A DNA stretch of 64,000 bases from an uncultured delta proteobacterium (GTDB lineage: Bacteria; Desulfobacterota; Binatia; UBA9968), in NCBI GenBank assembly GCA_963816145.1, contig CAWFJP010000011.1, forward strand, positions 128,001-192,000, given 5' to 3'. Below are positions 1 through 64,000 of the stretch, in pieces. The position numbers were made by a program, and so were the translations under genes. Under the pieces are notes generated by a model. The model saw only the letters and a list, made by a program, of their open reading frames with translations, was not told where the DNA came from and searched no databases. Every line of letters starts with the position of its first letter. Position 1 is the first letter of the stretch.

Positions 1-1
1 G

Positions 2-103
2 TTGGAAAAGAGCATGGACCAACCGGTGCAGCTCGCCTACCGGCAAGTGATCGATCACAGCATCCTCGATGAGATCGGCCGGCCGGGCACGAACCGCCCT
101 TAA
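2..103 (+). CDS. C-terminal end of a CDS entering the window (possibly an ABC substrate-binding protein)
   Basis: Open frame LEKSMDQPVQLAYRQVIDHSILDEIGRPGTNRP ending TAA at 101-103; the 'VIDxSILDE' tail resembles NMT1/TauA-type SBP ends. Confidence 0.45.
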   Translation: MEKSMDQPVQLAYRQVIDHSILDEIGRPGTNRP

Positions 104-123
104 CCTGTCGTCCGCCTCGTTAG

Positions 124-152
124 TTGCAAGTGGCGACCAAGGTCAATAAACT
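124..152 (+). promoter_or_regulatory. Putative sigma70 promoter
   Basis: TTGCAA-17 nt-TAAACT, ~40 nt upstream of the ATG at 192. Confidence 0.35.
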
Positions 153-191
153 CTAAATGATTGTGCAAACAAACGGAGGCTACTTAGACTC

Positions 192-1283
192 ATGAATCAA
201 TTTCGCCGGGTAGTTTTTGCGATATTCGTACTGCCATTTATATCGATGGATAGCTATGCTGCTCTCGCTCCGACTCCCGAAGAGATATGGAGGTCGTTGG
301 AAAAACTGACGGCGGCGGAGCGTGAGAAAAAGCTCGTCGAGGGCGCAAAAAAAGAAGGCGAGATGCTCTGGTACACCAACTCGGGCATCGAGAACGCCAC
401 CCGTTATATCCAGGCCTTCAAGAAAAACTACCCGTATATCAACGCTCAGGTGTGGCGCGCCAAAACCCGACAAGTCACACAAAGAGCGATCCAGGAGGCC
501 GCTGCCGGCAAACATATGGTCGATGTCATCAAACCGTCGACCGACCTGTTGCCGCCGATGCTCGACAAGAATCTGCTCGGCAAGTATGAAACGCCGGGAC
601 GGGCGATTCTTCCGGCGCACACCAAGTCACCTTACTACACCAGCATCAACTACGCCTTTCGAGTTTTTGCCTACAATCCGCGCAAAGTGAATCGCAAAGA
701 CGTGCCGAAGAGTTGGGATGAACTCTTACAAGCAAAGTGGAAAGGCGAAATTCTGTTTGACGAGTCTTCACTTGAAGAAGTCATGTCGCTGCTTGGGGCC
801 TGGGGCAAGGAAAAAACTGTCAGCTATTTAACCAAACTGAGTCAGCAAAACCTGCAGATCCGCGTCGGCCGCGACACGACGACGCAGATGATGATGGCCG
901 GGGAGGCGCCCCTCGCAGTTACCACTTATGCCTACAACAACGAAAGTCTCAAGGCGGCCAATGCGCCGGTGGATTGGGTGGCGGAAGATTTGATCCCGAC
1001 GCTGATCTATCCATTGACGATGGCGCGCAACGCGCCCCATCCTTACTCCGCTGCTTTGTTCTACGACTTTTTAATTTCCGAAGAAGGCCAACGGCTGATT
1101 GCCAAAGAGGGGCGCGTGGTCTCTCATCCCAAAGTGGAGCCGATCTATCCGCGCATGAAGGAACTGCAAAATCTCTTGGGCACTTCGCGAATCGGACTAA
1201 ATACCATGGAGCAAAACTCCAAATTGCTCAAAGACGGTATCCAGATCCTCGATGAAATCGTCTTGAGACGGAAGTCCTCCTAG
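192..1283 (+). CDS. ABC transporter extracellular solute-binding protein (Fe3+/thiamine/AfuA-like)
   Basis: Signal peptide; 'EGAKKEGEMLWYT', 'PKSWDELLQAKWKG', 'APHPYSAALFYDFLISEEGQ'. Confidence 0.9.
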   Translation: MNQFRRVVFAIFVLPFISMDSYAALAPTPEEIWRSLEKLTAAEREKKLVEGAKKEGEMLWYTNSGIENATRYIQAFKKNYPYINAQVWRAKTRQVTQRAIQEAAAGKHMVDVIKPSTDLLPPMLDKNLLGKYETPGRAILPAHTKSPYYTSINYAFRVFAYNPRKVNRKDVPKSWDELLQAKWKGEILFDESSLEEVMSLLGAWGKEKTVSYLTKLSQQNLQIRVGRDTTTQMMMAGEAPLAVTTYAYNNESLKAANAPVDWVAEDLIPTLIYPLTMARNAPHPYSAALFYDFLISEEGQRLIAKEGRVVSHPKVEPIYPRMKELQNLLGTSRIGLNTMEQNSKLLKDGIQILDEIVLRRKSS

Positions 1284-1331
1284 AAATGAAACCGATTGTG
1301 CGGTGCCTTGATTCACTCAACGGAGGAAACA

Positions 1332-2228
1332 ATGTTTCAAGCTGAAACCCTCGATCACGTCGCCTTTCCGGTGCGCGATCTGCCGCGCTCTGAGAAATTC
1401 TATTTGGAAACCGTCGGCCTGACCTTCATGACCCAGCGTAAAAACGCCGACGGCTCGCCGCGCCACACTTATATGAAAGCCGGCGAAAACATTGTCGGCT
1501 TGACCTTGCCCGGCGTCGCCGTGCCGGCCTCGACCAGCGGCGCGCCGCGATATGCAATCGCCATGATCGACGAGGCCGGCTTCGTCGCGGCAGTTGAAAG
1601 AATTCGCGCCAGCGGCGTAAAGTGTTTCGACCTCGAGAGTCACGCGGCCGATTCGCCCTTTGTCAAAGCCTTTCAGTTCATCGATCCCGACGACAATCAG
1701 ATCGAGCTCTGCGTTCGCCGCCGGCCACTGGCGGCCAACGACGGCCTCAGCCATGTGATATTCGAGACCGCCAACCTCGCCCGCGCCAAGCGCTTCTACA
1801 CCGAAGCTTTGGGACTCAAACCGGCCGGCGAAGTGCGCGGTGAAATGCTCTTCGAATTCCAAAACGGCCAAATGATCGGCGTCAAGGAAGTCAAAGAACT
1901 ATCCGAGCGGACCAAGAAAAAAGGCCGCGCCTGCCATGTGGCGTTCAACGTCAGCCAGGAAGATTACGACGTGATGCTGGAGCGCATTCCGACATTCGAT
2001 GGCAGATCGCTGGGCGATTTTCGCGCCACCGACGGCCTGCGGCCGGCCGGCGAACGCAGCATTTATTTCTTCGATCCTGATACCAATTATTTACAGATTA
2101 CCGCCCTGGGCGAAGCAGACGTGCCGATGATTTCCGACGAAGAGAAATGGAAACTAACAGTCGAAAACCGCCAGAAGCAGGGCAAAGGCATCTCGAGTTT
2201 CGACAAGGGCGTAAAAATCCAGAAATAG
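1332..2228 (+). CDS. Two-domain VOC (glyoxalase/extradiol dioxygenase) family protein
   Basis: RBS GGAGG before ATG 1332; 'LDHVAFPVRDL..SEKFY', 'FIDPDDNQIEL', second module 'LSHV...FYTEALGL...HVAF...YFFDPDTNYLQI'. Confidence 0.85.
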   Translation: MFQAETLDHVAFPVRDLPRSEKFYLETVGLTFMTQRKNADGSPRHTYMKAGENIVGLTLPGVAVPASTSGAPRYAIAMIDEAGFVAAVERIRASGVKCFDLESHAADSPFVKAFQFIDPDDNQIELCVRRRPLAANDGLSHVIFETANLARAKRFYTEALGLKPAGEVRGEMLFEFQNGQMIGVKEVKELSERTKKKGRACHVAFNVSQEDYDVMLERIPTFDGRSLGDFRATDGLRPAGERSIYFFDPDTNYLQITALGEADVPMISDEEKWKLTVENRQKQGKGISSFDKGVKIQK

Positions 2229-2231
2229 ATT

Positions 2232-2313
2232 TTCACCACGAACGACACGAAGATCACGAAGTTCGGAATATTATTTTTCCGAAGCCTTCGTGTCCTTCGT
2301 GTGCTTCGTGGTG
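2232..2313. repeat. CACGAAG-family REP-like palindrome, copy 1
   Basis: TTCACCACGAA-(CACGAAG)x2-TTCGGA loop TCCGAA-(CTTCGTG)x3-GTG; related copies at 4435, 5784, 44314, 47533, 52765. Confidence 0.9.
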
Positions 2314-2348
2314 CTCCCGCATTTTCCCATACTAGAAAAGGAACACCC

Positions 2349-3539
2349 GTGGCACTGGAAAAACCGATCATCCCAACTTTCTCGATGAAAGAGCGCGACC
2401 GAAGATGGTCGCTGCTGCGCGCCGCCATGATTAAGGCCAACTTCGACGCCCTCATCGCCCTGCCGCACGAGGGACACTGGGATCAGTTCGGTTGCGACAC
2501 CCGCTACATAACTCAGATTGGCGGCACGCAGACCGAAGTCGGCTGCGTCCTCCCCTTGGAAGCTGACGTCACCGCCGTGGTGCGCGGCGAGAACGAAATC
2601 GAATGGTGGGGCTTGGCCCAGGACTGGGTCAAAGACATTCGCCCATCGCGCCGCTCCTATGGCGAGCCGGTGATCGATCGTTTGAAGGAAGTCCGCGCTG
2701 AGCGCGTCGGTGTCATCGCTTTGTCCGGCATGGTCCGCGCGCCGGAAGGCGTCGTGCCTTGGGGGACTTTTGAAAAGATTCGCACCTCACTGCCCAACGT
2801 CAAATTCGCCAACGCCACCGACGTTTTGCAAGAAGTTCGCTCGGTAAAGAGCGCCGAAGAGGTCGCCTTCATCGAGAAGGCGGCGGAGATCATCGGCTAC
2901 GCCAACGAGGTGCTGATTCAACATGCCAAGGTTGGCGTCGGCGAAAACGAGCTGATCGCTGAAATGCTCCGCGAAGTCGTCCGCCGCGGCGGCGAGCCGA
3001 TCACCATGATGCTGTTCGGCACCGGCGGACCGGAAGTGCCTTGGGCGCAGCGCGTGTTCACCACGCGCAAACTCAAACCCGGCGATTTGATCAACACCGA
3101 AGTAGAAGGCAAATACGCCGGTTACATCGCCCAGGCGCTGCAGCCAATCTCACTCGGCCCTAAACCGAAGGATTTGGAAAAAATCTTCGATGCGACCAAG
3201 GTGATCTTCGACCGCATGCTGCAATTCTTGAAACCCGGCATCACCTTCGGCGCGGTCGCAAAGTTTTACCAGGACGAAGTCGCCGCCGCCGGCTACGAGC
3301 CCGACGGCGCGCTCATGCACGGACGCGGTCTCGGGGAAGATGCGCCGATGCTCTGGGGCGCGCGCAAAGATTTCCCGGAGAAAGACCAGTTAATCAAAGA
3401 AGGCCATGTGTTCATTTTGAAACCCGCTTGCAGACAAGGCTTCATGCGCGACTCGATTCGCGCCGGCGACACCGTCGCCATCGAAGCGAACGGGGCGAGG
3501 CGATTGGGCAAGCGCGAACTGGCGTTTGTCTCGGTATAA
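2349..3539 (+). CDS. M24 (Xaa-Pro peptidase/creatinase-fold) family protein
   Basis: GTG start after AAGGA; 'FSMKERDRRW', 'RSVKSAEEV', 'MHGRGLGED'; creatinase-N plus pita-bread fold. Confidence 0.85.
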   Translation: MALEKPIIPTFSMKERDRRWSLLRAAMIKANFDALIALPHEGHWDQFGCDTRYITQIGGTQTEVGCVLPLEADVTAVVRGENEIEWWGLAQDWVKDIRPSRRSYGEPVIDRLKEVRAERVGVIALSGMVRAPEGVVPWGTFEKIRTSLPNVKFANATDVLQEVRSVKSAEEVAFIEKAAEIIGYANEVLIQHAKVGVGENELIAEMLREVVRRGGEPITMMLFGTGGPEVPWAQRVFTTRKLKPGDLINTEVEGKYAGYIAQALQPISLGPKPKDLEKIFDATKVIFDRMLQFLKPGITFGAVAKFYQDEVAAAGYEPDGALMHGRGLGEDAPMLWGARKDFPEKDQLIKEGHVFILKPACRQGFMRDSIRAGDTVAIEANGARRLGKRELAFVSV

Positions 3540-3560
3540 TCCGATTCCTTGGCGACCTGG

Positions 3561-3763
3561 AGACTGTGTCACAACTGTCATTCCGAGGCGAAGCCGAGGA
3601 ATCTCTTTCTCGAATGTGGGTGTAGACACGAGATCCCTCGCTACGCTCGGGATGACAGATGGGGGCCGTTGCCCATCGTAACCGCGCCTCTCAATAGCAA
3701 GGACGCAAGGCCGTGGTTGGAGGCAAGTCATCGCCGACGAGCACCCGCTACTCCTTGCGACAC
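3561..3763. repeat. MITE-like shell containing a GTCA-type REP palindrome (3575-3658)
   Basis: Ends AGACTGTGTCACAA / TTGCGACAC (imperfect IR); internal CTGTCATTCCGAGGCGAAGCCGAGGAATCT...AGATCCCTCGCTACGCTCGGGATGACAG. Confidence 0.55.
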
Positions 3764-3816
3764 GAATTGTCTCTATAATATAAGTGCACTCTGCAATCTC
3801 ACACGGAGGAAATGCC

Positions 3817-4404
3817 ATGAGTGACGAAAACATCAACCCCGACGCGCCGCTGCATATTCGCGGCTTGAATCATCTCACCATTCCGGTAAAAGACCGCTAC
3901 CGCGCCGCGCGCTTCTACATTGTCGCCCTAGGTGCTGAGGCTCATCACGAATCCGCTCCCGACCGCGTCGCCAAAGGTTTATCGCGATCGTTGCAGTTCG
4001 GCATTCGCATGGCGGCGAATTTCGAAATCGATCTTTTCGAACAGGATTTTGGCCAGCCGGATTGGAACCAATCCCACCCTCACCTGGCCCTCGACACCGC
4101 CGCTGAAGATCTCGGGAAATGGGTGGAGCATTTCAAAAAATGGCAGATTCCGTTCGTCGGTCCCATGACTCGATCCGGCACTAAAGGTGCAGAGATTTAC
4201 TTTAATGATCTCGACGGCAATCATCTCGAAGTCCATTGTTCTGACATCCCCGATGATCAACGGAGCAAATACGCCGTCGGCCCCTACGACAAAGGCCTTT
4301 GCGTGCACAAAAAAGATTGGCCGCCCAAAGAGTTGGCGGACGAAGCCGAGCGGCTGTTCCAAGCCTCGGTCTCCCGCATGCGCGCGCGCCGAAAACCACA
4401 CTGA
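3817..4404 (+). CDS. VOC family protein
   Basis: RBS GGAGG; 'GLNHLTIPVKD..RAARFY', 'HPHLAL', 'IYFNDLDGNHLEV'. Confidence 0.85.
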   Translation: MSDENINPDAPLHIRGLNHLTIPVKDRYRAARFYIVALGAEAHHESAPDRVAKGLSRSLQFGIRMAANFEIDLFEQDFGQPDWNQSHPHLALDTAAEDLGKWVEHFKKWQIPFVGPMTRSGTKGAEIYFNDLDGNHLEVHCSDIPDDQRSKYAVGPYDKGLCVHKKDWPPKELADEAERLFQASVSRMRARRKPH

Positions 4405-4434
4405 GCTGCGCCGGCAATTAAGCCAAACAATTCC

Positions 4435-4508
4435 TTCACCACGAAGGACACGAAGGTTTCGGACCAATGATTTTGCTAACTTCGCGCTCTTCGTGCCTTC
4501 GTGGTGAA
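4435..4508. repeat. CACGAAG-family palindrome, copy 2 (degenerate)
   Basis: TTCACCACGAAGGACACGAAG...CTTCGTGCCTTCGTGGTGAA. Confidence 0.85.
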
Positions 4509-4540
4509 AGATAACCCGTTCATTAAATGAAAGACTAAAA

Positions 4541-5761
4541 ATGGCTGAACTGTACCCGTATCCTCGTTTCTCCCTGGCCGAGCGCGACCGCCGCTGGAAA
4601 GCGGTGCGCGCGAAGATGGCCGAGCAAAACATCGACGTCATCGTCACGCCGCAGAACACCGGCCACTCGATGGACTTTCAAGCCAACACCCGCTACTTGA
4701 CCCACTGCGGCGGCGGCGGCGACGCCGATATCGCCGCGGTGTTTCCCTTGAATGGCGCCGTCACCGCCATCGCCACTTCCGCCAATCCGCGCTGGACCAC
4801 CACGCAAGAGTGGACCACCGATGTTCGCGAAGCCCGGCGCGAATATGGCAAGATCATCGTCGAGCGTTTGAAAGAATTGAATGTCGAGCGCGGCCGTATA
4901 GGCATCACCGGCCTCGGCGAAGTCGAAGGCACACGCACGCCGGAAGGAACCATCCTGCACGGCACCTGGCAAAGAATCCGCGACGCCTTTCCCTATGCAC
5001 AATTGGTCGACGCCACGCCGATCCTGGTCGAAGTGCGCTATATCAAGAGTACCGAAGAAATCGACGTGTTGACCAAGTCGATGGCGATCGTCGAGGAGGG
5101 TTACAAAGCCGAGATCGAAGCGGCCAAACCCGGCGTCAGAGACTGGGATGTCTGGGCCGCGGCGCAGTACGGCATGATGCACAATGGTTCCGAGATGCCG
5201 GTGCACTGCAATTGGATCTCCGGGAGGAACCCTGTGCGCACACTCACGCGCCCGAGCATGCGCATTTTGGAATACGGTGACCTGATTATCAACGAACTGG
5301 AAGCGAACTGGATCGGCTATCGCGCTCAAGGCGTGCAACCGGTGTTTGTCGGCGCGGCCAATCCCCTGCATCAAGAACTGATCAAAGTGCAGCGCGAGAT
5401 CTTCAACCGCGTCATGGAACATTTGAAACCTGGGGTGACGGTCAAGGAATTGGCCGAACTGACGATCAAAACCGCCGCAGCTGCTGCGCCTAAGTCCGGC
5501 TTAGCCGCGAATGCGCGCGGAGACCTGAACATGCATGGCCGCGGTGCCGGCGACGACGGCCCAATCATCACCGCCCATGCTAAGAGCCCGCGCCAACTCG
5601 GCGTGACACTGCAAGAAAACATGGTCTTTATTTGCAAACCGTCAGCACTTGCCGCCGACGGCCAATCGCTCAGTACCTGGGGCGACACCATTGTCGTTAC
5701 CGCCAACGGCGGCAAACGGCTCGGCAAACGGCCCCACGATTTGGCGGTGTCGGGCGGTTGA
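4541..5761 (+). CDS. M24 family protein (paralog of 2349-3539)
   Basis: 'FSLAERDRRW', 'RYIKSTEEI', 'MHGRGAGDD', 'FICKP'. Confidence 0.85.
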   Translation: MAELYPYPRFSLAERDRRWKAVRAKMAEQNIDVIVTPQNTGHSMDFQANTRYLTHCGGGGDADIAAVFPLNGAVTAIATSANPRWTTTQEWTTDVREARREYGKIIVERLKELNVERGRIGITGLGEVEGTRTPEGTILHGTWQRIRDAFPYAQLVDATPILVEVRYIKSTEEIDVLTKSMAIVEEGYKAEIEAAKPGVRDWDVWAAAQYGMMHNGSEMPVHCNWISGRNPVRTLTRPSMRILEYGDLIINELEANWIGYRAQGVQPVFVGAANPLHQELIKVQREIFNRVMEHLKPGVTVKELAELTIKTAAAAAPKSGLAANARGDLNMHGRGAGDDGPIITAHAKSPRQLGVTLQENMVFICKPSALAADGQSLSTWGDTIVVTANGGKRLGKRPHDLAVSGG

Positions 5762-5783
5762 TTGCTGTATGAAAAAACAATCA

Positions 5784-5866
5784 TTCACCACGAAGGACAC
5801 GAAGAGCACGAAGTTCGGAGTTCAAACTATCCGAAACCTTCGTGGCCTTCGTGCCTTCGTGGTGAA
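5784..5866. repeat. CACGAAG-family palindrome, copy 3 (intact reference copy)
   Basis: TTCACCACGAAGGACACGAAGAGCACGAAGTTCGGA...TCCGAAACCTTCGTGGCCTTCGTGCCTTCGTGGTGAA. Confidence 0.9.
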
Positions 5867-5928
5867 CACTCCGTTGCATATAGAGTGCTAAATCAACACC
5901 GAACTCGGAAAGCGCCATATGGCTTGCT

Positions 5929-7443
5929 TCAATTTCGTAACCAGACGCGCTTCACATGAAGCAGAATAAACGCGCAGGTAGCCAGTGTCATCGCCCAGGC
6001 AAACCAGTCGCCGAAGCGGACGTAGTAAGTCGTTCCATTCAAGACGTCCACCTCGGTCTGCATTACTGTGCCTGTAAACATCGGCAAGAGTTTAACCACT
6101 TCACCCTTGGCATTCACCAACGAGGTCACGCCGGTGTTGGTGACGCGCAGCAGGCTGCGGCGGGTTTCGATGGCGCGTGATTGCGCCAGGCGCAGGTGCT
6201 GCCAAGGTCCTACCGATTTGCCGTACCAAGCGTCGTTGGTGAGATTGACCAGAACATTGGCGCGGGTCTCACTGACAAACTGGCGCGCCAGGTCGGGCAT
6301 CAGATCTTCGTAACAAATTAGTGGCGCTACCCGAACCGACCGAGGCAGGTGAAACACCACGGGACCCGGACCGGGCGTAAAGCCATCGGCAAAGGGCAGG
6401 TTCGGGATCCAGGAGAGCAGCTTGGCGAAAGGCAAATATTCGCCGAAGGCGAGCAACACCTGTTTATGATAGCGGGCGAGAATCCGCCCTTTAGCGTCGG
6501 TAAAAAAAGCCGTGTTGAAGGCTTGGCCGCTGGTCTGGCCAGGATTGCCACGAAAACTCTTGGCGCCGAAAATGAAGTAGGCGCGCTCCGCCCTAAAAAT
6601 TGGCATGACATCAAGCGGCAGCGCTTGCATAGTTTCTGGAATGAGCGCTTCGATGGCCGACTCCGGCCAAATAACTAGCGGCACGGAAGGTAACTCGGCG
6701 GTGAGCTGACGGTGCTGGGCAAGGTTTTTCTGCGCCAGCACCGGATTCCATTTCATGTCGATGTCGACGTTGCCCTGCACCGCGCCAATGGATAACTTGG
6801 CAGCACTTGCCATCTCGTCGCCGACGCTTTGCACGCGCTGAAATCCGTACGCCAGAGCAACGAGAATCGCTAAACAAGCGTAGGCCAACGGCAGGAACTT
6901 CTTGCGCGGCTCAGCGCTGGCGAACAGCGCATGATAGAACGCCGCGCTGAACCACATGACGATGAAACCGGTACCGTAGGGACCGACCAGGTCAGCGGTT
7001 TGGATGACCCAGAGAAACGACACCTGGGAGTTGGCGAGATACCAGGGGAACAGGAGAGGAAAGAGAAATTCGCAAGGCACCCAAAACAATGCCGGGAATA
7101 TCATGAGCGGGCCGAAACCGATACTGCGCACGAGCAGCGCAAAGAGCGCCATCTGTATTCCCTGCAGCACGGCGTAAAGCACAAAGATCACGACGCTAAC
7201 AGCCAAGGGGAAACCGCCGAAGACGCTAATCGTGTAGGTCAGCCAGTGAAAACCTATCAAGTGCGCCGCTAGCCCCATCAGCCAGCCGTAGAAAACCGCA
7301 CGCCGAAGAGTCGCGGCGCGATCGATCGCAAAGAACAGCGGCACAAAAGCCAGCCAAGCGAGGGGAAATAACCAAGGCTCGATAAACGGTGCCGCGAGCA
7401 GCACCGCGGCGAGAAGCGGCAGCAGGATGATTGGTATGTTCAC
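5929..7443 (-). CDS. lnt: Apolipoprotein N-acyltransferase
   Basis: Multiple TM helices; 'VQGNV', 'WPESA', 'YHKQVLLAFGEY', 'ICYED', 'TNDAWY', 'NTGVT' (E-K-C nitrilase triad). Confidence 0.95.
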   Translation of the reverse strand: MNIPIILLPLLAAVLLAAPFIEPWLFPLAWLAFVPLFFAIDRAATLRRAVFYGWLMGLAAHLIGFHWLTYTISVFGGFPLAVSVVIFVLYAVLQGIQMALFALLVRSIGFGPLMIFPALFWVPCEFLFPLLFPWYLANSQVSFLWVIQTADLVGPYGTGFIVMWFSAAFYHALFASAEPRKKFLPLAYACLAILVALAYGFQRVQSVGDEMASAAKLSIGAVQGNVDIDMKWNPVLAQKNLAQHRQLTAELPSVPLVIWPESAIEALIPETMQALPLDVMPIFRAERAYFIFGAKSFRGNPGQTSGQAFNTAFFTDAKGRILARYHKQVLLAFGEYLPFAKLLSWIPNLPFADGFTPGPGPVVFHLPRSVRVAPLICYEDLMPDLARQFVSETRANVLVNLTNDAWYGKSVGPWQHLRLAQSRAIETRRSLLRVTNTGVTSLVNAKGEVVKLLPMFTGTVMQTEVDVLNGTTYYVRFGDWFAWAMTLATCAFILLHVKRVWLRN

Positions 7444-7510
7444 CGGAGCAAATCGTGATCGTTGCAGGGATTAAAGCCCGAGGCCGGTAGCAAAACAAAA
7501 GGTAAAGTTA

Positions 7511-8083
7511 TTATTTTTCAGTCTCAAAATCATAAGCCAGCTCCAGAAACTGCACCAGGATGCGCGCGGTAACACCCCAAATGTCCCAGCCATTGTTGAC
7601 GTAGAAGTGATAACTCGGATGGCCGCCGGGTGACAGATGGGCGTTTTTGACATATGTGCCCGGCTCCATCAGCGAGCGAATCGGCAGCGAAGCAACCGCG
7701 GTAGTCTCCGCCGGATCGAGACGAAAATTGTATTGCGGTGGAATCACACCCACCACCGGCGTCACCACGATGCCGTAGCCGGCGGTGAATTCGTCCAGAC
7801 GGCCCAGCACCCGCACATGTTCTGGAACCACGCCGATTTCTTCATGACTCTCGCGCAGCGCTGTAGCCACCAAATCGGCATCGCCCGCATGCACGCGCCC
7901 GCCCGGAAAGGCTATCTGCCCCTTGTGCGTCGGCATCTCGTCGCCCCGCTTGGTCAGCACGATGTATTCACCGTCGGCGCGTTCTTGAATTGGAATCAAC
8001 ACCGCCGCGGGCTTGAGACCGTTACCGGTGACGATCTCCGGCGTGCGCGACAGCAGAGCGGACGAAATTTTGTCAGCGACCAT
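7511..8083 (-). CDS. CoA pyrophosphatase (Nudix, NudL-like)
   Basis: 'AAVLIP', 'LTKR...HKGQIAFPGG', Nudix box 'ALRESHEEIG', 'IWGVTARIL'. Confidence 0.9.
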   Translation of the reverse strand: MVADKISSALLSRTPEIVTGNGLKPAAVLIPIQERADGEYIVLTKRGDEMPTHKGQIAFPGGRVHAGDADLVATALRESHEEIGVVPEHVRVLGRLDEFTAGYGIVVTPVVGVIPPQYNFRLDPAETTAVASLPIRSLMEPGTYVKNAHLSPGGHPSYHFYVNNGWDIWGVTARILVQFLELAYDFETEK

Positions 8084-8164
8084 GGGTAAATAACTATTGC
8101 CGGGGGCGCGATCTATGATAGATACCGTGGCAATTTAGCCAATCGAAAGGCAAAACACTAGCCC

Positions 8165-8821
8165 GTGACCGAACGCGAAATTCATGCAGCGATCCGCATC
8201 CTGCGCCGCCAAGTGCCCAAGTGGAACACACCCGTGGTGACCCTGATGGCCGAGACCTACGAGAGTCCGTTTCGCGTCTTGATCTCCTGCATTCTCAGTT
8301 TGCGCACCCAGGACGCAACCACAGCCAAAGCATCGCATCGCTTGTTCGCGGTCGCCGATTCGCCCCAAGCGATGGTCAAAATTTCGGCCCAGAAAATTGA
8401 AAAGCTGATCTACCCGGTCGGCTTCTATAAAACCAAGGCGCGGCAAATTCGGCAAATTTGCCAGGCGATCATCGACCGCTACGACGGCAGAGTTCCCGAC
8501 GAGATCGACGAACTGCTCAAATTCAACGGCGTCGGCCGCAAAACCGCTAACTTGGTCGTCACCCTGGGCTACAATAAGCCCGGCATCTGCGTCGACACCC
8601 ACGTGCACCGGATTTCCAATCGCTGGGGCTATATCAAAACCGCTTCGCCTGAGAAGACCGAGGCCGCCCTGCGGGCCAAACTGCCCAAACAATATTGGAT
8701 CGAGTACAACAACTTGTTGGTGAATTTCGGCCAACATCTATGCCGGCCGATCTCGCCTCAATGCAGCCAATGTCCGGTGAAAAAATACTGCCCGCAGATA
8801 GGCGTCGGCGTGAGACGATAA
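8165..8821 (+). CDS. nth: Endonuclease III
   Basis: 'PFRVLISCILSLRTQD', HhH 'GVGRKTANLV', 'VDTHVHRISNR', 4Fe-4S motif CRPISPQCSQCPVKKYC. Confidence 0.95.
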   Translation: MTEREIHAAIRILRRQVPKWNTPVVTLMAETYESPFRVLISCILSLRTQDATTAKASHRLFAVADSPQAMVKISAQKIEKLIYPVGFYKTKARQIRQICQAIIDRYDGRVPDEIDELLKFNGVGRKTANLVVTLGYNKPGICVDTHVHRISNRWGYIKTASPEKTEAALRAKLPKQYWIEYNNLLVNFGQHLCRPISPQCSQCPVKKYCPQIGVGVRR

Positions 8822-8823
8822 AG

Positions 8824-10050
8824 ATGGTCCAACAGATTCCCAAAGGCTACTTCGCCAAGAACATCGACGCCGTCGGCTACCATGACTTAAACGGCAAGCC
8901 GGCTTTCAAGTTGGCGATGCAGGAGAAAAACCACCGCTGGTTTTTGTACGTCGCCCACCTCTGGCATCGCGGCTGGAGTGTCCTAGATGTCACCGATCCG
9001 GCGGCGCCGGAATACTGCGCTTACATTCCCGGGCCTGAGAATACCTGGACGATCCAAATCCAGGTCGCCGACGGTAAAATGATTACCGGCCTCGAACGCA
9101 TCGCCCCCGGCTGGGGCGGCGCCGACGGGCAACCATCCGCGGAAGGCTTCTTCATCTTCGATGTGAGCGAGCCGACCCAACCGAAGCAGATCGGCGACTT
9201 CAAAACCGGCAGCACCGGCACCCATCGCAACTTTTATGACGGCGGCAATATCGTCCATGCCGCCGCCGGTGCACCGGGGCTTAACGGGAAAATCTATCGC
9301 AGCATCGACATCAGCGATCCAACTAATCCGCGCGAGATTGGCCGCTTCTCTCTGCCGGAGCAGGAAGCCGGCGCGGCTACCAACGGATTAAAATTTTCGT
9401 TTCACGGGCCGGCGCATATCGAAGACGCGCGCGCCTATCTTTCCTACGGCGACGGCGGCGCCATCATTCTCGATGTCAGCGACCTTGCAAAGCCGAAGCT
9501 GGTGAGCCAGTTGGCCTTCCGCGGCATTACCGCGACCCAAGGGATTCACACCTACTTGCCGCTGCCGCGGCGCAAGATTGCGCTGGTCAATGACGAGGCG
9601 ATCCGCGAAAACGGTGATGAAAATCTGAATCTCGCCGGCATCGTCGACATCAGCGACGAGAAGCGGCCGCGCATGTTGTCGCTTTTTCCCCTGCCCGAAC
9701 CGCCGCCGGAAAGTGAATTAAAAAATTTTTATCAGAAAGGTGGCCGCTTTGGCCCACACAACCATCATCACCCCAACCACCAGACCTGCCTCGAAGACCG
9801 CGACGACGTGGCCTATCTCACCTACTTTAACGCCGGCTTGCGTGTCTACGACATCCGCGACCCACGCCAGCCCAAAGAGATCGGCTATTTCATCCCGGCC
9901 GATCCAACGGTTAGAATCGGGACGAAACCGAGTCGGCTAGTGGCCCAGTCCGAAGATGTCTTAGTCGATCGGCGCGGCTGCATCTACCTGAGCGACAAAA
10001 ATCACGGCATTCATATTTTGCGCCTTAAAAGCGTCTGGCCTTATAAGTAA
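8824..10050 (+). CDS. LVIVD-repeat beta-propeller protein
   Basis: Repeated 'xILDVSDPxxP' units; His motifs (THRN, HGP, IHT, PHNHHH); ATG directly after the nth stop. Confidence 0.8.
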   Translation: MVQQIPKGYFAKNIDAVGYHDLNGKPAFKLAMQEKNHRWFLYVAHLWHRGWSVLDVTDPAAPEYCAYIPGPENTWTIQIQVADGKMITGLERIAPGWGGADGQPSAEGFFIFDVSEPTQPKQIGDFKTGSTGTHRNFYDGGNIVHAAAGAPGLNGKIYRSIDISDPTNPREIGRFSLPEQEAGAATNGLKFSFHGPAHIEDARAYLSYGDGGAIILDVSDLAKPKLVSQLAFRGITATQGIHTYLPLPRRKIALVNDEAIRENGDENLNLAGIVDISDEKRPRMLSLFPLPEPPPESELKNFYQKGGRFGPHNHHHPNHQTCLEDRDDVAYLTYFNAGLRVYDIRDPRQPKEIGYFIPADPTVRIGTKPSRLVAQSEDVLVDRRGCIYLSDKNHGIHILRLKSVWPYK

Positions 10051-10223
10051 ACTCAGCAATGGTTAGCAACGTGGGGTTCGTTGCTACACCCCTGTTTAGT
10101 TCCGCAAAGGGATCTACATCCATACACGCATGACCCTAATTGGCTGCCTTATTTGAATCTCGATCCGGAAGAAACACGGTGGAATCTTCGTTCCACCCAA
10201 TCGAATTTACAATTTTACATACG

Positions 10224-12212
10224 TTATCCTCGCACCGACAAACCCGACCAACTCCGGTCGCGTATCGCAAGTGCAGGATCCGTCGCAATCGGCTTTTCGA
10301 TAAACAGGTGGTGAAGCGCCTGCATGCCTAATACTATCCCGGCAAGAGTATCGATTAAAATAAAAGCCCGCTTCGGTAGCCATTTCCAATACCACAGCAA
10401 ATGACGAATAAATTCCGGGCGGAACAGGCCGGTGGCGCGCAGCCGATCGGGCGCTAAAAACTCACGGAACAACCGCGCACCTTCGACCGTTTGCGTGAAG
10501 CTGAGCCAGTTGGGCGACAGAAAGGGATATTTATGCGTTTTAGCCATTGTTGGCTGCAACAGATCGGTGAAGGCGGTGCGCAACAAACGTTTTTCCATCA
10601 ATTGATCGATGTCCATGAAATAAGACGGATCAACGGTGGAGACGAATTCCATTAAATCCCGATCGAGGAAAGGCGTCCGGCATTCAACTGAATTAGCCAT
10701 TTCAACCCGGTCGCCAAGGCAGGGAATAATGTAACTGACCAGCTGGTTGAAAGTCATTAGTTTGGTGGCGTTGAAAGGATCCATTTGAGACAGTTGTTCC
10801 GGCGGAAATTCGGACAGGAAATAGTCGTAGGGAGTCCGATAGCTCGTCTGGTCGAGGATTTCAGGCGTGAAGATCCATTTCATGCCCCGGGTGCCGTCGA
10901 CCGCACGCATCTGCTGAAAACTTGGATAGCCAAAAATGAGTTGAAGCTTGCGCCAGTGGTTACTCCGGCTCCAGAGAATGCCTTCCGAAGGGGTCTCAAG
11001 CTTTTTGAACCGGTCCCAGAGGACGCGCCCCTGGCGGGCTTGCTCGCCTCCGGCCAGCAACATGCGCCAGATTCTTTCTAATTTGAAATAGGCATAGCCG
11101 CCGAAGACTTCGTCCGAACCCTCTCCGGTTAGGCAGACTTTATAGCCCTTGGAGCGTACCAACCGGGAAAGTACCTGCTTGGCGATGGAATTGGGATTGG
11201 CGATCGGCTGTTCAATGTGAAAGATCGTTTTGAGAAAATTCTCCGCCAAGACATCATTGCTGCAATCGATGGCCTCAAACTGGGCGCCGTAGTGAGCTGC
11301 GGTTTGCCGGGCGGCAACAGTTTCGTCGTAGATCGTCGTGCCGAAGCCAACACTGAAAGCCTTAAGTTTTGAGGTTGCCGCCGCCGTCAGGCCGCAAACC
11401 AACGTAGAGTCCAGCCCGCCACTCAGATAGGCGCCGACGGGAACGTCCGCGACCATCCGGCGTTCCACGGCCTGAGTGAACAACCGGCGAACCTCGTCCT
11501 TGGCCTCAGTAAAGGAAATGGCGGGATTTGTTTTGAAAGTCGGCTGCCAGTAGGGCACCTCGCGCGAGTGGCGCTCGGACTCAACGATAAGAAAATGCCC
11601 CGGGTTGAGATTGCGGATTCCTGCAAAAGCCGAGATCGCGCGCGGGAACACGCCCAGCATGGGGCCAATCATGTAATCTGGGTTGAAACTTCGGGGCACC
11701 CGATTGAGTGCAAAGATCCCTTTGACCTCAGAACTGATCAGGATTTCTTTTTCGGTTTCCCAATAAAAAAGCGGCTTAACGCCGCAGCGGTCGCGCGCCG
11801 CCAAAAGCCGGTGGTTGCGCCCATCCCACATGATAAACGCAAATTCTCCGTTTAGTTGGTGGATAAAATCCATGCCATGCTGCTCGTAGAGATGAACGAT
11901 GACTTCGGTGTCCGAATGGGTGCGGAAACAATGGCCCTGGTCAATCAGTTCCTTGCGCAGCCGTTTGTAATCGTAGATTTCACCATTGAAGGTGATGCAA
12001 ATGGAGCCGTCTTCGTTGTAGAGCGGCTGATCTCCCTCCTGGAGGTCGATGATGCTCAGACGAACATGGCCGAAGGCAACCGTCCCATGTTCGAGCAAGG
12101 CATAGCCCGCGCCATCCGGGCCGCGGTGGCTGATCGCCGAACACATCCGCGTGATGTCTTCGCGCTCGGCAGGACTGCGATCCTTTTTCAGGATCATGGA
12201 AATGCCACACAT
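10224..12212 (-). CDS. asnB: Asparagine synthase (glutamine-hydrolysing) family amidotransferase
   Basis: N-terminal MCGI, 'HRGPD', 'RLSIID', 'FNGEIY', 'LSGGLDS', 'TGEGSDEVFGGY'. Confidence 0.92.
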   Translation of the reverse strand: MCGISMILKKDRSPAEREDITRMCSAISHRGPDGAGYALLEHGTVAFGHVRLSIIDLQEGDQPLYNEDGSICITFNGEIYDYKRLRKELIDQGHCFRTHSDTEVIVHLYEQHGMDFIHQLNGEFAFIMWDGRNHRLLAARDRCGVKPLFYWETEKEILISSEVKGIFALNRVPRSFNPDYMIGPMLGVFPRAISAFAGIRNLNPGHFLIVESERHSREVPYWQPTFKTNPAISFTEAKDEVRRLFTQAVERRMVADVPVGAYLSGGLDSTLVCGLTAAATSKLKAFSVGFGTTIYDETVAARQTAAHYGAQFEAIDCSNDVLAENFLKTIFHIEQPIANPNSIAKQVLSRLVRSKGYKVCLTGEGSDEVFGGYAYFKLERIWRMLLAGGEQARQGRVLWDRFKKLETPSEGILWSRSNHWRKLQLIFGYPSFQQMRAVDGTRGMKWIFTPEILDQTSYRTPYDYFLSEFPPEQLSQMDPFNATKLMTFNQLVSYIIPCLGDRVEMANSVECRTPFLDRDLMEFVSTVDPSYFMDIDQLMEKRLLRTAFTDLLQPTMAKTHKYPFLSPNWLSFTQTVEGARLFREFLAPDRLRATGLFRPEFIRHLLWYWKWLPKRAFILIDTLAGIVLGMQALHHLFIEKPIATDPALAIRDRSWSGLSVRG

Positions 12213-12413
12213 GAGGTACGCCGTTGCTTTTCCGTTAACGCCAATGAATCAAAACACGCTTCTCTACCCATTTGACTCGGAGTCGACAGCCATCACTCAC
12301 CAAATCTACCACCATATGTTATAAAGACCCAACAGTGCTCCAGTTCAATATGAAATCATATCATTTTGGTAGGGCAGCGCGGCCGATCCATCACGCCGGA
12401 TAAGAGGCGAACA

Positions 12414-13196
12414 ATGGCCGAGACTATTTTTCTGATTCATGGAATGTGGGGCGGGCCGTGGTATTGGGAGAACTACAAACATGTCTTCGAGCAGCAAGGT
12501 TATAAATGTGTTGCAGCAACTCTGCCCTTCCACGACATGGCTCCCGATGATGTTCCCGATCCTCGCCTGGGCATAAGCAGTCTCCTTGACTATGCCGCTG
12601 CCATGGAACAGGAAATCAGACGCATGGGTTTGCAGCCCATCATAGTCGGCCACTCGCTTGGCGGACTGCTGGCGCAAATTCTCGGCAGCCGCGGCCTGGC
12701 TAAAGCTATTGTCCTGCTATCCCCAGCATCGCCAGCTGGAATCCTGGGCTTGCGGATTTCGGTCATGAAGGCTTTCTGGAGTGCGCATATTAAATGGGGC
12801 TTTTGGAAAAAGCCGATGCGCCAGACATTCGCCGAGGCGGCTTACTCGATGTTGCACCTCTGTCCGGCAAAAGATCAGAAAGAATTCTACGACAGATTTG
12901 TTTACGAATCCGGGCGGGTGGCATGCGAAACCGGATACTGGCTCTTTGACCCGCACGGCGCGTCTAGGGTCGACGAGTCAAAAGTGACTTGCCCGATGCT
13001 GGTCATTGCCGGCACGGAGGACAGGATGACGCCTGCATCTGTGGTCCGGCATGTGGCGAAAAAATATCAGGCGGTCGCCACCTATCGGCAGTTCGATAAT
13101 CACGCCCATTGGGTTGTCGCAGAGCCGGGTTGGCAGGAGATCGCAGAATTTGTCTCGACCTGGATGAAACAAATCAACCCAGCGGAAAGCCATTGA
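12414..13196 (+). CDS. Alpha/beta hydrolase
   Basis: 'LIHGMW', nucleophile elbow GHSLGG, 'GTEDRMT', 'HAHW'. Confidence 0.9.
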   Translation: MAETIFLIHGMWGGPWYWENYKHVFEQQGYKCVAATLPFHDMAPDDVPDPRLGISSLLDYAAAMEQEIRRMGLQPIIVGHSLGGLLAQILGSRGLAKAIVLLSPASPAGILGLRISVMKAFWSAHIKWGFWKKPMRQTFAEAAYSMLHLCPAKDQKEFYDRFVYESGRVACETGYWLFDPHGASRVDESKVTCPMLVIAGTEDRMTPASVVRHVAKKYQAVATYRQFDNHAHWVVAEPGWQEIAEFVSTWMKQINPAESH

Positions 13197-13312
13197 ATGA
13201 ATCGGCACGAGCGCTCGACCAGCGGCCGATTTGAGATATTCGGGGGATCAGGAATGCGCTCGGCACTTTGCCGAGCGAGCGCGATCGTGCGAGAGCAAAC
13301 TAGCTTACCCAT

Positions 13313-13340
13313 AAAAAAGCGCGGCCTGCGGGCCGCGCTT
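13313..13340 (-). terminator. Rho-independent terminator of the ligB-ligA-SDR operon
   Basis: AAGCGCGGCC-cgca-GGCCGCGCTT followed by a T-run on the minus strand, ~30 nt after the stop at 13372. Confidence 0.75.
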
Positions 13341-13371
13341 GAATGAAAGTTTTCAGGCGGGCTTTGAGCGT

Positions 13372-13695
13372 CTACGGTTTCATCGATTCGGGGAAGTATT
13401 TTGACGGCGCCCAAACATTGACCGTGAAATTGCAGCAACCCAAGACGCGCAGCTCGCGCATGATCCGGATATAATCGGCCGAATCGATAAAGTCGCGCCA
13501 GCTATCCAGCGTGTCAAAATCGATGGTGATCGCCACGTGGGGCGTCACTTCCAACGGGTTGCGATAGTTGCGCACTTCGATCACGCCTTTATGGCCCAGC
13601 GTGATCGGCAACCAATCGTTCTTCGCCTTGTTGGCGTAAATTGTTAAGTTAGCTTTCTGGTCGGGTAGATCCCATTGAATCACGAAGTGTACCAT
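13372..13695 (-). CDS. Small hypothetical protein, probable dimeric alpha/beta barrel (EthD/DUF1330-like)
   Basis: RBS GAGG; 'IDFDTLDSWRDFIDSADY' pattern; follows the SDR gene closely. Confidence 0.65.
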   Translation of the reverse strand: MVHFVIQWDLPDQKANLTIYANKAKNDWLPITLGHKGVIEVRNYRNPLEVTPHVAITIDFDTLDSWRDFIDSADYIRIMRELRVLGCCNFTVNVWAPSKYFPESMKP

Positions 13696-13707
13696 GGTCG
13701 TTTCCTC

Positions 13708-14499
13708 TTATTGAGTCGCCCGAACTAAGCCGCCATCGATGGCGATCGTCGTGCCGGTAATATAACTCGCTCGATCTGAGCCAAGAAAAACGATCAAGTC
13801 GCCGGCTTCCTCGGCCGTCCCATAGCGTCCCAACGGCACCTCCGCCGCCATCTCCTTGTTGATTTCTTCCACCGGACGGCCCAGGCGATCGGCGCGGGCT
13901 TTGTTCAATTTCTGCGCGCGATCGGTATCGATGCGGCCAGGGCAAACGTTATTGAATAGAATATTGTCGCGGGCCAGCTCCCGTGACAGGGTCTTGGCCC
14001 AGCCGATCACCGCGCTGCGCACCGCATTGGACAGCACCAACCCGGCGATCGGTTCTTTGACCGAGTATGAAGTGATGTTGATCACTTTGCCGCCGCCGAC
14101 TTTGCGCAGATGCGGCACCGCCTCGCGGGTCATGCGCATGGTGCTCATAAAACTTAGGTTGAAAGCGTTCTGCCAGTCCTCATCGGTAAACTTCATGAAC
14201 TCGCCGGGAGGCGGGCCGCCGGCATTGTTCACCAAGACATCGACCCGGCCAAAATGTTTCGCGGTGTCGTCGACGAATTTCTTGATATCCTCCGCCTTGC
14301 TCATGTCCGCGACGATTGCCAACACCTCGCCGCCGGTTTGCTTGCGAATTTGCTCCGCGGTTTCTTTCAAGGCAGCTTCGCCGCGGGCGCAGATCGCCAC
14401 CTTGGCGCCTTCGCCTGCGAATCCCAGCGCCGCGGCCTTGCCCATGCCCTGACTAGCGCCGGCGACCAACGCCACTTTCCCTTTGAGTCCGAGATCCAT
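13708..14499 (-). CDS. Short-chain dehydrogenase/reductase
   Basis: 'GASQGMG', 'LVNNAGGP', 'PGRIDT', 'DGG'; canonical YxxxK replaced by SNAVR. Confidence 0.92.
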   Translation of the reverse strand: MDLGLKGKVALVAGASQGMGKAAALGFAGEGAKVAICARGEAALKETAEQIRKQTGGEVLAIVADMSKAEDIKKFVDDTAKHFGRVDVLVNNAGGPPPGEFMKFTDEDWQNAFNLSFMSTMRMTREAVPHLRKVGGGKVINITSYSVKEPIAGLVLSNAVRSAVIGWAKTLSRELARDNILFNNVCPGRIDTDRAQKLNKARADRLGRPVEEINKEMAAEVPLGRYGTAEEAGDLIVFLGSDRASYITGTTIAIDGGLVRATQ

Positions 14500-14598
14500 G
14501 TGTGCTTTTCCCCCTGGTAGTTTTGAATGTGCCGGATACTAACAAACCCGCTTTCATGGGTCAAAATCACTTAAAGCCGAGTGATAAAACAATCACCA

Positions 14599-14844
14599 TC
14601 ACTTTTGCGCCCAGTAAATATTATCGCGAAACTGCGGACTGAGCCGCTTAATATAAAGACAGAGCATGCCATGCACGCCCAGCTGGCGCAGCTTGCGCGG
14701 ATCGCCCGAGCGTAGCGCGTCTTTCTCTTCGCTCGACAAATCGTATTGACCCAGCACCGATTCGAAGTCTTGCAGTGACTTTTGATAGGTCGTTTCATTC
14801 ATCTTCAAATCGAACAACAGCCGACTCAGATCATAGCAGCTCAT
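14599..14844 (-). CDS. LigA-like small subunit of an extradiol ring-cleavage dioxygenase
   Basis: 'YDLSRLLFDL', 'YDLSSEEKDAL..GD...L..LGVH'; adjacent to a LigB-like gene. Confidence 0.8.
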   Translation of the reverse strand: MSCYDLSRLLFDLKMNETTYQKSLQDFESVLGQYDLSSEEKDALRSGDPRKLRQLGVHGMLCLYIKRLSPQFRDNIYWAQK

Positions 14845-14915
14845 GTTTGTCTCCAACTAGCGGCGCGATTGACGTTGTGCTTTTCCAACCCGAGGGTGTA
14901 ACCCGAAACCCGAAA

Positions 14916-15782
14916 CTAACTCAATTTCCAGCTGACAAATCCCCAGCCTGTGGCAACAAAGTCCGGCATGTAAGCGGTAAAACTCGCTTTGGCATCGCCG
15001 ACTGCGCCAAGCACCACCATCCAGTTGAGAAATTCCGTATCGCCGGCGTGCAAGAGTTCTTGAACTGAATATTCAACCAAGCTGCGCCCTTCGCCCTTGC
15101 GCATCACTTCAAGCAGCTTGTGATCGAAACTCTCGTCGATCTCGCCGATGCGCGGCGAGCCGGGGAAATGCGACAACCCGCCGGTGGCAAGGATCGCCAC
15201 TCGCTCTTTCGCGTTATTCGCCACTTCGCGGATCAGTTCACCCACTTGAAAGCAGCGCCGCGGCGAAGGCGCCGGATCGACCCAGGTGTTCACATAGATG
15301 GGCAAGATCGGCATCGTCGGCTGCGGCAGCAGAAAATACAGCGGCACCGTCTGCGTATGTTGCAACTCGACATGCTCGCCGTAAGAAAAGTCGATGCCCT
15401 TTTCCATGCCGGCGCGGAGGATCGCTTTGCCGAGTTCCTTGTGATTCTGATAATCGAACCTATGCCGGGTGAATTGCCCCTGCACTCGATCGGCGATGGT
15501 GACAAAAAACGTCGGAATATTGTTCCAGAAAAAATTAACGAACTGATCGTTGGCGACAACGATCAGTACGTCCGGCTTGGCCCGCTCTAGATCGGCGCGC
15601 AGCGTTGAGAACGCGACTTCCGCGTCATGCCGCAGCTTCTGCTGTTGCTCCAGAGTCGGACGGTTGGCCGAACCCTGCGGCGCCATGCTGTAGTGCAAAT
15701 CCATAAAATCTTCCCACTCTCGTCCGGGTTCGAGAAGAATATTCGGCGCATGGCTCGCCGCTAAGGCGGAAACTAGTGGCAT
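14916..15782 (-). CDS. LigB/MhpB-like class III extradiol dioxygenase
   Basis: 'SHAP', 'PDVLIVVANDQFVNFF', 'ATGGLSHFP', 'IDESFD'. Confidence 0.88.
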   Translation of the reverse strand: MPLVSALAASHAPNILLEPGREWEDFMDLHYSMAPQGSANRPTLEQQQKLRHDAEVAFSTLRADLERAKPDVLIVVANDQFVNFFWNNIPTFFVTIADRVQGQFTRHRFDYQNHKELGKAILRAGMEKGIDFSYGEHVELQHTQTVPLYFLLPQPTMPILPIYVNTWVDPAPSPRRCFQVGELIREVANNAKERVAILATGGLSHFPGSPRIGEIDESFDHKLLEVMRKGEGRSLVEYSVQELLHAGDTEFLNWMVVLGAVGDAKASFTAYMPDFVATGWGFVSWKLS

Positions 15783-15960
15783 AGCTCAAACTCCTTCGCA
15801 AAGTGAGCGAAATCCTATGCCCCGACCTGGGAAAATGCAAGATGAAACGGCGGGAACAAAAGAAGAGTGACGGAAGATAACAGCAACTTGAACAGCGAAG
15901 AACCGAGGTAAGCCGATGCTAGACAGACCAGTGATCTGTCCGTTCGCGGCGCTGGCCGAT

Positions 15961-16107
15961 CTAAAGCATGCGATAGTTACGCACTGAAACCCAGATCGCC
16001 ACAAAGACAACGACGAGTGACACAATCGGGTGATTCAACACCCACACTAGCGCCGGTTCGAAAGCATGCCGGGTAACCCACTCAAAAGACCGTGAAAGTT
16101 GTTCCAT
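15961..16107 (-). CDS. 48-aa single-pass membrane microprotein (not in ORF track)
   Basis: RBS GAGGTGAGG; MEQLSRSFEWVTRHAFEPALVWVLNHPIVSLVVVFVAIWVSVRNYRML*; hydrophobic stretch followed by a basic tail. Confidence 0.6.
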   Translation of the reverse strand: MEQLSRSFEWVTRHAFEPALVWVLNHPIVSLVVVFVAIWVSVRNYRML

Positions 16108-16532
16108 GCCGCACCCTCACCTCAATTATTTTTTACTATTCTATTACAACCGCTGCCTGCCGGGAACTACAATTCTGCTCCCATCAATTAAATTAAATGG
16201 CCGCCCGGGTTGCTCGGCTATCATTGCACAGCCATTTTTATTGAAACATGCACCGCGCGAATCGCCTCGCCGTCAGCCAAACTAACCAGCCACCTGGACG
16301 TCATTGACAAGACAGAACCATTGTCGACCCACAGTCTGTCCGAGCGTTGAGGTAATTTAGGTCAGTTTTAGATCATTTACGCAAGATATAAGTAGACTTC
16401 TGTACATTCCTGGACGAGGCTGAACAATTCTGCAAGCTTCGACCTCGGATTTCACCATCCACTCGATTACCCAAGCTCTCGTAACTACCTAAATTTACGC
16501 AGAATTCACCCACCCGAAGATATTTCGAGAGT

Positions 16533-16549
16533 CTGGCACCGCGGTTGCT
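16533..16549 (+). promoter_or_regulatory. Sigma54 (-24/-12) promoter
   Basis: CTGGCACCGCGGTTGCT matches YTGGCAC-N5-TTGCW with exact GG-N10-GC spacing, ~40 nt before an AAGGAG-preceded ATG. Confidence 0.8.
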
Positions 16550-16587
16550 CTATCGTCGGTACATCAACGCAAATAAAGGAGCATCCG

Positions 16588-16737
16588 ATGAAACTATTAC
16601 TCGCCACCATGTTCAAGAAAGTTCCCGTGCGCAAGACCAAACAGCGCGCGACGATCTGCAAACAATGCGGCACGAGAATCTACTCGTTGAGTTTTCTCAA
16701 AGCCCATCTCGAGTCCCATAATCGGAAATCGCACTAA
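16588..16737 (+). CDS. 49-aa protein with a single classical C2H2 zinc finger (not in ORF track)
   Basis: RBS AAGGAG; MKLLLATMFKKVPVRKTKQRATICKQCGTRIYSLSFLKAHLESHNRKSH*; C-x2-C-x12-H-x3-H. Confidence 0.72.
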   Translation: MKLLLATMFKKVPVRKTKQRATICKQCGTRIYSLSFLKAHLESHNRKSH

Positions 16738-16762
16738 TCCATAATTGCAAGGAGATAGGAAA

Positions 16763-16969
16763 ATGGAAGTCCCGGTGATCCCGTGGAAAGTCTTTCTCGA
16801 CGCCCTTCAGCATCAGCAAGCGAGTACCTTGGAGCCTTGGTTGCGCCGCTGGTGGTTCACCAACGAAGGCGTGATTATGGAAAGCTCGGCTTGGCAAGAC
16901 ATGGTTGGTCGAATCGACAATAGCGCAGCAGACCATGAAGCTGTTCAAGCGCAATTCGAGCAGCGATAG
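16763..16969 (+). CDS. 68-aa Trp-rich hypothetical protein
   Basis: RBS GGAG/AGGA; MEVPVIPWKVFLDAL...PWLRRWWF; follows the C2H2 ORF by 25 nt. Confidence 0.55.
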   Translation: MEVPVIPWKVFLDALQHQQASTLEPWLRRWWFTNEGVIMESSAWQDMVGRIDNSAADHEAVQAQFEQR

Positions 16970-17171
16970 TCAGCGGCCGGTCACGGCGCGCTGCAATCAT
17001 CCGCTCGCGGTGATCGTCGATCCGACCGAGCGGGAGGTGAAGGAACTCGAAACCATGCTCGCCCACTGTCCCAATTGCAGTCAATGGCATCCCGGCGACG
17101 GTCCGATCATGGCGGTACTCAACAGCACTGAAGATTCGAGTCAGAATAATTCCAACAACCATTCGCTGTGA
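16935..17171 (+). CDS. Small hypothetical protein with CxH and CxxC motifs
   Basis: MKLFKRN...RCNHP...HCPNCSQWH; overlaps the previous ORF by 35 nt, start uncertain. Confidence 0.5.
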   Translation: MKLFKRNSSSDSQRPVTARCNHPLAVIVDPTEREVKELETMLAHCPNCSQWHPGDGPIMAVLNSTEDSSQNNSNNHSL

Positions 17172-17210
17172 CACATCGAGAAAAATCACCGACACCAGGA
17201 AAGCGCAACC

Positions 17211-17477
17211 ATGGAAGCCCTAAAGATCATTCTCCCGAGCGCCGAACGCAAACCCTGCGTGTGCGGCGCCACGCTTTATCGCACAAACGTAACGAGGCCT
17301 CAGAGCGAACCGATCTGGCTCTGCTCGCGCCACTGCGGCGCCCGCGGCCACACCTACGAAGGCGCGCTGCGGCGCAAAATTAGACTGGATCTGTTGAGCT
17401 GGGGCGATCTGCGGCGCAACGCGCAGAAGTTGATTGCCGCCGACACGGAAATCGAAGATGAGTTTGTTTTGCAATAG
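17211..17477 (+). CDS. 88-aa zinc-ribbon-like hypothetical protein
   Basis: AGGA upstream; CVCG...WLCSRHCG. Confidence 0.6.
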   Translation: MEALKIILPSAERKPCVCGATLYRTNVTRPQSEPIWLCSRHCGARGHTYEGALRRKIRLDLLSWGDLRRNAQKLIAADTEIEDEFVLQ

Positions 17478-18170
17478 CAATGGCGCTTATTTCCACCTCT
17501 GTTTTAATCCGGATAAAGTGCGGTCATGCCGCTGTATGGAGTTGCAATAGCTCAACTGACGATAAACTTGTTCGCTTCAGTCTCCCTGGTGTAGCGCGAC
17601 AGTGATCGCAGTCTTCCACCCCTGGCCATTTTAACAACAAGAGATAGTCAAGACATAAATGGCCTGAGCGCAGTTCCACTACCTGGAATACCCCGCGTCC
17701 GAAATGCATTCGTCGAGCTAGTCCATCTAGTCAACAACGTGCCGTCCATCCAATGTAAACACGCGATGTGGATAGGCGACGACCCCTTGAATGCCATCCG
17801 AAGATCACCCTGTTTCAGCCGTTGTCCCGGGGGCAAGTCCGACACTTTTCAAACCATCCACCGTTTTCTGTGTGACGCGCTTATCGTTCCCGAGGAACGC
17901 ATGGACCTCGTGCCGGTCATTTGTTGTTTGCCTTTGGGTGACAACCATTCGAGCAAATGTGGAGGCTTTGCACACGATCTTCGCGTTTCTGTTGATCAAG
18001 GTAAATCTAGCCGTTAACTGTTCCGGTGATTCTGGCTTGTTCGTTACCGCATCTGCCATTGAATGCCGTTAATTTAAGCTTTGTAGTTTTGTCTCGCACG
18101 CAGCTATAATGCGTCGACTAAAATAGTGAAAGGTTGGCACCTAGAAGATCGAAAAGTGTGAGGCAAAACT

Positions 18171-20132
18171 ATGAAGTTACCGCCGGAGCAAGAAGCTATA
18201 CGAGCGAAGTGTTTTCATCCATCGGGAACGTTTGTTGAGTTCCCCTCAGAGGATGTCGAGACTTCAATCCCGGCGCGCTTTGAGAAAATGGTAAGAACGC
18301 ATCCGCACCGCATAGCAATCAAAGCGGGAGAGTATACGGTTCACTATGACCAGCTTAATGTGATGGCGAATCGCGTGGCGGGAACTGTCATTGGCGAGGC
18401 CTCCACAGCTGCTGGACCAGTATGCATGTTGATTGATAATGGACCGGACTTGATAGCCACAATGCTCGGCATCTTGAAAGCTGGCCGATTCTTTACCCTT
18501 GTCGATGCGTCTTTTCCGAAGGCAAGAATCGACTCTACCGTTAGAGACTCCCAATCAAGGTTGCTTCTGCATCAGAAGCGGCATTCGTTGCTGGCACAAG
18601 AGATTGCGGCGGGTTGTAAATTGGTGCAAGTAGAATCTCTCGAAACTTCCGCCTGCGGCGATAATGCTGTGATGCCAATTGCGCCGACTGATCCGAGTAC
18701 AGTGATATATACCTCGGGTTCAACCGGCCAACCCAAGGGCGTTGTTCATAGCCATCGAAGTCTGCTGCATAAAACTTTGCGGCGCACCAACGCATTTCAC
18801 GTGTCCCCGGAGGATAGAATAAGTCTACTTTCCTCAGGCACGTCCAATGTGGTTTCCATTGCATTTAGCGCAATCCTCAACGGCGCGGCCCTTATCACTT
18901 TCGATACACGAAAGGACGGTATTCTTAACTTAAAGGGATGGTTACAGGCAGAAAAGATTTCTATCGCTTTTATCAGTGCGCAGTTTTTTCGAATGCTATC
19001 CGATAGTTTGACAGAGAAAGATGGCCTCCCCGATCTTCGTCTGGTTCGCCTTTCAAGCGAGGCGGCTCGCTGCGGCGACTTTGAGCTTTTTCGAAGACAT
19101 TTCCCAAAACATTGCACTCTAGTTAATGGGTTGTCGTCCAGCGAAACTGGAGTCATAAGAAAATACTTCATGGACCATAACTCGCAGATGTTCACGGACA
19201 ATCTGCCTATCGGTTATCCCGAGGAGGGCATGGAAATATTTTTGCTGGATGATAACGGCCAGCAGGTCGGGGTCGACAATGACGGCGAGATCGTGGTTCG
19301 AAGCAAGTATTTGGCGTCCGGATATTGGAACAACCCAGCTTTGAGCGCAGCCAAGTTTAAGCAGGACCCGGAGGACTCAGAGAAGCTGATTTACTACACG
19401 GGAGATTTAGCGCTGATGCGTCCGGACGGTTGCCTGATCCATAAGGGACGAAAAGACTACCGCATAAAAATACGAGGTTACGGGGTCGACCTTTTGGAGG
19501 TCGAAAAAGCTCTGCTATCGCATCCGGACATTCACGAAGCCCTGATAACGACAATAGAAAAGGAGGACGGAACTGCTCGTTTGATCGCCTATTTTGTTTG
19601 CGGTCGCCAAGGCGATGTTACAGTGAGCGAGCTACGAAACCATTTGAAGAACAAGCTCGCTGAATACATGATTCCATCGCTGTTTATCAAACTCGACCAT
19701 CTCCCTCTGACTGCAAACGGAAAGATTGACCGTAAAGCTCTGCCCAAGCCGGATCATTCGCGCCCGGAACTATGCTCGCCGTACGCTAATCCACAGAATC
19801 AGATTGAAGAGTACCTGGTGCGGATTTGGGAGGAAGTCCTTGATGTCCGCCCCCTTGGCATCGACGATAACTTCTTCGACGTGGGTGGTCACTCTTTGGC
19901 AGCGACTATGGTTGTCTCCCGCGTTATCCAACAGTTCCAGATCGACATGCCACTGAAATCGCTGTTTCAATCTCCGACCATCGCCGACATGGCCGCCGTA
20001 GTCACCGCACATCTAGGGAAAACTTTAGACGAGAACCAGTTGGAAATTATCCTAGACGAATTAGCGTCGTTATCGGACGCGGAAGCTCAGCAGCTTGTGA
20101 GCGAAAGTAATTCGACGATCACCAAAAAATAG
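18171..20132 (+). CDS. Stand-alone NRPS-like adenylation-thiolation (A-T) didomain
   Basis: A3 'IYTSGSTGQPKG', A7 'YYTGDL', A8 'GRKDYRIKIRGY', A10 'NGKIDR', carrier motif 'FFDVGGHSL'. Confidence 0.92.
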   Translation: MKLPPEQEAIRAKCFHPSGTFVEFPSEDVETSIPARFEKMVRTHPHRIAIKAGEYTVHYDQLNVMANRVAGTVIGEASTAAGPVCMLIDNGPDLIATMLGILKAGRFFTLVDASFPKARIDSTVRDSQSRLLLHQKRHSLLAQEIAAGCKLVQVESLETSACGDNAVMPIAPTDPSTVIYTSGSTGQPKGVVHSHRSLLHKTLRRTNAFHVSPEDRISLLSSGTSNVVSIAFSAILNGAALITFDTRKDGILNLKGWLQAEKISIAFISAQFFRMLSDSLTEKDGLPDLRLVRLSSEAARCGDFELFRRHFPKHCTLVNGLSSSETGVIRKYFMDHNSQMFTDNLPIGYPEEGMEIFLLDDNGQQVGVDNDGEIVVRSKYLASGYWNNPALSAAKFKQDPEDSEKLIYYTGDLALMRPDGCLIHKGRKDYRIKIRGYGVDLLEVEKALLSHPDIHEALITTIEKEDGTARLIAYFVCGRQGDVTVSELRNHLKNKLAEYMIPSLFIKLDHLPLTANGKIDRKALPKPDHSRPELCSPYANPQNQIEEYLVRIWEEVLDVRPLGIDDNFFDVGGHSLAATMVVSRVIQQFQIDMPLKSLFQSPTIADMAAVVTAHLGKTLDENQLEIILDELASLSDAEAQQLVSESNSTITKK

Positions 20133-20454
20133 TTCCATCTTCTTATGCGGAGGACGGTCAATCCGTCTTCCTGGCCCACTAGCACTGGTCAATCCCGCAA
20201 AAACCAAAACGGTTTCGGTTGTCCTACTGTTCTCGTCCTAGCGTTGGACCGTCGGCGCATGGGGGGAGGGGTTGACCCCGGCTCACACCTAACACTTGCC
20301 CCCGCAAGGAGGTAAACAGAATTATCAATCAAGTGCACGCGGGAATCATACCTACCGGCCTGCATCTGAAGATCTGAAAGCCATGCGTGACCGAAATCCG
20401 AGGGTGTCGTCGGATACTTCCCTCATAAACCCATTCATGTAACGAAACGGTCGA

Positions 20455-21348
20455 TTAAAATACGGCCGTTTCGCCGCACAGCAAATCTAAGAACGGTTTA
20501 GCCGGCCCCAAGAGTTTCCTATCCTTGTGCGTTATAGCGCGGAACTCACGCTTCATCGGAGAACCGGCAATCCTAGCATAGGCCAACGTATTGGTTTGTT
20601 TCTCCAGTTGGATGCTGCATTGGGGAGTGATGGAACAACCAAGGCCTTCTGCGACCGCTTTTTTTAACGCTTCAGAGGTCTCAATCACCATCATACAATC
20701 GTAAGAGAGTCCGGCAGCACGAAAACTTTCATCGATGATCGATCTTGGTAAAGAGCCCTTATCTCTTAAAATGAGTGGGAATTTGGCGATTTGCTTTAAG
20801 GTTACTTTCGGTCGCCCGGCAAGCGGATGATCGGGGGGGGTGATCAGGACGAATTCATCAGTAAGATAGTGTACGACTTTAAAGGCTGAGGGGTTCGTCA
20901 TAGTTCCCGACACCATTCCTAAATCCAATTCGTTGGCGAGTATTTGCTTTTCAATCTCCGCAGTTTTCTCGACGACAATTTTAATTTCGACATTCGGGAA
21001 TGTTCTTTTAAATTGCACTAACACCTTTGGCAATAAATGAACCGCAATCGTGGTGGTAGCACCGCACCGTAATTGGCCTCTTTTGAAGCCCTTAAGTTCA
21101 TCTATCGCCAAAATCATTTCGTCGAGGACAATCATCACTCGATCGGTATATTCCGCCACGATTCTTCCGGCATCGGTCAACTCAATTCTCCGTCCCAAGC
21201 GTTTGAAAAGCTCAGTGCCTAATTGTTTTTCAAGTTCCTTGACGCGAATTGAGATCGCCGGTTGGCTCAAATGGATCGATTCCATCGCGCGCTCAAAACC
21301 ACCCTTCTTTACGACGGCCGAGAAAGCCTTTAATTGATCAAGTTGCAT
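20455..21348 (-). CDS. LysR family transcriptional regulator
   Basis: HTH 'LSQPAISIRVKELEKQLGTELFKR...LTDAG'; divergent from the amidohydrolase. Confidence 0.93.
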   Translation of the reverse strand: MQLDQLKAFSAVVKKGGFERAMESIHLSQPAISIRVKELEKQLGTELFKRLGRRIELTDAGRIVAEYTDRVMIVLDEMILAIDELKGFKRGQLRCGATTTIAVHLLPKVLVQFKRTFPNVEIKIVVEKTAEIEKQILANELDLGMVSGTMTNPSAFKVVHYLTDEFVLITPPDHPLAGRPKVTLKQIAKFPLILRDKGSLPRSIIDESFRAAGLSYDCMMVIETSEALKKAVAEGLGCSITPQCSIQLEKQTNTLAYARIAGSPMKREFRAITHKDRKLLGPAKPFLDLLCGETAVF

Positions 21349-21440
21349 AAGATTTTTAAATACTCCTAATAAAAAAGATAAATTTGACTTATATCTAAGT
21401 TCGGTTCAAAAAGTCAACGATAATTAGCATTTGGAGGACA

Positions 21441-22595
21441 ATGACCATGGCGAGAAACGGATTTAAGGTTTTCGATGCTGACACCCATGTCGGCCCGGCA
21501 GTAGAAATCCTGGATAAATACCTAACCGAAGCAGAGAGACGAAAGCTTGAACCTTGGGAGCCCTACAAATGGACCGACCCCCAAATTGGTAACGTCATGT
21601 ACATCCGAGGACGCCGCAAATATCTCCGGCGTCTCGGTTCAGCACAACCAGAGGAGGACAAGCCAAAGACCTCCAGATTTAGCGGCGCCCTTAAAAACGA
21701 ACGAGTCCCGCTTTCCGACAATGACCCGGCAGAGCGCATAAGGGATATGGATATTGAAGGGGTGGACGTCGCTCTAATGCTGCCCTCGTCGTGGTTTGGC
21801 ACATTCACTGTAGGCGATGATATCGATTTGGAAACGATAATGTATCGAGCCTATCACCGGTGGATGGCCGATTATTGTGGTGCCTATCCGCACCGATTGA
21901 AGGGCGTCCTGGCGGTGTGCGTTCGTGATTTAAAGGCAGGACTACTAGAGATTGAGCGATGTGCCAAGGAGAATTGGCCTCTGGCGGCGCTCGTGTATGC
22001 CCCGACTGGATATCCGCTCGATCACCCGGATCTCGAACCATTATGGGCTGCATGCCAGCACCACGACTTCGCTGTCGCGCTTCATCCGTTTACCACAACG
22101 CCACCTTACGCCGCCGGCGGTTTGGACGTGTATGACAATCATTGGATTTTGCGTTGCACATCACAAACATGGACGGCGATGCGCGACACTGCCGCCATTC
22201 TGGGCGCTGGTATAATGGACCGCTATCCGACGCTTCGTTTAGCGCCACTGGAAGCAGGCCACAGCTGGCTGCCCTTCTGGATGGCCAGGATGGACGAGTT
22301 TTCCCGCTCCCATGCCAAAGGATTGCCGCCGCTGAAAAAGAAACCCAGCGAGTACATACTCAGTGGTCGTTATTTCCAAAGCATCGAGATGTCCGAGGGC
22401 GAAAAGCTCACCAAATCCATGATTGACATCCTCGGCGAGGATATTCTGATGTATGCGTCAGACTTTCCTCATCTGGAAAGCTGGTTCCCGGAATCCGTCG
22501 ATACTGTTATGGCGTGGGATTTGCCGGAACGAGTCAAGCGAAAACTGTTTTGGGATAACGCGGTCAAATACTACGCCAGGTATAGTGACGATTAG
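21441..22595 (+). CDS. Amidohydrolase_2 family protein
   Basis: 'FDADTH', 'DMDIEGVD', 'LEAGHSWLP', 'YASDFPH'. Confidence 0.9.
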   Translation: MTMARNGFKVFDADTHVGPAVEILDKYLTEAERRKLEPWEPYKWTDPQIGNVMYIRGRRKYLRRLGSAQPEEDKPKTSRFSGALKNERVPLSDNDPAERIRDMDIEGVDVALMLPSSWFGTFTVGDDIDLETIMYRAYHRWMADYCGAYPHRLKGVLAVCVRDLKAGLLEIERCAKENWPLAALVYAPTGYPLDHPDLEPLWAACQHHDFAVALHPFTTTPPYAAGGLDVYDNHWILRCTSQTWTAMRDTAAILGAGIMDRYPTLRLAPLEAGHSWLPFWMARMDEFSRSHAKGLPPLKKKPSEYILSGRYFQSIEMSEGEKLTKSMIDILGEDILMYASDFPHLESWFPESVDTVMAWDLPERVKRKLFWDNAVKYYARYSDD

Positions 22596-22679
22596 GTAGT
22601 GTGCGTACTCATATTGTCTTTGCTGCTTAAGCCTTGATCAAGTTCACAAGGACTTAAGTAAAGTTAGGGGTAATTTCTA

Positions 22680-23699
22680 ATGAGCCGTATGCGTTTAACG
22701 TTCCCGGCAATTCTCATGTTTATCACTTGGGTAGTGAGTTCCACCACACTGGCCCAGACCCGAGAAGAGTTGATCCAAGGGGCCAAAAAAGAAGGCAAAG
22801 TCGTTTGGTACGGAATCATTAGCGCCGAAGACATAAAGCAACTCGCCGGTGCATTTCAGAAAAAATATCCCTTCATTCAGGTCGAAACCTATCGCGCCAG
22901 CACTGAAGCGGTCGCGAATAAGATTCTGACAGAAACACAGGCCGGCAGATTCCTTTATGACATCGTAAACAATGGGGCTTTTGAAATATGGCCGCTTTAC
23001 AAACGAGGCCTATTGGGCAAATACATTTCGCCCGAAAGGAAACCCTACCCACTTTCTGCTCAGGACCCAGAGGGCTACTGGAATGATCTTTATGACAGCC
23101 ATTACGTCATCGGCTATCAAACGAGATTAATTTCTACCAAGGAGGCGCCCAAGGATTGGGAAGATTTGCTTAACCCCAAGTGGAAGGGCAACATCGCGCT
23201 CGATGCAGAAGACCATGAGTGGTACATGGCTATGCTTGCATCGATGGGAGAAGAGAAAGGCAAGGCGTTTATGAAGCGTCTTGCCAAGCAGGATATCCAG
23301 TGGCGCAAGGGTCACACCCTCATCGCCCAACAGATGGCAGCAGGAGAGTTTCCGCTGGCCTTAATTTACGCTCACCGGGCAGAAAAGATGAAGGCTCAAG
23401 GCGCTCCCATTGATTGGGCGGAGACTTCCAATCCCATTGTGACCGGCATGCGAGTCGTATCTATTGGAGTCCGGCCGCCAAACCCCAATGCGGCGAAGCT
23501 CATGTTTGATTTCGTGATCTCCAAGGAGGGGCAATCTCTAATTCGGTCGTTTTATAGAATTCCCGGTCATCCCGAAGTGGAGCCTTTAACGCCGAAACTG
23601 GATCCAAAAAAATTGAAACTCTTTCGGGCTGCGCCGAATCTGGCCGAAAATTCTGACCGACAGATACGCGAGTTTCGCGAGATATTCGACTTAAAGTAG
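22680..23699 (+). CDS. ABC transporter solute-binding protein
   Basis: Signal peptide; 'GAKKEGKVVWY', 'PKDWEDLLNPKWKG', 'PNPNAAKLMFDF'. Confidence 0.9.
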   Translation: MSRMRLTFPAILMFITWVVSSTTLAQTREELIQGAKKEGKVVWYGIISAEDIKQLAGAFQKKYPFIQVETYRASTEAVANKILTETQAGRFLYDIVNNGAFEIWPLYKRGLLGKYISPERKPYPLSAQDPEGYWNDLYDSHYVIGYQTRLISTKEAPKDWEDLLNPKWKGNIALDAEDHEWYMAMLASMGEEKGKAFMKRLAKQDIQWRKGHTLIAQQMAAGEFPLALIYAHRAEKMKAQGAPIDWAETSNPIVTGMRVVSIGVRPPNPNAAKLMFDFVISKEGQSLIRSFYRIPGHPEVEPLTPKLDPKKLKLFRAAPNLAENSDRQIREFREIFDLK

Positions 23700-24079
23700 A
23701 CGTGGTCGCTGTCAAGCGAAAGTTCATCCACGTGCAACCTGGAAAATCGTGTGTCAATCACCAAACACCGCATCGACGTTTTGGCGAATACTCTGGCATC
23801 CTTAATATCCGTAATTTAGATCTGCTTAAGCGACCACTGAACTATTGATCCAGCGGCCCTAGTTTAATAGATGTGAGCAACGCCATAGTCTAGAACCGAC
23901 CTTTTCAATCTAATCTCAGCAGTTAATCACGTAGTGTTCCTACAATGAAGTCCGTCGAAACTTCGACAACACTCATGAATTTTTTGCTTCTAGCAAAGTA
24001 ATGGCCAAACAGACGGCAAAACGCTTCTCAGCGCGCAGAGCGGAAAATGCAACTGATTGGATTTGAAGAGGTAAAAATG

Positions 24080-24152
24080 TGGCCAGGGACGGAATCGAAC
24101 CGCCGACACGGAGATTTTCAGTCTCCTGCTCTACCGACTGAGCTACCTGGCC
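24080..24152 (-). tRNA. tRNA-Phe(GAA)
   Basis: GGCCAGGTAGCTCAGTCGGTAGAGCAGGAGACTGAAAATCTCCGTGTCGGCGGTTCGATTCCGTCCCTGGCCA; followed by CA-T rather than a full CCA. Confidence 0.96.
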
Positions 24153-24205
24153 AGATGAAGTGAAACTGGAATATTGCTTAAATGTTTCGGCGAGTCAAGT
24201 TTAGC

Positions 24206-25168
24206 CTAGATCTTGGCGAGCTTTTCGACCTGGCTTTCGACGAAATCGATCACTTGGGTTTCGAGCCGTACGCCGTCTAGGGCATTGATCTCCTGAATCC
24301 CCGTCGGGCTGGTCACGTTGACCTCGGTGAGAAAGCTGCCGATCACGTCCAATCCAACAAAGTAAAGTCCATCCGCTCGCAAAAGCGGCGCTAAGTCGGC
24401 GCAAATTTCTCGGTCCCGCTCTGTCACTTCAGTCCTCACGCACTGGCCGCCGACATGAATGTTGCCGCGGGTTTCAAACTCCAGCGGCACGCGCAGGACC
24501 GCGCCGAGCGGCTCGCCGTTGAGAACGATAATCCGTTTGTCGCCTTGGCGGATCTCGGGCAAGTAGCGTTGTCCCATCACCAACCGCCGGCCGTTGTCAG
24601 TGGCGGCTTCGAGGATCGAGTTGGTATTGCGGTCCTGACCGTTTAGGTAGAACACGCCGCTGCCGCCGCAACCGTCGAGCGGTTTAACGATCATCTCGCC
24701 GCCCAATTCATCCATGAACGAGCGCAAGCGCTCCATGTTGCTGCTGACCAGCGTTTGCGGAATTTGTTCGGGGAAGCGCATGGCATAGAGCTTTTCGTTG
24801 GCTTCGCGCAGCCCCTTGGGATTGTTCATCACGAAGCATTTGCTCGGTTCGATCAGACTGAGCAGATGAGTCGCGAAGAAAAACTTCATATCGAAGGGCG
24901 GATCTTTGCGCATCCACACCGAGTCGAAGTCGTCAAGATCTCCGGTGGCAAATTCGCCGAGTTGGGAGTGAGGCGTGGTGCGCGCCAATTCCACACGGCG
25001 ATAACAGCCATGGGCGGCGCCGCTGCGGACGAACAAGTCGTCGATTTCCATGAAATACAGTTCATGGCCGCGTCGCTGCGCTTCGAGCATCAGGACGAAT
25101 GTGGTGTCCTTGTCGATGTTGATTTTGTCGACGGGGTCCATCACGACCCCGATTCTAAGTTTGCTCAT
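24206..25168 (-). CDS. gshB: Glutathione synthetase
   Basis: 'VMDP..KINIDKDTT', 'MRKDPPFD', 'NEKL', 'GDKRI', 'RGNIHVGG', 'EVNVTSPTG'. Confidence 0.95.
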   Translation of the reverse strand: MSKLRIGVVMDPVDKINIDKDTTFVLMLEAQRRGHELYFMEIDDLFVRSGAAHGCYRRVELARTTPHSQLGEFATGDLDDFDSVWMRKDPPFDMKFFFATHLLSLIEPSKCFVMNNPKGLREANEKLYAMRFPEQIPQTLVSSNMERLRSFMDELGGEMIVKPLDGCGGSGVFYLNGQDRNTNSILEAATDNGRRLVMGQRYLPEIRQGDKRIIVLNGEPLGAVLRVPLEFETRGNIHVGGQCVRTEVTERDREICADLAPLLRADGLYFVGLDVIGSFLTEVNVTSPTGIQEINALDGVRLETQVIDFVESQVEKLAKI

Positions 25169-25189
25169 AACGAACTCATCCCGCGTTAC

Positions 25190-25897
25190 TTACTCGTGGA
25201 TCACCCAGGTGCGCGCAACAAAGTCATGCCATCCACGTTTTTCCGCCTGCCAGAGCACCCAGAGAAAACCGAGCCCGACGGGCGCAAAGCCGACCGCAGC
25301 GAACCATCGAAGCGCCGCTTGGCGAAAGCTTGGCGGCTGACGGTCAACGCCGACGACGCGCAGGCCGAATAACCTCTTGCCGATGGTCTGGCCGTCCAGT
25401 CCATGCAGGACGATGAAGTAGGCGCTGGTCAATCCGAGCCAACCGATTGTGAGGATGGCGAATAGCGCCGCGACATTATCGCCGGAGATTACCAGCCCAT
25501 GGGCGCCCAGGCCGACTTTATAACCCACGTAGGCCATAGCACCCATAATTGTCGATAGCAAAGCGATGACGAACAGGTCGATGGCCAATGCGTTGGCGCG
25601 CCGGAAGAAGCCACCCCAACGAACTTCCACTACGGGAGCAACCGGCGCCATCGGTCGGTGGCTCAGCTGGGCCATTTCCTCCCTGGGTGGAAACTGCCAG
25701 TCGTCGGCCTCCGCGTTCGCGTCGGTGTCGGTGTCAGGCCCGTTCTCCTCCGCGGTTAAACTGAAGTTCTCCGGCTTCGGCACGCCGAGGAGTACCCGGC
25801 GGTGCAGCAACTTGGCGCCGCACTTGGCGCATAGTTCGTCGGCCGCGGCAACCGGGGTTTCACAGTTCTGGCATTTCAAGTTTGCTTCAGCGAACAT
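25190..25897 (-). CDS. RDD family membrane protein with N-terminal zinc ribbon
   Basis: CQNC...CAKC; 'GFFRRANALAID', 'GQTIGKRLFGLRV', 'WHDFVART'. Confidence 0.88.
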   Translation of the reverse strand: MFAEANLKCQNCETPVAAADELCAKCGAKLLHRRVLLGVPKPENFSLTAEENGPDTDTDANAEADDWQFPPREEMAQLSHRPMAPVAPVVEVRWGGFFRRANALAIDLFVIALLSTIMGAMAYVGYKVGLGAHGLVISGDNVAALFAILTIGWLGLTSAYFIVLHGLDGQTIGKRLFGLRVVGVDRQPPSFRQAALRWFAAVGFAPVGLGFLWVLWQAEKRGWHDFVARTWVIHE

Positions 25898-25946
25898 TAG
25901 TACTACAGCTCATAGTTTGCGCGGCGAGGGGAATTTGTCGGAACGC

Positions 25947-26035
25947 TCACCGCGGAGGCGCCGAGGACGCAGAGAGCAGACAATTCCTGCATAAAATTTC
26001 TTCCAAACTCTGCGAACTCCGTGTCTCTGCGGTGA
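25947..26035. repeat. CGCAGAG-type palindrome (same architecture as the CACGAAG family)
   Basis: TCACCGCGGAGGCGCCGAGGACGCAGAG...CTCTGCGAACTCCGTGTCTCTGCGGTGA. Confidence 0.75.
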
Positions 26036-26118
26036 AATTTCTTTGTATTCATTGGCTGCGACTTTGCTGCGCTGGCTAACCACATGCTAAAAGGTGCGCT
26101 GCTCCAAGGCAAGCGGCG

Positions 26119-26859
26119 TCACCTCAAATCGCCCCATAGAAACTGCACTAACGACAAAGCGGCGATCGCCGCGGTCTCAGCGCGCAAAATGCGCCGGCCC
26201 AAATGCACGCTGTGAAAATCCCGCGCTAGCGCCAACTGCGCTTCAGCGCTGCTCAAGCCGCCCTCGGGACCGATGACGATGAGAATCGCCGGCGCATCGG
26301 CGTTGGCGTCGTACACCTGGCGCAGCGATTGCGCCGTCTCCTTCTCCCAGAACAATAACTTGAGCCGGCGTGAATCTGCGCCTTGCACCATCTGACCAAA
26401 CTCGCACAGCGGCAAGATCTCCGGTACCTGGGTTCGGCCGCATTGCTTGGCGGCGCTGAGCGCGATCTTGCGCCATCGTTCGCTGCGATCAGCGATTTTC
26501 TTGTCGTTGAGCTTCGGCACGGTAAAGCTCGAAGTAAACGGCAGGATCGTCGCCACGCCCAGCTCGGTCGCTTTCTCGACGACAAAGTCCATCTTCTCTC
26601 CCTTGGTAAGCCCCAGCGCCAAAGTCAGCGCCAGTGGCGATTCTCGACCGGCTTCATAAGAACGGCGAATATCAAGTTCGCCCCGCTCGCTGTGCAAATT
26701 GCTAATCACCGCCTCATGTTCCCAACCGGCGTCATCGAACAGGGTCACCGTATCGCCCGCGGTCAAGCGCAGCACGCGACGCAGGTGCTCCAGCTCCTGA
26801 CCGTCGAGGATCGCCTTGGTCCCTTGAATATTCTCTCTGCGGACGAAGAAACGAGCCAT
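26119..26859 (-). CDS. rsmE: 16S rRNA m3U1498 methyltransferase
   Basis: 'HLRRVLRL', 'EKATELGV', 'IGPEGG', 'LGRRILRAETA'. Confidence 0.95.
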   Translation of the reverse strand: MARFFVRRENIQGTKAILDGQELEHLRRVLRLTAGDTVTLFDDAGWEHEAVISNLHSERGELDIRRSYEAGRESPLALTLALGLTKGEKMDFVVEKATELGVATILPFTSSFTVPKLNDKKIADRSERWRKIALSAAKQCGRTQVPEILPLCEFGQMVQGADSRRLKLLFWEKETAQSLRQVYDANADAPAILIVIGPEGGLSSAEAQLALARDFHSVHLGRRILRAETAAIAALSLVQFLWGDLR

Positions 26860-26865
26860 AAGTTT

Positions 26866-27732
26866 CTAGCGCCGGCGGAGCAACAAGGTCACCCACTCGC
26901 GTGACCGCTTGCATTTGACGACGCAAAAGCGCTGCGCGAAACAGCGCAGTACCGCAGCCGCCTTGTCGTGCAGGATACCGGATAAAATTAAATAACCGCC
27001 GGCCGCGACTCTTGGCTCGATGGCGCGGCCGAGCTCAAGAATCGTCTCCGCCGTAAGATTACCGACCACTAAGGGGAATTTACGCTTGACGCGGTTGAGC
27101 GCAGTGGTGGACAGTCGGACTTTGTCCGCGGCGCCGTTGATCAGTAAATTCTCCTGCGCTACGGCGATCGCCACCGGATCGTTGTCGATCGCCCAGACCT
27201 TCTTTGCGCCCAATTTGGCCAAAGCGATTGCCAAGATTCCCGACCCGGTACCGACATCGAGGGCGGTAAATTTCGCCCCTTGCAACAACGGCGCAACTTG
27301 TTCGATAAACTCCAAACAGCCGCGTGTCGTCGCATGGGTCCCGGTACCGAAAGCCATGCCGGGTTCGATGGTGATCACCTGGCGTGAGCGAAACTTTGGC
27401 GGCGTTAACCAGGGCGGCGTCACCCAGAACTGTTTGCCGACCCGACTGGGTTTGATAAAGCGCTTCCAAGCGTGCTGCCAGTTTTCCGGCCGGGCGATCT
27501 GCCAAGATAAACGTGGTTTGCTGCTTCGGCCTTGGAGTTTGACGACATCGAGGACGAAGCAATGAACCGCGCGCTTGAGCGCATCGTTATCGCGATGATT
27601 GGGGAAGTAAGCCTCGACCGCCCGGCGCTTCAAGACGACGCCCGGTGAGCCGCGCTCGATCAAAAAGTTGGCCACCGCGTCGAGACAGGCGGCGCTGGTA
27701 TGAACCGTCAGATGCAACCAAGATTCAATCAC
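26866..27732 (-). CDS. prmA: Ribosomal protein L11 methyltransferase
   Basis: 'IEPGMAFGTGTHATT', 'LDVGTGSGILAI', 'LILSGIL'. Confidence 0.95.
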   Translation of the reverse strand: MIESWLHLTVHTSAACLDAVANFLIERGSPGVVLKRRAVEAYFPNHRDNDALKRAVHCFVLDVVKLQGRSSKPRLSWQIARPENWQHAWKRFIKPSRVGKQFWVTPPWLTPPKFRSRQVITIEPGMAFGTGTHATTRGCLEFIEQVAPLLQGAKFTALDVGTGSGILAIALAKLGAKKVWAIDNDPVAIAVAQENLLINGAADKVRLSTTALNRVKRKFPLVVGNLTAETILELGRAIEPRVAAGGYLILSGILHDKAAAVLRCFAQRFCVVKCKRSREWVTLLLRRR

Positions 27733-27786
27733 GGTTTTTTATGCCACAGCGATGTCAGTGGATCAATTGATCGGTCGGTAACTCGG

Positions 27787-27970
27787 TAATGTCGCGGCCC
27801 AGTGGTTGATTGAACAAAAGCCGTATCGGTTCGGACGATCCTCCTTTAGAAAAGGGGGGCAAGGGGGGATTTTCTTGCGCGCACTCACTTCAAATCCCCC
27901 CTCGGTCCCTTTTTTTCTAAGGGGGAGGCTCTGAGTTTTTTAGTAAACGTATGTCTAGTCCAGGACACTA
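27787..27970. repeat. MITE-like shell (TA-GTGTCC-type ends) carrying a CCCCCT-type palindrome
   Basis: Ends TAATGTCGCGGCCCAG / CTAGTCCAGGACACTA (11/16 IR); internal CTCCTTTAGAAAAGGGGGGCAAGGGGGGATT...AATCCCCCCTCGGTCCC...TAAGGGGGAG. Confidence 0.55.
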
Positions 27971-28163
27971 GATGTCATTTCGAGCCGAGCGAGAAATCTC
28001 GTCCAAACCAATTCTTTCTTGTGCTTCGATCTTTGCGGCCTTGGCGCCTTTGCGGCAGATACTCCGAGTTCCGGGTGCAACGCTGCCGCGCATTTAGCAT
28101 CGCCATCTTGTCAAAATCGCCGCTTCCAGATATTGAAATGAGTCACACCGAAAGGAATTGCCG

Positions 28164-29036
28164 ATGAAATTCGCCACGACGAAATCGGATGGTCTCGCCA
28201 TCGTCCAGAATGACACACTGATCCCCATAACCGGCGTGCTCGCCAAGGGTTCAACCATGATCGATTTGATCGCCCAATACGAGCAAATCAAAGGCCGCTT
28301 GGCCGACCTCGCCGCCCGGGGAGGCGGCAGCAGGCTCGACAGCAAGCTGCTCAGCGCGCCGGTCGAACGGCCGTCGAAGATCTGGGCCGCCGCGGGAAAC
28401 TACAAGCGCGGCACCGGCGGACTCGATGACGCTCGCGGCCGCGGCACGGCGTCCAAGACCTCGCCGGACGAGCTTTTGGAAAATATCTTCTTAAAGCCGC
28501 CCTCAGCCATCGCCGGCCCCGAGGACAACATCATCATTCCGAAAAATGCCGACTCTGTCTTTCCCGAGTTAGAGCTTTGTGTGGTCATCGGCAAGAAAGT
28601 CCGTAATTTGACCAAAGCGCAAGCGCTGGATGCGGTGTTCGGCTACACCATCATGCTCGACGTCACCGCCCGTGGCTACGGCTTGAGCAAAAATATGTCG
28701 GGCACGCGCAGTGTCCGCAAAGGTTTTGAAACCTTCGCCCCCATTGGCCCATGGATCACGACCAAGGACGACATCCCCGATCCGCATAACCTGTGGATGA
28801 AACTGTGGATCAACGGGGAACTCAAGCAATCGGCCAAGACCGACGCCATGATCAACGACATTACGACCCAAATCAGCTTTCTGTCCGAGGTGACGACCCT
28901 CTATCCCGGTGATCTCCTCACCACCGGCAACCCGGACTCGCCGGAGTTTCAGGAAAAACTCAAACCCGGCGATGTCTTGAAATCGGAGATCGAAGCCATC
29001 GGCGCCATGACTCAAGGCGTCGCCAAAGAAAGTTAG
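28164..29036 (+). CDS. Fumarylacetoacetate hydrolase family protein
   Basis: 'FLKPPSA', 'ELELCVVIGK', 'GYTIMLDVTAR', 'KGFETFAPIGP', 'PGDLLTTG'. Confidence 0.92.
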   Translation: MKFATTKSDGLAIVQNDTLIPITGVLAKGSTMIDLIAQYEQIKGRLADLAARGGGSRLDSKLLSAPVERPSKIWAAAGNYKRGTGGLDDARGRGTASKTSPDELLENIFLKPPSAIAGPEDNIIIPKNADSVFPELELCVVIGKKVRNLTKAQALDAVFGYTIMLDVTARGYGLSKNMSGTRSVRKGFETFAPIGPWITTKDDIPDPHNLWMKLWINGELKQSAKTDAMINDITTQISFLSEVTTLYPGDLLTTGNPDSPEFQEKLKPGDVLKSEIEAIGAMTQGVAKES

Positions 29037-29058
29037 TCAAATCGCGGATTCAAAAATA

Positions 29059-30382
29059 ATGATTCGTATCGCACCCTTTCGAGCCCTGTGCTACAGCCGG
29101 AAAAAAATCAAAGACTTGAGCAAGGTAATCGCGCCGCCCTATGACGTGATCTCCAAGGACGAACAAGACAAGCTTTACAAGAAGTCGGCCTATAATTTCG
29201 TCCGTCTCGATCTCAGTCAAGACCCCGACTCGTACAATGCGGTCGCCCAGTTGCTCGGCGAGTGGCAGAACCAAGGTGTCCTTGAACGCGATGAAACACC
29301 CGCGATCTATTTCTCCTCGCACAGTTTCAAGCTCAAAAGCGACGAGCAGAAGGTCCGGCTGGGATTTTTCGCCCTGACCGAACTGCAAGATTTTTCCACC
29401 GGCGCGATCAGGCCCCACGAAAAAACCCTCGACGCGCCGAAAGAAGACCGGCTGAAGCTCATGCTCGCTTGCCATGCCCAGTTGAGCCCAATCTTCGTTC
29501 TCTACGCCCAACCGAAACAGACGGTTCAATAGAATTCTCAGCGTCGCCGTCGAGGGCATGGCGCCTTTTATCGAAACCGAGCTGGACAGCGGCGACGAAC
29601 TCAAACTATGGCGTGTCAGCGACCCTGCGGTGATCGCAAAAGTCCAGGCGGAAATGGCCGAGCAGACATTGCTGATCGCCGACGGCCACCATCGTTACGA
29701 GGCCACCCTGCGCTACCGCGACCAGCTGCGCAGCGAGCACGGACCTGGCACCGGTAATGAAGCGTATAACTTTATCTTGACCTATTTCGCCAACATCGAC
29801 GACGACAATGTCGTCATCCTGCCGACCCATCGGCTGGTGCGCGGCTTCACCCACAAACCGTTTTTGGAATTGGAAGAAGCGCTGCAAACCTATTTTTACC
29901 TCGAACAGCACCCGAAAACCCCGGAAGGCAAGAGCTCGTTTTTGAAAGCGCTCAAGAACGGTGCCAAGAAGCATCGCGTCATCGGCGCCAGCTTCAAGCG
30001 CGATCCGCGCTATTTGATCCTACGGCTGAAAAACAAGCGCATCATGCAACGGCTGGCCAAAGACTTGAGCGCACCGCTCAGAGAACTCGACGTCAGCACG
30101 CTGCATTTGTTGATCTTGGAGCATATCCTCGGCATGTCGCCGGCGGAGCAAGTGGGCGGAACCACTATCCGCTACTCGCAGGATGATGAGCTGGTCTTGC
30201 AGGCGCTTGAGAAAGAAGACTATCAAGCCGCGTTCATTCTTGCCGCGACCAAGAAAGATGAGATTCAAGCCATCGTCGCCGCCAACGAAAAAATGCCGCA
30301 GAAGTCCACCTACTTTTATCCCAAGCTCAGTTCGGGACTGATCGTCAATAAGATTGATGTCAATGAGCAGATCCCAACTTAA
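29059..30382 (+). CDS. DUF1015 family protein, split by one +1 frameshift near 29525
   Basis: 'PPYDVIS', 'IRPHEKT', 'IADGHHRY', 'LPTHR', 'MPQKSTYFYPK'; removing one T in ACGGTTCAAT joins the two ORFs (TVNRILSVAVEGMAP). Confidence 0.85.
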
Positions 30383-30454
30383 ACCAGCACGGCCTAAATA
30401 CTAGCGGACTATAAATCGCATCGTGGCGGTCGCCCTTAGCCACCTGAAGGGCTC

Positions 30455-30550
30455 CTACACTGTAAACGGATCGAGTGTTATCGAACAGAGCATCGCTAGA
30501 ACGCTTTCGCCAACGAGGTTAAGAGTTTGCAGAGTTTGTTGGTTAAGCAT
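30455..30550 (-). pseudogene. istB: istB remnant (only ~12 IstB-like codons, then unrelated sequence)
   Basis: RBS GAAAGGA then MLNQQTLQTLNL, typical of the IstB N-terminus; no Walker A follows. Confidence 0.65.
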
Positions 30551-32395
30551 CGGAGATTTTCCTTTCACGTTTTGGTTATCGTTACACTGGGGATGGTCTA
30601 CCCCTTACCCCCATGGCGTGCGTGCGTTAATGAGGCTTTAAGCGCGTCGTTTTTTTCTACGGTCCGGTAATTTCACTGGTCAGTGGTAATACTGGCCGCC
30701 GCGGATGTTGTCGTGGGTGGGCAGTGTTGCGGTCGAAGATTCTTTTTCTTCCAAGCGATCCAGGCCGTTCTCCAGGATTTTGCGCAGCGCTTTGAGCGAG
30801 AGATTGGAGTAACGCAGCGCCCGAGCGGCGGCGTTTTCCAGACGCTGCCCAGGATAATGTTTCTCCAGATTCAAAATCCCCAGACAAGACCGATAACCTT
30901 GTTCGGGGTGAGCGCGGCTGTCGATGATGGTTTGAACGAGTCGAGCCGTATGGGGACCGGTCTTTTCGGCCCAGCGGATGAAGCGGTCAGGACTCCATTC
31001 AGAATATTTGCGATGGGCCGGCGGCATATGCTCTTTGAGGGTGGTGTGCCGATGGGGCAGATAGCTTCGGACATGGCAGGCCACCCGCTGTCCCTTTCGC
31101 AAGACCTCCACGGTGTGAGCGGTAAACCGGACGTGGAGCTTTTGCCCTCTCAGTTCATAGGGCACGCTGTAGTAGTGATCGTCGACATCGATATGATAAT
31201 CGATGTGGACGGTGGCGATCTTCCACTCGGCGTATTCGTAGGATTTCTGCACCAGGGACAAAGCGTTGGGCTGATCGAAGAGTAAGAACAGCTCGCGGCG
31301 CGATTGCTTGAGCTTGCGCAGGGTTCGATTATTTAAACGCTCCAGCAAATCACTAATGGCTGTATTGAGATCGGCCAGGGTGTAGAACTTGCGGTGGCGT
31401 AAGACCGATAGGATCCAGCGCTTGGCAATGAGCACCCCGTTCTCGACCTTAGCCTTGTCTTTAGGGCGCGCCGGCCGGGCTGGGATAACGCAGATGCCAT
31501 AGTGAGAGGCCATGTCGGCGTAGGTCGGATTGATGTCGGGCTCGTAGCGGCAGGCGCGGCTAACCGCGCTCTTCAGACAATCGGGGACCACGACTTTGGG
31601 AGCGCAGCCGAAGTACTCGAAGGCTCGAACATGGGAGCCGATCCAGTCAGGTAGTTGCTGGGTCAGACTGGCTTCGGCAAACGTGTAAGTGGACGCGCCC
31701 CAGACCGCGACAAACATCTCGGTCTTGATCGGATCGCCGCTCTGCGGGTCGATCAACGAGAGCCCTTCGCCGTAATCGACAAACAGTTTCTCGCCGCCCT
31801 TGTGGTCTTGGCGCATCGAATAATCGAGCTTGGAGCGGTAGGCGCGATAGAGCTGGCAGAACTGCGAGTACTGATAACCGTCAGCCTGTTGTTCCCGATA
31901 CTCGCGCCAGAGCTGATCGAGGGTGAGATTGAACTTCTTGTGGGTCTTTAGCTCGCGGTAGATGTAATCGAAATCTGGCAGTGTTTTGGCCGGCGCTTCG
32001 ACACAGACCAATGGCGGAAACAGTTTTTGCTCCAGCGCCTCTTCGGTCAAGTCTTCGGGCAAAGGCCAGGATAACCCAGCCTTCTCGGCCCGCTGTTGAT
32101 AGTTGGTGACGGTGCTGCGGCTCAAGTTTAAGCTCAGCGCCACCTGCCGCGTGTTCAGATGAGCGTCGTGGGTCAGACGCAGAACATCTCTGATCTTACG
32201 CATGGATAACCTCGTGTTGGCCATTGAACCCCCTGGTTTTTGACCAGGGAGGATAACAGCCCTGTTATCCAGCGTCGCTTGGTTTAGCTTACCCTAAACA
32301 GGGGTGCCGATTTGCTTCGGAACCAGTGCCGATTTCGATCGGAACGAGTGTCGTTTTGCCAGCGGATTGGGTGCCGTTTTGGATCGGAATATGCG
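30515..32395 (-). mobile_element. Truncated IS21-family element (left end + istA; istB and right end lost)
   Basis: Four ~22-bp tandem GTGCCGWTTT...CGGAA repeats at 32304, 32326, 32348, 32371 ending GGAATATGC. Confidence 0.85.
30680..32224 (-). CDS. istA: IS21 family transposase IstA
   Basis: 'MRKIRDVLRL', 'GYQYSQFC', 'GEKLFVDY', 'VPDCLKSAV', 'PKDKAKVE', 'HDNIRGGQYYH'. Confidence 0.95.
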   Translation of the reverse strand: MANTRLSMRKIRDVLRLTHDAHLNTRQVALSLNLSRSTVTNYQQRAEKAGLSWPLPEDLTEEALEQKLFPPLVCVEAPAKTLPDFDYIYRELKTHKKFNLTLDQLWREYREQQADGYQYSQFCQLYRAYRSKLDYSMRQDHKGGEKLFVDYGEGLSLIDPQSGDPIKTEMFVAVWGASTYTFAEASLTQQLPDWIGSHVRAFEYFGCAPKVVVPDCLKSAVSRACRYEPDINPTYADMASHYGICVIPARPARPKDKAKVENGVLIAKRWILSVLRHRKFYTLADLNTAISDLLERLNNRTLRKLKQSRRELFLLFDQPNALSLVQKSYEYAEWKIATVHIDYHIDVDDHYYSVPYELRGQKLHVRFTAHTVEVLRKGQRVACHVRSYLPHRHTTLKEHMPPAHRKYSEWSPDRFIRWAEKTGPHTARLVQTIIDSRAHPEQGYRSCLGILNLEKHYPGQRLENAAARALRYSNLSLKALRKILENGLDRLEEKESSTATLPTHDNIRGGQYYH

Positions 32396-32918
32396 TCGAA
32401 CCGCACGACCGCTTGAATGTCGTGCGAAAACCAACCGCGACTAAGCGCTAACCAGCCACCAGAGTCCAACAAAAACACGCCCCTGTACTATTCACCACGG
32501 CAGTTCTCGGCGCGTATTGCTTCACGTACACGGACAACGGGTGGACACCAGTGATTATCTGCCTAGTGAAGCTAAAGCAGTTGTATTGGAGTCAGCGATC
32601 TCTGAGGCTAGGCCTAATGCGTGGCTGTGGCCCTGGGAATTTCCTGACAACATAAAGGGGGATAGCCGAAATTCTATCGGTCAAATCCGAACTGGTCCAG
32701 AATGTATTTCCCTCAGTAATCTAATAGCAACACAATTTAGAGACGATTGCATCTCGAACCGGGCATCACTAACTCAATAGTGAATTGGATACGGATGGAG
32801 CAATTGGTGCGGGCGGAAATTGATCCGCAAGTTTTATCTCGATTCGTCGTAAAGGTTCCGTACCATTCCTTGGCCAATAGTCTCGTGGGACAAATGACAG
32901 GCAAATTTTGCTTACACA

Positions 32919-35855
32919 CTAGGTCAAGGTGAACTCGCCCTGTTTGAGTTGCTGAATCTCGTCTTTATTTTTTTCAATGGCAACTTTCATAGCTCTATAT
33001 CCGAGTTCACGGTATGCTTCGAACTGCTCCTCGGCGAAAAACTGATCTGCCGTTGTTTGGTTTGGAAATGTCCTATGTTGACGCGCATAACCTAGGACAT
33101 CCTCAGACAAACCGGGGAATAGTGTGCTTTTAAGATAAATCACCGTCCCTAGATCATTCCTTTCTCGATTGTACACAATTTGTCCCACCGAGAAGGAAGA
33201 ATCAGATAATTCAATTCGGTCCTTCGTGTCCTGCTTGGGTTTTTCCCTCAGCTTGTTAGATGCAGATTCATTTGGAGAAAGACTATTCGTATTAACATTA
33301 ATATCAAAGCCGAAATCTACGCGGACTCGTTCGGTTGCCTTTGCTAGATCAGAGAACGAATGTTGGGGATCCGCACCAGCGTCGCTGACAATTATTAGAC
33401 GACATTTGCGACGCGCAAGCTCGTACAGGCCCAAATTCTCGAAATGGCCCCCGTCGGACAAACGCACAAGACTCCATGTCTCTTTCGCTTGAGCACACAT
33501 TTCCTTGATCATTAGCAATAACCAGCTTTGCTGAATTTCTTCTCTTAACCATTCGAAAAGGACCTGTAAACGGGCCGGTAATTTGCTTCTCAACCAGTCA
33601 AAACCACGATGTTTGTCGTTTGGATTCTCGCACCAATACCCGAGTCGGGCATTCAGCCATGTCATTACAATGCGTAGCGGCCAAGACCGAGTCGCGCCGG
33701 TATTGGGATCAACAGCGGCACCCGAGATTGCAAGAGCAGTGGCCAATGTCATCCCAACAAACTTATCCTTTGATGTCGCCCAGCCCGTTGCCTTCGATCC
33801 CACAAACAGAGGTGAAAGAATAAAGCTCTCGCCACCGCGTAGACGACGTTTGTTGTCCTTGGAGCCAACGGTCACCAGATTTGTGTTAATGATATGATAT
33901 GGTGCTCCCGTTTTGCCGGCGTCTATCTCCGAAAGCCTTAAATTAGCAACCATCGATCCTTTCTCTGTTGCTTTAGTGAGATCCATGCGTTCATTGAATA
34001 GAAATGCTTCCACTAGACGGTTGCGATAGTATCTGTGCATAGATACATAGTTGACATCTGTCTTTGCAAGTCGGATGTAAAGCAATAACCATGCTATTAT
34101 CAACCACCAGCTAGGACTCAGCTCACCACCCCGCAAATATATCGCGCATCGGTATGTTAACAAAACAGCCGCGGTGATTAACAACACTAAACCGAAGCTT
34201 AACAATACGGCGACATAGCCCTTCCGCTCATTGTCGCGAGTCCTGCTGCGCCAACCGATAACGGTGGTAATCGCTCCGGTTATGGATACCGATGCTAGTA
34301 TCTTTCTGCCTATAATGGAGAGCGCTCCCTGATCGACTAAAAAGTAGTCTGCCAAAGGAACTGCGCCGATCAATGTAAACACCACGCCGAGACTGAGCAG
34401 CATGCCATGTTCGTTGGCAAAGAAACGATCACCGCCGAATTGTAGGCGGAACCTGCCGGTGGACAACACCGAGTAAAAAAAATAGTTGACCACCAATTTC
34501 AATATTAAAATCATCCCGATCGCGAAGAAAACGACAAAGACTGGCTGGTAATGCGTCAGGATCGGAACAATTGTGGCTTGTTTATCAAAATCAAAGAGCG
34601 AAGACGGCAGACTGACATAGATCAACCAAAATACGATAAACCAGGCGGCAATCTCAATGATCTCAATGAAGCAAGAGCTACTATTTTCGGGGGCGATAAT
34701 ACGTGCAATCAAGGTTGCGCCAACAATGATCAGTGGCACACACGACAAAGCTGGCAAAGAATATTTGATTGGAATCAAAACGTAGATTGAGCAAGCAACC
34801 AAAACCACTTCGGCAAACCCAATTATTGCTAGATATCTCGCAGTTCTGTCTTCTGAACCTGACAAACTTTCCCCCAGAAGCACACCAAGGACAATCATCG
34901 GTGGTAGCATCAGAAAAGCTAACGAATATTCCACCCATGGCCTGGCCATGCCGGGTCCGGTCGCCTCAAAGGCCGTTACACCCAACAGCAACCACAAGAG
35001 CATGCGGGTGGCGAAACTTAGTTCTGTATTTTGAGGGTCGATAAATCTTACATACCACCAGACAACTAGCATCGCTAAATACATGGTGAAGACCACAGGC
35101 CCATGGCTGTCTCGGAAATAGCTCAATAACGCTGGGGTCCAACTCGTCTTGGCTGTGAACACCCACATGAGGGAAAGGAGCGCCGGCACTAACAAAGAAA
35201 AATTCACAACGGCTCCACGTAGCAGTCCCGCCGCCAACGCCCAACGATTGAGACCGTCTCCAGGTGTCAGATAGGATGCATGTCGGCGAATCCATTCTAT
35301 TCGTCCAGCCGCATCATCTTTAGAATTCCGTTCAAATGGGAATCCACCCTTTAATTTTTCGAGACACCAGGTGAGCGAAGATCCGATGTAGCCACCGCCA
35401 GATACAGTGGACAGATAATCAATACATTCGAAAAATCCAGTATGGTAAAGAGCCTGAAGTACACCGAGGTTATATGCGGCGGAACGAATTCCACCCCCCG
35501 AGAGCGCAACTCCTATAAGCTTTTGGGGATGCGGATGTGAATTATATTGTAGGCACGCGCCACGAAACCATTTTACTAGTAGCTCTTTGCCTGCCTGCTC
35601 ATCAGTTTTGTTAAAAAGTTGCCCACGGGTAGTTTCATCAATTGCGGACCAGAATTCCTCTGTTTTTTCGTTTTCTTGACCAGCGCTCGAAAGCACCTTG
35701 TCTCGAAGTTGAATAAGCTGCGTTTTCAGTTGCGGTTGGATTTGATCGTCAATTTTTAACTGTCTAAGTAAGTGTTCCAGCAACACGCAATGACGTCGAA
35801 AACGGATTTGCCGCTCCTCCTCTACTTGTATTCTAAAAAAGTCTGAAGTTATCAT
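32919..35855 (-). CDS. Patatin/cPLA2-like phospholipase with a large multi-TM insertion
   Basis: Oxyanion 'ALSGGGIRSA', nucleophile 'YLSTVSGG', 'LSDGGHFENLG'; roughly a dozen hydrophobic segments between the halves. Confidence 0.88.
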   Translation of the reverse strand: MITSDFFRIQVEEERQIRFRRHCVLLEHLLRQLKIDDQIQPQLKTQLIQLRDKVLSSAGQENEKTEEFWSAIDETTRGQLFNKTDEQAGKELLVKWFRGACLQYNSHPHPQKLIGVALSGGGIRSAAYNLGVLQALYHTGFFECIDYLSTVSGGGYIGSSLTWCLEKLKGGFPFERNSKDDAAGRIEWIRRHASYLTPGDGLNRWALAAGLLRGAVVNFSLLVPALLSLMWVFTAKTSWTPALLSYFRDSHGPVVFTMYLAMLVVWWYVRFIDPQNTELSFATRMLLWLLLGVTAFEATGPGMARPWVEYSLAFLMLPPMIVLGVLLGESLSGSEDRTARYLAIIGFAEVVLVACSIYVLIPIKYSLPALSCVPLIIVGATLIARIIAPENSSSCFIEIIEIAAWFIVFWLIYVSLPSSLFDFDKQATIVPILTHYQPVFVVFFAIGMILILKLVVNYFFYSVLSTGRFRLQFGGDRFFANEHGMLLSLGVVFTLIGAVPLADYFLVDQGALSIIGRKILASVSITGAITTVIGWRSRTRDNERKGYVAVLLSFGLVLLITAAVLLTYRCAIYLRGGELSPSWWLIIAWLLLYIRLAKTDVNYVSMHRYYRNRLVEAFLFNERMDLTKATEKGSMVANLRLSEIDAGKTGAPYHIINTNLVTVGSKDNKRRLRGGESFILSPLFVGSKATGWATSKDKFVGMTLATALAISGAAVDPNTGATRSWPLRIVMTWLNARLGYWCENPNDKHRGFDWLRSKLPARLQVLFEWLREEIQQSWLLLMIKEMCAQAKETWSLVRLSDGGHFENLGLYELARRKCRLIIVSDAGADPQHSFSDLAKATERVRVDFGFDINVNTNSLSPNESASNKLREKPKQDTKDRIELSDSSFSVGQIVYNRERNDLGTVIYLKSTLFPGLSEDVLGYARQHRTFPNQTTADQFFAEEQFEAYRELGYRAMKVAIEKNKDEIQQLKQGEFTLT

Positions 35856-36169
35856 CCGTTCGTAAACGCCAACAATTATTATGGTCGGATTCGAGATTCT
35901 TGCTGCTGCAATTTGCCGTCAATATGCGGCGAACAGGAGAAGTGAGTCAAGGAGAAAATAGCGTCGAAAGAAACACCGCCAGAACGCACCAAATCAAGCG
36001 AAGATAAACCTTTGACTAGCTTTGACCTCGATCACGCAGCCACGCGCTATGGCCAATCAAGGGAGGTAGAAGAATCCCTCTATAGTGCTTTTCATATCAA
36101 CAGCTCAAGCCCGAGAAGAGCTATTGCCAAGATATATACTGATGATTTCGTATCCATTTTCTTTCCCGC

Positions 36170-36478
36170 CACCCCAAGCCTACTAAACCTCTTATCGGCG
36201 CCAGTGGCGCGATCAGCGGCGTTCTCGGCGCGTTCTTAATCGCCAATCCACGAGCACGGATCACTTTGGTGCTCGATCCGACGCTGATCTTTTTCTTCCA
36301 CCGCATTACAGTTCGGCTTCCCGCCTGGTTTTTCTTGCTTGGCTGGTTTCTCCTTCAGCTCCTCTTTGCGCTGAACCCACAGGCGTCAAGTGTAGCCTTC
36401 TGGGCGCACGCCGGGGGATTTGTAATCGGAATCCTCTTTGCGGTCGCCATTTATCGATACGTCTCCACCGGAAAATGA
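36170..36478 (+). pseudogene. 5'-truncated rhomboid intramembrane serine protease
   Basis: Frame reads PLIGASGAISGVLGAF...VAFWAHAGGF (catalytic Ser and His) but has an in-frame TGA at 36143 and no N-terminal half. Confidence 0.8.
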
Positions 36479-36621
36479 GCATTTTAGGTACGCAACTTTG
36501 GTCCATTCATGACCCCACTGAGCTGCGTCATTCCTCTAGAATTCACAAGCCTACCGCAGGGGCGCGGAGAGTTTTCCGATCAGCTCCGACAACGTCTGCG
36601 GCAGAAGGGAAACTGTCGAAG

Positions 36622-36921
36622 ATGGAAAATTTACAAGTAACAAAGGACATCCACGGGCGGAGGAAAACCCAGACTCTTCCGGGTGAGATCTTAGACGTGT
36701 CAGCAGCCGCGTTATTTCTCGGCATCAGCGAAAAGGGCCTGAGAGCAAGGGTGGCGCGGAGAATGATCCCGTTCAAACGATGGGGCGGGCGGGTTTGTTT
36801 CCTGCGGGCCGAGCTTTTGGATTTTCTCCGTAGTCTCGACGGCTGCAGCGTTGACGAGGCGTTACAAAACGGTCGCGAACGAAGTTCAGATCCTGAGCAA
36901 GATCAACTGCAAACTACGTAA
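36622..36921 (+). CDS. Excisionase-like HTH protein
   Basis: 'LDVSAAALFLGIS..GLRARV.RRMIPFKRWGGRVCF...EL'; directly upstream of the integrase. Confidence 0.8.
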   Translation: MENLQVTKDIHGRRKTQTLPGEILDVSAAALFLGISEKGLRARVARRMIPFKRWGGRVCFLRAELLDFLRSLDGCSVDEALQNGRERSSDPEQDQLQTT

Positions 36922-36929
36922 AGGAGACG

Positions 36930-38012
36930 ATGACTTTGGCCCGGCGCGGCGACGGCATTTACATACGAGGTAAGACCTGGTGGTTGGATTTTCGCCACCA
37001 CGGCAAGCGCCATGCTGTCAGGCTCGGTAAAGGAATCAACAAGACAGTGGCTCGCGAGCTTGCCGGAATCAAGCGCGCTGAAATCCTGAAAGGCGAAGCT
37101 GGCATAGCGCAGAAGCGAACTCATTTGCCATTTGATAACGCCTGCGAGGATTTTATTTCCTGGGCGAAGGCGAACAAACGGCCCAAAACGATTCAATCGT
37201 ATCGATACTGTGTCGGGCAACTCAAACGTTCTTTTAGCGGCAAGACGTTGGGACAAATCCAGCCGTTCGCTATCGAAAAACACAAGAAAATGCGGGTCGA
37301 AGAAAACGCGTCGGTGTCAGTGAACCGTGAACTTGCCGTGTTAAAGGCGCTGTTCAACCGCTGCACCGCTTGGGGTAAGTATTCGGGACCAAACCCCGTC
37401 AAGGAGGTCAAACTTCTAAAGGAACCGAAGGGGCGGCTCAGATATCTGGATGATGAAGAGGAAGCAAATCTATTGCGTCACGCGAGAGAACCCTTACGAA
37501 CCATCATCTTGGTCGGCATTTACGCAGGCCTGCGTATTCAGGCCGAAGCGTTAACGCTAAAATGGGAGGACGTGGATTTTCGCAGAGGTTTTCTCACGGT
37601 TAAAGCGGCGTACGCCAAGTCGGGCGAAGGCAGAGCTGTGAATTTGAACTCGGTCCTAAAGGTCGCCTTATAGCAATTGAAGGACCGGACCCGCGGTGAA
37701 TACGTATTTTCGAAGCCAGACGGCTCGCCGTACAAAAGTATCCGGTCGGCGTTCAAAACTGCCTGCAAGCATTCTAAGTTATCCGGCGTCACTCCTCATA
37801 TCCTGCGCCATACATTTGCCAGCCGATCAGCGATGGCCGGCGTGGATGTGCGAACGATCCAGGAACTTGGGGGGTGGAAAGAACTTGAGATGTTACAACG
37901 ATACGCGCATTTGAGCCCAAATCATAAATCGGAAGCAGTCGAGAGGATTGCCAATCATTTCACAACGCTACTCACAACACCTATTTCCGCGCCCACCAAG
38001 CACGAGAGTTAA
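36930..38012 (+). pseudogene. Tyrosine integrase interrupted by one in-frame TAG (37671-37673)
   Basis: RBS AGGAG; 'AGLR', 'KSG', 'PHILRHTFAS', 'LGGW', 'RYAHL'; the two ORFs share a frame. Confidence 0.88.
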
Positions 38013-38026
38013 GTTGTTGATTTCAC
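37731..38026 (+). repeat. 296-bp direct repeat copy A (integrase 3' end plus att-proximal DNA)
   Basis: Aligns without gaps to 40211-40506; ~18 mismatches counted by eye. Confidence 0.92.
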
Positions 38027-38027
38027 T

Positions 38028-38297
38028 TGACCTCTTCGACAATTGCTTCGCCGTCAGCTGGTGCTTTGCCAGCAAGTGGTCTAAGTTTAAAATCGCGGTT
38101 TATCGATGATGGCCTCCTCGCCCAACCCGATCCCGGCAAGTCGCCGCACCGACTCGATGTCCTATAACGAGTTTTGCATCTCGGGATTGTTTAACCCATA
38201 CCACTGCGGAAAAAAAGTAACACCCACACCGTCCGTTCCAATCGCATCGGTCGTGGTCCGCTCCCGGCTTTTAGGCGGTTATAAGGCTTGATCACAG
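38028..38297 (-). pseudogene. Degraded IS5-family transposase fragment
   Basis: Across stops and frameshifts reads VIKPY..KAGSGPRPMRLER..YFFPQWYGLNNPEMQNSL*DIESVRRLAGIGLGEEAI...HLLAKHQLT, matching the IS5 N-terminal signature. Confidence 0.75.
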
Positions 38298-38348
38298 AAG
38301 TGTTTTTGTATAGCGTATAGTGCAACTATACAGCCTAAAGAGCGGCGC

Positions 38349-38627
38349 GTGATTGAGAGCATAAAACACAAAGGACTTAAAAGGCTGTATGAGAAAAACG
38401 ACCGCAGCGGAATCCGGCCCGATCTGGTCGACAAGGTACAGAAGGTTTTGTCCGCCTTGGACGCGGCAGAAAGTCCACAAGACATGGTACTGCCGCTGTT
38501 TAGGTTTCACCCGCTGACAGGGAACCGGCGCGGCACCTACGCCGTTACCGTAAAGGCCAACTGGCGTATTACGTTTAGCTTTCGCCAAGGCGCTGCTTGC
38601 GACGTGGATTTAGAAGATTATCACTGA
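38349..38627 (+). CDS. higB: HigB (RelE-family) toxin
   Basis: 'IKHKGLKRLY', 'FHPLTGNRRG.YAVTVKANWRITF', 'DLEDYH'. Confidence 0.93.
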   Translation: MIESIKHKGLKRLYEKNDRSGIRPDLVDKVQKVLSALDAAESPQDMVLPLFRFHPLTGNRRGTYAVTVKANWRITFSFRQGAACDVDLEDYH

Positions 38628-38640
38628 CGGAGGGCAACCG

Positions 38641-38931
38641 ATGCCGATGAAAAAACCCAACCATCCTGGCGATCTTATTCGCGATTGTCTTGAAGAACTC
38701 AAAATTACGGTAACCGACGGGGCTAAGGCGCTCGGCGTGACGCGCGCAACGCTCTCCCGCATTCTGAACGCTAAGGCGAGCGTGTCCCCGGAAATGGCCG
38801 TACGTCTTGAAAAAGCGCTCGGCAGTTCGGCGGGCTTCTGGCTTCGGCTTCAGCTGAACTACGATTTGGCGCGGATACAGGCCCGAAGCGGAAAAATTCA
38901 CGTGCACCGTCTTGCCCCACAATCCCCCTAA
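38641..38931 (+). CDS. higA: HigA antitoxin
   Basis: 'HPGDLI', 'AKALGVTRATLSRILN', 'SPEMAVRL', 'FWLRLQ..YDL'. Confidence 0.93.
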   Translation: MPMKKPNHPGDLIRDCLEELKITVTDGAKALGVTRATLSRILNAKASVSPEMAVRLEKALGSSAGFWLRLQLNYDLARIQARSGKIHVHRLAPQSP

Positions 38932-39426
38932 CCCTTCCGATCAACGCCGCATAATATGCGATGCACCTCGTGCTCTGAGAAACCGGGAGCGAGGTTTTCC
39001 GCATAAAGGGCAAGTTTCATCATATTGAGGCGGGCACAGGCTTAAATTGATCCATTCTTTATCCCCATGGATAGTGAAAACCCGCAATGGTGCTGACATC
39101 GCCTTAGAGCTTCTTCTATTGGGAGCTGGCAGTCCGTCAGCACCGTCGGCCTCGGTAAATTTGTTCTGCATGTTTGAATTCAAGTTGAGTGTGCCGTTAC
39201 GTAATTACCCAATAGCGTCAGTTGTTCGTGATCCTCAGCAATGAAGAGAAGTTTGTTGCACAAGCCTTCGATCTGGTTTTTCCCCTCCGATCCACCTATC
39301 GTTGGGCTAGCTCAGCTGGCTCTGGCGGATTTTTCATGTTCGCCTTACTGCTCCAAGCGGAAGCAGTAAATTCCCGGATTAGAAGCCAGCCCGGCAGAAA
39401 TTGTTATTCACGAAGTCGAGGTTGCT

Positions 39427-40089
39427 ATGTGGATCACCAACATGACGCATTTTCTGGATGCGCAGGGAGCTGTGCCGAAACAGCTCACTTCCCGGCGTCT
39501 AGTCCAATATCTCGGCGCAATCGTTGCGAGTGTGACGACCGCACCGGTTCAATCTTCGTGTGCGGTTGATATTAAATGTCGGAGAAGGCCCGGCAGAAAA
39601 TCCTGCCCCGGGACCGTTGTGGCGGCTTTCGAAGCGGGCACCAACAATATCACGTGGCGTTGTTCAATTTGTGAAGCGGGTGGACTCATCCATCATTGGC
39701 AACGAACACCTTGGGACAAGGGGGGCCGACCTGAGTTGCCCACTATCACCCGTGTAACTTACCGGCATGGCCTCGTCGATGACGATGATCTTGAAGATCT
39801 GACTGGACTTGAAAGCGTGGTATTGGAAGGAGATGCGATTTCCAGGGAAATCGTTGTGGCCATTTACGATAACCAGCTTCTCGGCACTGCGGGTGAATAC
39901 GGTGATCCGCTCGTGGGTGATCCTCTGGAGTACGATGAATTGTCCATCGAGCACGCCAGCAGAACAACTAGGATAGAACTATACAATCGGGGCATCATGC
40001 TTCTCACTACCAACGAGGAGTTTTATAAGCGCGTGCACCGGGTCTGTGAAACGATTAGACATTTTAGCACTAACTCGAGCGGATTTTGA
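39427..40089 (+). CDS. Hypothetical protein with Cys-rich N-terminal domain
   Basis: RBS GAGG; CRRRPGRKSCPG...WRCSIC...W.RTPWD. Confidence 0.7.
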   Translation: MWITNMTHFLDAQGAVPKQLTSRRLVQYLGAIVASVTTAPVQSSCAVDIKCRRRPGRKSCPGTVVAAFEAGTNNITWRCSICEAGGLIHHWQRTPWDKGGRPELPTITRVTYRHGLVDDDDLEDLTGLESVVLEGDAISREIVVAIYDNQLLGTAGEYGDPLVGDPLEYDELSIEHASRTTRIELYNRGIMLLTTNEEFYKRVHRVCETIRHFSTNSSGF

Positions 40090-40210
40090 TCTTCGGGAAC
40101 GCATTGTCACCGGGGAAAAATCGCGAGTGGGCAATAGGGATCGATCGATACCGTGACGTCCCGTTTGGGAACGCGATTGTCGGCAACATCCCTCGTCTTC
40201 CGTTTGAACC

Positions 40211-40506
40211 TACAAAAGCATCCGGTCGGCGTTTAAAACTGCCTGCAAGCATGCTAAGTTATCCGGCGTCACCCCTCATATCCTGCGCCATACGTTTGCC
40301 AGCCAATTAGCGATGGCTGGCGTGGATGTGCGAACGATCCAGGAACTTGGGGGGTGGAAAGAACTTGAGATGTTACAACGATACGCCCATTTGAGCCCAA
40401 ATCATAAATCCGAAGCTGTCGAGAAGATTGCCAATCATTTCACAACGCTATTCACAACACCTGTTTCTGCCCCCACCAAGCACGAGGGCTAAGTTGTTGA
40501 TTTCAC
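40211..40506 (+). pseudogene. Integrase C-terminal remnant (direct repeat copy B) ending 6 nt before tRNA-Thr
   Basis: YKSIRSAFKTACK...PHILRHTFAS...RYAHL...HEG* (stop 40490-40492), no upstream coding part. Confidence 0.9.
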
Positions 40507-40512
40507 AGATAA

Positions 40513-40588
<76 letters not shown>

Positions 40589-40739
40589 GTCTTTATCGGG
40601 CTCGGCGAATTTAGCAGTGGAAAGTCGTTTGACAAGCCGTTTGAAGACCTGTTAACAAGGCGAAAAGTAACGAGGGCATGGATGCACGATCTCGCTGCCG
40701 CTAAGACCGTAAATCTAAGTAATAATTAGGAGGGAACAA

Positions 40740-41699
40740 ATGATTACAGCTAAAGAACTTAACGGTGTATTGGGCATGATGCCCGCCTTTGCCACTACGG
40801 ATGCAACCGATATTCGCGCGACGCAAACCATTGCGGTGGATAATCTGAAAGAAGGCGTCGACAAGATCATCAAGGACGGCGTCAACAATATCGCCACCAC
40901 CGGCACCTACGGCGAATGCTACAACTTACTGTTCGACGAATTTAAAACCTTGGCCGTCGCCACTGTCGATGCAGTGAAGAAACGCGTGCCGCTTTTCATC
41001 GGTGTGACGAGCCCCAATCCCCGCGAAGTCATCCAGAAAATGAACTTCGTCAAAGATCTCGGAGCGGAAGGTGTCTTACTTGGCGTACCCTATTACGAAA
41101 CCCTGCATGTTCACGACGCAGTGAAGTTTTACCATGACATCGCCGACCTTTTCCCGACGTTGAACATCGTCATTTACCACAACCCTGGGAATCATAAGTT
41201 CACGATTCCGGTGGCGGCCTTCAAGGAACTCGTTAAGAAATCAAATATCATTGGCATGAAAGACAGCCATCGCACCACCCAAGCTTTCATGAATCTGCAA
41301 AAGATCGTGCGGGGGAAAATTAGCGTGTTCGTCAATCAGACCCAGCTGTACCCCTACTATGCCATGGGCGCCGCGGGTTGCTGGTCGACGGAAGTTTGGA
41401 TGGGACCCTGGCCGGTCCTCTACCTCTTGGAACAAGCCCGCAACGGCGATGTCGCCAGAATGATCGAAGTGATTGACGATCTCGGCGGCATTGGCGCCGG
41501 CAAACCGGTTCCAGGAGCCGGCAACAAGCGGCCGCAGGAGTTCGCCGACTATTGCAAAGTTGGACCGACCCGAGTGCCGTTTGTGACATTCCCGGAAGCC
41601 GAGCTCGATAAAGCGCGCAGGCGTGCTGCCCACTGGATGGAACTCAACAAAAAATACCGGCCGCTGGTTGAAGCCCTACGCTCGCGCTCAGCCGCATAA
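40740..41699 (+). CDS. DapA/NAL-family aldolase, NahE/PhdJ-like hydratase-aldolase
   Basis: 'MMPAFAT..A.D', 'TTGTYGEC', 'IYHNP', Schiff-base 'GMKDS'. Confidence 0.82.
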   Translation: MITAKELNGVLGMMPAFATTDATDIRATQTIAVDNLKEGVDKIIKDGVNNIATTGTYGECYNLLFDEFKTLAVATVDAVKKRVPLFIGVTSPNPREVIQKMNFVKDLGAEGVLLGVPYYETLHVHDAVKFYHDIADLFPTLNIVIYHNPGNHKFTIPVAAFKELVKKSNIIGMKDSHRTTQAFMNLQKIVRGKISVFVNQTQLYPYYAMGAAGCWSTEVWMGPWPVLYLLEQARNGDVARMIEVIDDLGGIGAGKPVPGAGNKRPQEFADYCKVGPTRVPFVTFPEAELDKARRRAAHWMELNKKYRPLVEALRSRSAA

Positions 41700-41729
41700 C
41701 TCTAAAAGGACACTTGGAAATGTACTCAT

Positions 41730-41761
41730 AGCCCCCGGGCGAAAGCTCGGGGGCTTTTTTT
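41730..41761 (+). terminator. Rho-independent terminator
   Basis: AGCCCCCGGGC-GAAA-GCTCGGGGGCT followed by a T-run. Confidence 0.9.
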
Positions 41762-41958
41762 GTGGCTCTGAATGGCAAGAAAGTCTCCATTCCAGACCGC
41801 CAGTAATCTGCCTACATCCGCTACTGTTCGCGGTTAAGCGATAGATTCAACACCAGTAGAGTTGCCCGCCGACGCTGCCAGTCAAACAAACTATTACTTG
41901 TAAAAAAATGCCTTGAACCTTATCATTACGACTCATTAGATCATTTCTGGAGGCTTTA

Positions 41959-42378
41959 ATGGGTTTATTTGCGGAACCGTGGTTGAGAGAAGCACGAGAC
42001 CATATCAAGTTGGTGTCGGACATTACTGCAGACAAGAATAATAACCCGGCTCAGTTCGATAAATTGGTGGAAGCAGTTGAAAAGGCCATTAAAGCTGCCC
42101 TCGTCGAGAATCACGGTAGCGTACCACGGCAGCTAGATCACCAGAATTTGGTTTCGATTTGCCAGGCTACAGGGGTCTGGGACGTGTTACCTCCAGCCTT
42201 ACAAGGTTTGGTTCAAGAGGTTCAATCATTTCGCGCTCCCACCAGATCGGCACCGCTTCAGCAATCCTCCGCGGAGCAATTGCAACGTTATTTCCTCGTT
42301 GCTCGTGGGTTGATCGACTATATGGAATTTCACATTATCGGTAATGATTCAGTATTAAAACGCCTGACCGTCGCTTGA
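41959..42378 (+). CDS. HEPN-domain-like protein
   Basis: RBS GGAGG; 'WLREARDHI', 'EAVEKAIKAAL', 'PRQLDHQNL'. Confidence 0.65.
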   Translation: MGLFAEPWLREARDHIKLVSDITADKNNNPAQFDKLVEAVEKAIKAALVENHGSVPRQLDHQNLVSICQATGVWDVLPPALQGLVQEVQSFRAPTRSAPLQQSSAEQLQRYFLVARGLIDYMEFHIIGNDSVLKRLTVA

Positions 42379-42707
42379 GTCCAAATATTCCTCCGCCAAC
42401 CGGACCTCCTCAAGAGCAAATCTAAGAAGTATTTCACAATTCCTCGGGCTGCTGCGTTCCGGAAGGGCTGTCCCGGTCACGCACCAACATACTGGCCGAC
42501 ATGGCAACGAATGCCCGTCGCGCCCAGTTAACCCATCCTTCCCAACTGGCAGGGTAATCGATCTAAAAAACAAATAAAAACAACCCTCACAGTTAAAAGG
42601 TCTCCACTACATCGGGCATGATTTTGTTAGTGCACCCGTTGGCCGCCGGCAGTGATTCGGGGTGGCGGCTGGGGCGGCAAAGTGAGATTGAGTTGTTCTA
42701 ACTGTTG

Positions 42708-42753
42708 AACAAAACAAACAGGCCGAAGTCTTCGCGCCAAAAACTTTGGCCTG
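42708..42753 (-). terminator. Probable terminator of the dihydroorotase-like gene
   Basis: CAGGCCAAAGT...ACTTCGGCCTG hairpin followed by TTTGTTTTGTT on the minus strand. Confidence 0.45.
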
Positions 42754-42789
42754 CATTGACCATTCGATTAGTTTGGTGCCATAGAACAG

Positions 42790-44172
42790 CTAAGACACCG
42801 GTTTCACCAACTGCCCGTCCCCCGGCTTGCCGGTGATCTTGCCGTCGAGCATCACCGTCTTGCCGCGCAGGATCGTGCGGATTGGCACGCCTTTGACTTT
42901 GCGCTCGTTGTACGGCGTCCAGCCGACTTTGGTATAAGTCGTCGCGTTGGAGATCATGTTCTCTTTGTTCATGTCGACGATCACCATGTCGGCATCCGAG
43001 CCTGGCAGGATCACGCCCTTCTTCGGGTAGATGTTGAAAACCTTGGCCGGGTTGAATGACGAGATGCGCACCAAGCGGTCGAGTGACAGCTTGCCTTGGT
43101 TCACCGCGTCGAGAAATAGGCTTAAATAATCTTGAATCTGCGGCTCGCCGCCAGGGCAACTCCACATATCCGACCAGCCGCGGTCTTTTTCTTCCTTGGT
43201 ATGCGGCGCGTGATCTGTGCCGATCATATCGATGGTGCCATCGTTGATCGCTTCCCACAGGCCGTTGACATGGGCCGGCGGCACCCAGAAGCCCAGGCAA
43301 TAGGGCCCCATCTTCTCGACGTTCTCCCAGGTGCCCAAAAACATCGCCCAGGGATTGACCTCGCAGCTACAGGGCCGGCCTTCGTCTTTGGCGCGGCGCA
43401 GCATGGCGATGCCTTCCGGCGTAGTCATGTGGAGAATATGCAGCGGCGTGCCGAGCGCCTTCTGCATGCGAAACAATGTCGCCATCGCCGTGTCCCAAAT
43501 AATCCCGTCGTAATCGCGATAGGCTTTGGCGTAGGCCTGCGGGCTGCGGTCTTCCTTCTTCCAGTAGCGTCCTTCGATCTCGTCCATCAAATCTTGATCG
43601 TGCGGATGGACCATCAGTGGCAGCCCGGTGCTGCCGACGGTTTCGAAGCATTTGAATAGCTCGCCGTTGTTGTTGATGCCGATGCCGGGCATATGCGGAT
43701 AGTCGCGGCCGGTGTCTTTGACCATGAAGATCTTAAACGCCAGCGGCCCTTCCTTGGCGAGCCCAGGGATTTCCTCGGGCACCGTGCCGGATGGATTGTG
43801 GTTGAAGTCGACAATCGCATTCTTGCTGTGATGCTGCACCAGCGCGCGATAACGCTCCACCGTGGTGGTCGGCGGGTTGACGTTGGGCATGCCGATCGAC
43901 GTGGTCACGCCGCCGGCGGCCGCGGCCATGGTCGCCGTGGTGATGTCTTCTTTATAAGTGAAACCTGGGTCGCGATGATGCGTGTGCGTATCGATCAATC
44001 CAGGGATGACTTTTTTCCCCTTGGCATCGATCACTTCGTCGGCGCTGTCCGGCAACACCGGCGGCTTGCCGAGAGCGATAATCTTACCCCCATGCACCGC
44101 GATATCGGCGTCGATAAAGCCGCCCGGCGTCCAGACCTCGCCATTTTTTACCAGCAAATCCAACTTAGCCAT
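42790..44172 (-). CDS. Dihydroorotase/allantoinase-family cyclic amidohydrolase
   Basis: 'PGLIDTHTHHRDPG', 'AAAAGGVTT..GMPN', 'LHILH', 'GTDHAPH'; RBS GGAG before ATG 44172. Confidence 0.9.
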   Translation of the reverse strand: MAKLDLLVKNGEVWTPGGFIDADIAVHGGKIIALGKPPVLPDSADEVIDAKGKKVIPGLIDTHTHHRDPGFTYKEDITTATMAAAAGGVTTSIGMPNVNPPTTTVERYRALVQHHSKNAIVDFNHNPSGTVPEEIPGLAKEGPLAFKIFMVKDTGRDYPHMPGIGINNNGELFKCFETVGSTGLPLMVHPHDQDLMDEIEGRYWKKEDRSPQAYAKAYRDYDGIIWDTAMATLFRMQKALGTPLHILHMTTPEGIAMLRRAKDEGRPCSCEVNPWAMFLGTWENVEKMGPYCLGFWVPPAHVNGLWEAINDGTIDMIGTDHAPHTKEEKDRGWSDMWSCPGGEPQIQDYLSLFLDAVNQGKLSLDRLVRISSFNPAKVFNIYPKKGVILPGSDADMVIVDMNKENMISNATTYTKVGWTPYNERKVKGVPIRTILRGKTVMLDGKITGKPGDGQLVKPVS

Positions 44173-44262
44173 GAACCTATATTCTCCCTTCGCCGCTTGT
44201 GAAAAATCTTTTATATGATCGGCGCTCGACGGAGTCAAATCGCGGTCTGACAAAGCAAGTTA

Positions 44263-44425
44263 GGTTCTTCAGGCTTTAGTGTGAATAATGTGCCACGTTC
44301 AGGTTGTTTTGTGCACCACGAAGTGCACGAAGGACACGAAGGTTCCAGATAATTAACACTCCGAACTTCGTGCTCTTGGTGTCCTTCGTGGTGAAAACAT
44401 CTTCACAGTAAAACGTGGAAGAACC
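44263..44425. mobile_element. MITE-like element with ~24-bp TIRs and an 8-bp flanking duplication, carrying CACGAAG palindrome copy 4 (44314-44395)
   Basis: GGTTCTTCAGGCTTTAGTGTGAA / TTCACAGTAAAACGTGGAAGAACC; flanks GCAAGTTA (44255) and GCAAGTAA (44426). Confidence 0.72.
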
Positions 44426-44527
44426 GCAAGTAAAGCCAATCAAAGTTAGCTTGACTCGCTAGGTTAAATCTGAAAATATCGCTCCGCTTCGCCGACCGTC
44501 GACCGCAGGGAGCCAAGGAGAAATTCC

Positions 44528-45538
44528 ATGCTAACTTCCGTTTATATCTTGCTCGTTACGTTGCTCAGTCTGCCGTTAACAGTGACCGCGGTGCGCGCCC
44601 AAAGCGCCCAGTTGGTTGAAGCCGCCAAGAAAGAAGGCAAAGCAGTGGTCTACGGGTCACTCGAAGGCGACACCATGGAAGCCATCATCCAAGGCTTCAA
44701 AAAGAAAACCGGCATCGACGCGGAGTACTGGCGCGCTTCGGCGACCAAGGTGATGGATCGCGCCATGACCGAGTTTCGCGCCGGCAAAGGGGGCGCCGAT
44801 GCCATCGTCGCCGCCGACAACGTCATGCGCCTGATGCAAAAGGACGGCTTCTTTCAGAAATACGATTCACCGACCAATAGCGACTTTCCCAAAGACGTCA
44901 TCGATCCCAATTTGGGGGCGCGCTACCGCAACGTCGTCGTCGGCGTGGTCTACAATAAAGCGGCGCTGAAGCCAAACGAATATCCCAAAACGCTGGAGGA
45001 TCTCGCCAAGCCGCAATACAAAGGCAGGATCGTCATGCCCGACCCGACCCAGCACACGACCACCACACAGTGGTTGGCGAGTTTGTATAAGATCATGGGC
45101 AAAGAGAAGGCCGAGAAATTCATGCACGATCTTGCCGCCAATAAGCCGGTGTGGGTCGAGTCGCTATTGCCTGCAGCAGAGCGGGTGGCCAGCGGTGAAA
45201 TCCCCATCGCCATCACTTACATCAAGTACGCTTATATCGATGGCAAAAAAGGCGCTCCGGTGGACTACGTGCGCGATGCGAAGGTGATCGGCGATGCCAG
45301 CTACATCACGCTCGCCAGTAAAGCGCCCCATGTCAATGCCGGCAAAGCCTTCATCGACTACTTTCTCGGCGACGAGAGCATGAACCTGATGTCCAAGTTG
45401 GGCGAGTTCGTCAATCGCAAGGGAGTTCTGCCGCCGCTGCCCGGCGCCGACAAGCTCGGCTTCGTCGAAATGGACGACTTGAGCACTAAAGAGTTTGCCG
45501 AGAAGAAAAAGGAATACACGCAAATTTTCTTGCGCTAG
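44528..45538 (+). CDS. ABC transporter solute-binding protein
   Basis: Signal peptide; 'AAKKEGKAVVY', 'PKTLEDLAKPQYKG', 'APHVNAGKAFIDY'. Confidence 0.9.
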   Translation: MLTSVYILLVTLLSLPLTVTAVRAQSAQLVEAAKKEGKAVVYGSLEGDTMEAIIQGFKKKTGIDAEYWRASATKVMDRAMTEFRAGKGGADAIVAADNVMRLMQKDGFFQKYDSPTNSDFPKDVIDPNLGARYRNVVVGVVYNKAALKPNEYPKTLEDLAKPQYKGRIVMPDPTQHTTTTQWLASLYKIMGKEKAEKFMHDLAANKPVWVESLLPAAERVASGEIPIAITYIKYAYIDGKKGAPVDYVRDAKVIGDASYITLASKAPHVNAGKAFIDYFLGDESMNLMSKLGEFVNRKGVLPPLPGADKLGFVEMDDLSTKEFAEKKKEYTQIFLR

Positions 45539-45660
45539 CGAGCTGCAGAAATAAGCCGAAAGATGCGTCGACAATCTTAGCATGAACGGAATTAATTCAA
45601 TCCCTTATCCGTTCGTCCTGAGCCTGTCGACGGACTCCGAGAGGATTGTTCAGTAAGCTG
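45539..45660. mobile_element. IS5-like MITE with CTAG duplication, carrying a TCGACAGGCTCAG-type palindrome
   Basis: CTAG at 45535 and 45661; ends CGAGCTGCAGAAA / TGTTCAGTAAGCTG; internal TCGACAATCTTAGCATGAACGGA...TCCGTTCGTCCTGAGCCTGTCGA. Confidence 0.65.
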
Positions 45661-45676
45661 CTAGCTGGATCCATTC

Positions 45677-47434
45677 GTGTCGACTCCGGAAACCACTCTC
45701 AGCACGCCAGCGCCGCTCGCCTCGGCGTGGAGCCGGTCGCGCATCGGCGACTTTCTCAGCCAACCCGTCAGTTGGGTGTTTCTCATCGTCGGCGGCATCA
45801 TCGCCTTTCTCAGCCTCTATCCGACCTATTTTCTGTTTTACGGCAGTCTCACCGACGCGCCTTTGGGCGTGCCCGGTCACTTCACGTTGCAAAACTACGT
45901 CAAAGCCTACAGTGATCCCGAGGCCTATTCGCTGCTGTTGAACTCGTTTATCTTCGGCATCGGCGCCTCCGGTCTCTCGATTGTCTTCGCGCTGGCCCTA
46001 GCCTGGATCACCATCCGCACCGATGCGCCATGGCGCCGTTTGTTTGAATTGATCGCGATCATCCCGAATATTTTGCCGCCGATCTTGGTTTCCATCTCTT
46101 GGGTCATGCTGCTCAATCCTAGCAACGGTCTGATCAACGGCTTGTTCGTGAAGCTCTTCGGCATGGAGAAAGGGCCGTTCAATATTTACTCCATGCCTGG
46201 GCTGATCTTCGTCGAAGCGCTGATCCTGACGCCATTGGCGTTTCTAATCGTCGCCGCGGCGATGAAAAGCATGGACCCGTCGCTGGAAGAGTCGGCCAAG
46301 ACTCTCGGCTCGGGTGAATTCGGCGTCATGCGGCGGATTACTTTTCCATTGATACGCCCGGCCATACTCGCGGCGGGAACGCTGAACTTCGTCCGCGCCA
46401 TCGAAAGCTTCGACACTCCGGCGATCATCGCCCTGCCGGCGCGCATCGAAGTGTTCACCACGAAGATTTGGCGCGAAGCGCTGGGCTCGTTTCCGACCAA
46501 TCACAACCTTGCCGCCGCCTACGGTGTCGGCATACTTTTCGTCGCCTTGGTCTTCGTTTATCTTTACCGCCGCTTTACTTCGCAAGTGGAATCGTTTTCC
46601 ACCGTCACCGGCAAGGGTTTTCGGCCGCACCAGATCGAGCTCGGCCCATGGCGTTACGCCGCCACCGGCGTCGCGTTGTTCTTGCTGATTCTGCTGGTGG
46701 TGTTACCGATTTTGGTTTTGTCGCTGGTGGCGATTCTACCGTACTATCATGTGCCGACCTGGCAGACCTGGCACAATTTAACCCTGTCCCATTTTCAATA
46801 TGTCTGGGCCACGCCGCGTGTCCACAAGGCGTTCATCAATAGCCTTATCCTCGCCTTGCTCGGTGCCACGCTGTGCATGCTGCTAGCTTCGTTAGCCGCT
46901 TACATTACGGTCAGAACCAAAATCGCCGGGCGCGGCCTGATCGAAGGTTTGGTTTTCATCCCCTGGGCGTTTCCCGGCACTGCGATGGCATTGGGGCTGC
47001 TGTGGGCTTACGTCGACTTTCCGATTCCGGTCTACGCCACCATCTGGATCATTCTGATCGCCTACGTTACCCGCTTCCTCCCCTACGGCCTGCGCGCCGT
47101 CACCAGTACGATCATCCAAGTGCACAAGGAATTGGAGGAGGCCTCGATCGTCTGCGGCGCCGGTTTTCTGGCAACATTTCGCCGCGTGTTGATTCCGATG
47201 ATGCGCCCGGGCGTCATGGCCGGCTGGATTATTCTCGTGACCATTTTCATGCGCGAGTTCAGCGCGACTTTGTTCTTATACAGCCCCGGCGCTGAACCGC
47301 TCGGACCGCTGCTTTACTTTCTCTATCTCGACGGCATGCGCGGCCGGGTCGCGGCCATCGGCTTGGTTATATCGCTCATATCAGTAATCTTAATCGCCAT
47401 CGCCCAACGCTACTCAAGGTGGGACACGAAGTAA
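45677..47434 (+). CDS. ABC transporter permease (FbpB/iron(III)-type, two MetI-like domains)
   Basis: Two EAA loops 'DPSLEESAKTLG' and 'KELEEASIVCGA'; many TM helices. Confidence 0.92.
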   Translation: MSTPETTLSTPAPLASAWSRSRIGDFLSQPVSWVFLIVGGIIAFLSLYPTYFLFYGSLTDAPLGVPGHFTLQNYVKAYSDPEAYSLLLNSFIFGIGASGLSIVFALALAWITIRTDAPWRRLFELIAIIPNILPPILVSISWVMLLNPSNGLINGLFVKLFGMEKGPFNIYSMPGLIFVEALILTPLAFLIVAAAMKSMDPSLEESAKTLGSGEFGVMRRITFPLIRPAILAAGTLNFVRAIESFDTPAIIALPARIEVFTTKIWREALGSFPTNHNLAAAYGVGILFVALVFVYLYRRFTSQVESFSTVTGKGFRPHQIELGPWRYAATGVALFLLILLVVLPILVLSLVAILPYYHVPTWQTWHNLTLSHFQYVWATPRVHKAFINSLILALLGATLCMLLASLAAYITVRTKIAGRGLIEGLVFIPWAFPGTAMALGLLWAYVDFPIPVYATIWIILIAYVTRFLPYGLRAVTSTIIQVHKELEEASIVCGAGFLATFRRVLIPMMRPGVMAGWIILVTIFMREFSATLFLYSPGAEPLGPLLYFLYLDGMRGRVAAIGLVISLISVILIAIAQRYSRWDTK

Positions 47435-47532
47435 ATTGATAATTGAGAATGGATAATTGAGAATTTGGGATCGACGCAATCCTCCATCCTCGATCTGCTG
47501 GAAGATTTTGCGGGTTTACTGTAAAAGAGATT

Positions 47533-47816
47533 TTCACCACGAAGTGTCCGTGAGCTTACGCTCGTCTATAGAGTATGAAATTGCATCTCTCCCCAGCGCC
47601 ACATGGTTCCTCCCCTGATTCGTCATGCCGGCGCAGGCCGGCATCCAGGGGTGGGAGGGGATGGATACCGGCTTTCGCCGGTATGACGGAAGCCTCATTC
47701 CAATTCATTGCCCAGATCGTACCTGTACGTGTATTTTCGCAGGAGGACACGAAGAGCACGAAGTACGGAGTAATAATTATCCGAAACCTTCGTGTCCTTC
47801 GTGCTCTTCGTGGTGA
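47533..47816. repeat. CACGAAG palindrome copy 5, interrupted by a ~201-bp insert (47545-47745) that contains a GTCA-type palindrome (47621-47688)
   Basis: TTCACCACGAAG | insert | GACACGAAGAGCACGAAG...CTTCGTGGTGA; GTGTCC/GGACAC inverted at the junctions. Confidence 0.78.
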
Positions 47817-47888
47817 TCAAAGCAATCTGAACGACACACATGATCCACAGCAATGGCTGAAGAGCCAATGAGATAGGGAGATATTCAA

Positions 47889-48881
47889 GTGGAAAAACTA
47901 TTTCTAACCGTCGCCTGCGGCGACTACGACCGCACTAAACCGCTCCAGGACGGCTCGGTGGAGCCGGAGGGGATCAAGCTCAATTACATTCCCATGCAGT
48001 CGGAGGAGATTTTCTGGCGCATGGGCCACTACAAAGAATTCGATGTCTCGGAAATGTCGCTTTCCGCCCATGTCACGATGATCGGTCAAGGCGACTCTCC
48101 GTTCGTCGGTATTCCAATATTTCCCTCGCGATATTTTAGGCACTCTTCAGTCTACTACAATGTCGAATCGGGCATAAAAAAACCCGAAGACTTCAAAGGC
48201 AAAAAAGTCGGCACGCCGGAGTATGCTATGACAGCAGGAGTCTGGATTCGCGGCTTTTTTAGCGATGACTACGGCGTAAGAGCGCAGGATATGAAATGGT
48301 TTCTTGGCGGGCAGGCCGATCCCGGTCGAAAAGAACGAGTCAAGCTGGACCTTCCGCCGGACATCAATATCCAGTCCATTCCCGATAATAAAACGCTCAA
48401 TGGCATGCTCGAGAGCGGAGAAATCGACGCGCTGATTTCGGCGCGCAGCCCTTCCGGTCTTGGCGACGGCTCAGGAAAAGTGCGGCGCCTGTTTCCCAAC
48501 TACAAGGAAGTGGAAATCGAGTATTACAAGCACACGAAAATATTTCCCATCATGCACATCGTGGTGATTCGTAAAGATGTGTATGAACGCCACCCGTGGG
48601 TCGCGCGCAGTCTGTTCAAAGCTTTCTGCGACGCCAAGAACCGCGCCATCGAAACCATGCATATCTCCAACGCCCACGCCTACGCACTGCCTTGGCTGTC
48701 GTGGGAACGGGAGCAGCTCAGAGAAATCTTCGGTCCTGATTGGTGGCCCTATGGCATCGAGCCCAACCGCCATGTGCTCGAATCTTTAATCCGCTACATG
48801 ACCGAGCAGGGCCTCTTGAAACGCCCGCTGAAAGTGGAGGACATTTTCGCGCCGAGCGCTGTGGGAGAGTTCAAGCTATAA
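47889..48881 (+). CDS. 4,5-dihydroxyphthalate decarboxylase-like / periplasmic-binding-fold protein
   Basis: 'ACGDYDRT', 'EFDVSEMSLS', 'FPSRYFRH', 'TAGVWIRG', 'IFPIMH', 'WPYGIEPN'; no signal peptide. Confidence 0.85.
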   Translation: MEKLFLTVACGDYDRTKPLQDGSVEPEGIKLNYIPMQSEEIFWRMGHYKEFDVSEMSLSAHVTMIGQGDSPFVGIPIFPSRYFRHSSVYYNVESGIKKPEDFKGKKVGTPEYAMTAGVWIRGFFSDDYGVRAQDMKWFLGGQADPGRKERVKLDLPPDINIQSIPDNKTLNGMLESGEIDALISARSPSGLGDGSGKVRRLFPNYKEVEIEYYKHTKIFPIMHIVVIRKDVYERHPWVARSLFKAFCDAKNRAIETMHISNAHAYALPWLSWEREQLREIFGPDWWPYGIEPNRHVLESLIRYMTEQGLLKRPLKVEDIFAPSAVGEFKL

Positions 48882-48882
48882 C

Positions 48883-48985
48883 AGGCAATAGGCATGAGGC
48901 ACTAGGCAATAGTAGGAACCGGCCATGCCGCGTTCTGCCAATCTCTTACTTCTTGCTATTGCCTAATGCCTGTTGCCTAATGCCT
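48883..48985. repeat. Inverted arrays of AGGCANN heptamers
   Basis: AGGCAAT AGGCATG AGGCACT AGGCAAT ... ATTGCCT AATGCCT GTTGCCT AATGCCT. Confidence 0.85.
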
Positions 48986-48988
48986 TTT

Positions 48989-49414
48989 GTGTCACGCCTA
49001 TCCCAATTCGCCTCACGCCTTCTTAGTTCCGCCCGCACAGCCCATCTAGCGACAACGGACAAATCCGGCCAGCCCCATGTCATACCGATCTGCTTTGTCT
49101 TCGACGGCAACCATTTCTATTCGCCCATCGACGAGAAACCGAAACGCGCCGCTCCCAGCAAACTCAAACGGCTGAAGAACATCCGCGAAAATCCCAGTGT
49201 CGCCCTGGTCATCGACCATTATGAGGAAGACTGGCGCAAGCTCGCCTACGTTCTTGTGTTCGGCAAGGCGCGGATTTTACAAAGCGGAGCGAAGCATCGA
49301 CGCGCCGTCAAACTTCTACGCCGAAAGTATCGTCAATATCGCACCATGGCCATCGATGAGCGGCCGATGATTGTCATCACGGCGAAACGGATCGTCGGCT
49401 GGGGCGAGCTATGA
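48989..49414 (+). CDS. PPOX-class (putative F420-dependent) oxidoreductase
   Basis: 'AHLATTDKSGQPHVIPICF', 'IDEKPK', 'RLKNIRENPSVALVIDHYEEDW', 'KYRQY'; start uncertain (48980 or 48989). Confidence 0.85.
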   Translation: MSRLSQFASRLLSSARTAHLATTDKSGQPHVIPICFVFDGNHFYSPIDEKPKRAAPSKLKRLKNIRENPSVALVIDHYEEDWRKLAYVLVFGKARILQSGAKHRRAVKLLRRKYRQYRTMAIDERPMIVITAKRIVGWGEL

Positions 49415-49570
49415 TTGGTTTTGGATTCGTCTGGTAATCGAGAAGTTACTTTTCTTACCCAGAGATACGCTCAGTAATATTTTATAAAATCCCTCTTTGG
49501 AAACTGACCCAGCGTCACATCCTTTTGCTGGACACAGTAGCCCCGACGTTAGATGGCAGACTGGTAACGA

Positions 49571-49716
49571 TTCCCCCTTTGGAAAAGGGGGATCAAGGGG
49601 GATTTGTTTGTGCGGTGGGGCGATCTTCATTGTTGCAAACTGGCTGACTGGTGGAACGATGCGAGACTATGCAAGCAAAAAAATCTCCCCTACCCCTCTT
49701 TTCCAAAGAGGGGTAA
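49571..49716. repeat. CCCCCTTT-type double-hairpin repeat (related to 27841-27928)
   Basis: TTCCCCCTTTGGAAAAGGGGGATCAAGGGGGATTT...AAATCTCCCCTACCCCTCTTTTCCAAAGAGGGGTAA. Confidence 0.8.
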
Positions 49717-49830
49717 TGCACAAGAACCTGCCAAGGCTTGAATGGTTAACCAGAATTTGCTGTGAGTCCCAAATCGTCCGTCTTCAGACAGAACTCGTGG
49801 GTGAAAATCAGCTTTCAAGAGGGGAATGGA

Positions 49831-51181
49831 TTACTTGATGCCGAGACTCTTGATCATGCGCAGAAAATACTTCTCGTGCAGGCCCAGTGCTTTCGCCGCA
49901 GCAGCGCGGTTGCCGTTTGTCTGCGCCAACGCCTGCACCACTAACGATCGTCGCGTCGACTCCATCGCCTCGCGGTAGCTAGGGCTGTCATTCTGAGCCA
50001 GCGCTGTCGCCGCAACAATACGGTTCGGCAGATCTTTGACCGTCAGCGTCTCACCGCTGCCCAAGACCACGGCGCGCTCGATCACGTTGGCAAGCTCGCG
50101 GACATTTCCCGGCCAGTGATACGCGCCCAGTTTTACCAACGCGTCGTTCTCTAGAATTGTGAAATTCTTCTTCGACTCCGCGGCGAATCGTCGAAGAAAG
50201 TGCTCCGCCAAGGCGCCGATGTCTTCGGTTCTTTCGCGCAGCGGCGGCAATGTGATCGGGATGACATTGAGCCGATGGTAGAGATCTTCGCGGAAGCGGT
50301 TTTCACCGACGGCGCTTTCGAGATCGCGATTGGTCGCGGCGACGATGCGCACGTCGACGCGGATCGGCTCGCGCCCGCCGACCCGGTCGAATTCGCGCTC
50401 CTGGAGAAAGCGCAGCAGCTTGGTTTGCAGCTCCGCCGACATATCGCCGATCTCGTCGAGGAAAACCGTACCGCCGTTGGCCAGCTCCATCTTGCCTTTT
50501 TTGAGCTGGTCGGCGCCGGTGAAGGCGCCCTTCTCATGGCCGAACAGTTCGCTTTCCAGGAGTTCTCTCGACAAGCCGACGCAGTTGATCGCGACGAAGG
50601 GTTGGCTGCTGCGCTCGCTCCAGTGATGCATCGCGCGGGCGAAGATTTCCTTGCCCGTGCCGCTTTCTCCCAGGAGTAATACCGTGGCGCTGCTCGCCGC
50701 CGCTTTGCGCGCCATGTCCACCGCATCGGCCATTGGTTTACTCTGGCCGACGATCAGCCGGTGGCGATTATCGGTCTCGGCCGCGAGCAGTTGCCAGCTC
50801 CGTTTCAGCGCCTCGCTTTCGAGCGCTTTGCGCACAACGATGTCGAAATGGTTGGCGTCGAGGGGCTTGGTGATGAAATCATAAGCGCCTTCTTTCATCG
50901 CCGCCACCGCGCTTTCGATGGAACCATGGGCGGTGATGACCACGACGGGAAATGCCGTTCCTACGGCGTCGCAAGTGGCGCAGCACTTCGATGCCGCCCA
51001 TCTTGGGCATCTGCAAGTCCAACAACATCAGAGCCGGCTCATGCTTCTTGATCTGCGCCAGCGCTTCCTCGCCGTCGGCGGCCAAAGCAACCTCGCAACC
51101 CAATGCGCGCAAACGCACCTGCAACAGCCGCCGCGCCGGCGCGTCGTCGTCGACGATCAACACGCGCGCTCCGGTTGTCAT
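49831..51181 (-). CDS. Sigma54-dependent response regulator (NtrC/AtoC type), one frameshift near 50970
   Basis: Receiver 'VLIVDDD..LLDLQMP' in one ORF; 'ITAHG','KP', AAA+ 'GESGTGKE', 'GAFTGA', 'WPGNVREL' and Fis-type HTH in the next. Confidence 0.9.
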
Positions 51182-51253
51182 CTTCCCAGGCTCCACGGAT
51201 CGTTGCCTCTCATTTCGATTCTTGCAGGTTTAATGTGGGGAGGTTTTCACCAC

Positions 51254-52764
<1,511 letters not shown>

Positions 52765-52838
52765 GAAGGACACGAAGAGCACGAAGTTCGGAACTTTAAT
52801 CATCCGAACCTTCGTGTCCTTCGTGCCTTCGTGGTGAA
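52765..52838. repeat. CACGAAG palindrome copy 6, split by the intron (missing TTCACCAC lies at 51246-51253)
   Basis: GAAGGACACGAAGAGCACGAAGTTCGGA...TCCGAACCTTCGTGTCCTTCGTGCCTTCGTGGTGAA. Confidence 0.9.
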
Positions 52839-52901
52839 CATTCCCTTCCGATTTTTGCGCCCTTTGCGTTCTTTGCGGTGAAATCTCCGAATCCGATCCG
52901 G

Positions 52902-53270
52902 TTATTTTAGATGCCGGCCGATCTCGGCCAGAAAGATCGTCTTGTCGATGGGCTTGGTGACATAGCCGCTGCAGCCGGCGGCCAGCGCTTTGTCGCGGTC
53001 GCCGGCCATCGCGTAAGACGTTACCGCGATCACCGGAATTTCCGCGGTCGCCGGTTCGGCGCGCAACTTGGTTGTGGCCTCGAGTCCATCCATTCCCGGC
53101 AACTGGATATCCATGACGATAAGATCGAACTGCTCGGCCTTTAGAATATCGAACGCCTCGATCGCACTGGTCGCCTCGCGCACCTGATAGCCCTGCGAGC
53201 GCAAGAGAAAAATCGCCAGCCGCCGATTCACCGGATTATCTTCAACCAACAGAATTTTTTCGCCAGCCAC
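52902..53270 (-). CDS. Single-domain response regulator (DivK-like)
   Basis: 'ILLVEDNPVN', 'MDIQLPGMDG', 'AVTSYAMAGD', 'GY.TKPID'. Confidence 0.93.
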   Translation of the reverse strand: MAGEKILLVEDNPVNRRLAIFLLRSQGYQVREATSAIEAFDILKAEQFDLIVMDIQLPGMDGLEATTKLRAEPATAEIPVIAVTSYAMAGDRDKALAAGCSGYVTKPIDKTIFLAEIGRHLK

Positions 53271-53342
53271 TTTCTCACCTCAAGCGCCGTGTTCGTGAGC
53301 AAATCACGCTCGTGATTGCCGTACCGAGCCACAGGCGAAACA

Positions 53343-53505
53343 AAATCCGAAATCCGAATATCGAAATCCGAAACAAACCAGGCCAAAATAAATCTCAAAT
53401 CTGGAAAATCCAAAACGAGGAATTGGAATCAGGCTTGTTTGGAGCATTGCGTTTGTTTTGATCATTTGAATTTGTTTCGGATTTCGAATTTTGTGCTTCG
53501 AATTT
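53343..53505. repeat. Inverted AAATCCG/CGAAATC heptamer arrays
   Basis: AAATCCGAAATCCGAATATCGAAATCCGAAACAAA...TTTGTTTCGGATTTCGAATTTTGTGCTTCGAATTT. Confidence 0.8.
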
Positions 53506-53570
53506 TCTCAACTCAGCCGCTAATCCTTACGTTCAACCCTACCTGCGCCTTACTCCTTACCCTTCACACC

Positions 53571-56500
53571 TTACCCTGCGTTCATCGGCAAAGTGAAGAA
53601 AAATCGGCTTCCCTTGCCGACTTCGCTTTCAACCCAAATCTCGCCGCCATGCATCTCGACAAACTTTTTCGCCAGCGCCAAGCCCAGCCCGGTGCCCTCG
53701 GGTTTGCCCTTGGCGCTCGACTCGACCTGCTGGAACTCCTGAAAGATCCGCTCTTGTTCCGCGGCCGGTATGCCCGGCCCGCTGTCGCCGACTTCGACGC
53801 GTACCCTGCCGGTCTCGCGCTGCGCCTTCACCCACACCTGTCCGGCCTCGGGCGTGAATTTAATGGCGTTGCCGACCAGGTTCAACAAGACTTGTTTAAT
53901 CCGCGCGCCGTCCATGGAAATCTGCTCCAGACTCTCGTCATTTTCGACCCGCAGATCAATAGATTTTTGGGCCGCCAGCGCGCGCATCGTGTGTTGCACC
54001 GACTCGAAGACATCCTGCAAATACGCCGGCTCGAATTGCAGCTCCATTTTGCCGGATTCAACCTTGGCGAGGTCGAGGATTTCATTGATCAGGTTGAGCA
54101 GATGCTTGCCGCTGGCCAGGACGTCGGTCATGAACTGCGAGCGCTCGTCGTCGCTCACCGTTAGTGACGGATCGAGCAAGACTTCGGAAAAGCCGATGAT
54201 CGCGTTGAGCGGCGTGCGCAGCTCATGCGACATGTTGGCGAGAAATTCGGACTTGTGCCGATTGGCCGCCTCGATCTGCCGGCCTTTGTCTTCGATCTCG
54301 CGGAACAGCCGCGCGTTGTGGATCGCCAAGGCGGACTGCGTCGCGAAGGTTTTCAGCAGCTCGACCACCTCGGGCTGAAACTCGCCGGTGGTTTTGCGCC
54401 GCACCACCAGGCCGCCGATGATCCGATCTTCACGCAGCAGCGGCACCGCCAAGCTGGCGCGAAAGCCGAAGCGCGCCAGCAAGGTGCGCATGCGCGGCGC
54501 ATAGGCGCGCTCTTGGGATATGTCGGGAATCTGCATCGGCTCCCGGCTCACCGCCGCGCGCCCGACCACGCCATCGCCCAGATGGGGTGGATTGGCGCGC
54601 AGCGCGGTGATCAATTCCTCTTCCATATGGTCGGTGGCGCGCAGCTGGAACTCTTCGGATTGCTCGTCGTACTCGTAAATCGCCCCGCCGTCGGTGCCGC
54701 TCAGTTGCACCGCATGGGAGACGATGCGTGTAAGCACGGTTTCCAAATCCAGAGTCGAGCTGACCGCCTGACCGACTTCGCCCAGCGCTTTCAGCTCGCC
54801 CACCGACCTGATCAGCTCGCGGGTTCGCTCTTGCAGCTCTTGAAACAGCCGAACGTTCTCGATGGCGATGACGGCTTGAGCCGCAAATGTTTCGAGAAGC
54901 TTTATTTGGTTGTCCGAGAACGGGTGAACCTCCGTGCGCCTGATGTTTATATTGCCGATTGCACTTCCTTCACGGAGCAGAGGCGCGCTGAGATAGGTTC
55001 GGGTGCCGAAGCGCAATGATAATTCCAGACTGCCCGGATACTCGCGCTCCGCGGCGCGCAAGTCGTCAACATGCACGGCCCGGCGCTCGATCATCGCCCG
55101 CGTTCCGGGTGTTTGAAGTTCCGCCGGAATAAATTCCGGGGCCGGTAATGGTCCGTAGGAGGCTACCAATTTTGTGCCCTCGCCCTCAATCAAACGAATC
55201 TGCGCATCGCTCCCACCACAAAGTCGCGCCGCTGTTGCGGCGACCACATCCAACACCGGCTGGATGTCCGTCGGCGAGCTGGCGATGACGCCAAGAATTT
55301 CACTCGTCGCCGTCTGCTGCTCCAGCGCCTCGCGCAACTCCGCGTTGCGCTCCTGAAGCTCTTTGAACAAGCGCACATTCTCGATCGCGATGACGGCCTG
55401 AGCCGCAAATGTTTCTACGAGCTTGATCTGCCGATCACTAAAGGGCTCGACTCTTAGACGGCGGATATGAATCAGCCCAATGGTTTCGTTGTCCCGCATC
55501 AACGGCACCGCGAGCGCCGTTCGGACCCCTAACGTGACCCCCTTCTCTTTCGCGCCGGGGAACTCTTCCTCGGCGGCCATAAGGTCGTGGACATGAAGCG
55601 TGCGGCCTTCTTGTATCGCTCGTCCCGCGAACCCGCCACGTTCGATGGGCTCGACGTTGCCGATCTGCGTCGCGAGCGGGATCGAACCAAAGTGAGCAAC
55701 GGTTCGCAGCCTGTTGCCGTCGACGCGCCTGATCACAGCATCATCCGCGCCGCACAGCCGAGCCGCATTTTGCGCAATGATATCCAGCACCGGCTGAATA
55801 TCGGTCGGCGAGCTGGCGATGACGCCGAGAATCTCGCTGGTCGCCGTCTGCTGCTCCAGCGATTCCTTGAGCTCTTGAAACAGCCGCACGTTCTCGATCG
55901 CAATCACGGCCTGATCAGCGAAGGTTGTGACCAGCTCGATCTGCCGCTCAGTAAATGGCGTGACGGCATCGCACCAAATCGAGATTGTCCCAATTGGACT
56001 TCCCTCTCGAAGCATGGGAACAGCTAGCAGGGTGCGCGCTCGGAACGACGGGAGTCGGTAGGTGGAATCTAGTTCGATGTCCGGGATATGGATTGGTTTG
56101 CGCTCCAGAAACGCACGACCCGGGCCGGTATCGCGCCCCGGCCGCACCGACGTCTCTTGGAGGGCTGTCACCCCTTCGACGCCTACGTTGTAATAGGCAA
56201 CAACCTGGAGAAACTCACCATCGTACTGGCGGATGTGACCCATCGTGGCGCCTGCAAGTCTCACCGCATTGGCGATTACGGTGTCAAGCACGGGTTGCAG
56301 CTCAGTGGGTGACGACGCGATGACTCGGAGTACTTCGCTGGTCGCGGTCTGTTGCTCTAAAGCTTCGGTAAGATCACGGTTGCGTTCCTGCAATTCTTTG
56401 AACAGCCGCACGTTCTCGATGGCGATTACTGCCTGGTCAGCGAATGTCTTAACTAGGTCGACCTGTCTCTCAGTGAATGGCTCGACAAAGTCACGCCAAA

Positions 56501-59500
56501 TCGAGATCGTTCCAATTGCCGTTCCTTCTCTTAGAAGCGGCACGGCCAGCAGTGTGCGCATACCCAGTTCACGATTTTGTGTTTGTAGCTGATAGAACGA
56601 CAGCTTGTCTTGGGTCTCCGCCTGTACGTCAAGTATATGGTTGGCTTGCCGTTCGAGAAAAGCGCGACCGGTCATGCTCTCTAAGCCTGGTCGGGTAGGC
56701 GTGGCTTGAAGCGTTGCTACTTGCTCGGCGGTCTCATTGTAGTGGGCGACGACTCGGAGGAACTCACCATCGTATTGACGGATGTGTCCCTGCTTGGCGC
56801 CCGCGAGCGTCACGGCATTTGCGATCACCGTATCGATCACCGGCTGAAGCTCCGTCGGCGAGCTTGCGATGACACGGAGCACTTCGCTCGTCGCTGTCTG
56901 CTGCTCGAGCGCCTCGGTAAGATCGCGGTTACGTTCCTGCAATTCCTTGAATAGCCGCACGTTCTCAATGGCGATCACGGCCTGATCGGCGAATGTCTCT
57001 AGGAGCTTGATCTGCTTCTCGGTGAACGGGCGGACCTCCAGGCGGCGGATATGAATCGTACCGATGGGAATTCCCTCGCGAAGCATCGGCGTGGCGAGCA
57101 CCGTCCGGACGCCGACACTTCTGGCGAAGCGCGCTGCGAGTTCATCCTCTGGCACTGCTGCGAGGTCATCAATATGAAGGGTTTGTCGGTCAATTATAGC
57201 TCGCGCGGGTATATGCTCACGGTCCAATGGAATTGATTCCCGACCCCCGCGTCCCGGCAAAGGTCCGTAATTAGCAACTGGTCGGAGATTGTCGCCATCA
57301 ATGCGATGAATCACCGCGTCGGTTGCATCACATAGTCGCGCTGCGTTCTCTGCGACTATATCCAGCACCGGCTGAATGTCGGTTGGAGAGCTGGCGATGA
57401 CACCCAAGATCTCACTCGTCGCGGTCTGCTGCTCCAACGATTCCTTGAGTTCTTGGAACAAGCGCACGTTCTCAATAGCGATTACGGCCTGATCCGCGAA
57501 GGTTTCGAGGAGCTTGATCTGTGCCGGGGTGAAGGGGCGCATTTCCATGCGTCGTCCAACCAGTGCGCCAATTAGTTCTCCCTGTTGGCGAAGGGGTGCG
57601 ATTAATTGAGTGTGGAAGGTGCCGCCTCTACCTAACGTCGGAAAATCGGTTTGCGAGCGTACGTCTGGAATGTGGAGCGTTCCGTGCTCACGCACCCACC
57701 GCCACCGTCGCTCATTAATACTGATCTTGACTGCGCTAATCGGTACCGGACCGAAATGAGCGTGGGGAATTGTAATATCACCCTCAATTAAGCGCAGCAC
57801 TACATCGTCGATCCCGCAAACCCGCGCAGCGCTCTCGACGATGGCGTCGAGCACCGGCTGCACGTCCGTCGGCGAGCGGCTGATGATGCCGAGCACCTCG
57901 GACGTTGCCGTCTGATGCTCCAGCGCCTCGCGCAATTCCGCGTTGCGCTCTCTGAGCTCTTTGAACAATCTCACGTTCTCGATGGCGATGACCGCCTGAT
58001 CAGCGAATGTCTTGAGAAGAGTGATCTGCTTGTCGGTAAAAGGTTGAACCTCGATTCGGCGAATAAGAATCACCCCGATCGCAACTCCCTCGCGAAGTAA
58101 TGGCGCTGCGAGCATCGTCCGACCACCCATACGCTCGACAGCGCTGAACCGCCTCTGGAAACTCCGTTGCAGCAACGGCCATAAATCTTCAATGTGAATT
58201 AGCTCGCGATCGATGACAGCTCGGCCGCCAGACCGAGGCGCGTCGTCCAGAGGTTTCTCGAGACCGAAACCCGGCTCGACAGGGCCATAGTGCGCCGCGA
58301 GTCGCAGCTTATCGGCCTCGACCAGTCGAATCACCGCGTCATATGACCCACACACCCGGGTAGCATTCTCGAGCAATCGTGTCGAGCACCGGCTGAATGT
58401 CCGTCGGCGAGCTGGCGATCACACCCAGGATTTCACTCGTTGCAGTCTGCTGCTCCAACGACTCCTTGAGCTCTTGAACAACCGGACGTTCTCGATCGCG
58501 ATCACGGCCTGATCGGCGAAGGTTTCAAGCAGCTTGATCTGCGCCGGGGTGAAGGGACGAACTTCGGTGCGACGTGCGCTCAAGGTTCCAATGAGTTCTC
58601 CCTGAAGCCGGAGGGGAACGGCCAAGTAGGTGCGCCAGAGGTCACCGGCCAAACTCAACGTCGGGAAATCGTTCTGTGCGCGGATATCGGAAATGTGCAG
58701 CGTGCCGTGCTCGCGCATCCAGCGATATTGTGGCTTCATCGACGTTAATACTGATCGCGCGACCGCTCAGCGGGTATCGCGCCAAAATGAGCGCGTTGAA
58801 CTCAGAGCGTCTCCCTCGCGGAGCCGCAGCACGACATCGTCGATCCCACAAACTCGCGCCGCGCTCTCGACGATGGCATCGAGTACCGGCTGCACGTCCG
58901 TCGGCGAGCGGCTGATGATGCCGAGCACCTCGGAGGTCGCCGTCTGATGCTCCAGCGCCTCGCGCAGCTCTGCGTTGCGCTCGCCGAGTTCTTTGAACAA
59001 GCGGACGTTTTCGATGGCGATTACGGCTTGGTCGGCGAAAGTCTTTAAGAGCGCGACCTGCTTATCGGCAAAAGGACGGACTTCTAATCGGCGAATCAAG
59101 ATAGCCCCGATCGGAATACCATCACGAAGCAGGGGCGTGGCAAGAACCGTCCTACTGCCCGTTACTTGCTGAATACCCCGAGCATCTGGAAACTCGGTGT
59201 CGATATCTGCTGCGAGGTCACGAACATGAATCGTCTGTCTATCAGTTATGGCTCGGCCTATAGGCGAGCCACGATTAATGGCTCGCCCACCCTCTGGCAA
59301 TCCCGCAAGGGGCACAGGACCGAAATGGGCTCCCATCTGCACGCGATCATCTTCGACCCGCTGGATAAGGGCATCGTAGGAGTCGCACAGCCGTGTGGCA
59401 CTCTCGGCGATGGCGTCTAGCACCGGCTGAATGTCCGTCGGCGAGCTGGCTATCACGCCAAGGATCTGGCTCGTGGCGGTTTGCTGCTCCAACGCTTCGG

Positions 59501-62500
59501 TGAGTTCTTGGAACAGACGTACGTTCTCGATGGCGATCACGGCTTGGTCGGCAAAGGTTTCCAGCAGTTTGATCTGCGCGGGCGTGAAGGGCCGCACCTC
59601 GGTGCGACGCGCGGTTAGCGTTCCAATGAGTTGCTTCTGCTGACGAAGGGGAGCTGACAAAAAGGTGCAGAACGCCGCATCTACGCCCAACATTGGAAAT
59701 TCATTCTGAGCAGCGCGGACATCGGGAATATGGAGCGTGCCATGTTCGCGCACCCAGCGGAAATTTGGCTCATCAATATCAAGGTCAATATGCACGACAG
59801 GAATCGGGCCAAAATGAGCCCGCGAGACCATTGCGTTCCCGGTTCGAAGTCGCAGGTGTACATCATCAATTCTGCAAACCCGCGCGGCGCTCTCGACAAT
59901 GGCATCCAGCACCGGCTGCACGTCCGTCGGCGACCGGCTGATGATGCCGAGCACTTCGGAGGTTGCCGTCTGATGCTCCAGCGCTTCGCGCAATTCTGAA
60001 TTGCGCTCCTGGATCTCCTTGAACAACCGTACGTTCTCGATGGCGATGACCGCCTGATCCGCGAACGTCTCTAGCAATTTTATTTGTCTGTCGCTGAAAG
60101 GCCGGACTTCCTTGCGGCGGATATAGATGGCGCCGATGGAGACACCCTCGCGAAGCAACGGGGCTACCAGCGCAGTCCGCACTCCCATCGCGATCCCGCG
60201 GTTTTGCGCATCTGGAAAATCAGATTCCGACGCCGCAAGGTCGTGTACATGAATTGTTTCCCGGTCAAGGATAGCTCGCCCCGCCGGCGTGCCACGACTA
60301 GTCGGATTAGAAGTAACTTCCAAAACCGGCATTGACCCGTAACTCGCCACTCTTTCCTGACTGTTCCCGTTGACGCGTAGTATCAGAGCATCGCTTGCAT
60401 CGCAGAGCCTCGCGGCATGTTCCGCGACGGCATCCAACACGGGTTGGATATCCGTCGGCGAGCTGGCGATCACGCCCAAAATCTCGCTCGTCGCCGTTTG
60501 CTGCTCCAACGACTCCTTCAGTTCGTTGGAACAGCCGCACGTTTTCGATAGCGATCACGGCCTGATCGGCGAAGGTTTCGAGGAGCTTGATCTGTGCCGG
60601 GGTAAAAGGACGCACCTCTTTGCGGCGTGCACTCAGTGTTCCAATAAATTCGCCTTTCTGGCGAAGGGGAACGAATAAACAACTGCGCGAGCCGCTGGAA
60701 TCTGTGATCTGGAACATCGTTCTGCTTGCGGACGTCGGGGACGTGAAGCGTCCCGTGCTCTCGTACCCAGCGGGGTGCTGGCTCATCAACACTTACCTCG
60801 ACGCGCCCGGGCGGAACGGGACCAAATTGAGCCCGCGAAACCAGATTGTTCCCCTCGCGGAGTCGTAGCACCAGGTCATCTATTCCACAAACCCGTGCGG
60901 CGCTCTCGACGATCGCGTCCAGCACCGGCTGCACGTCCGTCGGCGATCGGCTGATGATACCGAGCACCTCGGCGGTTGCCGTCTGATGTTCCAGCGCCTC
61001 GCGCAATTCTGCATTGCGCTCGCCGAGTTCCTGGAACAACCTCACGTTCTCAATGGCGATTACGGCCTGTGAAGCAAATGTTTCAAGCAACTTGATCTGT
61101 TTCTCGGTAAAAGGCCGAACTTCTGTCCGGCGAATCATGATCGTGCCAATCGATTCGTCCTCGCGCATCAGCGGTACGACCAATACGGTTCGATTGCCTT
61201 CTTGCTCGGTAGTGGCTTGTGTTAGGGGAAACTCTGTCGCAACGACCGAGAGCAAATCCATGATGTGAATACGTTGGCGCTCTATAAAAACCCGACCAAC
61301 CACCGATTGCCGGTCGATCGGCAGTTCTGATGCTGCAAGCAGCGGAATTGGGCCGCGGTGCGCTGCCAATCGGAGTACGTTTCCTTCGATAAGTCGGATT
61401 GAAGCGTCATTCGCACTGCACACCTTTGCGGCGCTTTCTGCGATCGTATTCAGCACTGGCTGTATATCCGTCGGCGAGCTTGCAATCACGCCTAGGATTT
61501 CACTCGTCGCGGTTTGCTGTTCCAACGATTCCTTGAGTTCGTTGAACAACCGCACGTTCTCGATGGCGATGACCGCTTGGTCGGCAAAGGTTTCGAGTAG
61601 CTTGATCTGCGCCGGGGTGAAGGGGCGCACCTCGGTGCGACGTGCGCCCAGTACCCCAATAAGTTCCCCCTGCTGACGAAGGGGAGCGGCTAAGAGGGTG
61701 CGCCAGCGGCCACCGGTGGAATCCACCATTTGAATATCGTTCTGCTCGCGGACATCGGGAATGTGGAGCGTGCCATGCTCGTTAATCCAGCGCTGCCGTG
61801 GCTCATCCATACTGATCTCGACGCGGACGGTGGGTATGGGACCAAAATGAGACCGTGGAACCAAATTGTTCTCCTCGCGCAGCCGCAGCACCACGTCATC
61901 GATCCCACAAACCCGCGCGGCGCTTTCAACGATAGCGTCGAGGACCGGCTGCACGTCTGTCGGCGAGCGACTGATGATGCCGAGCACCTCAGAAGTTGCC
62001 GTCTGATGCTCCAGCGCTTCGCGCAATTCTGCGTTGCGCTCTCCGAGTTCCTTGAACAAGCGAACATTTTCAATGGCGATCACGGCTTGGGCGGCAAAGG
62101 TCTCAAGCAGCTTGATCTGTCTCTCAGAAAAAGGACGAACTTCGAGGCGCCTGATGTTGATCACACCGATCGGCGCTCCTTCTCTGAGCATCGGCGCGCA
62201 AAGAAAAGTCCGGATTCCCCGCTCGATGCTTTCGCTCTCAGGAAACTCCGACGTGACGTTCTGACAGTCATGGATATGCAAAGTCTCTCGCGTAAGAATG
62301 GCCCGTCCAGATGGGTTACCGGGTTTCATCGGTCGAAACTCTGGCGCTGAAAGTGTGCCAAATGCCGCTGCCAATCGAGTGCGGTCGCCTTCAATAAGAC
62401 GAATCGACGCATCCGCAGCGTCACACAACCGCGCCGCGTTTTTCGCAACCGTATCCAACACCGGCTGAATATCCGTTGGCGAACTGGCGATAACCGCTAA

Positions 62501-63138
62501 AATTTCGCTCGTCGCCGTTTGCTGCTCCAGCGATTCCTTGAGTTCTTGGAATAGCCGGACGTTCTCGAGTGCGATGACCGCCTGGTCCGCGAAGGTTTCT
62601 AGCAGTTTGATCTGAGTTGGGGTGAAGGGACGTACCTCGGTGCGACGTACGTTCAGGTTTCCAATGATTTCCCCATGCTGACGAAGGGGAACGACCAAGT
62701 ATAGTGCGCCAGTTACCGGTGGCGCCCACCATTGGGAAATCGTTTTGTGCACGAACATCAGGGATGTAAAGCGTGCCGTGCTCGCGCACCCAGACGAAAC
62801 TGTGGCTCATCGATGCCGATCTCGTCGCGGACGACCGGCACAGAGCCAAAATGCGCCCGCGAGACATAATTGCTCTCCTCGCGCAGCCGCAGCAGGACGT
62901 CATCAATCCCACAAACCCGAGCCGCGCTCTCAACGATGGCGTCGAGCACCGGCTGCACGTCCGTCGGCGAACGGCTGATGATGCCGAGCACCTCGGACGT
63001 CGCCGTCTGATGCTCCAGCGCCTCTGCCAGCTCACGCTCGCCCGACTCCAACTGCTCGGTGACGCGGCGTAACTTTTCTTTGACGCGGCTCAGCGCAGTC
63101 GCGCGCGGCTTTGTTTTGGCAACCCCAACGCGGGCCAT
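53571..63138 (-). CDS. Giant cytoplasmic histidine kinase with 17 tandem GAF domains + HisKA + HATPase; broken by multiple indels in this assembly
   Basis: Repeats 'E(H/Q)QTATSE..PTD.QPVLD...[15 protein letters not shown]' across ORFs 62758-63138, 62421-63035, 60518-62758, 60307-60792, 58767-60509, 58419-58739, 53571-58376; '[14 protein letters not shown]', N/G1/F/G2 boxes; RBS GGAGG before ATG 63138. Confidence 0.88.
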
Positions 63139-63520
63139 TTGGGACCTCCGTCCTAGCTCGAACGACTTCCAAAGCTAACTGCGAGACCGAGGCTGATAAA
63201 AGCTAAAAGCTGGTGACTCTGTTTCGCGAGCCTAGTCGAGCACGAAGCTGAGTGTCAACCGGCCTTAAGATCTTCCTCGTGGTTGTATTTACTGATCGAA
63301 ATGGAGAGCAATGAGCGCGCCAGCGGAGCGGTTCACTGACTTCTGAATGAACGTGCTGAATTATCGAGGGAATCTCTGCTTGGCGAGCCGCGCGAAGACC
63401 TGTTCAATCCAAAGAAGGTAACTTTTATATTACCGCTGGCCACCCGAAGGGTAAGGGAAAAGTTACCCCCGCGCGGCGTTGATGTGAGAAATGTATTGTG
63501 CGTGCGTCGTTGGGATCCGC

Positions 63521-64000
63521 TCAGAACAGCAAACGGCCGGACAGTAATAATGCCGCCGTGCAAAGCCAATGGAGCAGGACGGACGCAAGGATACTCTCCG
63601 AACGCTCCCGCGCGATCCCGGAAGCGATGCCGAAAATAACCGCGCCGCCGACAATGAGTAACGATTGGCTGATTTGGATCTCGCCCCGTGAGCCAGTCAG
63701 GAACAGTACGATTGACGCCGCGGCATACAGCGCCGTCGATATCAAAGTCGGCCATGAGCGCCACCATGGCCCGCCGCTTTTTTGTATCGGCAGGCGCGCG
63801 GCAAGATGTCCGAGAATCACGCCGCGGAAGAGCAGCTCGGCGGCCAGGGGAGGAAGCAGAGCAGCGGCGCCGGTGAATTGAGACAGGTTGTCGGGTCCCA
63901 TGCGGTAGGCAATCGATCCCGGAGCCCAAATCCCGCCGGCAGCAGCGCCGACAAGTGCGGCGGGGAGCGTACTCAGCCAGCCAAAGCCCGCTGGCACTCG
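63521..64000 (-). CDS. CPBP/Abi (CAAX protease-like) membrane protein, C-terminal part
   Basis: 'AAELLFRG', 'RERSESILASVLLH'; motif 1 lacks one Glu; runs off the window. Confidence 0.7.
   Translation of the reverse strand, partial: RVPAGFGWLSTLPAALVGAAAGGIWAPGSIAYRMGPDNLSQFTGAAALLPPLAAELLFRGVILGHLAARLPIQKSGGPWWRSWPTLISTALYAAASIVLFLTGSRGEIQISQSLLIVGGAVIFGIASGIARERSESILASVLLHWLCTAALLLSGRLLF

Follow-up and report, generated by a model that had tools for sequence, protein, structure and literature searches.

Promoters of the sigma-54 type contain a GG and a GC dinucleotide 10 nt apart within TGGCAC-N5-TTGCW, start transcription about 12 nt past the GC and depend on RpoN and on enhancer-binding ATPases, which act from an upstream activating sequence (UAS) located about 80-200 bp upstream on one helical face. 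The corresponding regulons are mostly portrayed as groups of genes for enzymes, transporters or envelope proteins. In animals, no DNA-binding module is commoner than the classical C2H2 zinc finger; in bacteria, it is rare and poorly understood. In the bacterial Ros/MucR proteins, the ligands are more closely spaced and the globular fold is larger, with a domain of about 140 aa. A publication on this family describes its members as transcription regulators that are zinc proteins of the Cys2His2 type (PMC9779718). Publications on Haloferax volcanii report C(P)XCG micro-proteins of less than 70 aa with a single zinc-binding domain, many of which have stress or regulatory phenotypes (PMC6562870, PMC11241148, PMC10716476).

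Here, we analysed a locus in the 7.8 Mb genome of a soil bacterium that belongs to Binatia, an uncultured class. The window, i.e. the whole stretch of DNA that was analysed, comprises 64,000 nucleotides. It contains four real microprotein genes behind a sigma-54 promoter, which confirms what a first-pass annotation had observed in the letters alone. We are highly confident that this is a genuine sigma-54 operon which encodes genuine zinc-finger microproteins. Judged by sequence comparison, it is a predicted enhancer-dependent mini-operon, lineage-specific and confined to one family of Candidatus Binatia. The features are as follows:

15961..16107, reverse strand: c3, divergent gene for a 48-aa single-pass membrane microprotein (...EPxLxWVxxHPxxS...VRxYRML), conserved as a protein
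16401..16432, forward strand: candidate enhancer (UAS) with the tandem sites TGTACATTCCTG / TGAACAATTCTG, a conserved block phased with the promoter
16534..16549, forward strand: sigma-54 (-24/-12) promoter TGGCACcgcggTTGCT (TGGCACCGCGGTTGCT), based on an exact consensus match and conservation
16588..16737, forward strand: orf1, core gene, 49 aa, AAGGAG 6 nt 5' of the ATG, conserved in relatives
16763..16969, forward strand: orf2, 68 aa, Trp-rich, no Cys, conserved in relatives
16935..17171, forward strand: orf3, 78 aa, acidic, best start ATG 16935, overlaps orf2
17211..17477, forward strand: orf4, 88 aa, PCVCG...WLCSRHCGARG followed by a long basic helix YEGALRRKVRLDLLSWGDLRRNA, conserved in relatives
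18171-20132: gene for an NRPS-like adenylation/carrier protein (AMP-binding and PP-binding), 0.7 kb downstream of the ORFs
about 50254-50754 (in 49831-51181): gene for an enhancer-binding protein (PF00158, 244 bits)

The promoter has the form TGGCAC-N5-TTGCT with the GG at 16535-16536 and the GC at 16547-16548, exactly 10 nt apart as in the sigma-54 promoters glnAp2 and pspA, and transcription is predicted to start at about 16560. TGGCAY-N5-TTGCW has a single exact match in the window; shuffling predicts 0.10, and at least one such match arose in 10 of 100 shuffled windows. With one mismatch permitted, four matches were found versus 5.24 expected. As this is chance level, the motif by itself is weak evidence; what makes the evidence strong is its conservation across loci. 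TGG[CT]A-N7-[TC]GC occurs 48-54 nt 5' of the orf1 ATG in 18 of 19 loci, the exception being L016 (G008), which has no promoter in the 149 nt of upstream sequence present. In a set of 35 loci (the window and 34 others), which shares genomes with the first set, the promoter was found at -48 to -54 from the orf1 ATG in every case, so the consensus promoter recognised in the first-pass annotation stands. The 5-nt spacer and the promoter flanks vary among loci, and the position is fixed. The genome encodes rpoN (one PF04552 match, 212.6 bits) and contains 46 exact sigma-54 consensus sites versus about 12 expected (scaled from the shuffling of the window). One of these sites precedes a gene for a PII protein (GlnB/K-like), a classical sigma-54 target.

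The non-coding DNA upstream had been noted to leave room for enhancer sites, and a conserved candidate enhancer is indeed present there. It consists of two related sites of 12-16 bp, 20 bp apart, with the family consensus tGTACAAnnTTGctCA ... tGGACAAnnCTG, and is, besides the promoter, the only strongly conserved intergenic block in 30 aligned loci. In 29 of 30 loci, it lies either 118-122 or 128-135 bp from the promoter, two classes that differ by about one helical turn. Similar to glnAp2/pspA-type promoters, the tandem sites are located about 130-155 bp before the predicted start with an A/T-rich tract in between. A genome scan with a position weight matrix (PWM) of the UAS gave 28.9 bits at this locus; the next best site scored 23.6 bits and has no sigma-54 promoter behind it, and no second site of comparable score was detected in the 7.8 Mb. 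We infer that an activator binds the UAS. Enhancer-binding proteins are represented in the genome by 34 PF00158 matches (218-255 bits), among them the AAA+ protein encoded at 49831-51181, to which the operon had speculatively been linked. This link was not borne out, as the protein is one of 34, its gene lies 33 kb away and no relative shares the gene order downstream of the operon. No activator gene was found within 6 kb of the operon in about 15 loci inspected. In one isolated case, L037, a gene for a stand-alone receiver domain follows orf1 and a GAF histidine kinase is encoded 5 kb off.

The core protein, Orf1, is strongly basic (12 K/R, one acidic residue) and contains the pattern C24-x2-C27-x12-H40-x3-H44. 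All four residues of this C2H2 set, which had already been proposed as ligands, are invariant in 18 of 18 sequences, as are the hydrophobic core positions I31 and L37 (C-x2-C-x3-I-x5-L-x2-H-x3-H). The alignment of these sequences comprises 23 invariant columns, and the median dN/dS is 0.086. Of 123 genomes of the order, 40 were found to contain a full-length orthologue, and these all belong to one family. Orf1 is best described as one predicted classical beta-beta-alpha-type C2H2 motif preceded by a conserved basic N-terminal arm of 22 residues. It shares the spacing and the two hydrophobic core positions with the classical TFIIIA/Zif268-type finger (PF00096), whose pattern is C-x2-4-C-x12-H-x3-5-H. 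Unlike classical C2H2 proteins, it is a lone finger in a bacterial protein of 49 aa with a basic arm, and it is under a sigma-54 promoter. Moreover, its Pfam scores are below the cut-offs, with 17.3 bits versus 25.2 (gathering threshold) for zf-C2H2 and 20.1 bits versus 30.1 for zf-C2HE. Although single C2H2 fingers frequently score low in Pfam, we therefore describe Orf1 as C2H2-type and not as a curated member of the family. The Orf1 profile matches poly-C2H2 arrays of up to 37 fingers. Its matches in the PDB are weak; of 17, 14 are C2H2 fingers from eukaryotes that align in register, such as Miz-1/ZBTB17 (E 0.0054) and BCL6. The closest ESM Atlas clusters are single C2H2 proteins of 50-66 aa, several of them archaeal. 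Like Ros/MucR, Orf1 is a bacterial Cys2His2-type protein, but it comes from a different taxon. Membership in this family was rejected based on its 49 aa, its x12 spacing and the lack of such a Pfam match at E<=0.1; Ros/MucR proteins are about three times longer. In our reading of the alignment against the textbook Zif268 register, S, S, F/Y and A occupy those positions of the Orf1 helix with which canonical fingers read DNA. Fingers with sequence-specific DNA recognition differ from this, which speaks in favour of binding to protein or RNA. A complex prediction of Orf1 with Orf2 and zinc scored 0.02 (mark 0.32), a value that is uninformative in either direction.

Two further C2H2 microprotein genes, here called A and B, were identified in the same genome. 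Each follows a conserved sigma-54 promoter of its own, and both were found in the same genera as orf1. GG-N10-GC is kept in 30 of 30 loci of paralogue A (TGGYA in 26, CGGCA in 4) and in 21 of 21 loci of paralogue B. The upstream elements of the three finger genes differ from one another. An enhancer shared by all three was rejected, since the elements of orf1 and A differ and the PWM of the orf1 element has no other strong site. Paralogue A has an IHF-like site that matches the consensus WATCAA-N4-TTG perfectly. Paralogue A is slightly acidic overall, and the description as basic nucleic-acid binder therefore fails for the finger family as a whole. Both A and B contain a highly conserved C-terminal amphipathic helix (ELKKLQxxMxRMR), which is lacking in Orf1. 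Neither A nor B was found to be linked to an activator gene, and no conserved target gene was found to adjoin orf1, A or B.

On balance, we favour the explanation that the locus is a sigma-54 mini-operon whose finger microproteins serve as signal-induced effectors. Upon a signal, one of the 34 enhancer-binding ATPases would occupy the tandem site about 130-155 bp before the start and loop to the sigma-54 RNA polymerase, which would then produce a transcript with a leader of about 28 nt and orf1 to orf4. Orf1 would fold around one zinc ion and act in trans as a small effector. Single-finger proteins with basic extensions bind nucleic acid, and Orf1 would most likely do so via its arm and finger, or dock on a conserved protein partner. 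Its action would turn the signal of one activator into a secondary regulatory output, to which orf2, orf3 and orf4 might be optional additions. The most likely function of the finger microproteins would be that of signal-induced regulators that bind nucleic acid or protein; a role as regulators or nucleic-acid binders in particular is plausible, yet we propose it tentatively. It may further be speculated, with less confidence, that the three paralogues in Binatia form an output layer devoted to sigma-54 signalling and act as diffusible second-tier regulators. In this proposed reading, each paralogue is wired to its own enhancer and would therefore be wired to its own activator and signal. If true, second-tier finger regulators would relay each signal to targets beyond the activator's own reach, which would amount to a regulatory architecture not seen before, with the classical zinc finger put to use independently in bacteria.

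The same features may also be read differently. Similar to PspA acting on PspF or HrpV acting on HrpS, the fingers might be protein-binding feedback modulators, i.e. anti- or co-activators of their own enhancer-binding ATPase or of the sigma-54 polymerase. Three paralogues with individual sigma-54 promoters and different upstream elements would fit this idea, as would helix positions unlike those of DNA-reading fingers, the amphipathic helix of A and B, which is typical of a docking surface, and the lack of a conserved adjoining target gene. Nevertheless, we consider it unlikely, because none of the paralogues has a linked activator gene, and Orf1 is devoid of the C-terminal helix and much more basic than A.

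Returning to the mini-operon of signal-induced effectors, its remaining genes add a variable component. The four short co-oriented ORFs reported in the first-pass annotation are all conserved as proteins in relatives (dN/dS 0.09-0.30). As a fixed four-gene cluster, they did not hold up: among 35 loci, orf1 alone occurs throughout, and orf2, orf3 and orf4 vary independently. These three are accessory genes that occur in some loci only, evolve under purifying selection and are confined to one Binatia family. No Pfam family was found for any of them. The earlier statement that none of the products belongs to a recognisable family thus applies to Orf2-4 and not to Orf1 with its classical finger. 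Orf2 (median dN/dS 0.16; 17 of 35 loci, frameshifted in L002/L028, absent from L004) has a conserved core in residues 1-40, WLRRWLFTNEGVI, and no Cys/His cluster; its reported length of 68 aa is correct for the window, and most relatives are shorter with about 48 aa. Orf3 (median dN/dS 0.30; 19 of 35 loci) has no obvious ribosome-binding site before its ATG at 16935. Its conserved core is RCNHPLAVxVDPT..ELE.MLA.CPNCS.W.PGDGPIMAV, and the ligands C20, H22, C45 and C48 are invariant in 10 of 10 aligned sequences, an alignment that excludes the divergent L014 copy with Y for both H22 and C48. All of its 174 database relatives are unnamed or 'hypothetical', and the AlphaFold model was too poor for a fold search (pLDDT 56.6). 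Orf4 (median dN/dS 0.215; 14 of 35 loci, frameshifted in L012/L033) has 253 database relatives, all of them 'hypothetical' Binatia proteins. Its ligands C16, C18, C38 and C42 (CxC...Cx3C) are invariant in 12 of 12 sequences. The potential ligand sets noted earlier for Orf3 and Orf4 are thus conserved in these alignments. In the AlphaFold model of Orf4 (pLDDT 79.8), the four Cys lie on three short strands (residues 13-46), followed by a helix (residues 49-86). A zinc ribbon has two Cys pairs on two beta-hairpin knuckles; in the model of Orf4, C16/C18 and C38/C42 are placed on short strands, but CxC and Cx3C would be atypical knuckles. Foldseek revealed no structural neighbour in the PDB (best E 1.3), a wide VIA-align search yielded long-helix look-alikes only and no fold (best Z 3.8), and the best score against the ESM Atlas, 0.87, is under the lead level.

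In size and Cys pairs, Orf3 with its CPNCS and Orf4 resemble the Haloferax C(P)XCG proteins. The latter are archaeal, mostly C4 zinc ribbons and have two C(P)XCG motifs, whereas Orf1 combines one CxxCG (CKQCG) with HxxxH, Orf3 has the single CPNCS and Orf4 has no such motif. Hence, we rejected membership, and no sequence relationship to these micro-proteins was found. Sigma-54 is not known from archaea.

Three of the four products have four invariant Cys/His ligands each, and in some loci other Cys-rich small ORFs take the place of missing orf2-4 genes 3' of orf1 (L043, L049). This could point to a module for metal (zinc) or redox stress, an option raised in the first-pass annotation, whose small Cys/His proteins would act as buffers, chaperones or sensors under metal or thiol stress, and the enterobacterial zinc-stress protein ZraP is a precedent for such a function under sigma-54 control. 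We regard this as improbable. A single four-ligand site per protein within a strongly conserved sequence is typical of structural zinc and not of a buffer, Cys or His clusters are missing from Orf2, and no linked metal transporter or metalloregulator was found at the cluster.

Upstream of the operon, a divergent block of SDR, LigA, LigB and c3 is present in about 27-30 of 35 loci, and paralogue A likewise sits between catabolic-type genes (enoyl-CoA hydratase-like and zinc-ADH-like). The operon might therefore serve the divergent ring-cleavage genes as a regulator or pathway accessory. We assign an even lower probability to this than to metal or redox stress, as a LigB orthologue was found in 73 of the family's 90 genomes and 22 of its 23 genera, among them every genus in which orf1 was not found. 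In eight loci of such genera, unrelated genes adjoin LigB, with neither orf1 nor c3 at this place. Furthermore, the UAS is phased with the sigma-54 promoter and not with the divergent gene, to which its distance is free (34 to 571 bp). The LigAB genes are a synteny anchor only. The gene c3, for which there is no Pfam family, was found in 30 of 35 orf1 loci (median -535 from orf1) and not in the eight loci of genera without orf1 (tblastn, E<=1). This co-occurrence suggests that c3 may be part of the module. Downstream, the gene order differs in every relative examined, including the NRPS-like gene; that the Cys-rich small ORFs 0.7 kb upstream of it are its precursor peptides or accessories, or no genes at all, is thus extremely improbable, since they have hundreds of intact homologues and are conserved over their whole length with dN/dS well under 1, which is not a leader/core pattern, and we rejected any NRPS or RiPP link because this neighbour is not conserved.

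The module as a whole is undescribed, as had been presumed: orf2-4 have no Pfam family, database relatives are 'hypothetical', and a literature search revealed no paper describing it. Other sigma-54 operons usually encode enzymes or transport functions; here, the output consists of microproteins. With three paralogues and a promoter kept in (nearly) every locus examined, the fingers represent a small microprotein family tied to sigma-54 promoters by unusually clean comparative evidence, and they offer a tractable way into the regulation of an uncultured, globally distributed soil phylum. Being minimal zinc fingers of natural origin with 49-69 aa, they are suited to structural and binding studies, and Orf3 and Orf4 add two more ORFan zinc-microprotein families without known fold. 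Many real genes of less than 90 aa remain unannotated or 'hypothetical' in metagenome-assembled genomes.

Within the operon, orf1 and orf2 are separated by 25 nt, orf2 and orf3 overlap by 35 nt, and orf3 and orf4 are 39 nt apart. Scans for sigma-70-like and terminator-like sites in the operon revealed none above chance. Together with the short gaps, this is consistent with a single transcript. An Rfam search of 15500-18300 returned zero matches at E<=1. Contigs from soil and sediment RNA libraries cover parts of the operon at a depth of 2-6 and touch 16339-16586, 16658-16848, 16996-17316 and 17388-17473; as assembled low-depth metatranscriptome contigs, they are blind to strand, ends and transcript unity and may contain DNA, and uncovered parts are uninformative. 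Two of the contigs (16339-16567 and 16374-16586) also include the promoter and sequence that lies 5' of the predicted start. Therefore, the libraries lend no support to a start at about 16560, and these two contigs may represent carried-over DNA or another transcript. Further contigs join adjacent genes, one of them orf1 and orf2 and another orf3 and orf4.

The first-pass annotation had described a consensus sigma-54 promoter followed by four small ORFs, an observation that is confirmed here by conservation of the promoter and the ORFs in relatives. The operon and its upstream region comprise the following features (window positions):

16401-16432: tandem enhancer-like element, consensus tGTACAAnnTTGctCA ... 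tGGACAAnnCTG, two related sites 20 bp apart
16534-16549: sigma-54 promoter TGGCACCGCGGTTGCT, the sole exact TGGCAY-N5-TTGCW match in the window
16588-16737: orf1, 49 aa, with AAGGAG 6 nt 5' of its start
16763-16969: orf2, 68 aa
16935 (ATG)-17171: orf3, 78 aa
17211-17477: orf4, 88 aa

The exact consensus was found once in the window against 0.10 expected matches. With one mismatch permitted, four matches stood against 5.24 expected, and because this count is at chance level the motif by itself is little proof. We therefore compared loci. TGG[CT]A-N7-[TC]GC lies 48-54 nt 5' of the orf1 ATG in 18 of 19 loci, the exception (L016, a locus of a relative) having just 149 nt of upstream sequence, and the same position is kept in all 35 loci of a set combining the window with 34 loci from public genomes; the two sets share genomes, and genomes that are related do not count as independent. 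In the upstream alignment, conservation is 90% or higher in the GG and GC blocks, while spacer and flanks are variable. By this comparison, the predicted promoter upstream of orf1 is real. Terminator-like and sigma-70-like sites in the operon region were not above chance, and an Rfam search of that region gave no match.

The upstream non-coding DNA, suspected earlier to have room for enhancer sites, contains the tandem element, a candidate enhancer. Across the intergenic region of 220-800 bp, no other block apart from the promoter is strongly conserved. In 29 of 30 loci the element sits either 118-122 or 128-135 bp from the promoter (the remaining value, 173, could reflect a false regex match), and it lies between 34 and 571 bp from the divergent gene. 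The two distance classes lie about one helical turn apart, as predicted by looping activation. A PWM of the element found no comparable second site in the same genome (28.9 bits at the operon, 23.6 for the runner-up), which suggests a dedicated activator.

The source genome (7.8 Mb in 31 contigs, the window being C11:128001-192000) encodes one RpoN and 34 strong matches to enhancer-binding proteins. It contains 46 exact sigma-54 consensus sites compared to about 12 expected (scaled from the window expectation), of which 33 lead into a Shine-Dalgarno motif and an ORF; one of these ORFs is of PII type, a classical target of sigma-54. Many of the 46 sites stand in front of tiny ORFs (34-91 aa), for example at C15:21054 (-), C29:370907 (-), C1:88134 (+), C3:874365 (+) and C14:466267 (-) (contig:position). 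These ORFs include two paralogous excisionase-like HTH proteins, and a similar HTH ORF follows orf1 in the relative's locus L021. The AAA+ gene to which the operon had been speculatively linked, at about 50254-50754 (-) in the window, does encode an enhancer-binding protein of the sigma-54 type (PF00158, 244 bits, 398-aa open frame); it is one of the 34, and a link to the operon was not found.

All four ORFs are co-oriented: 25 nt separate orf1 from orf2, orf2 and orf3 overlap by 35 nt, and 39 nt separate orf3 from orf4. Within the genus, a DNA search detected the locus in 18 of the 24 other genomes; none of the 16 genomes sampled from the two other families contained it. In the fetched loci of the 18 relatives, tblastn recovered orf1 in 18, orf4 in 13, orf3 in 13 and orf2 in 11; orf2 is frameshifted in L002 and orf4 in L012, and L004 lacks orf2. 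The potential zinc ligands picked out by the first-pass annotation proved invariant: C24, C27, H40 and H44 of orf1 (18/18 sequences), C16, C18, C38 and C42 of orf4 (12/12), and C20, H22, C45 and C48 of orf3 (10/10 aligned sequences, excluding the divergent copy L014, which has lost two of the four). All four alignments exclude L015, from an unpublished genome, and those of orf2-orf4 also broken or poorly started copies. Orf2 has a Trp-rich invariant core and no Cys. Median pairwise dN/dS, leaving uncounted the many pairs saturated at synonymous sites, was 0.086, 0.16, 0.30 and 0.215 for orf1 to orf4. Judged by this conservation, the four predicted ORFs are real genes. Database relatives of orf4 (253) and orf3 (174) are all unnamed or 'hypothetical', the named ones coming from Binatia, and carry no Pfam domain; these are two ORFan putative zinc-microprotein families besides the finger family.

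Orf1 displays a textbook C2H2 finger (C-x2-C-x3-I-x5-L-x2-H-x3-H), with matches to Pfam zf-C2H2 and zf-C2HE below cut-off. Its profile retrieved 30 matches among 1.8 billion representatives: about 20 small members of the orf1 family, the others being multi-finger proteins with up to 37 fingers. Fourteen of 17 weak PDB matches are eukaryotic C2H2 fingers in register, and the closest ESM-Atlas clusters are single C2H2 proteins of 50-66 aa, several of them archaeal. The protein has 12 K/R against one acidic residue, and conservation of its 22 N-terminal residues equals that of the finger. Placed in the register of Zif268-type fingers, it carries S, S, F/Y and A at the DNA-reading positions. The orf4 model (pLDDT 79.8) places the Cys pairs on three short strands followed by a single long basic helix and had no structural neighbours in a search; orf3 gave a poor model.

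A strict finger-pattern scan of the same genome (G000) returned three small ORFs, orf1 and two paralogues:

G000:C30:513330-513536 (-): paralogue A, 69 aa (L055:1031-1237)
G000:C13 about 1560-1766 (-): paralogue B, 69 aa (L056)

Sigma-54 consensus sites lie at -60 (A) and -50 (B) from the ATG. For paralogue A, TGGYA-N7-YGC is present in 26 of 30 family loci, the other four, from a single genus, show CGGCAT-N5-TTGCT at the corresponding place in the alignment, and GG-N10-GC is kept in 30/30; the paralogue B promoter is kept in 21/21 loci. Paralogue A has conserved upstream elements of its own and a perfect match to the IHF-like consensus WATCAA-N4-TTG. Both paralogues share the genus distribution of orf1, in presences and absences, and a conserved C-terminal helix, ELKKLQxxMxRMR, that orf1 lacks. 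The automatic JGI name of paralogue A, 'ribosomal protein S27AE', is in our judgement a zinc-ribbon mislabel.

Of 123 genomes of the order, 40 have a full-length orf1 orthologue, and all 40 belong to one family (0/5 and 0/28 genomes in the other families). Orf1 is the sole universal gene of the operon; orf2, orf3 and orf4 are found in 17, 19 and 14 of 35 loci and co-occur in nearly every combination. The slot behind orf1 acts as a cassette site of variable content, placed where synteny breaks. Loci devoid of orf2-4 have other small genes there, including an HTH excisionase-like protein (L021), a receiver domain (L037) and Cys-rich small ORFs (84-aa Cys-rich and zinc-ribbon-like; L043, L049). 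Expression data are weak: metatranscriptome contigs from at least two studies, at low depth, cover parts of the operon but also cross the promoter. RNA-library contigs that stem from a related strain lose similarity directly after the orf4 stop.

Promoter type, phased upstream element, coding status and finger motif can be regarded as established from sequence comparison. We propose that a signal would cause one of the 34 activators to bind the tandem site and open the sigma-54 complex. The transcript would yield Orf1, predicted to fold as a beta-beta-alpha finger around one zinc and to bear a basic arm; Orf1 may bind to nucleic acid or to a conserved protein and so relay the signal, and accessory proteins could alter or widen its output. 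Alternatively, the finger microproteins may exert feedback on the activator or RpoN, or the cluster may serve metal or redox handling. The earlier interpretation as an undescribed regulated module is partly supported: the promoter and the coding microproteins are conserved, and its AAA+ link is not supported. Full-text searches found no link of Binatia, sigma-54 and zinc-finger microproteins and no paper pairing 'Binatia' with 'sigma-54'; the main text of a Binatota genome survey (PMC8262859) contains no 'sigma', 'zinc finger', 'RpoN' or 'small protein'. Sigma-54 promoter and C2H2 finger are both of known kinds; their joint use is in an undescribed bacterial microprotein family.

The gene neighbourhood bears on two further explanations. 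Upstream order is conserved (NUDIX, HhH-GPD glycosylase, LVIVD-repeat protein, 107-aa protein, SDR, LigA-like, LigB, 48-aa gene), whereas downstream no gene order is conserved in the relatives inspected:

13375-13695 (-): 107-aa ORF, no Pfam family, conserved in 27/35 loci at the end of the SDR-LigA-LigB string
15961-16107 (-): conserved single-pass membrane microprotein of 48 aa, without family, encoded divergently to orf1, in 30/35 orf1 loci
18171-20132 (+): NRPS-like stand-alone adenylation and carrier-protein (A-T) gene
20455-21348: divergent LysR regulator
21441-22595: amidohydrolase

Conserved adjacency might suggest that the operon serves the ring-cleavage-type LigAB genes. The comparative data argue against this: 22 of the family's 23 genera have a LigB orthologue, those without orf1 among them, and neither orf1 nor the 48-aa gene was found beside LigB in eight loci of such genera. 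LigAB is therefore, on this comparison, an anchor and not a partner, and what varies in presence as one unit is the 48-aa gene together with the intergenic region and the sigma-54 operon. A link to the NRPS-like neighbour is likewise disfavoured, as none of the A-T, LysR and amidohydrolase genes is conserved beside the operon in relatives. Other downstream genes include an MFS transporter, DUF763, complex I subunits, cytochromes, polyphosphate kinase, phosphoketolase and an ECF sigma factor. In one relative (G017), an inserted DDE transposase (L033:2564-3991) separates SDR from LigB in the upstream block, and orf4 is frameshifted at the same locus.
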